25,198 bases of DNA from Candidatus Iainarchaeum sp. (GCA_003553825.1 PWFL01000023.1:1-25198); one strand, 5' to 3'. Positions 1 to 25,198 are shown, numbered from the stretch's first letter. Numbers and translations: made by a program. Notes: generated by a model from the letters alone, not told the origin.

Positions 1-1
1 A

Positions 2-3000
2 GAATACGGAGAATACGAATCACTAAAAGGAGAAAAAGTACTATACTTAACAGTAGATAACCTGGATAAGAAAAGACACTTGGAAAGAATATGCATACCA
101 CACAAAAAAGAAGGGAACACCCTAAAGATAAAACACGGAGAAATACTAACAAAAACACTAGGCCTCAACCAAGGAAAAAACATAAACCAATTAGTGAAAA
201 AATCCAACAACACAATGGAACTAATAAACAAATTAAGTAACTTTCCAGTGTACAAAAAAGCCCCAGTATACGTGGGAACAAGAATGGGAAGACCAGAAAA
301 ATCAAAACCAAGAAAAATGTCACCAGCACCACACGGACTAATACCACTAGGAGGAGCAGGAGGAAAAGAAAGACTAATAAACAAAGCAGCGAACCAGAAA
401 ACAATGAAAGTAGAAAAAGCACTACTATACTGCCCAGAATGCAACGAAGAACTATTCAACTACAAATGCCCCGACTGCGGAACGGACGCCAAGCTACTCA
501 GAAAATGCAGAAAATGCGGAAGATTACAGGAAAGTGAAAAATGCGAAAGCTGCGGAAACAATACAATAAGCTACCACGAAAAAACAGTCAATATACGAGA
601 AGAGTTCAACAGAACAAAGAAAAAGATCCAGAAAAAATCAAGACAAGAGAACAACACCATCAAAGCCACTTCAAACCAGAACAAAACAATACCAGAGAAA
701 ATAAAAGGAGTAAAAGGAACCAGCAACGAACACCACCTATTCGAACCACTGGAAAAAGCAGTACTACGAGCAAAAAACGAAGTATCAGTATTCATGGATG
801 GAACAATAAGATACGACACACTAAACATACCACTAACCCACTTCAGACCAGAAGAAATAGGCGTAAGCGTGGAAAAACTCAAAGAACTAGGATACAAAAG
901 AGACTACAAAGGAAACAAGCTCAAAACGAAGGACCAAACCCTGGAACTAAAACCAAACGACATACTCATACCCCAGGACTCAGTTAAATACATGATGAAC
1001 GTAGCGGAATTCGTGGACGAAACCCTTGAAAAATACTACGACATGGAGAAGTACTACAATATAGATAAAAAGGAAGATTTAGTAGGTAAACTAGCAATAG
1101 GACTAGCACCACATACTTCGGCTGGAGTAATAGCTAGAATAATAGGATTCAACCGAGCAAAAGCCGGATACGCTCACCCATACTTTCATTGCGCTAAGAG
1201 AAGAAATTGTGTGCATCCTGAAACCAAGATAGTGATCTCAGATAAAAAGGAAGAAAAGATAAGTTCGAAAGAGATAGGTAAAATAACAGAAAAATTGATG
1301 GAATCCGGAGCAAAAGTAAAAGAAGATGGTGAATTTAAGCTTATTGAATGCCCAGAGCACTGGGAAGTATTTAGCATAGATCCAAAGACTCATGAAACCG
1401 TGAAAAGAAATATAAAACATTTCTTAAAAGGCCCTGTTCCTAAAGAATGGATCAAGATTAAAACAGCACTAGGAAGAGAATTCGTAATGACACCCGACCA
1501 CAACTTCCTCATGCTCGATGAAGACAATTTAAGATATAAAAAAGCCAGAAATATAAAAGAGGGAGATGAATTACCAATAAACATCAATTGGGAGGTCAGA
1601 GAACAAAAAGTTCCAGAAAGAATAGACTTAATTAAAGAATTTCTGAAGATTGAAGATAAAGCAATCAAGGAACAGATAAGAATAATAAATGCCTCTGACT
1701 ACTTCAAAAAAGTAGCGAGTAAAAAAGGAGTCAACGAAACAAGAGAACTCTTAAACTTATCAAAACAACATTCAAGAACCCTGTCAGCTTGGTATAGATC
1801 AGTTCCTCTATCTGATTTTGAGACATTGTTAGAAAAAGACCTTTGCTCTATAGAAGAGCTGCCTGAAGTCACCAAACTCAAAATGAGGCAAACAAAAATG
1901 GATACAAAGTTAGAAATCACTGATGAATTAATGAGATTACTTGGTTATTTCATTTCAGAGGGATATGCTAGAAAAAATGAATCAACAAACCAGATTTCAT
2001 TCAGAATATGCGATGAAGAAATACGAGAAGATCTTCTTTACTGCATAGAAGAAGTATTTGGATTTAAGCCCTATGTATCAAAAGAAGGTTCTAAGATATC
2101 AATATCTCGTAAAATAATATATTACTTATTCACAAAAATTTTCGAAACTGGTAGTTCAGCTAAAGATAAAAGAATTCCTCCAATACTCTTCAATCTGGAA
2201 AAGAAAAAAACTTCAGAATTCTTATCCGCATACTTCGATGGAGATGGAAGTGTACTAGTAGAACCAAAAAGACTAAGATTCTATTCAGCCTCAAAGTCTC
2301 TTATAAAAGACATAGGGTTGCTCCTATCAAGGTTCGGTATTCTAGCAAGATACTTCAAATCTAAGAAAAGACTGCCTGGTAAAAAAATAAGAGAAAGATA
2401 TAAAGAACTTGGTAAAGAACCTAAAAAGTTCTCTTTGCACCACCTAAATCTAGGGAAAAAAGACATAATTAAATTTGCTAAGATCTGCAATCCTATCTCT
2501 TCCAAAAAGAAAAAGAGAATTTCTAAATTGTCTGAACTACCTGAACCAAAGAACAGGTACGCAAAAGCAAACCAACAAATAACTAAATTGAAGAAATTTA
2601 GCGACTTTGCTAACGACAGAGTCAAATCTGTGGAAAAGATAAAAGAAAAAGAAAACAGTTACTGTCTTGATATAGAAACAGAATCGGGAAAAACAATTTC
2701 AAAAAATGTACTTTGGGGAAACCAACTATTCCAAATCCGATGCGACGGTGATGAGGACTCATTCATGCTTTTAATGGATGCATTACTGAATTTCTCTAGA
2801 GAATACTTACCTGATAGACCAGGAGGATCAGAAGATGCTCCTCTAGTACTATCAACACGTATAAATCCATCAGAGATTGATGACGAGGTGCACGCGATGG
2901 AGACAGTGAACGAGTTCCCACTGGAGTTCTACGAGGCTACTCAAGAAATGAAGAATCCGAGAGAAGTTGAGATGGATATAGTTGAAGATAAACTGGACAC

Positions 3001-3484
3001 GGAACACGAGTTTGAACTTGTAGGATTCACACACGACACCACTAACTTCGATGTAGGGCCAAGAAGATCGAAGTACACCACTTTAAAAGCAATGCAGGAA
3101 AAAGTGGATAAACAAATGGAGCTAGGTAGAAAAATAAGAGCAGTTGATGAAAAAGACATGGCAACTAAACTGATTAATCTACATTTCATGAAGGACATAT
3201 ACGGTAACCTCAGAGCATTTGGACAACAGACATTCCGGTGCGTTGACTGCAACAAAAAATTCAGAAGAGTGCCACTGATAGGCAAATGCACAGAATGTGG
3301 GGGGAAAATACTTCTAACAGTGCACGAGAAAGGTATAGAAAAATATCTATCAATATCAAGAGAGATCGCGGAGAAATACGACCTGTCCCCCTATCTAAAA
3401 CAAAGGCTTGATTTGATAGAACAGGACTTGGACCAGATATTTGAAACAAAGAAATCAAAACAGCAGTCACTAGCGCAATTCTAA
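2..3484 (+). CDS. polC: DNA polymerase D (Pol II) large subunit DP2, 5'-truncated by the window edge, intein-containing
   Basis: The frame is open from base 2; the TTG at 80 is not the real start. DP2 hallmarks: GTRMGRPEKS, PHGLIPLG, a Cys cluster (CPEC/CPDC/CRKC/CESC), GVKG, LEKAVLRAKN, DGTIRYD, LAPHTSAG, HPYFHCAKRRN-[intein]-CDGDEDSFMLLMDALLNFSREYLP, C-terminal CVDC..CTEC zinc finger. Ends TAA at 3482-3484. Confidence 0.97.
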   Translation, partial: EYGEYESLKGEKVLYLTVDNLDKKRHLERICIPHKKEGNTLKIKHGEILTKTLGLNQGKNINQLVKKSNNTMELINKLSNFPVYKKAPVYVGTRMGRPEKSKPRKMSPAPHGLIPLGGAGGKERLINKAANQKTMKVEKALLYCPECNEELFNYKCPDCGTDAKLLRKCRKCGRLQESEKCESCGNNTISYHEKTVNIREEFNRTKKKIQKKSRQENNTIKATSNQNKTIPEKIKGVKGTSNEHHLFEPLEKAVLRAKNEVSVFMDGTIRYDTLNIPLTHFRPEEIGVSVEKLKELGYKRDYKGNKLKTKDQTLELKPNDILIPQDSVKYMMNVAEFVDETLEKYYDMEKYYNIDKKEDLVGKLAIGLAPHTSAGVIARIIGFNRAKAGYAHPYFHCAKRRNCVHPETKIVISDKKEEKISSKEIGKITEKLMESGAKVKEDGEFKLIECPEHWEVFSIDPKTHETVKRNIKHFLKGPVPKEWIKIKTALGREFVMTPDHNFLMLDEDNLRYKKARNIKEGDELPININWEVREQKVPERIDLIKEFLKIEDKAIKEQIRIINASDYFKKVASKKGVNETRELLNLSKQHSRTLSAWYRSVPLSDFETLLEKDLCSIEELPEVTKLKMRQTKMDTKLEITDELMRLLGYFISEGYARKNESTNQISFRICDEEIREDLLYCIEEVFGFKPYVSKEGSKISISRKIIYYLFTKIFETGSSAKDKRIPPILFNLEKKKTSEFLSAYFDGDGSVLVEPKRLRFYSASKSLIKDIGLLLSRFGILARYFKSKKRLPGKKIRERYKELGKEPKKFSLHHLNLGKKDIIKFAKICNPISSKKKKRISKLSELPEPKNRYAKANQQITKLKKFSDFANDRVKSVEKIKEKENSYCLDIETESGKTISKNVLWGNQLFQIRCDGDEDSFMLLMDALLNFSREYLPDRPGGSEDAPLVLSTRINPSEIDDEVHAMETVNEFPLEFYEATQEMKNPREVEMDIVEDKLDTEHEFELVGFTHDTTNFDVGPRRSKYTTLKAMQEKVDKQMELGRKIRAVDEKDMATKLINLHFMKDIYGNLRAFGQQTFRCVDCNKKFRRVPLIGKCTECGGKILLTVHEKGIEKYLSISREIAEKYDLSPYLKQRLDLIEQDLDQIFETKKSKQQSLAQF
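1208..2740 (+). mobile_element. Intein (511 aa) with LAGLIDADG (DOD) homing endonuclease, inserted between RRN and CDGDED of DP2
   Basis: Removing 1208-2740 restores the conserved RRN|CDGDED. Block A CVHPETKIVI, block B TPDH, endonuclease motifs LLGYFISEGY and FLSAYFDGDGSV, block F-like SYCLDIE, +1 nucleophile Cys (TGC 2741-2743). The C-terminal dipeptide is atypical (Ile-Arg). Confidence 0.95.
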
Positions 3485-3509
3485 GATCATTTAAGAGAAC
3501 TAAAAAATG

Positions 3510-4298
3510 CTACATTAGGAAAAACCATATAATCATCAGCAATATCAATAGGATTAGAGTATAGATTCCTGGTTTGGAGTGTAAGAGCCAACCAGTCACT
3601 CCCGGGCCACTGGATTCTTCGCTACTCGTTGCAGTGGATTTAGCTCCTTTTGCAGCTGTTTTAGCCGCTTTTTTACCTACTTCTCCCCATCCTCTTGGAG
3701 ATTTGAGCTTGGTAAATGTTTCTTTAGAAACTTCTACCCATCCTTTTTCTCTTTCAGGAACCTCTTCAACATTCAGTGGTTGTCCTGCTACTCCGTCTAT
3801 GTATAGTTTATGTATTCCTTGGTCGGGTATCTTAACGAATATGGTCCAGACCGGCCAGTAAACCAATCTGAAGGCTGAAGTAGCCACATCTTCTTGAGAA
3901 ACATTGAACTGTGTGGCTAGTTTTATTTCACACGTCTTCTTTAATTCATCTTCCGATACAGCTGGAGTGTTAACGTTGTAGTTGTTGTGTTCTACTTGTA
4001 TCTCTTTCTTAAAATCAATTGGTTGGTTATCCATTATCCGTGGTACCATTGGCTCTATGTTGGCGTCAACTGCGTTCAAAGAAGTTTGTCCGGAGAATCC
4101 CTGTGAAACTGTTTCTCCCCTCATCTCTTGCTCCACTAATATATCGTAGTTAAAGATGTAGAAGGGAATAAAGTCGAGCTCGATGCTGGAAGGATCGAAT
4201 TCCTTCCAGTGCTTTCCTTCAAGGATATCTTCGAGTATGTCCGTCACATCGCTAAAATCGATGGATAGTGAGGCTGCCGGACTGTCCAGTTTCACCAT
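3510..4298 (-). CDS. Hypothetical tail-anchored membrane protein with two PepSY-like repeats
   Basis: 262-aa ORF with an SD-like GAAGGT upstream. Internal duplication: SIDFSDVTDIL..LDFIPFYIF..SLNAVDA versus AVSEDELKKTC..LVYWPVWTIF..LYIDGVAG. One hydrophobic C-terminal helix (IYTLILLILLMIIWFFLM) and no N-terminal signal. The PepSY label is a pattern guess. Confidence 0.7.
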   Translation of the reverse strand: MVKLDSPAASLSIDFSDVTDILEDILEGKHWKEFDPSSIELDFIPFYIFNYDILVEQEMRGETVSQGFSGQTSLNAVDANIEPMVPRIMDNQPIDFKKEIQVEHNNYNVNTPAVSEDELKKTCEIKLATQFNVSQEDVATSAFRLVYWPVWTIFVKIPDQGIHKLYIDGVAGQPLNVEEVPEREKGWVEVSKETFTKLKSPRGWGEVGKKAAKTAAKGAKSTATSSEESSGPGVTGWLLHSKPGIYTLILLILLMIIWFFLM

Positions 4299-4420
4299 TT
4301 TATTTACCTTCCATTGAATAGCAAGCTCTTCTAAACCCTGGTACCTTTCAGGGATTCGTGCATTTCTATCCAGTTTTTACTTCTGGATTTTTCAAGCTAT
4401 TAAGCTTGGATTCGGTTCTT

Positions 4421-4777
4421 TTATCTCTCTATCTTTGTTCCTGAGGGTGTTGCGAGTACTTTTTCTTCGGAGAGTCTGGCTATGTCTCCGTTTAAATCGC
4501 TTACTGTGCCTTTTAATTGAGAGATAGATTGTCTTAGTTTCACTTTATTCTTCTTGTGCATTGGTGCAATGTTTAGTAGAACCAAATTACCTTCTCTGAG
4601 CTCTGTTGCAACGGCATCGATGTCTGAAACATCTTTCAAAGTCGTTACTCTTACCCAGGTGTCTGCTTCTTCTTCCATTAAGTCTCCTTCTTCTAGTCCT
4701 AACTGATTGAGGATCTCCTCAACATCTTCATTCTCTTTGTCTCTATTCATTTTCAGCTTATCCATTAAACCAGCCAT
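4421..4777 (-). CDS. sepF: Cell division protein SepF (archaeal DUF552 family)
   Basis: N-terminal amphipathic MAGLMDKLK, acidic linker, core ELREGNLVLLNI...LKGTVSDLNGDIARLSEEKVLATPSGTKI typical of SepF; strong RBS. Confidence 0.92.
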   Translation of the reverse strand: MAGLMDKLKMNRDKENEDVEEILNQLGLEEGDLMEEEADTWVRVTTLKDVSDIDAVATELREGNLVLLNIAPMHKKNKVKLRQSISQLKGTVSDLNGDIARLSEEKVLATPSGTKIER

Positions 4778-4785
4778 AGTATGTT

Positions 4786-4792
4786 ACCTCCT
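4786..4792 (-). promoter_or_regulatory. Shine-Dalgarno site of sepF
   Basis: AGGAGGT on the minus strand, 8 nt upstream of the ATG at 4777. Confidence 0.75.
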
Positions 4793-4943
4793 ATTGTGTT
4801 ACCTCTGATTTTTTATTTGAGCATGTCTATAATTCATATTGCTAATTGTCAATAAATATTATGGTAGTCTATATATTTTAAAGTAAAGGGTTCGACGCGG
4901 AAAAGAAAGGGTTCATGACTGAAAAAACTAATTAAAACTTTGG

Positions 4944-6158
4944 ATGCGGGATAAAATGAACGACATATTCGAGGAAGAACTAAATAAAGAAACAGTGTTC
5001 AAGGACAGAGACGTGCTATCAGCACACTACATACCTGAAACCTTACCACACAGAGAAGAAGAAATACAGAAACTAATGAAGACTCTAGCCCCCTCTCTAT
5101 CCAACAAGAAATCAAAGAACTTATTCCTGTATGGGAAGACAGGTACAGGTAAAACTAGCGTTGCAAAACACGTTATAGATAAATTAGTACAGGTAAAGGA
5201 TAAATACGAGGTCAAAGTCGATCCAGTTTACATAAACTGCAGAGTACAGGACACCAAGTACCAGGTAATACTTAAAATGGTTGAATACTGTTATCCTGAC
5301 CAGGAATTCATAGGATACGCATTCGCACATCTTTACGACAGAGTAGTGGAGTATATACAGGAAGAAGGAACCAACTTCATAGTCATGCTGGACGAAGTGG
5401 ATAAAAACCAGTCACTGGACGACCTGATATACACCCTTACAAGAACGAATGACGAAATAGATAAAGGACAGTTAATTATAGTTGGAATAACCAATGACGT
5501 TAACTTCAAAGAAGACCTCGATCCAAGGAGCAGATCAACACTATGTGAAGAAGAAAAAGTGTTCTCACCGTACGATGCTGAAGAACTGAAAGAAATACTG
5601 AACCAAAGAGTTGAGAAAGGATTCAAAGAAGGAAAGATAGATCAATCAGCAGTTAATCTTGCCGCAGCAACAGCAGCCCAAGAATCAGGAGATGCAAGAA
5701 GAGCTTTAATGCTTATTCAGAAATCTGGAGATGTGGCTGATGAAAATAACGCGGAAAAGGTAACTGACAAACACGTTAGAAAAGCAAGAGAAAAAGTAGA
5801 GGAAGAGATAGTCTATGAAACAATTGAAACGCTTCCAGAACATCAAAAGATTCTTCTCTACGCCATAGCTCAATTAACAGAAGAAGGAGGACACTACAAA
5901 AAACTGGATGGAACGGATGATGATAAGACACTGATGTCGGGTGAAGTCTACAGCAGGTACGAATCACTCTGCGAGAAAAGAGGCAAGGATTCAAAGACAG
6001 CTAGATGGTGCAGGGAATACATAGATGACCTGGACATGCTCGGACTCGTGACAACCAACATATCTGGTAAAGGAGTCAGAGGCAACACAACTCTGATAAA
6101 GCTGGCTTATCCAGCGGAAAAAGTTAAAAAAGTAATAGAGGAAAGATTCAGCTCCTGA
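4944..6158 (+). CDS. cdc6: Orc1/Cdc6 replication initiation AAA+ ATPase
   Basis: LSAHYIPETLPHREEEI N-terminal motif, Walker A GKTGTGKT, YINC, Walker B MLDEVD, RSRSTL, PYDAEELKEIL, sensor 2 GDARRAL, C-terminal winged helix (LDMLGLV..GVRGNT). The start could also be the second ATG (MNDIF). Confidence 0.96.
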   Translation: MRDKMNDIFEEELNKETVFKDRDVLSAHYIPETLPHREEEIQKLMKTLAPSLSNKKSKNLFLYGKTGTGKTSVAKHVIDKLVQVKDKYEVKVDPVYINCRVQDTKYQVILKMVEYCYPDQEFIGYAFAHLYDRVVEYIQEEGTNFIVMLDEVDKNQSLDDLIYTLTRTNDEIDKGQLIIVGITNDVNFKEDLDPRSRSTLCEEEKVFSPYDAEELKEILNQRVEKGFKEGKIDQSAVNLAAATAAQESGDARRALMLIQKSGDVADENNAEKVTDKHVRKAREKVEEEIVYETIETLPEHQKILLYAIAQLTEEGGHYKKLDGTDDDKTLMSGEVYSRYESLCEKRGKDSKTARWCREYIDDLDMLGLVTTNISGKGVRGNTTLIKLAYPAEKVKKVIEERFSS

Positions 6159-6174
6159 TAGGCCAATAATTTTT

Positions 6175-6585
6175 TCAATAATCGCTTATGCTTCTCTGTC
6201 TTGAAGAGGTATCAGGTTCAGTGGATTTGATTTGCTCTGGATCCTGTTCTACTTCTTGACCTAGTCTTTCCTTTATTTTCTTAGCTGTTTTAGGTCCTAA
6301 AAGATTCGCTAGTTTCAAATAATCGGTTTCTTTTATATTTTTTGGTTCTTTTATGTCTTTTTCGTACAGTCTTCTGGCTCTTACTCTCCCAATTCCTTTT
6401 ATATCTGTTAATGGAACTAGTTCTTTTCTCACTCCATACTTTAGTCTCTTCCGTATCTTCATTATCGGTCCCAGTTTCTCGGTATTTCCCGTTAATTTAG
6501 CCAGTTCCTGTGCTGAATAGAGAACCCAGTCACCGTTCTTCAAGTATCTTCTCAGTATTCCTGGTGGCACTCCATAGTTCTCCAT
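6175..6585 (-). CDS. hel308: Hel308/Ski2-like helicase, C-terminal fragment (end of ratchet domain 4 plus HhH domain 5)
   Basis: YGVPPGILRRYLKNGDWVLYSAQELA matches the Hel308 YGVxPGDL...WL segment, followed by RLKYGVRKELVPL and IKGIGRVRARRLY (RAR motif). In frame with the upstream fragment across one TAA. Confidence 0.9.
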   Translation of the reverse strand: MENYGVPPGILRRYLKNGDWVLYSAQELAKLTGNTEKLGPIMKIRKRLKYGVRKELVPLTDIKGIGRVRARRLYEKDIKEPKNIKETDYLKLANLLGPKTAKKIKERLGQEVEQDPEQIKSTEPDTSSRQRSISDY

Positions 6586-6591
6586 GATTTC

Positions 6592-8457
6592 TTATTCTTC
6601 CTCTTCGTTGACCCAGTCGCTCATCATCTTGGTTAATTTATATTTATTCGGGAAGTTTATCCCAAGGTCGAATCCGGATAGGTTTTTTGGTAGTTTTTCT
6701 TCGTTCGACCTTGCTTCTGACCATATTTGTGGTTCTTCTCTCTTCTTTACTTTCAGATAGGGCTTCATCTCTTCAGTATCGGCTATCATGAACAGCGTAC
6801 CTATTTCTCCTAGTTCTTGGTCTCTCTTGAGTGCTTTGTTTATCCTGTGTGCTGATAAAGGATCTATGTAGAGCTGTGAAACTCTCTTACCAATTAGGGT
6901 AGGAGTGAGCTTCTTTTTTTGTTCCTTCTGCTTCATCTCTATGAATCCCCATTCCTCAAGGTCTGAAGTAACATTGTTGAGCAACTCTCTTAGCTGTTCA
7001 GCGGTCCCGTAGGTCTTTCCGTAGAACGTCTTTGAGAAGAATTTCTGTAAATCTTTGAATGAGTGACATGTTCCGGTAATGATTGATAGCACGTGTTCTC
7101 TTAGAACAGGTTCCGAGCCGAGTTTTGATTCCACAGGTTCTAGTTCTCCTTCTATGTATCTATCCTGAAATTCTTCTATCTCTTCTTTTTTTCTAGCTAT
7201 TATTATGGCTTCTCCGTAGTCATCGTACTGTGGTCTGCCAGCTCTTCCAGCTCTTTGTTTGTACCTGTTCGTTTGTATTAGTTCGGATCCCTGTCCTGTA
7301 TACATGTACATTGAGTTCATAACCACTCTCTTGGTTGGTAGATTTATTCCTGCTGCTAGCGTTGGTGTGGCTACTATAATCCTTATCAGACCTTTCTCGA
7401 ATGCTTTTTCCACTGCGTTTCTTTGTTTTCTCACTAGTCCTGCGTGGTGGAATGCTGCTCCTTTTTCAACGAGTTCTGCTAGTTTTTTACACTGTTCGGT
7501 TGGTCTTGATAACGCGTTCTCGATCTCTCGTGCTGTTTCGGATAATGCGTGTTTTTCTTTATCTATCTTTTTCTTTGTTAGTTCTGATGCTCTTTTCGCG
7601 TTGGACTCGGAGTTGTTTCGTGTGTTCGCGAAGACTATTGATTGTTCGTTCTTTTCTAGTGTTTCCTGTATCAGTGTATCTAATTCCCGTGATCTTTTCT
7701 CTATTTGTCGGTTTTCTTTGCCTTTGAATCTTATCAGGCCATTGTGGTATATTCCTTCGTATAGTGGTACTGGTCTGTAGTTCGATTTAATTGTTTTCGA
7801 GTTTATCCATTCCGAGATTTGTTCGGAGTTGGGCATCGTGGCTGATAGAGCGATTATCTGTATATCTGGTTTCAGGTGTTTTATCCTGGATATTAGTACT
7901 TCGAGTGTTGGTCCTCTGTTACTGTCAACGTTCTGTATTTCATCTACTACTAGTAGTTCTAGGTCTTTTAGCCATTCTGGATCGTGTCTTAACAGTGAAT
8001 CTGCTTTTTCGTAGCTGGATATGATTAAGTCGTGTTTTTTGAGTTTCTTGTCTTCGGAGTCGTAGTCACCTATTGATAGGGCAACGTCCATTCCAAGTGA
8101 GCTGTATTTTTTCTTGAAGTTCTGGTATTGTTCAGTGGCTAGTGCTCTTAATGGACATATGTAGAGGGCTTTTGCTCCGTCGTTCACTGTGTTTTTCACT
8201 GATATTAGCTCGGCTATTAGTGTTTTACCTGATCCTGTGGGTGACGAGACTACGTAGGATTTCTTTTCTTTATTTAGGAGCCCTTTTTGAATTGCTTTTG
8301 TCTGAACTGGGTTTAATTGAGTTATATTTTCTTTTTCCAGTATTTCAGTTACTTGTTTGGGCAGTCCGTTTTCTTCAACGGCTTTTTCCACTTTCATGTT
8401 TTTGTTTTCCATGTGTTTATTCTTCTTCTCGAAGTTTTTCTTCTCTAGGTTTTTCAT
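6592..8457 (-). CDS. hel308: Hel308/Ski2-like SF2 DNA helicase, N-terminal fragment ending at an in-frame TAA (possible pseudogene or assembly error)
   Basis: Q motif LNPVQ, SPTGSGKT, PLRALA, DEIQ, LSAT, HHAGL, ATPTLAAGINLP, QRAGRAGRPQYD, winged-helix TxIGKRVSQLYIDPLSA. The real start is probably the ATG at 8412 or 8397, because the extra N-terminal K/N-rich residues look non-homologous. Confidence 0.93.
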   Translation of the reverse strand: MKNLEKKNFEKKNKHMENKNMKVEKAVEENGLPKQVTEILEKENITQLNPVQTKAIQKGLLNKEKKSYVVSSPTGSGKTLIAELISVKNTVNDGAKALYICPLRALATEQYQNFKKKYSSLGMDVALSIGDYDSEDKKLKKHDLIISSYEKADSLLRHDPEWLKDLELLVVDEIQNVDSNRGPTLEVLISRIKHLKPDIQIIALSATMPNSEQISEWINSKTIKSNYRPVPLYEGIYHNGLIRFKGKENRQIEKRSRELDTLIQETLEKNEQSIVFANTRNNSESNAKRASELTKKKIDKEKHALSETAREIENALSRPTEQCKKLAELVEKGAAFHHAGLVRKQRNAVEKAFEKGLIRIIVATPTLAAGINLPTKRVVMNSMYMYTGQGSELIQTNRYKQRAGRAGRPQYDDYGEAIIIARKKEEIEEFQDRYIEGELEPVESKLGSEPVLREHVLSIITGTCHSFKDLQKFFSKTFYGKTYGTAEQLRELLNNVTSDLEEWGFIEMKQKEQKKKLTPTLIGKRVSQLYIDPLSAHRINKALKRDQELGEIGTLFMIADTEEMKPYLKVKKREEPQIWSEARSNEEKLPKNLSGFDLGINFPNKYKLTKMMSDWVNEEEE

Positions 8458-8540
8458 GGATGTAGTGATCTTCAGTGGATAAAACTAGTTTTTTCCAAAA
8501 AAATAGGGTTCAAAGGTGCTTGATTAATTAGAAGACTTAT

Positions 8541-9176
8541 TTATTTTTTAGCTATCTTCAGTAGCTTTTTAAGAGCTTTTCTCTTTTTTCTGTATTTGTT
8601 TAGTTTTTTTCTTAGTTTTTTCATTCTTTTGTCCACTAGATCTTTGGAGAACTGTTCTCTTTCCATTACTTGTTCCTGTATGGTTCCTCTTCCTTCAGCT
8701 ATTTGGCTATTTGATGCTTCTAGAAGTCTTTCTCTGTATTCTGGTTCGTTAACGAACATCTTTAGCATGTCTTTCCATTCTGAGTCATTTACTTTTTCCA
8801 TTGGTGGCTGTATTTCCTTGTATGCTTCTTTATAGTCATCGTCAGTTCTTTTCTTGTACAGGTGTCTCCAGTAAAGCGGGTTCAGTGACTTTTTAACCGG
8901 GTTGAGTTTATCTCTGTCTTTCTCTCTTTTCTTTCTTCTAAGTTTTGTTAGTTCTTCTCTGAGGTATTCTTCCTTTTTCTTTGCTTGGTTTATCTGTTTC
9001 TTGATTCTCTTCTTCCCTGGATAGATTAAATCAGGTTTTCCAGATCCTTCTCTATCTATCTTGAGTATACCGCCCTGATTCAGGTAAATCTCAATAGCCT
9101 CCTCTATATCTTTGGAGTTGCTACTACCGAGTTTGAGGTTTAAGTACTCCGAGAATCTTCCTAGTATGGTGGACAT
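8541..9176 (-). CDS. Hypothetical highly basic, coiled-coil-rich protein
   Basis: 211-aa ATG-started ORF fills the gap between hel308 and nac. K/R-rich helices, one aromatic motif LNPLYWRHLY; no family recognised. Confidence 0.75.
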   Translation of the reverse strand: MSTILGRFSEYLNLKLGSSNSKDIEEAIEIYLNQGGILKIDREGSGKPDLIYPGKKRIKKQINQAKKKEEYLREELTKLRRKKREKDRDKLNPVKKSLNPLYWRHLYKKRTDDDYKEAYKEIQPPMEKVNDSEWKDMLKMFVNEPEYRERLLEASNSQIAEGRGTIQEQVMEREQFSKDLVDKRMKKLRKKLNKYRKKRKALKKLLKIAKK

Positions 9177-9254
9177 ATTTAACCCAGTGTATATAAAAGA
9201 ATCATGGTTTAAATAAGAAACAGAAAAATTAATTTGAAAAAATCAAACTCAAAA

Positions 9255-9260
9255 GGAGGT
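9255..9260 (+). promoter_or_regulatory. Shine-Dalgarno site of nac
   Basis: GGAGGT 7 nt upstream of the ATG at 9268. Confidence 0.75.
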
Positions 9261-9267
9261 TTTAAAT

Positions 9268-9594
9268 ATGATGCCAGGATCGCTTGATCCAAAAAAGATG
9301 CAGAAGATGATGAAACAGATGGGCATGGAGCCCAAACAAATCGATGCGGAAGAAGTAGTGATTAGAGGAAAGGATAACTACGTTGTGAAGAATCCGCAAG
9401 TCACTTTGATAGAGATGAAAGGTAAGAAAACATTTCAAGTGATGGGAGATGTACAGGAAGGTAAGAAAGAAATTTACAGTGACGAAGATATAGAGACAGT
9501 TTCGGATAAAGCAGATGTATCTGAAGAAGAAGCAAAGAAAGCTCTTGAAGAAACTGATGGAGATATAGCTGACGCTATAATGAAGTTAAAGTAG
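9268..9594 (+). CDS. nac: Archaeal nascent polypeptide-associated complex protein
   Basis: DPKKMQKMMKQMGM..IDAEEVVI..NPQVTLIEMKG..FQVMG NAC domain plus C-terminal UBA-like EDIETV...ALEETDGDIADAIMKL. Confidence 0.95.
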   Translation: MMPGSLDPKKMQKMMKQMGMEPKQIDAEEVVIRGKDNYVVKNPQVTLIEMKGKKTFQVMGDVQEGKKEIYSDEDIETVSDKADVSEEEAKKALEETDGDIADAIMKLK

Positions 9595-9602
9595 AGAAAT
9601 AG

Positions 9603-10715
9603 TTATTCAGATGTGAGGTCAAATATTTCATCGTAGAGGATCTTGTAGGAGACCTCCATCGGAACCTCTTCTTCAGTATGTTCAAACGGGACGGTTGTGA
9701 ACCCTGTGTCAAGTTCAGGATCAACTATAGTGTATTCTTCCCCTTCAAGAGTAACTTGGTCGGGCATGTCCACTTCCACTGTTTTTTCCACATTCAGTTC
9801 AAGGAACTCCTTATCTCTCATGTAATCTATAGTCTCATTGAAGTTTGATTCATCCATAGCCATGACTGAAATCGTTTTTGTTTCATTATCTATATCAACC
9901 TGCATCGCTGAGAGATTTTTTATATTTTCTTTCTGCTCTTCGGAGAGATTTTGATCTTGATAGGAATACTGGGCAGCGTACTGCTGTGTGCTAATTATTT
10001 CAAGGGTGTGGTTCTTTTTGATGGTTCTTCCCTTCTCTTCGAAGTGTTCGTCCGTGACACCGTACCTTGGGAAGTCTCGGTCCTGTCTGCATCTGGCTGG
10101 TGCATGAGTGAGCTGGTTATCAAGGTCAGCTATCATTTGAGGACAATCTATTTCAATGGATTGATTCAGATGCTGTGAATACATTGTTTGAGTTGAGATG
10201 GATTGATTACCCGTGTGGATAGTTATCTCTTCATCATCTTCAGTGGTGCCCGTTATATTCGAGGGCAGTGTCACTTCTCCTTCTCTATAGGTTGATACGT
10301 CCTGGTAGTGTCTGGATAGGTGGAACCATAACTTGAACCCTACTTCACCTGCTTGAGAGCTGTTCTGTACTTCCACTACTCCACTGTAATCCCATCCTCC
10401 TCTTGTTGGATTTGGAGATGTAATGGAGTAATTAATATCTTCAGATACTGCTGCTTCGATTCTTTCCCTCATAGCGGTAACATCGTTGTCCTCGCCAACG
10501 GCTTCGAAGTACACGTAAGGATCCAAAGAAGATATTTCAGATTCGAATACAGATTCAAATACCTGTTGATCCACAGGCTCTTCCCCATTCTCATCGGGAA
10601 GCTCTATTTCTTCTCCACCCCCGATGAAACGTATTACCGGTCCTAAAGAGAGTCCGAAGAGTATTATTACCACGAGTATTAATCCTTTTTTCTCCAATTT
10701 AACCACCTGTGACAA
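9603..10715 (-). CDS. Hypothetical N-terminally anchored exported acidic protein
   Basis: KK-GLILVVIILFGLSLG signal/anchor, E/D-rich beta-type sequence, 10 N-x-S/T sequons by my count, one Cys pair. The start codon (TTG or GTG) is uncertain. Confidence 0.75.
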   Translation of the reverse strand: MSQVVKLEKKGLILVVIILFGLSLGPVIRFIGGGEEIELPDENGEEPVDQQVFESVFESEISSLDPYVYFEAVGEDNDVTAMRERIEAAVSEDINYSITSPNPTRGGWDYSGVVEVQNSSQAGEVGFKLWFHLSRHYQDVSTYREGEVTLPSNITGTTEDDEEITIHTGNQSISTQTMYSQHLNQSIEIDCPQMIADLDNQLTHAPARCRQDRDFPRYGVTDEHFEEKGRTIKKNHTLEIISTQQYAAQYSYQDQNLSEEQKENIKNLSAMQVDIDNETKTISVMAMDESNFNETIDYMRDKEFLELNVEKTVEVDMPDQVTLEGEEYTIVDPELDTGFTTVPFEHTEEEVPMEVSYKILYDEIFDLTSE

Positions 10716-10982
10716 AAATCTTAATATTGATTTTTTAGTTAACTGTAACCAATAATTAGTTACTGAGCTCTGTACTTATATTTCTTTGTGGTCGATACCC
10801 TGAAATCATTGGTTTCACACTTTTTTACACCATATTTATATACTATGATGGGAAAAATTAACACTGCAAAGAGTCAGGTTCTAGTATCGAAATCTTGTAT
10901 CAAGATATTCAAAGAACGCAGTTACGAAGACAGAGGAAAAGATAAAAGAAACACCTAACAAGTTAAACAAAGTGATTAAAAT

Positions 10983-11696
10983 ATGGATAAATTCTACAGG
11001 GTCGAATACACCGGTAAGATAAAGAGAACAGGAGACGTTTTCGACACCACGGACGAAGAAGTTGCTGAAGAAGAAGGAATACATAACGAGAAAATGGAGT
11101 ACGGTCCAAGAGACCTAACAAGCGAAGAAGAATTGATAGAAGGAGTAATGGAGCAACTTGAAGAGATGGAAGAAGGGGAAGAAAAGGAATTCACGGTTCC
11201 CCCTGAAAAAGGATATGGAAAAAGAGACCCTAGCAAAGTAGAGATGGTTCCGAAAAAAGATTTTGAAGATACTGAAGTAACTCCAATGCCAGGAATGCAA
11301 GTAATACTGGACGGACAACCCGCTAAAATACAAACAGTGTCAGGAGGAAGAGTTAGAGTAGACTTCAACAACCCTCTCGCAGGCAAGGATTTAGAATACA
11401 AAATGAAGGTATTGAAGGTGTTTGAAAAAGATGAAGAAAAAGCCAAGGTACTGATAAAGGAAGAATTACCAGTATCAGAAGAAGAAATAAGAACACAAGA
11501 ACAGATGGAAAAAGAAACAGAAGACAATAAAGACACTAAGAAACTCCTAAAGGTTCAAGTACCTTTAGGAACCTTTGGAAAAGATGCAGAAGAAGAGAAA
11601 GAACAAGTAAAGGAAAAAATAAAAGATAAAACATCCTACGAAACCATTGAAATAGAAGAAGAAGCAATGGAAGAGGAAGAAAAAGGAGAAGAATAA
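10983..11696 (+). CDS. slyD: FKBP-type peptidyl-prolyl cis-trans isomerase (archaeal long-type, SlyD-like)
   Basis: VEYTGK..GDVFDTT, LIEG, VPPEKGYGKRDP, insert-in-flap domain (PMPGMQV..SGGRVRVDFNNPLAGKDLEYKMKV), acidic C-terminal domain. Confidence 0.93.
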   Translation: MDKFYRVEYTGKIKRTGDVFDTTDEEVAEEEGIHNEKMEYGPRDLTSEEELIEGVMEQLEEMEEGEEKEFTVPPEKGYGKRDPSKVEMVPKKDFEDTEVTPMPGMQVILDGQPAKIQTVSGGRVRVDFNNPLAGKDLEYKMKVLKVFEKDEEKAKVLIKEELPVSEEEIRTQEQMEKETEDNKDTKKLLKVQVPLGTFGKDAEEEKEQVKEKIKDKTSYETIEIEEEAMEEEEKGEE

Positions 11697-11801
11697 ACAT
11701 TAGATTTAAATAGGCCTAGCCACAAGAATACAGTGACTCACCTAAATGAAATTAAACACCCTGAATTCTTAATTTGTTAACCCCTAAGAGGAAGTTTTAT
11801 T

Positions 11802-12473
11802 ATGAACCAACAAGAACAAGAAAAACAAATAAGAGAACAGAAAGAAAACCAATCCAAGACCACCACCCTAGGACTAAAATCCGAAGAAGGTGTTGTACTA
11901 GCAACAGAAAGCCAAGCATCAATGGGATATCTAGTAGCGGACAAATACGCGGAAAAGATAATCCCACTACAAGACCACATAGCACTAACAATCTCTGGAG
12001 GAGTAGGAGACGCTCAAACACTAGGAAGAATAATGAAAGCACAGACAAATCTATACCAACTCGAAAGAAAAAGAAAAATGAATGTAGAATCAGCAGCACC
12101 CTTACTAGCGAACGTGCTACAAGGAAACAGATTACTACCGTTCTACGTGAGCCTCATAATGGGAGGCTACGACAAAGAACCACAACTATACTCATTAGAT
12201 GCACTTGGATCAAAGATGGAGAAAAAAGCAGCAGCAACAGGATCAGGATCACCAATAGCATACGGAGTACTGGAAAACTACTACGAAGAAGAAAACGACA
12301 TAGAAGACAACCTAGAAATAGCTCTAAAAGCAATACACGCAGCAAAAGAAAGAGACTCAATGTCCGGAGGAAGAAACATACACCTAATGCAGATCACGGA
12401 AAAAGGATCAAAAAAATACACTCAAGAAGAAATAGAAGAACTCAAAAAAGACATAGACCTACGAAGAATATAG
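11802..12473 (+). CDS. psmB: Proteasome beta subunit
   Basis: 19-aa propeptide then TTTLG, ATE (E17), EKI (K33), TISGGVGDAQ, ATGSGSPIAYGVLE, RDSMSGG; directly upstream of aCPSF1, a conserved archaeal pairing. Confidence 0.96.
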   Translation: MNQQEQEKQIREQKENQSKTTTLGLKSEEGVVLATESQASMGYLVADKYAEKIIPLQDHIALTISGGVGDAQTLGRIMKAQTNLYQLERKRKMNVESAAPLLANVLQGNRLLPFYVSLIMGGYDKEPQLYSLDALGSKMEKKAAATGSGSPIAYGVLENYYEEENDIEDNLEIALKAIHAAKERDSMSGGRNIHLMQITEKGSKKYTQEEIEELKKDIDLRRI

Positions 12474-12655
12474 AAAACAAAAAAAGAAACACCAAATTCC
12501 TAAATAGGCTCATCCAACCCGAAAACAAACAGAACCAGAGATAAGTATTAGTAAACAAAGAAAACAACTCAAAAAGCTCAAAGAAACAATAGAATCTATA
12601 ACAACAATTACACAACTAACTATAAGAACAACAAACAATACATAGAACAAATATA

Positions 12656-12660
12656 AGGAG
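12656..12660 (+). promoter_or_regulatory. Shine-Dalgarno site of aCPSF1
   Basis: AGGAG 8 nt upstream of the ATG at 12669. Confidence 0.6.
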
Positions 12661-12668
12661 TTTTAACT

Positions 12669-14561
12669 ATGACATACTTAGAAGAACTTAAAGAAGAAAT
12701 AAGAGAAGAAGTACCGGAAGAAGTGATGCTCACAAAGATAGAAGCAGAAGGATCCGACCTCGTACTATACTCAAAAAACATATCCAAACTAATCAACGAC
12801 GAAACCATAATAAAAAACCTGGCAAAGAAATTCAAAAAAAGATTCATACCAAGAACCGATGAATCAATGCTACAACCACCTGAAAAAGCAAAGGAAACAA
12901 TAGAAGAAATAATACCAAAGGACCCAGGACTAAAATCCATAGAATTCAGCCCAAGCTTCAGCAGAGTAGCGATAAAAGCGGAAAAACTAGGACTGATAAT
13001 AGGAAAAAATGGAAAAACAATCAGAGAAATAACAACAAAAACAGGATGGAAACCACAACTGCAAAGAACACCAAAAGAAGAACCACAAACACTCAAAGCA
13101 ATAAGAAAAATCCTAATAGAAGAAGAAAAAGAAAGAAAAAAAATACTGAAAGGATTTGGAGAAAAAATATTCAAGGAACCACCCGAAGAAATAGACTGGG
13201 TAAGAACCACATCACTAGGAGCAAACAGAGAAGTAGGAAGAAGCTGCTTCCTACTGGAAACACCTGAAAGCAAAGTAATGCTCGACGCAGGAGTAAAAAT
13301 AGATGGAAAGGACTCGGACAAATACCCATACCTCTCATCAATAAACTTCTCACTGGACGAATTGGACGCAGTCATAGTGAGCCACGCACATCTGGATCAC
13401 TCAGGATTCGTACCATACCTCTACAACTACGGTTACGAAGGACCGGTCTACTCAACAAAGCCAACAAGAACACTAATGACGTTACTGCAAAAAGACTTCA
13501 TAAAAATTGCTAAAAGAGAAGCAGAAAACCCACCATACGATGAAAAATCCATAAAGAAACAAATACTACGCTCCATAGCAAAAGGATACGGAGAAGTAAC
13601 GGACATAACCCCAGACATGAGATTAACACTTCAGAACGCGGGCCACATATTAGGCTCAAGCATAACACACCTACACATAGGAGAAGGAGCACACAACCTA
13701 GTGTACACCGGGGACTTAAAATTCGGATACACCGAGATGCTCAACCCAGCACACACCGACTTCCCAAGAATAGAGACCCTAATAATGGAGTCAACATACG
13801 GAGGACAAGAAGACAGACAACAAGACACGCGAAAGAGCAAAAAAGAACTAGTAAAAATAATAAAAGAAACCACGGACCGAAACGGAACAGTACTAATACC
13901 TAGCTTTGGAGTGGGAAGAGCACAAGCAATTATGCTTATACTGGAAGAAAATCACAGGAAAAATAACTTCAACGTGCCAGTATACGTGGACGGAATGATA
14001 AAAGAAGCCTCAGCAATCCACACAGCCTACCCAGAGCACTTGAAGAAAAACGTGAAAAAAAGAGTACTACACGACAAATCCCCATTCGAATCAGAAATAT
14101 TCAAGATGGTGGACAGAGACCAAAGAGACGAAATAACTGACAGAGGAAAATCAGTAATACTGTCACCAAGCGGTATGATGTCAGGAGGACCAGTAATAGA
14201 CTACTTCAAGAAACTATGCGGCGATTCAAAGAACACAATAGTCTTTGTCGGATACCAAGCACAAGGAACACTTGGAAGAAAAATAGAAAAGGGAAACAAA
14301 GAAGTGGTGCTAGAAGATCAAAACGGAGAATTAACAGAATACAAAATAAACGCGGACGTGAAATCAATATCCGGTTTCAGCGGACACGCAGATATAAATG
14401 AATTACTGGGATACTACAAAAAGATAAATCCAAAGCCGGAGAAAGTACTAGTAGTGCACGGGGAAGAGAGCAAGACAAAGAACTTTGCAAAGAGCCTGAA
14501 CTACAAATTCAACGTTGATACAATATCCCCCAGGAACCTGGAATCAATTAGATTAAAATAA
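12669..14561 (+). CDS. fttA: KH-domain beta-CASP ribonuclease aCPSF1 / transcription termination factor FttA
   Basis: N-terminal KH domains (GLIIGKNGKTIREI), LGANREVGRSC, SHAHLDHSG, AGHILGS, YTGDLK, MESTYGG, GYQAQGTLG, FSGHAD, VHGE, PRNLESIRL; 630 aa is the typical length. Confidence 0.97.
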   Translation: MTYLEELKEEIREEVPEEVMLTKIEAEGSDLVLYSKNISKLINDETIIKNLAKKFKKRFIPRTDESMLQPPEKAKETIEEIIPKDPGLKSIEFSPSFSRVAIKAEKLGLIIGKNGKTIREITTKTGWKPQLQRTPKEEPQTLKAIRKILIEEEKERKKILKGFGEKIFKEPPEEIDWVRTTSLGANREVGRSCFLLETPESKVMLDAGVKIDGKDSDKYPYLSSINFSLDELDAVIVSHAHLDHSGFVPYLYNYGYEGPVYSTKPTRTLMTLLQKDFIKIAKREAENPPYDEKSIKKQILRSIAKGYGEVTDITPDMRLTLQNAGHILGSSITHLHIGEGAHNLVYTGDLKFGYTEMLNPAHTDFPRIETLIMESTYGGQEDRQQDTRKSKKELVKIIKETTDRNGTVLIPSFGVGRAQAIMLILEENHRKNNFNVPVYVDGMIKEASAIHTAYPEHLKKNVKKRVLHDKSPFESEIFKMVDRDQRDEITDRGKSVILSPSGMMSGGPVIDYFKKLCGDSKNTIVFVGYQAQGTLGRKIEKGNKEVVLEDQNGELTEYKINADVKSISGFSGHADINELLGYYKKINPKPEKVLVVHGEESKTKNFAKSLNYKFNVDTISPRNLESIRLK

Positions 14562-14565
14562 AGGA

Positions 14566-15732
14566 TTAACTAAGGCCTGAGAGCTTTAGTTCTAATTCCA
14601 AGTCAATTTCCCCCTTCAAGTTACTAGTATCAATACTACTCCTCAAATTTCTAGGCAAGGTAATGTTAGCGCTCTCGATCGAATCAATATCTTCAAGTTC
14701 AATGAGCTTTCTGTCACCACTCATGTGCTCGGCTTCCCAAGCCAGCCTGGAAGCAACCGCGTCAACCAGGTGAATACCGGTTGATGAGCCTTCCTCTTTA
14801 ACTTTCTTAAGAGCATCAGTTATATTTGTCCTAGGAACTGTGTACAAACCACCGTTCCAAGCATATATTTCATTAAAAAGACCTTTACTAGTAGTTCCGC
14901 CTTCATTAAGAACCCATACTTGTACTACTCTATCTTTAAAACTTGTTTCAAGTAATTTGGATCTTCCTCTGGTTCCTTTCACTCTTTCCTTGGTAATTTC
15001 TTTACTGATTTTCTTCTTAACCGCTTTTCCAAATTCAGTTAAAGGAACTTTATCTATAGAAACCGATTTTGCCAGAGCTTCATCGGTTAAGGATAATACA
15101 CCAGTTAATTGAGGATATAAAGACTTTCTAGAAGATAAAGAACTTATACTAGCCAATACAGAAGCAAGATCAAGTCTTAAATATCCAACAGGATCCTCAA
15201 TGCCAAAGTTAGATAGAGTGGATAAAGAATAAAGACCGTATTCCCCTACATTATCTTCATTCAGAAGAATATCACCCCTCTTTGAAAGAGGAGAAGAAGC
15301 CACATCTCTTTTATATCCTATTGAAAAATCATGATCTGAAAGCAGAAAATTAGATATTCTCTTCATTTCATTTAGATCAACTTCATTATCAACAACTACA
15401 ACTGAGAAATTGAAACTGTTAAAAAGAGACATGGAAGAAGAAAACAACTTAATTGGAAGAGTCAAATTATTTGAAACGCATTCAAGAGTTGGGAGCCACC
15501 TGCTAGAATCCTGTAACGGGATTAACCCTCTCTTAGTCTTTATGTAGCCATCCTCATCGATTTCCTGAAGTTCAAGATCTCTTTCGGAAAGAGTATGAGG
15601 ATTCAAAACCTCTCTATATCCTCTATCCATAAGTAAGTTTGCGTATTTTTCTTCCAGTTCCCTGACTCTGCTTTTAAGACCTTTAGAGCTTGATTCACTG
15701 GATCTGGAGGAAAATTGACCTATCAACACCAT
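14566..15732 (-). CDS. sepS: Degenerate O-phosphoseryl-tRNA synthetase (SepRS)-like protein, probably catalytically inactive
   Basis: Colinear matches to SepRS as I recall it: GYREVLNP (GFxEVVNP), W..TL...LPIKLFS, GLYS..TLSNFGIEDPV (GIYSPTALAEYDIPYPV), LYPQL, LTDEALAK..IDKVPLTEFG, NEIYAWNGGLYTVPR, EEGSSTGIHLVDAVA, ANITL. The motif 2 FRRE loop and motif 3 GLGVERL are absent. The frame is intact at 388 aa. Confidence 0.8.
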   Translation of the reverse strand: MVLIGQFSSRSSESSSKGLKSRVRELEEKYANLLMDRGYREVLNPHTLSERDLELQEIDEDGYIKTKRGLIPLQDSSRWLPTLECVSNNLTLPIKLFSSSMSLFNSFNFSVVVVDNEVDLNEMKRISNFLLSDHDFSIGYKRDVASSPLSKRGDILLNEDNVGEYGLYSLSTLSNFGIEDPVGYLRLDLASVLASISSLSSRKSLYPQLTGVLSLTDEALAKSVSIDKVPLTEFGKAVKKKISKEITKERVKGTRGRSKLLETSFKDRVVQVWVLNEGGTTSKGLFNEIYAWNGGLYTVPRTNITDALKKVKEEGSSTGIHLVDAVASRLAWEAEHMSGDRKLIELEDIDSIESANITLPRNLRSSIDTSNLKGEIDLELELKLSGLS

Positions 15733-15774
15733 AGTTTAATTAATAAGGTTGCAAGTTAAATATTCAGTGGTTAG

Positions 15775-17085
15775 ATGGCAAAGGATACAGAGACAGAATG
15801 GGACAAAATTGAAGAAGTTAAAAACGATGAAAAAGTGGGAAAAGAAGTGAATCTGCGAGGATGGGTCTACAGAGAGAGATCCACGGCTAAAGTAGCCTTC
15901 ATAACTCTAAGAGACTCCACAGGAATAATACAATGTGTTTTTAAAGAAGATTCTCCTGGATTCAGAGAAGCAAGCAACACCAAGATAGAATCCAGCATCA
16001 GTATAAAAGGGAAAGTGGAGAAAGACGATAGAGCACCAGGAGGATACGAGATAAAGGGAAAAGAGATTTCACACTATCAAAAATCTGAGAAGTTCCCAAT
16101 CACTCAGGATCCTTCTACCGAGTTCCTGATGGATGCAAGACACCTATGGCTGAGGAGCAGTAAAATAAGAAAAGTTCTGAGAACAAGAGAAAAAGTTCTA
16201 GAGTACTTCAGAGAATTCTTCAAAGAAAAAAACTTTCACGAAGTACAGCCACCACTGATAACACAGGCAGGAGTGGAAGGAGGATCAACCCTATTCGATT
16301 TTGAGTACTTCGATGAAACGGCCTACCTAACACAGTCATCCCAACTATACTTAGAAGCATTCATAACTTCTTTAGAAAACGTTTATTGCATAGCACCCAG
16401 CTTCAGAGCGGAAAAATCCAGAACAAGCAAACATCTAACAGAGTACTGGCACCTGGAAGCTGAAATGGCGTGGTACGAGAACCAAGACAACATTGAATTC
16501 CAGGAAGAGATGATATCCTACGTAGCAAATAAATTAGGAGAAGAGAATCAGAAAGTTCTTAAAGACTTTGGAAGAGATCCGGAAGTGCTTAAAAGAATAG
16601 AGCCACCTTTCAAAAGACTGAGCTATACAGAAGCAATAGAAGAACTGCAAGAACAAGGACTGAAGATAGAATGGGGGGAAGACTTCGGAGCAGGACATGA
16701 AAAAGCACTTACAGAAAATGAAAAGGAACCAATAGTAATCTACAACTTCCCAAAGAAAATAAAGCCATTCTACATGCCCGAAGCGGAAAAATCAGAGGAA
16801 GAAGAAACAGTACTATGCAATGACATACTGGCACCCGAAGGATACGGAGAAATAATTGGAGGATCGGAAAGAATATGGGAACTAGAAGAACTCATGAAGA
16901 GATTAGAGGAAACAGGAACGGATAAAGAAGCTTACGAATGGTACATAGATCTCAGAAGATACGGATCAGTACCCCACTCAGGATTTGGGCTTGGAATAGA
17001 GAGAACATTATCCTGGTTATTCAAAAGAGACCACATAAGAGAGACAATAGGTTTCCCAAGAACTATCAATAGAGTTTACCCCTAA
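15775..17085 (+). CDS. asnS: Asparagine--tRNA ligase
   Basis: OB fold (LRGWV, FITLRDSTG), RHLWLRS, GVEGGSTLF, YLTQSSQLYLE, FRAEKSRTSKHLTEYW, GEIIGGSER, YEWYIDLRRYGSVPHSGFGLGIER, FPRTINRVYP. QLYLE and YGSVPH favour AsnRS over AspRS. Confidence 0.94.
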   Translation: MAKDTETEWDKIEEVKNDEKVGKEVNLRGWVYRERSTAKVAFITLRDSTGIIQCVFKEDSPGFREASNTKIESSISIKGKVEKDDRAPGGYEIKGKEISHYQKSEKFPITQDPSTEFLMDARHLWLRSSKIRKVLRTREKVLEYFREFFKEKNFHEVQPPLITQAGVEGGSTLFDFEYFDETAYLTQSSQLYLEAFITSLENVYCIAPSFRAEKSRTSKHLTEYWHLEAEMAWYENQDNIEFQEEMISYVANKLGEENQKVLKDFGRDPEVLKRIEPPFKRLSYTEAIEELQEQGLKIEWGEDFGAGHEKALTENEKEPIVIYNFPKKIKPFYMPEAEKSEEEETVLCNDILAPEGYGEIIGGSERIWELEELMKRLEETGTDKEAYEWYIDLRRYGSVPHSGFGLGIERTLSWLFKRDHIRETIGFPRTINRVYP

Positions 17086-17121
17086 AGATCCGGAAGAATT
17101 GTAGATTCTTAAATCTCTTAG

Positions 17122-17940
17122 TTATCTAGCACCGATCTGAATCTCAATATGAGTGTATATCCCTGGAGATATGAATAGTAAACCGTATCTATCTTCCTCA
17201 AACCCTTCAAGGTTTGAATAACTGATTTCTATTTTCCCATTTTCAGTTCTTTCAGATCCTGGTTCTCCTAGCTCCTCTTTGTACCATTCAACCACTTCGT
17301 CAACACTATCATATGTTCCATATTCAGCATTCACGTGTTTCTGTCCACTCAAATTCTGCATAGTATAATCAAGCATGATTGAACCAGGATATCGATCTAT
17401 TAGTTCTTCTCCACTATCTTGGTCTTCGCTTGGAAGCATTATTTCTTCTCTATCTACATTCGCTCTTCCTCGAGCTCCTTCCCAAGTTCCGTGTCCTTCT
17501 AAGTCAGATAATTTCCATTCACCGGATACTTCAGAACCGTTAGCACTGAAGGATCCTGACCAATCCACTGTCCTCCATATGGATTCGGACTCCGCTTCTA
17601 TCTCTTCTTGATATACTGATCCATTTACTCTTCCCGATGCATTTCCTATGAACCAACCTGTCAGGTTTTCTTCATCAAAATTAACTTTGAACTCCCAGAT
17701 TCCATCTACATTTTCCCCCTCCGCTTGTCCTGTCCATGTCCCTGAATAATTTACTATGCCGGTTAATTCTCCTGGCTCTCCGTTTTCCGGTATTCCATTA
17801 TCTGGTTCTCCATTTTCAGGTTCTTCTCCTGGATCAACCTGAATATCTGTATAAAACCCTATGGAGATTAAAACAATTGCTAGAATGAGGATAGCAGAGA
17901 TCACGATTATTTTTTTATTATCTTTATTGATCATGGCCAA
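17122..17940 (-). CDS. Hypothetical membrane-anchored exported protein
   Basis: KK-IIVISAILILAIVLISIGFY anchor, PxNG repeats, Trp/Gly-rich beta domain (GTWTG, GIWEF, GWFIG, GEWKL, GTWEG), C-terminal RYPGS...T.DSVDEVVEWYKEEL domain. The likely start is the ATG at 17934. Confidence 0.75.
   Translation of the reverse strand: MAMINKDNKKIIVISAILILAIVLISIGFYTDIQVDPGEEPENGEPDNGIPENGEPGELTGIVNYSGTWTGQAEGENVDGIWEFKVNFDEENLTGWFIGNASGRVNGSVYQEEIEAESESIWRTVDWSGSFSANGSEVSGEWKLSDLEGHGTWEGARGRANVDREEIMLPSEDQDSGEELIDRYPGSIMLDYTMQNLSGQKHVNAEYGTYDSVDEVVEWYKEELGEPGSERTENGKIEISYSNLEGFEEDRYGLLFISPGIYTHIEIQIGAR
17776..17820 (-). repeat. Three imperfect 15-bp tandem units encoding PENGE-PDNGI-PENGE
   Basis: Plus-strand units ctctccgttttccgg / tattccattatctgg / ttctccattttcagg. 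Confidence 0.7.
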
Positions 17941-18055
17941 CCATGAATAAAAAGGGGTTTCGGATATAAATAATTAATTCAGTGAAAAATTTAGCGAAAT
18001 ACGTTGAGTTAAATTAAGAAATAAATAACTAAGTTGAAAAAGAAAATCCGGAGAT

Positions 18056-18583
18056 TTAGTCCTTATAGTATTCTTCAATTATCTTCTTGTATTCTTCTTC
18101 GGTTATTTCCTGGCAAACAGTGTTCCTATGCACTAGAACGTGTTTGTTTAGGTTTATATCTGTTAGTTCTACTCCTGGAAAGATTTCCAGGCTACTTTCT
18201 TCCACTTCTCCATTCGGGTACTGTACGTTTGCTTTCATTTTATCTTCGTTTGCTTTTTTCTCGGCTTTGAATCCAATTATTTTACCTGGCTTTACTTTGC
18301 AGTCTTTTTTCTGGTTGTGTATAGTGAAAAAGTACTTGTGAACGTAGTTGGTATCATCGAATAGCCCTAGAAAGCTTTTTTCTCTTTTCTTCAAGTCTTT
18401 TAGTTCTTTATATTCCTCTGGGAATATGTCTTTTAGGTCTTCTTTTGTTACTTTTCCTTCTCTGATGGTGTACAGGACTCTGCCCATGTCCCCTTTTTTT
18501 ACTTTATCCTTTCCCGCCATGGCTATGTTCATGAATTGGTTTCTTTCTTCTCTGGACAGTACTTTACCAAACATTTGAGTCAA
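18056..18583 (-). CDS. Hypothetical protein with a C-terminal HypC/HupF-like OB domain
   Basis: The C-terminal ~80 aa (CKVKPGKII..KANVQY..SLEIF..HVLVH..QEITEEEY) follow the HypC pattern C..PG.I..A.V...L..WVLVH...I.E.EA, but the Cys is internal. The likely start is the ATG at 18574. Confidence 0.6.
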   Translation of the reverse strand: MTQMFGKVLSREERNQFMNIAMAGKDKVKKGDMGRVLYTIREGKVTKEDLKDIFPEEYKELKDLKKREKSFLGLFDDTNYVHKYFFTIHNQKKDCKVKPGKIIGFKAEKKANEDKMKANVQYPNGEVEESSLEIFPGVELTDINLNKHVLVHRNTVCQEITEEEYKKIIEEYYKD

Positions 18584-18668
18584 CTCGTTTAGATGTTTTG
18601 GATTGGGTGTTTTTGACTTTAGTTATTTAATGTAAGCGTTGTTTAATAGTTTTAATAGTAGATGAATT

Positions 18669-19193
18669 TTGATTCTTGAGAGGTGTATCAAGTTGAGTAA
18701 AGAGCTTGAAAATAAAGGAATAGAAAGGATAGTGATAACTGGCTGCCCTGGAACCGGTAAGACAACATTAGCGGAAGAATTAGGAAAAGAATTAGGTTTA
18801 AAAGTAATTCATGTGGATAGAGATTTTATTAAAGAGAATGATTTGGGTTTAGGCTTTGATAAGGATCGAGATTCGGTTGAAGTTGATTTGGAGAAACTTG
18901 AAGATTTTTTGAAGGGAGAAAAAGCAATAATCGAGAGTCATTTACTGTGTGAGATTGAATTGAAGGATGCTTTGGTAATTGTATTGAGGTGTGATCCGAG
19001 TGAACTTAGAAATAGATTGGAGAAGAGAGGTTATAGTGAAGGAAAGATTAGAGAGAATGTTGAAGCTGAAATTGTTGATTACTGTGTTGAAAAAGCTCGT
19101 GAAAATTACAGCGAGGTTCATGAAGTTGAAACTACTGATAGAGATGTAGAAGAAACAAAGCAAAAGTGTTTGGAGATAATTTCAGAGGTATAG
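18669..19193 (+). CDS. Adenylate kinase, AK6/Fap7-like (archaeal AdkA family)
   Basis: IVITGCPGTGKTT P-loop, IIESH motif, VLRCDP..L..RLEKRGYSEGKIRENVEAEI lid signature. The TTG start is uncertain. Confidence 0.92.
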   Translation: MILERCIKLSKELENKGIERIVITGCPGTGKTTLAEELGKELGLKVIHVDRDFIKENDLGLGFDKDRDSVEVDLEKLEDFLKGEKAIIESHLLCEIELKDALVIVLRCDPSELRNRLEKRGYSEGKIRENVEAEIVDYCVEKARENYSEVHEVETTDRDVEETKQKCLEIISEV

Positions 19194-19198
19194 TGGAA

Positions 19199-22100
19199 TT
19201 ATTTTCCTCTTTTTAATTTTGTTGGTTCTTCCTCTTCTTCTTTATCAGTTGATGGCTTTTTAAGCACGTAGATAACTGCTCCCATGATCGTTACTGCTCC
19301 TGCCAGATGCTTGTAAGGAAATTCAGTTCCATTGCTAGTTGTTTTTTCCACTGTTTTCCTGGAGGAAAGAATTGAGTTTAGGTATTCTCCTTCCGCGTGG
19401 TGGTTCTTTGCTTTTTCAAGGTACTTCAAGGATTCTTGGTTCTGTGTTTCTTCGTATTGGTTTTTTGCTCTCTGCAACCTCTCAACCGAGGATTTCTCGA
19501 TCTGTGAGAGCAGTTCTTTGGAGTCTTTTAGAAGTTGCTGTTCTCTTTCTATTCTGTTTTTAATTTTATCCGGGTCCTGGTTTTCTATTAGGTAATCCAG
19601 ATTTTTTCTTATTAATTGAGAGCCTTCATTTTCTTTTATTTGTTCCTTTCTATGTTTTAAGGACTCCAAGTCTTTCTGTGTATATGGTAAGTACTTTTCA
19701 TTTACTTCGAAATCCACTGTTCTTTCAAATGCTTTTCCGAGCAATAGGAATGTTTTTTCTAGTTCCCGGGTTCTGTTTTCCAAGCTCGATTCCATCTCCC
19801 TTTTTATTGAGTTGAACCGTTGTTTCAGTTTTTGTAATTGATCTTCTTCAAGATCTTGAGCTGTTTTCAGACCCTCTATTTCTTGTTTTATACCTTTACA
19901 GTCTTTAAGAGAACATAATAATGGTAAGTACTGTTGAATATCACCTATTACTTGGTTCTGGTCATCTTTAGTTTCCTTTAAGGATTCGTTCAGGATTTCT
20001 TCACCTTCTTCAGATTCATTCTTTAGTTCATGATCTTCCTCTACCTGAGCTTGTTTTGTGGGTTGCCTTTTCAGCTCGTTTATGATTCCTGGTGCCTTGT
20101 TCATGGTTTCTTCGTATCTGCCTTGATTGAACAGTTGTTGGAATCGGCTTATTCTTGTTTCTAGTTCTTTGGTTAGTTCTCTGGTTTCTTTGAAAAAGTT
20201 TATTTTTTTCATTGCTTCCTGGGATTCTTTTTTAGGTTCCTGCGCTCTGTATATTATCTCTACCTGTTCACGGTGTTCTAGTCCCGGTACTGTGATCTCC
20301 AGTGTATCTTGATACGGGGCCATGGTTTCAAGAGTTTGAGTTAACTGACCTTGTTCTAGATCAAGGTTTTCCGGTGCTTTGGGAGTATTTGTTGGGTGAG
20401 TGCTGTGTATAACGTCTTCTGGATCGATGTCTCTTGTTAGGGTGAAGTTATTGATTTTTTGTTCGTGGTTGATTATTTCTATGGTGTGTTTTACCTTGTT
20501 TTCTTGAATTTGGTTTTTCCATTCTGTTATTTTGATGTTCGAGGGATAGGTGTAGGTTAGTTTGATTGTTTGTTCTTTTTCAGTGGTTTTGACTTTTATT
20601 TCATCGTCTTTTACCTCTGTGTTCGGTGGCTTGTGTATGAATTCGGTTTTTGGAGGTAGGTTTAGGTCTAGAAGCACTTCCGGGGTTTTCACGTTTCTCC
20701 GTATCTTTATTTCCTTTTGTTCAGTGGTTCTTTCTTCGTTTATGTTTAGCTTGCTTTTGTTTTCTATAGTGCAGGTGTAGGGTGTGAATCTGGCTTTTTT
20801 TGTTCGTTGCTTGGTTTCGTGCGGGCGTATTGTACGTATATTGAAGTGTAGTTTGTCTTTTTCTGGTTGTTGTTCTAATTTTATGTTCCCAGGGACCTCT
20901 TTTTCTATGTTCACGTTGTGCAGTGGAATCGAAAGAGGATTGTGTGTCTCTACCTGTATCTTCGTGGTTTTTTCCCGATTGCAGACTGGTGTTTCTTGTT
21001 TTTGAGTTGTTATTTCCGTGTGTCTGGACAGCAGTGTTGGTTTAAATCTTTTTATTATTGGAGAGGTTTGTCTTATTATGTCTTGATAAGTTTCCAGTTT
21101 CTTGATTGGATGTTCTAATGGATTAAATGTTTTTACTCTGTTGTATTTGTTCTCCAGATCTTTTAGCCTGTTTTTATCTATTTGTATTGTTTTTTCTCCG
21201 TAAGGAGTGTTCTTGATTTGCTGAACTGATCTTAGGTGGTTGCTGGCTCTCTTTTCTTCTTCGTTTATTCTTTGTTTTAGAGGTGTTACTCTTATCTTTA
21301 TGGTGGTTTTCAGTTCATTTAGGATTTTCTGTGTTTTTGGAAGCATTTCAGGATCCTGTATCTGTTTTAGTTCCTGGAGTTTTTCTTTTTTGTCCTGTAA
21401 GGGGTATCCTAGCTCTATGTATTTCTTCACTCTGTTCTTGGTGTTCTCTATTCTTTGTTTTATTGGTGCTAGGTCCTTTTCTTCGAGTTCTTTAACTGTT
21501 TCTATGTATTCTAGGGTTTGTTTTAGTTGATTGATTGTTTCTCCTTTTGTTCTCTGGTTTTTTGCTTTTTCTTCTTTTTGTTTTATCTCTTCTCTGTATC
21601 TGGTTAGGAGTGATTCTTCGAGCTTTCCTTTGTTTTCATCTATTTTTTCTTTGTAGTGTTTTTCTATCTGGCCCAGTCTTTTTTCAAGTTCTTTTAGTTC
21701 TTGTAATGTTGATTCTAATTGGTTTGTGGTCTTTCTGTATATTTTGATTGATCTGGATAAGTAGTTGTGTTCTTTGTTTTGATGTATCCTTTCCGCTTTC
21801 CTGGCTTGGTTTTCTATATCTCTTTTTATTAAATTTGACTGTTTATATTGGTTTCTAGGTGTTCCGGCAATTTCTGTATGGGTGATTTCTCCTTGTTCCC
21901 TTCTTCCCGGGTTGCTGGTTACTAGTTGTACTTCCTGTTTTTCAAGTTCTTTTAACTTGTTCTCGAGCTTTTGTGTTAGTTCTAAGTGTTTCTGTCTTTG
22001 TTTTTGGTGTGTGTTCTTCATTCGTTGTATTTTTCTCTGTGTTTCTTCTCTGAAATCGCTGTATCGAGTGGCTAAGGATGCTTGGTGGCTGTTTATGAGG

Positions 22101-22795
22101 TTGAATATTTCCGGTGTTATTTTTTCTGCCGTTCTTATTTCTTGTGAGAGCTCTGTCATGATGGTTAATATGTCTTCTCCCTGTCTCGAGTATCGTTGTT
22201 CTTTGATCTTGGTCTTGTTGAGCCGGTTGAGTATCTCTTCAGTTCTTTTATGGGATTGGTGTGCTGGCCCGGTGTAGTTATGGGCTCCTAGTTTTTCCAG
22301 TTGGTGTTTTTGTTCATGTAGATCGGTTATTATTTCTCTGTAGAGCTGTCTTGATGACCAGAGAGCGGTTAGGTAGTGCTTTCTTGCTTCTCTGTGCAGT
22401 TCCTCTACTTCATCAACTTTTGTATGAAGTAGACCTAGGCTTGATATTTCTTTGAAGTATTCCCAGCCTTTTTCCAGCCAGTTGTTGTATATTCTGTTGG
22501 AGGATTTGGCTTTTTCCTGGGTTTTTCGTGCGTTTTCCCAGGATTTCTCCAGGTAAAACTCTGATTCTTCGTTTAATGGATTTTGTTTTAATTGCCCCGT
22601 TATGGAGGTTGGTGATTCGAGTTTTCTTGATTTTTCCAGAGCTTCTTGTATTGGCACTTGGTGCGGTATGCCGGCTGGATCATGGGTTAGTGGTGATATG
22701 TAGCCTGCTTGCATTGCTGAGAATATGAAAAGGATTGAGAGGGACACTGTACGTGTTTTTAGCAGTATTTTTTGCAGGTGCTGTGTTTTCCGCAT
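19199..22795 (-). CDS. Large hypothetical surface/membrane protein: signal peptide, long coiled coils, central beta-rich region, C-terminal TM anchor
   Basis: 1198 aa. Basic then hydrophobic N-terminus (VSLSILFIFSAMQA), heptad-rich E/K/Q/L segments, T/I/V/P-rich middle, LAGAVTIMGAVIYVL-KK anchor and a short charged tail. Confidence 0.8.
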   Translation of the reverse strand: MRKTQHLQKILLKTRTVSLSILFIFSAMQAGYISPLTHDPAGIPHQVPIQEALEKSRKLESPTSITGQLKQNPLNEESEFYLEKSWENARKTQEKAKSSNRIYNNWLEKGWEYFKEISSLGLLHTKVDEVEELHREARKHYLTALWSSRQLYREIITDLHEQKHQLEKLGAHNYTGPAHQSHKRTEEILNRLNKTKIKEQRYSRQGEDILTIMTELSQEIRTAEKITPEIFNLINSHQASLATRYSDFREETQRKIQRMKNTHQKQRQKHLELTQKLENKLKELEKQEVQLVTSNPGRREQGEITHTEIAGTPRNQYKQSNLIKRDIENQARKAERIHQNKEHNYLSRSIKIYRKTTNQLESTLQELKELEKRLGQIEKHYKEKIDENKGKLEESLLTRYREEIKQKEEKAKNQRTKGETINQLKQTLEYIETVKELEEKDLAPIKQRIENTKNRVKKYIELGYPLQDKKEKLQELKQIQDPEMLPKTQKILNELKTTIKIRVTPLKQRINEEEKRASNHLRSVQQIKNTPYGEKTIQIDKNRLKDLENKYNRVKTFNPLEHPIKKLETYQDIIRQTSPIIKRFKPTLLSRHTEITTQKQETPVCNREKTTKIQVETHNPLSIPLHNVNIEKEVPGNIKLEQQPEKDKLHFNIRTIRPHETKQRTKKARFTPYTCTIENKSKLNINEERTTEQKEIKIRRNVKTPEVLLDLNLPPKTEFIHKPPNTEVKDDEIKVKTTEKEQTIKLTYTYPSNIKITEWKNQIQENKVKHTIEIINHEQKINNFTLTRDIDPEDVIHSTHPTNTPKAPENLDLEQGQLTQTLETMAPYQDTLEITVPGLEHREQVEIIYRAQEPKKESQEAMKKINFFKETRELTKELETRISRFQQLFNQGRYEETMNKAPGIINELKRQPTKQAQVEEDHELKNESEEGEEILNESLKETKDDQNQVIGDIQQYLPLLCSLKDCKGIKQEIEGLKTAQDLEEDQLQKLKQRFNSIKREMESSLENRTRELEKTFLLLGKAFERTVDFEVNEKYLPYTQKDLESLKHRKEQIKENEGSQLIRKNLDYLIENQDPDKIKNRIEREQQLLKDSKELLSQIEKSSVERLQRAKNQYEETQNQESLKYLEKAKNHHAEGEYLNSILSSRKTVEKTTSNGTEFPYKHLAGAVTIMGAVIYVLKKPSTDKEEEEEPTKLKRGK

Positions 22796-22990
22796 GTTTT
22801 GTTTTGTTTCAATGTGTTTAAAGTTGATTTCCCGAGTTTTTTGAGTTAATTAAAGTTAATTGAAGTTGGTTTCGTAGAAATGGAGATTTCATATTTATAA
22901 AGATGGATCGAGGATAAAAAGGAAAACCTTTTTAAAGGTATGTTCACTTATTATTATCGAACTGAATTAAAATAATGTAAACTTAGAATA

Positions 22991-22995
22991 GGAGG
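22991..22995 (+). promoter_or_regulatory. Shine-Dalgarno site of the PRC-barrel gene
   Basis: GGAGG 7 nt upstream of the ATG at 23003. Confidence 0.7.
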
Positions 22996-23002
22996 ATATA
23001 AA

Positions 23003-23263
23003 ATGGCTTCAAAGAAATACGTTATAGCAAAGCAGCTTGGAGGCAAAAAAGTCATAACCAATAAAGGCGAGAAAATAGGTCGTCTTAGTGATGTTACTAT
23101 TGATAGGAAGAGCGGTGATCTTGAATCAATGGTCATCGAGGCTGATGATAATTCAAAAATAGCTAGGGATTTAGTTGGATCAGATAATATGGCTAGAGTA
23201 CCTTTCAAAGCAGTTTTCTCGGTTTCAGACGTGATCGTGGTCGATGAAACCATGCTGGTCTAG
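23003..23263 (+). CDS. Single PRC-barrel domain protein (CdpB-like; archaeal homologs act with SepF/FtsZ in division)
   Basis: AKQLGGKKVITNKGEKIGRLSDVTID..SGDLESMVI..VPFKAVFSVSDVIVV is the archaeal PRC-barrel pattern; 86 aa. The division role is inferred from homologs only. Confidence 0.9.
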   Translation: MASKKYVIAKQLGGKKVITNKGEKIGRLSDVTIDRKSGDLESMVIEADDNSKIARDLVGSDNMARVPFKAVFSVSDVIVVDETMLV

Positions 23264-23269
23264 GGGATT

Positions 23270-24304
23270 TTAGTCCTCTAGGTTTAACTTTATTTTCCCG
23301 TTTTTTACCTTGATGCCTAGTTCTTCGAGTTTTTCTTTTTTACCTTTTTTGAATAGCTCTACTGCTTTTGCTACTTTGTCGTAGTTTTTGTAGATTAGGT
23401 CTCCTTTTTCCTTGTTTTGCTCTATTTTTTCTTTGAATTGCTTTATGGATTGTTTTTGGTGTTCAAGGCGTTTTTCGAGTTTCTGGAGTTCTTTGCTCTT
23501 TGTTGTTTCTTCTTCTTTCTTTGTGTAGTTTTCATCTATTGCTTGGTTGAGTGACTCGTACTCTTGGTCAATTTTTGCTTTTAGCGGGAATGGGTTTATC
23601 TGGTTTTCTTGTTTAACCGGTTTTATTTCCTTTTCCAGTGTTTGTTCAATCTGTTTGTGTATTTTCTTTTTCTCTTCGTCGGTTAGTTCTTTTTCATCTT
23701 TGTCTATTTCTGCTTGTTTGCATATGTGTTCTGCTAGTTTTCCTCCCAGTCCTAGATCTACTGCTAGGTTTACCACGATTTTCTTGTCTTCACTGGATTC
23801 TAAGAGTTCCTTGAATCTTTTTAGGGTTAGTTCCTGTGGATTTTGTGTTTCGGATGGTGGGTATTTGTATTCTTCGTTTTTTATTATTTTTCTGTGTTTC
23901 CATGTTCCTCTTCTGTGTGCGTAGATTATTTTTTTGTCTTGGTCGGTTAGTATTAGGTTTCCTTCGCTGAATAGCTCGGCTATGAGTTTTTTTCCATTGG
24001 TGAATGTCATCTCTACTACTCTGTCGAATCCCTTTTGTTTTATTTCTTTTAGTTTGGTGTTTTCTAGGTGTTTTCTCAGCACCATTGAGGCTTGTGTTTC
24101 TTCTTTAGGTGCTTTTAATCTATATTTTGTTATGTTTAGTCTTTTTCCTGGCTCTATTAATAGATCGGTTGACCCTGGGCTGAACCTGATTCTGTATAGG
24201 TTGTTTTCAAGTTGTTGTATTTTGCTAAGGTATTTGTCCTCTATTTTTGGTTTTATTTCCTCTATTAGTTTTTTTATTGTGAGACTTGAGATGGCAGATT
24301 CCAT
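23270..24304 (-). CDS. NFACT/Rqc2 (RqcH/FbpA-like) protein, short form lacking the NFACT-R domain
   Basis: NFACT-N (LSKIQQ, LLIEPGKRL, MVLRKHL, GFDRVV, LIAELFSEGNLILTD, RRGTWKHRKI..Y.YPP), HhH-like LGLGGKLAEHIC, SLNQAIDENY, then coiled coil RLEHQ...KGDLIYKNY; stops at 344 aa. GGAGG RBS at 24313-24317. Confidence 0.9.
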   Translation of the reverse strand: MESAISSLTIKKLIEEIKPKIEDKYLSKIQQLENNLYRIRFSPGSTDLLIEPGKRLNITKYRLKAPKEETQASMVLRKHLENTKLKEIKQKGFDRVVEMTFTNGKKLIAELFSEGNLILTDQDKKIIYAHRRGTWKHRKIIKNEEYKYPPSETQNPQELTLKRFKELLESSEDKKIVVNLAVDLGLGGKLAEHICKQAEIDKDEKELTDEEKKKIHKQIEQTLEKEIKPVKQENQINPFPLKAKIDQEYESLNQAIDENYTKKEEETTKSKELQKLEKRLEHQKQSIKQFKEKIEQNKEKGDLIYKNYDKVAKAVELFKKGKKEKLEELGIKVKNGKIKLNLED

Positions 24305-25197
24305 AATATGTCCCTCCTGAACAGCGCCAGGTAGGCTATTCCTGTCATGGCTCCTACCAGGTGCACTATTGTGCTCGTTGTTGCTTCGTCTTCTCGTTCA
24401 ACTCCGTGTTCCACTACTTCCTTTTCTCTTATTATTTCGAGTAATCTTTCAATTGTTTTGTTTCTTTGTTCTTCCAGCATTTCTTTTTCTTCTTGTTTTT
24501 CTTTCATCTCTTTTTCTTTTTCTTCGAGCTCTTCGCAGGCTTCTGTTATGTTCTGAACATGGCACTCGTACTCCAAAGTTTCTTTTTCTTCCGTGTGGTT
24601 CTGGATTTCTCTTTCCGTTTGGTTTATCCGCTGTTCCGTTTCATTGTATTCTTCTTCTGTTCGAGTTACTTCTTGCTCCAGCACTCCTAGTTCTTGTCTC
24701 ACGTGTTGTTCAACCATTGGTGTTGCCACGTGGATGAATGCTCCGAATATCAGAACAGCTATGAGAGCTTTTTTGATATCTATGAATATTGCTGCTGCCA
24801 TTATACCTGCTACTGCGGATGATCCTCCTACCAGTAGTATTGGATCGGGTGTTAGAAGGTGAAAGACTAGGCCAGAGGTTATTGCTGAGGCGAAGAAAAT
24901 GGATAGATAGTCATAGGTTTTTAATTTCTTTTCTGCTATTATACCCATTGGTAATAATAAGCCTATGTTAGCTATTAGGTGCTGTGGGCTTAGGTGCATG
25001 AATGAATAGGTGAATATTGTCAGTATTTGGCCTGGTGAGGATCCGTATATTGTTAGTAGTTGTCCTGGTATGTATAGGTAGCTGTAGGCGAGTCTTAGGT
25101 AAGCCAATACCATTATTAAGATAAATGCTATTGTTATTGAGCTTCTTGGTAGGTTGTTTAGTTTTTCCTTTATTTTTCTGAGTTTGTTCTTGTTCAT
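24274..25197 (-). CDS. Rhomboid family intramembrane serine protease with a large coiled-coil insertion
   Basis: FTYSFMHLSPQHLIAN (HxxxxHxxxN), catalytic VGGSSAVAG (GxS), catalytic VHLVGAMTG, several TM helices. Overlaps the NFACT gene by 31 bp. The ATG is at the window edge, so an upstream extension cannot be excluded. Confidence 0.88.
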   Translation of the reverse strand: MNKNKLRKIKEKLNNLPRSSITIAFILIMVLAYLRLAYSYLYIPGQLLTIYGSSPGQILTIFTYSFMHLSPQHLIANIGLLLPMGIIAEKKLKTYDYLSIFFASAITSGLVFHLLTPDPILLVGGSSAVAGIMAAAIFIDIKKALIAVLIFGAFIHVATPMVEQHVRQELGVLEQEVTRTEEEYNETEQRINQTEREIQNHTEEKETLEYECHVQNITEACEELEEKEKEMKEKQEEKEMLEEQRNKTIERLLEIIREKEVVEHGVEREDEATTSTIVHLVGAMTGIAYLALFRRDILWNLPSQVSQ

Positions 25198-25198
25198 G

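What the first reader, a model, noticed from the sequence alone, without database searches (positions are those of the whole stretch)
14566..15732. Intact but catalytically gutted SepRS homolog: a possible tRNA-binding pseudo-synthetase divergent from asnS
Seen: an uninterrupted 388-aa ORF whose motifs run colinear with O-phosphoseryl-tRNA synthetase (about 535 aa in methanogens and Archaeoglobus, reference recalled from memory). The losses look targeted. The N-terminal helices and the helical insertion before RSHMT are gone, and RSHMT(T/S)GW reads LQDSSRW. The motif 2 loop (IDRCFRREQ.EDA.RL after PIKLFS) is deleted, leaving PIKLFSSSMSLFNSF. Motif 3 (LGLGVERL) reads LRLDLASV. The C-terminal anticodon-binding domain is the best-conserved part (IDKVPLTEFG, NEIYAWNGGLYTVPR, EEGSSTGI), although the acidic anticodon-reading stretch (VV-EEEE-NTK) has become VL-NEGG-TTS. 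Established: the motif 2 and motif 3 arginines bind ATP in class II synthetases, and SepRS normally works with SepCysS to make Cys-tRNA(Cys); no SepCysS is in this window. Inference: clean in-frame deletions with no stops or frameshifts over 1.17 kb suggest a selected non-catalytic role, such as a tRNA chaperone, sequestering or scaffolding subunit, or a partner of a second active SepRS/SepCysS, rather than decay. The ATGs of this gene and asnS are only 42 bp apart, so they probably share a promoter region.
Basis: partly seen in the sequence, partly recalled or inferred. Interest (0 to 1): 0.8.

Follow-up and report, generated by a model that had tools for sequence, protein, structure and literature searches.

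The report
Dead, shortened SepRS relic beside asnS
A tiny soda-lake archaeon keeps, under selection, a shortened copy of the enzyme that loads phosphoserine onto cysteine tRNA; the copy has lost every part needed for catalysis but kept the tRNA-anticodon-binding domain, and relatives hold stages from working enzyme to complete loss.

Summary
ORF 14566-15732(-) encodes a 388-aa protein homologous to O-phosphoseryl-tRNA synthetase (TIGR00470 E 1.7e-24, 86 bits against a 380-bit cut-off; A. fulgidus SepRS E 2.6e-17; model Z 27.8 over 369 residues). Motif 1 survives. The helical insertion, the motif 2 loop (an 11-residue deletion), the motif 3 Arg and the Asn-x-Gly pocket are gone.

It is not a pseudogene. 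Intact orthologs of 369-432 aa occupy the same asnS/fttA slot in related DPANN genomes (Iainarchaeum/Micrarchaeota-labelled MAGs). dN/dS is 0.1-0.3, and the 42-bp shared promoter region is nearly invariant.

No SepCysS or second SepRS was found in six genomes of the family, and CysRS is present. The gene belongs to one clade that also holds 192-210-aa anticodon-domain-only forms. Its sister group holds a canonical SepRS that has SepCysS. Two relatives have deleted the gene cleanly.

Mukai et al. 2022 (PMC8762117) already described anticodon-domain-only SepRS homologs opposite asnS in Micrarchaeota. This gene is therefore a new intermediate variant of a known phenomenon.

The most likely role is a non-catalytic, dispensable tRNA-binding or scaffold protein acting through the anticodon-binding domain. 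This is untested. The earlier notes from this scan did not cover this gene family.

The parts
14566..15732 (-). sepX: 388-aa degenerate SepRS homolog (whole CDS including stop)
   Evidence: ORF; TIGR00470 E 1.7e-24; PDB SepRS E 2.6e-17; Z 27.8 to 2du5_B
15673..15732 (-). residues 1-20: low-confidence N-terminal tail; the SepRS N-terminal extension is missing
   Evidence: pLDDT below 50 for residues 1-17; structural alignment starts at model residue 13 = SepRS residue 40
15118..15672 (-). residues 21-205: remnant class II catalytic core without catalytic motifs
   Evidence: Aligns to PylRS/PheRS/SepRS cores at Z 19-20; nearly all residues invariant in the canonical core are replaced; dN/dS 0.13-0.47
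15598..15621 (-). motif 1-like GYREVLNP (residues 38-45), aligned with canonical GFEEVINP; the ~80-aa helical insertion that follows in SepRS is deleted
   Evidence: Alignment block
15436..15441 (-). junction (residues 98/99) of the 11-residue in-frame deletion that removes the motif 2 loop
   Evidence: HMMER alignment to 2du5; alignment A2 block
15145..15192 (-). motif 3 remnant PVGYLRLDLASVLASI (residues 181-196): Asn-x-Gly becomes Tyr-Leu-Arg and Glu-Arg becomes Ala-Ser
   Evidence: Alignment block; conservation table
14569..15117 (-). residues 206-388: SepRS-type anticodon-binding domain, the only module shared by the whole degenerate clade
   Evidence: HMMER domain 162-378 to SepRS 303-521; D217, P230, G235, G294, P300, G315, E335 and N356 conserved in both canonical and degenerate forms; dN/dS 0.04-0.17; PF18006 weak hit
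14899..14907 (-). residues 276-278 (N-E-G), equivalent to the G34-reading E418-E-E420 of A. fulgidus SepRS; variable among orthologs
   Evidence: Alignment to 2du5 and 2du3; block
15733..15774 (.). 42-bp divergent intergenic region with two back-to-back A/T-rich TATA-like boxes, strongly conserved
   Evidence: Sequence; 38/40 identical to G002 and similar in G001, while dS of the flanking genes exceeds 1.2
15775..17085 (+). asnS, asparaginyl-tRNA synthetase, divergent neighbour
   Evidence: NF003037 490.9 bits, above the 414-bit cut-off
12669..14561 (+). fttA (aCPSF1) transcription termination factor, convergent neighbour; its stop codon is 4 bp from the sepX stop
   Evidence: Pfam KH_TffA, Lactamase_B, Beta-Casp and RMMBL; sequence

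Best explanation
sepX is a catalytically dead, shortened descendant of O-phosphoseryl-tRNA synthetase. It is retained in a DPANN lineage (Iainarchaeum/Micrarchaeota-type, soda-lake) that charges tRNA-Cys with CysRS and lacks SepCysS.

Shown:
- It descends from SepRS and has the SepRS fold.
- It has lost the motif 2 loop, the motif 3 Arg, the Asn-x-Gly pocket, the insertion domain and the N-terminal extension.
- It is under purifying but relaxed selection.
- Its promoter region is conserved.
- Across the clade, the only invariably kept module is the anticodon-binding domain (ABD).

Inferred mechanism: the protein cannot adenylate phosphoserine or hold a CCA end. It acts through its ABD, probably as a dimer formed through the retained motif 1 face, and binds the anticodon arm of a tRNA. 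The ancestral ligand is tRNA-Cys, but the G34-reading acidic pair is lost, so specificity may be relaxed or changed. It would serve as an accessory tRNA-handling factor (holding, sequestering or handing over tRNA), co-expressed with AsnRS. The role is useful but dispensable, because sister lineages have shrunk the gene to the ABD alone or deleted it.
For: - Homology and fold.
- Motif losses.
- No SepCysS (TIGR02539) or second SepRS in G000-G005, while bona fide CysRS is present.
- Orthologs of 369-432 aa in the same asnS/fttA slot.
- NG86 dN/dS is 0.11 for the closest pair (dS 0.08) and 0.12-0.30 for the others with saturated dS. The ABD is more constrained than the core.
- The ORF is intact, with only 2 substitutions, in contigs of 4 runs from 2012-2022.
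- The intergenic core is nearly invariant.
- In the ABD tree, the 388-aa type, the mid-size forms and the ABD-only forms make one clade (98/93). Its sister group holds the canonical SepRS of G010, which has SepCysS.
- An ABD-only ORF sits in exactly the same slot in G006 and G015.
- Polar ABD residues D217, E335 and N356 are conserved from canonical SepRS to all degenerate forms, and new clade-specific constraints appear at K259, Y290, P360 and E381.
Against: - No direct evidence of RNA binding.
- The acidic residues that read G34 in A. fulgidus SepRS are not conserved even among close orthologs.
- The ABD is only mildly basic (pI 7.0; 9.3 for residues 206-340).
- dN is 3.5-4.5 times that of the neighbouring asnS and fttA.
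- The gene is cleanly deleted in G004 (same family) and G009, so any function is non-essential.
- In SepRS the ABD also docks a protein (the SepCysE N-helix, PMC5688128), so the conserved surface could serve protein binding instead.
- The AlphaFold model was built with canonical SepRS sequences in its alignment, which biases it toward the SepRS fold.
Confidence: 0.5

Rival explanations
1. SepX is an accessory subunit of AsnRS (or of AsnRS/AspRS). It acts through protein-protein contact, for example as a scaffold or regulator, rather than as a free tRNA binder.
For: Divergent pairing with asnS across the whole clade, from the 432-aa to the 192-aa forms. The shared promoter region is nearly invariant. 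In one lineage aspS lies immediately upstream of sepX with a 4-nt gap, next to asnS. Mukai 2022 also noted the asnS association. The SepRS ABD is a known protein-docking surface.
Against: The FKBP-psmB-fttA-asnS block is conserved even where sepX is absent (G004, G009, G010), so the adjacency may simply be frozen synteny. AsnRS is a full-length, ordinary enzyme (490.9 bits) with no missing domain to be supplied. No co-evolution or interface evidence was obtained.
Confidence: 0.2
2. SepX is a functionless relic in slow decay after the loss of SepCysS. The open frame persists by chance or by weak selection against toxic truncations.
For: It evolves 3.5-4.5 times faster than its neighbours. There is a progressive size series of 432, 388, 192 and 0 aa. 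All catalytic determinants are lost. It has been cleanly deleted in two relatives.
Against: dN/dS is 0.1-0.3, not about 1. A 1.17-kb frame in 38% GC DNA stays open in at least 5 genomes whose synonymous sites are saturated. The promoter is conserved. Clade-specific conserved residues exist. DPANN genomes are strongly streamlined.
Confidence: 0.08
3. SepX is still an enzyme with a different chemistry or substrate, for example a tRNA-dependent or small-molecule reaction that uses a rebuilt pocket. This was proposed for the Thermoplasmata SepRS-like proteins.
For: The core remnant is itself under purifying selection (52% identity, omega 0.13-0.47). Two pocket positions are conservatively kept (T188 to S76; S233 = S110). 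Other aaRS paralogs (AsnA, EpmA, HisZ) have taken on new roles.
Against: The motif 2 loop is physically deleted, and the motif 2 and motif 3 arginines that bind ATP in every class II enzyme are absent. Orthologs dispense with the whole core.
Confidence: 0.04

Closest known systems
Small ABD-only SepRS homologs of the Micrarchaeota pISA35 group and the degenerate SepRS homolog of the Alv-FOS5 group (Mukai et al. 2022, Front Genet, PMC8762117, section 3.3.2)
   Same: Degenerate SepRS descendants in DPANN archaea that have all twenty aaRSs. The SepRS anticodon-binding domain is retained and the gene lies opposite asnS. Function unknown.
   Different: The published asnS-linked forms consist of the ABD only (two genomes). 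This gene keeps a roughly 185-residue motif-less class II core and cleanly lacks the insertion domain. It therefore sits between the full-length degenerate form and the ABD-only form. Selection, promoter conservation and the in-slot reduction series were not reported there.
Canonical O-phosphoseryl-tRNA synthetase (A. fulgidus 2DU3, M. maripaludis 2ODR; TIGR00470)
   Same: Same fold over residues 40-534 (Z 27.8), motif 1, the ABD architecture and several invariant ABD residues.
   Different: It lacks the N-terminal extension, the insertion (tetramerisation) domain, the motif 2 loop, the motif 3 Arg, the Asn-x-Gly Sep pocket and the E418/E420 G34 readers. There is no SepCysS partner. It scores 86 bits against a 380-bit cut-off.
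Thermoplasmata SepRS-like proteins (Mukai et al. 2022, section 3.3.1)
   Same: SepRS paralogs in genomes without SepCysS, with the Asn-x-Gly pocket replaced (Tyr-Ile-Asn there, Tyr-Leu-Arg here).
   Different: Those are full length, keep the ATP motifs, sit in a TRAX operon, and are proposed to charge another amino acid. This one cannot bind ATP.
Non-catalytic aaRS paralogs such as HisZ (HisRS-like regulator of HisG) and the catalytic-like module of the PheRS beta subunit (PF17759)
   Same: A class II core that has lost its catalytic motifs but is kept for a structural or regulatory role. There is a weak PF17759 hit and Z 18.7 to PheRS beta 3ica.
   Different: No known partner enzyme. The conserved element here is the tRNA anticodon-binding domain, not the core.

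Membership tests
SepRS (TIGR00470 sepS equivalog) | Whole-protein score above the curated cut-off (380.65 bits) | tested here: not met
   86.2 bits
SepRS (TIGR00470 sepS equivalog) | Class II motif 2 loop with the ATP-binding Arg (FRREQ..D..HL) | tested here: not met
   11-residue deletion directly after PIKLFS
SepRS (TIGR00470 sepS equivalog) | Class II motif 3 GxGxER with the ATP gamma-phosphate Arg | tested here: not met
   Reads LDLAS; E190 and the following Arg are replaced
SepRS (TIGR00470 sepS equivalog) | Asn-x-Gly phosphoserine-pocket motif | tested here: not met
   Reads Tyr184-Leu-Arg186
SepRS (TIGR00470 sepS equivalog) | SepRS-specific C-terminal anticodon-binding domain | tested here: met
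   HMMER domain 162-378 to SepRS 303-521, i-Evalue 1.5e-13; structural alignment through chain residue 534
SepRS (TIGR00470 sepS equivalog) | Anticodon G34 readers (E418/E420 of A. fulgidus SepRS) | tested here: not met
   N276/G278 here; variable among orthologs
SepRS (TIGR00470 sepS equivalog) | Co-occurrence with SepCysS (TIGR02539) | tested here: not met
   Not found in G000 (68% complete) or G001-G005 (62-91% complete). Found over the cut-off in G010 and G014 of the same order
SepRS (TIGR00470 sepS equivalog) | Phosphoserine adenylation and tRNA-Cys charging activity | not testable with these tools
   Needs ATP-PPi exchange and aminoacylation assays
asnS-linked degenerate SepRS homologs of Micrarchaeota-type DPANN (Mukai 2022) | Homolog of the SepRS ABD in a DPANN (Micrarchaeota-group) genome that has CysRS | tested here: met
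   Orthologs lie on records titled Ca. Iainarchaeum archaeon and Ca. Micrarchaeota archaeon; CysRS is present
asnS-linked degenerate SepRS homologs of Micrarchaeota-type DPANN (Mukai 2022) | Gene adjacent to asnS in the opposite direction | tested here: met
   42-bp divergent spacer; the same arrangement in G001, G002, G005, G006, G015 and L037
asnS-linked degenerate SepRS homologs of Micrarchaeota-type DPANN (Mukai 2022) | Consists of the ABD only (about 190-210 aa) | tested here: not met
   388 aa with a remnant class II core. It groups in one clade with the ABD-only forms (98/93)
Free-standing tRNA-binding proteins | Binds tRNA without catalysis | not testable with these tools
   Inferred only from retention of the ABD

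The most novel reading that the evidence does not exclude
The 432, 388 and 192-aa series marks the birth of a free-standing anticodon-arm-binding protein family from a dead synthetase. The family would be co-transcribed with AsnRS (and in one lineage with AspRS) and would have switched its tRNA specificity away from GCA. It could then help AsnRS/AspRS or CysRS discriminate or capture tRNAs in ultra-small DPANN cells.
Probability: 0.15. Interest if true: 0.7.

Novelty: new variant of a known kind. Interest (0 to 1): 0.5.

Why it matters
SepRS is central to ideas about the early genetic code and is a workhorse of genetic-code expansion. Mukai et al. 2022 explicitly left open what the non-canonical SepRS homologs do.

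This locus supplies a missing intermediate and an ordered natural deletion series in one genomic slot. The stages are: canonical enzyme with SepCysS, motif-less core plus ABD, ABD alone, and nothing. There is evidence that the intermediates are kept by selection.

The series points to the anticodon-binding domain as the functional unit. It also gives small, defined proteins (388 and 192 aa) for direct tRNA-binding tests. Finally, it shows how an indirect aminoacylation pathway is dismantled after CysRS takes over.

Tried and rejected
1. The first AlphaFold run, on a 4-sequence alignment, gave pLDDT 47 and was discarded. A 63-sequence alignment gave pLDDT 89.
2. Domain pI and charge were uninformative.
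3. I looked for RNA-seq evidence. Only DNA metagenome runs hold the locus, so expression is untested. The contigs served only to show that the ORF is intact.
4. A second independent origin of the ABD-only form (P0022, sister of the 432-aa P0007) rests on a 924-bp contig with stops upstream. It is suggestive, not established.
5. I asked whether canonical sepS occupies the fttA/asnS slot in the family (f6) that still has SepRS and SepCysS. It does not: the slot is empty in G010 and holds small membrane ORFs in G014. In-situ decay and duplication or translocation therefore cannot be told apart.
6. I considered that shorter PheRS alpha genes in this family (420-442 aa) might be compensated by SepX. 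I rejected this because ABD-only genomes have a normal-length PheRS alpha and an outgroup with canonical SepRS also has a short one.
7. I could not map conserved residues onto the tRNA interface of 2DU3, because no coordinates were available. Residue-level anticodon contacts beyond E418/E420 were not found in open papers.
8. Earlier scan notes held nothing on this gene family.

Full report
**What is there.** The minus strand of 14566..15732 carries an uninterrupted 388-codon ORF. Its ATG lies 42 bp from the divergent asnS ATG (15775; NF003037 490.9 bits). Its stop lies 4 bp from the stop of the convergent fttA/aCPSF1 gene. The window is contig C10 of a 474-kb, 59-contig, 68%-complete genome. 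Orthologous loci sit on records titled Candidatus Iainarchaeum archaeon and Candidatus Micrarchaeota archaeon. The same DNA occurs in soda-lake and salt-lake metagenome runs from 2012 to 2022. The host is therefore a DPANN archaeon from soda lakes.

**Homology.** Pfam gives only sub-threshold hits (SepRS_C E 0.003; PheRS-beta CLM E 0.018). NCBIfam TIGR00470 (sepS) matches at E 1.7e-24, but with 86 bits against a 380.65-bit cut-off. phmmer against PDB sequences finds only SepRS chains, the best being A. fulgidus 2du5 at E 2.6e-17. An AlphaFold model built on a 63-sequence alignment has pLDDT 89 and pTM 0.77. Its best matches are A. fulgidus SepRS (Foldseek E 4e-29; VIA-align Z 27.8, 369 residues, model 13-385 on chain 40-534). 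PylRS and PheRS cores match only residues about 3-215 (Z 19-20). One caveat applies: the alignment used for folding contained canonical SepRSs.

**Anatomy.** This comes from the alignment of 63 cluster representatives found by an exhaustive HMMER search.
- Motif 1 is kept: GYREVLNP against canonical GFEEVINP.
- The roughly 80-residue helical insertion that follows is absent.
- LRSHMTxxW reads LIPLQDSSRW.
- PIKLFS is followed by an 11-residue deletion that removes the motif 2 loop (xRxFRREQxxDxxH).
- PVFNxGxGxER reads PVGYLRLDLAS, so the Asn-x-Gly pocket and the motif 3 Arg are both lost.
- A column-by-column comparison shows that almost every residue at least 85% conserved in canonical cores is replaced in the degenerate clade. 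In contrast, ABD residues D217, P230, G235, G294, P300, G315, E335 and N356 are conserved in both groups. K259, Y290, A327, P360 and E381 are conserved only in the degenerate clade.
- The E418/E420 pair that was mutated in 2du5 to retarget the anticodon aligns with N276/G278 here, and these positions vary among orthologs.

**Not a pseudogene.**
- Word-indexed and exhaustive searches found orthologs of 387-388 aa at 53-57% identity and a 369/383-aa one at 32%.
- They occupy the same slot, asnS divergent and fttA convergent, in G001, G002, G005 and in several metagenome contigs.
- Nei-Gojobori dN/dS is 0.11 for the closest pair (dS 0.08) and 0.12-0.30 for the others, where dS is saturated.
- By domain, dN/dS is 0.04-0.17 for the ABD and 0.13-0.47 for the core.
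- dN is nevertheless 3.5-4.5 times that of asnS and fttA. AsnRS is 82% and FttA 85% identical where SepX is 54% identical. Constraint is real but relaxed.
- Contigs from four runs carry the ORF with two substitutions (one synonymous, one R152S) and no indels.
- The intergenic core AGTTTAATTAATAAGGTTGYAAGTTAAATAT is 38/40 identical between G000 and G002 and close to that in G001, although synonymous sites are saturated. It holds two A/T-rich boxes, each about 25-35 bp upstream of the opposite start codon. This fits back-to-back archaeal promoters, which is an inference.

**Pathway context.**
- No second sepS is present in the genome. The other TIGR00470 hit is a PheRS-alpha-like gene.
- No SepCysS was found in G000 or in any of five other genomes of the family, which are 62-91% complete.
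- CysRS is bona fide in all of these genomes. In G000 it is a fragment at a contig end.
- In the same order, family f6 (G010, G014) has bona fide SepRS (465-473 bits) and SepCysS (545-549 bits) clustered with cysS.

**Evolutionary series.** A maximum-likelihood tree of the ABD gives one clade with 98/93 support. It contains the 369-388-aa type, mid-size degenerate forms (P0007 at 432 aa, P0009 at 429 aa, P0015, P0028) and six ABD-only proteins of 192-210 aa. Its sister group contains P0023, which is the canonical SepRS of G010 (464.8 bits).
- P0009 lies on a 1.08-Mb contig in the same asnS/fttA slot.
- P0007 lies in asnS <- -> aspS-sepX -> <- fttA, 4 nt downstream of aspS.
- In family f2 (G006, G015) a 192-198-aa ABD-only ORF occupies exactly the same slot.
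- In G004 (same family, another genus) and G009 the gene is gone, and fttA and asnS are 19-28 bp apart.
- In G010, which has canonical sepS elsewhere, the slot is empty.
- A separate clade of full-length but motif-degenerate SepRS-like genes without SepCysS exists in other orders of the class (f9/f10).
Degeneration of SepRS after the loss of SepCysS is therefore recurrent here. In this order it runs through progressively smaller forms in which only the ABD is always kept.

**Literature.** Mukai et al. 2022 (PMC8762117, section 3.3.2) reported two things in Micrarchaeota. One is a highly degenerate SepRS homolog in an Alv-FOS5-group archaeon. [quoted passage not shown] They proposed a supporting role for other aminoacylation systems and listed the function as an open question. 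The phenomenon is therefore known. The new elements are:
- the intermediate architecture (motif-less core plus ABD, with the insertion domain removed);
- the evidence for selection;
- the conserved promoter region;
- the in-slot series that includes clean loss;
- the canonical sister lineage with SepCysS in the same order.

**Mechanism.** It is shown that the protein cannot perform class II chemistry, because the ATP-binding arginines and the acceptor-binding loop are absent. It is inferred that it works through the ABD, most simply by binding a tRNA anticodon arm, and possibly as a dimer through the retained motif 1 face. Specificity for GCA is doubtful because the G34 readers are gone.

The link to AsnRS is suggestive: a conserved shared promoter, and aspS-sepX coupling in one lineage. 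It is weakened by the fact that the FKBP-psmB-fttA-asnS block persists without sepX. The ABD also docks a protein (SepCysE) in methanogen SepRS (PMC5688128), so a scaffold role is a live rival. The clean deletions show that the function is dispensable.

**Verdict.** This is a new variant of a known kind, of moderate interest.

Noticed in passing
window 15733-15774: The 42-bp sepX/asnS spacer is almost invariant among congeneric genomes whose synonymous sites are saturated. It has two A/T-rich boxes, each 25-35 bp upstream of the opposite ATG, so it looks like a compact bidirectional archaeal promoter.
   Followed up: partly
L035 814-4750 (also L036): In a related metagenomic lineage, aspS (non-discriminating type) is inserted between asnS and a 432-aa sepX, with a 4-nt gap to sepX. 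This gives an asnS / aspS-sepX cluster.
   Followed up: partly
G010:C3:11993-20596 (L028) and G014:C24 (L029): Family f6 of the same order keeps bona fide cysS, SepCysS and sepS within about 9 kb on one contig. Both the direct and the indirect Cys-tRNA routes therefore coexist there.
   Followed up: partly
G018, G019, G023, G024, G026-G029 (L018-L023): Other orders of the class carry full-length (480-545 aa) SepRS-like genes that score 95-329 bits, below the cut-off, with degenerate motifs 2 and 3 and no SepCysS. This is a second, independent degenerate clade. In G018 the gene lies 2 kb from cysS.
   Followed up: partly
G000:C28:3759-4202 (L002) and relatives: PheRS-alpha-like ORFs are 420-442 aa in this family, against about 500 aa in most relatives. 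The missing part was not examined.
   Followed up: no
window 13061-13923: Runs X1 and X3 also hold a second contig about 90% identical over fttA (88 differences in 863 bases), so a co-occurring sister strain is present. No such second contig was laid over sepX at the 88% threshold.
   Followed up: no
window 14559-14568; L008 9150-9167: The fttA and sepX stop codons are 4 bp apart here, and the two genes overlap convergently by 18 bp in a congener.
   Followed up: no
L039 119-2000: A 391-aa degenerate SepRS-like gene (P0008), which groups with the canonical P0023 in the sister group of the degenerate clade, lies 2 nt downstream of a ThiF-family (PF00899) gene instead of next to asnS.
   Followed up: no
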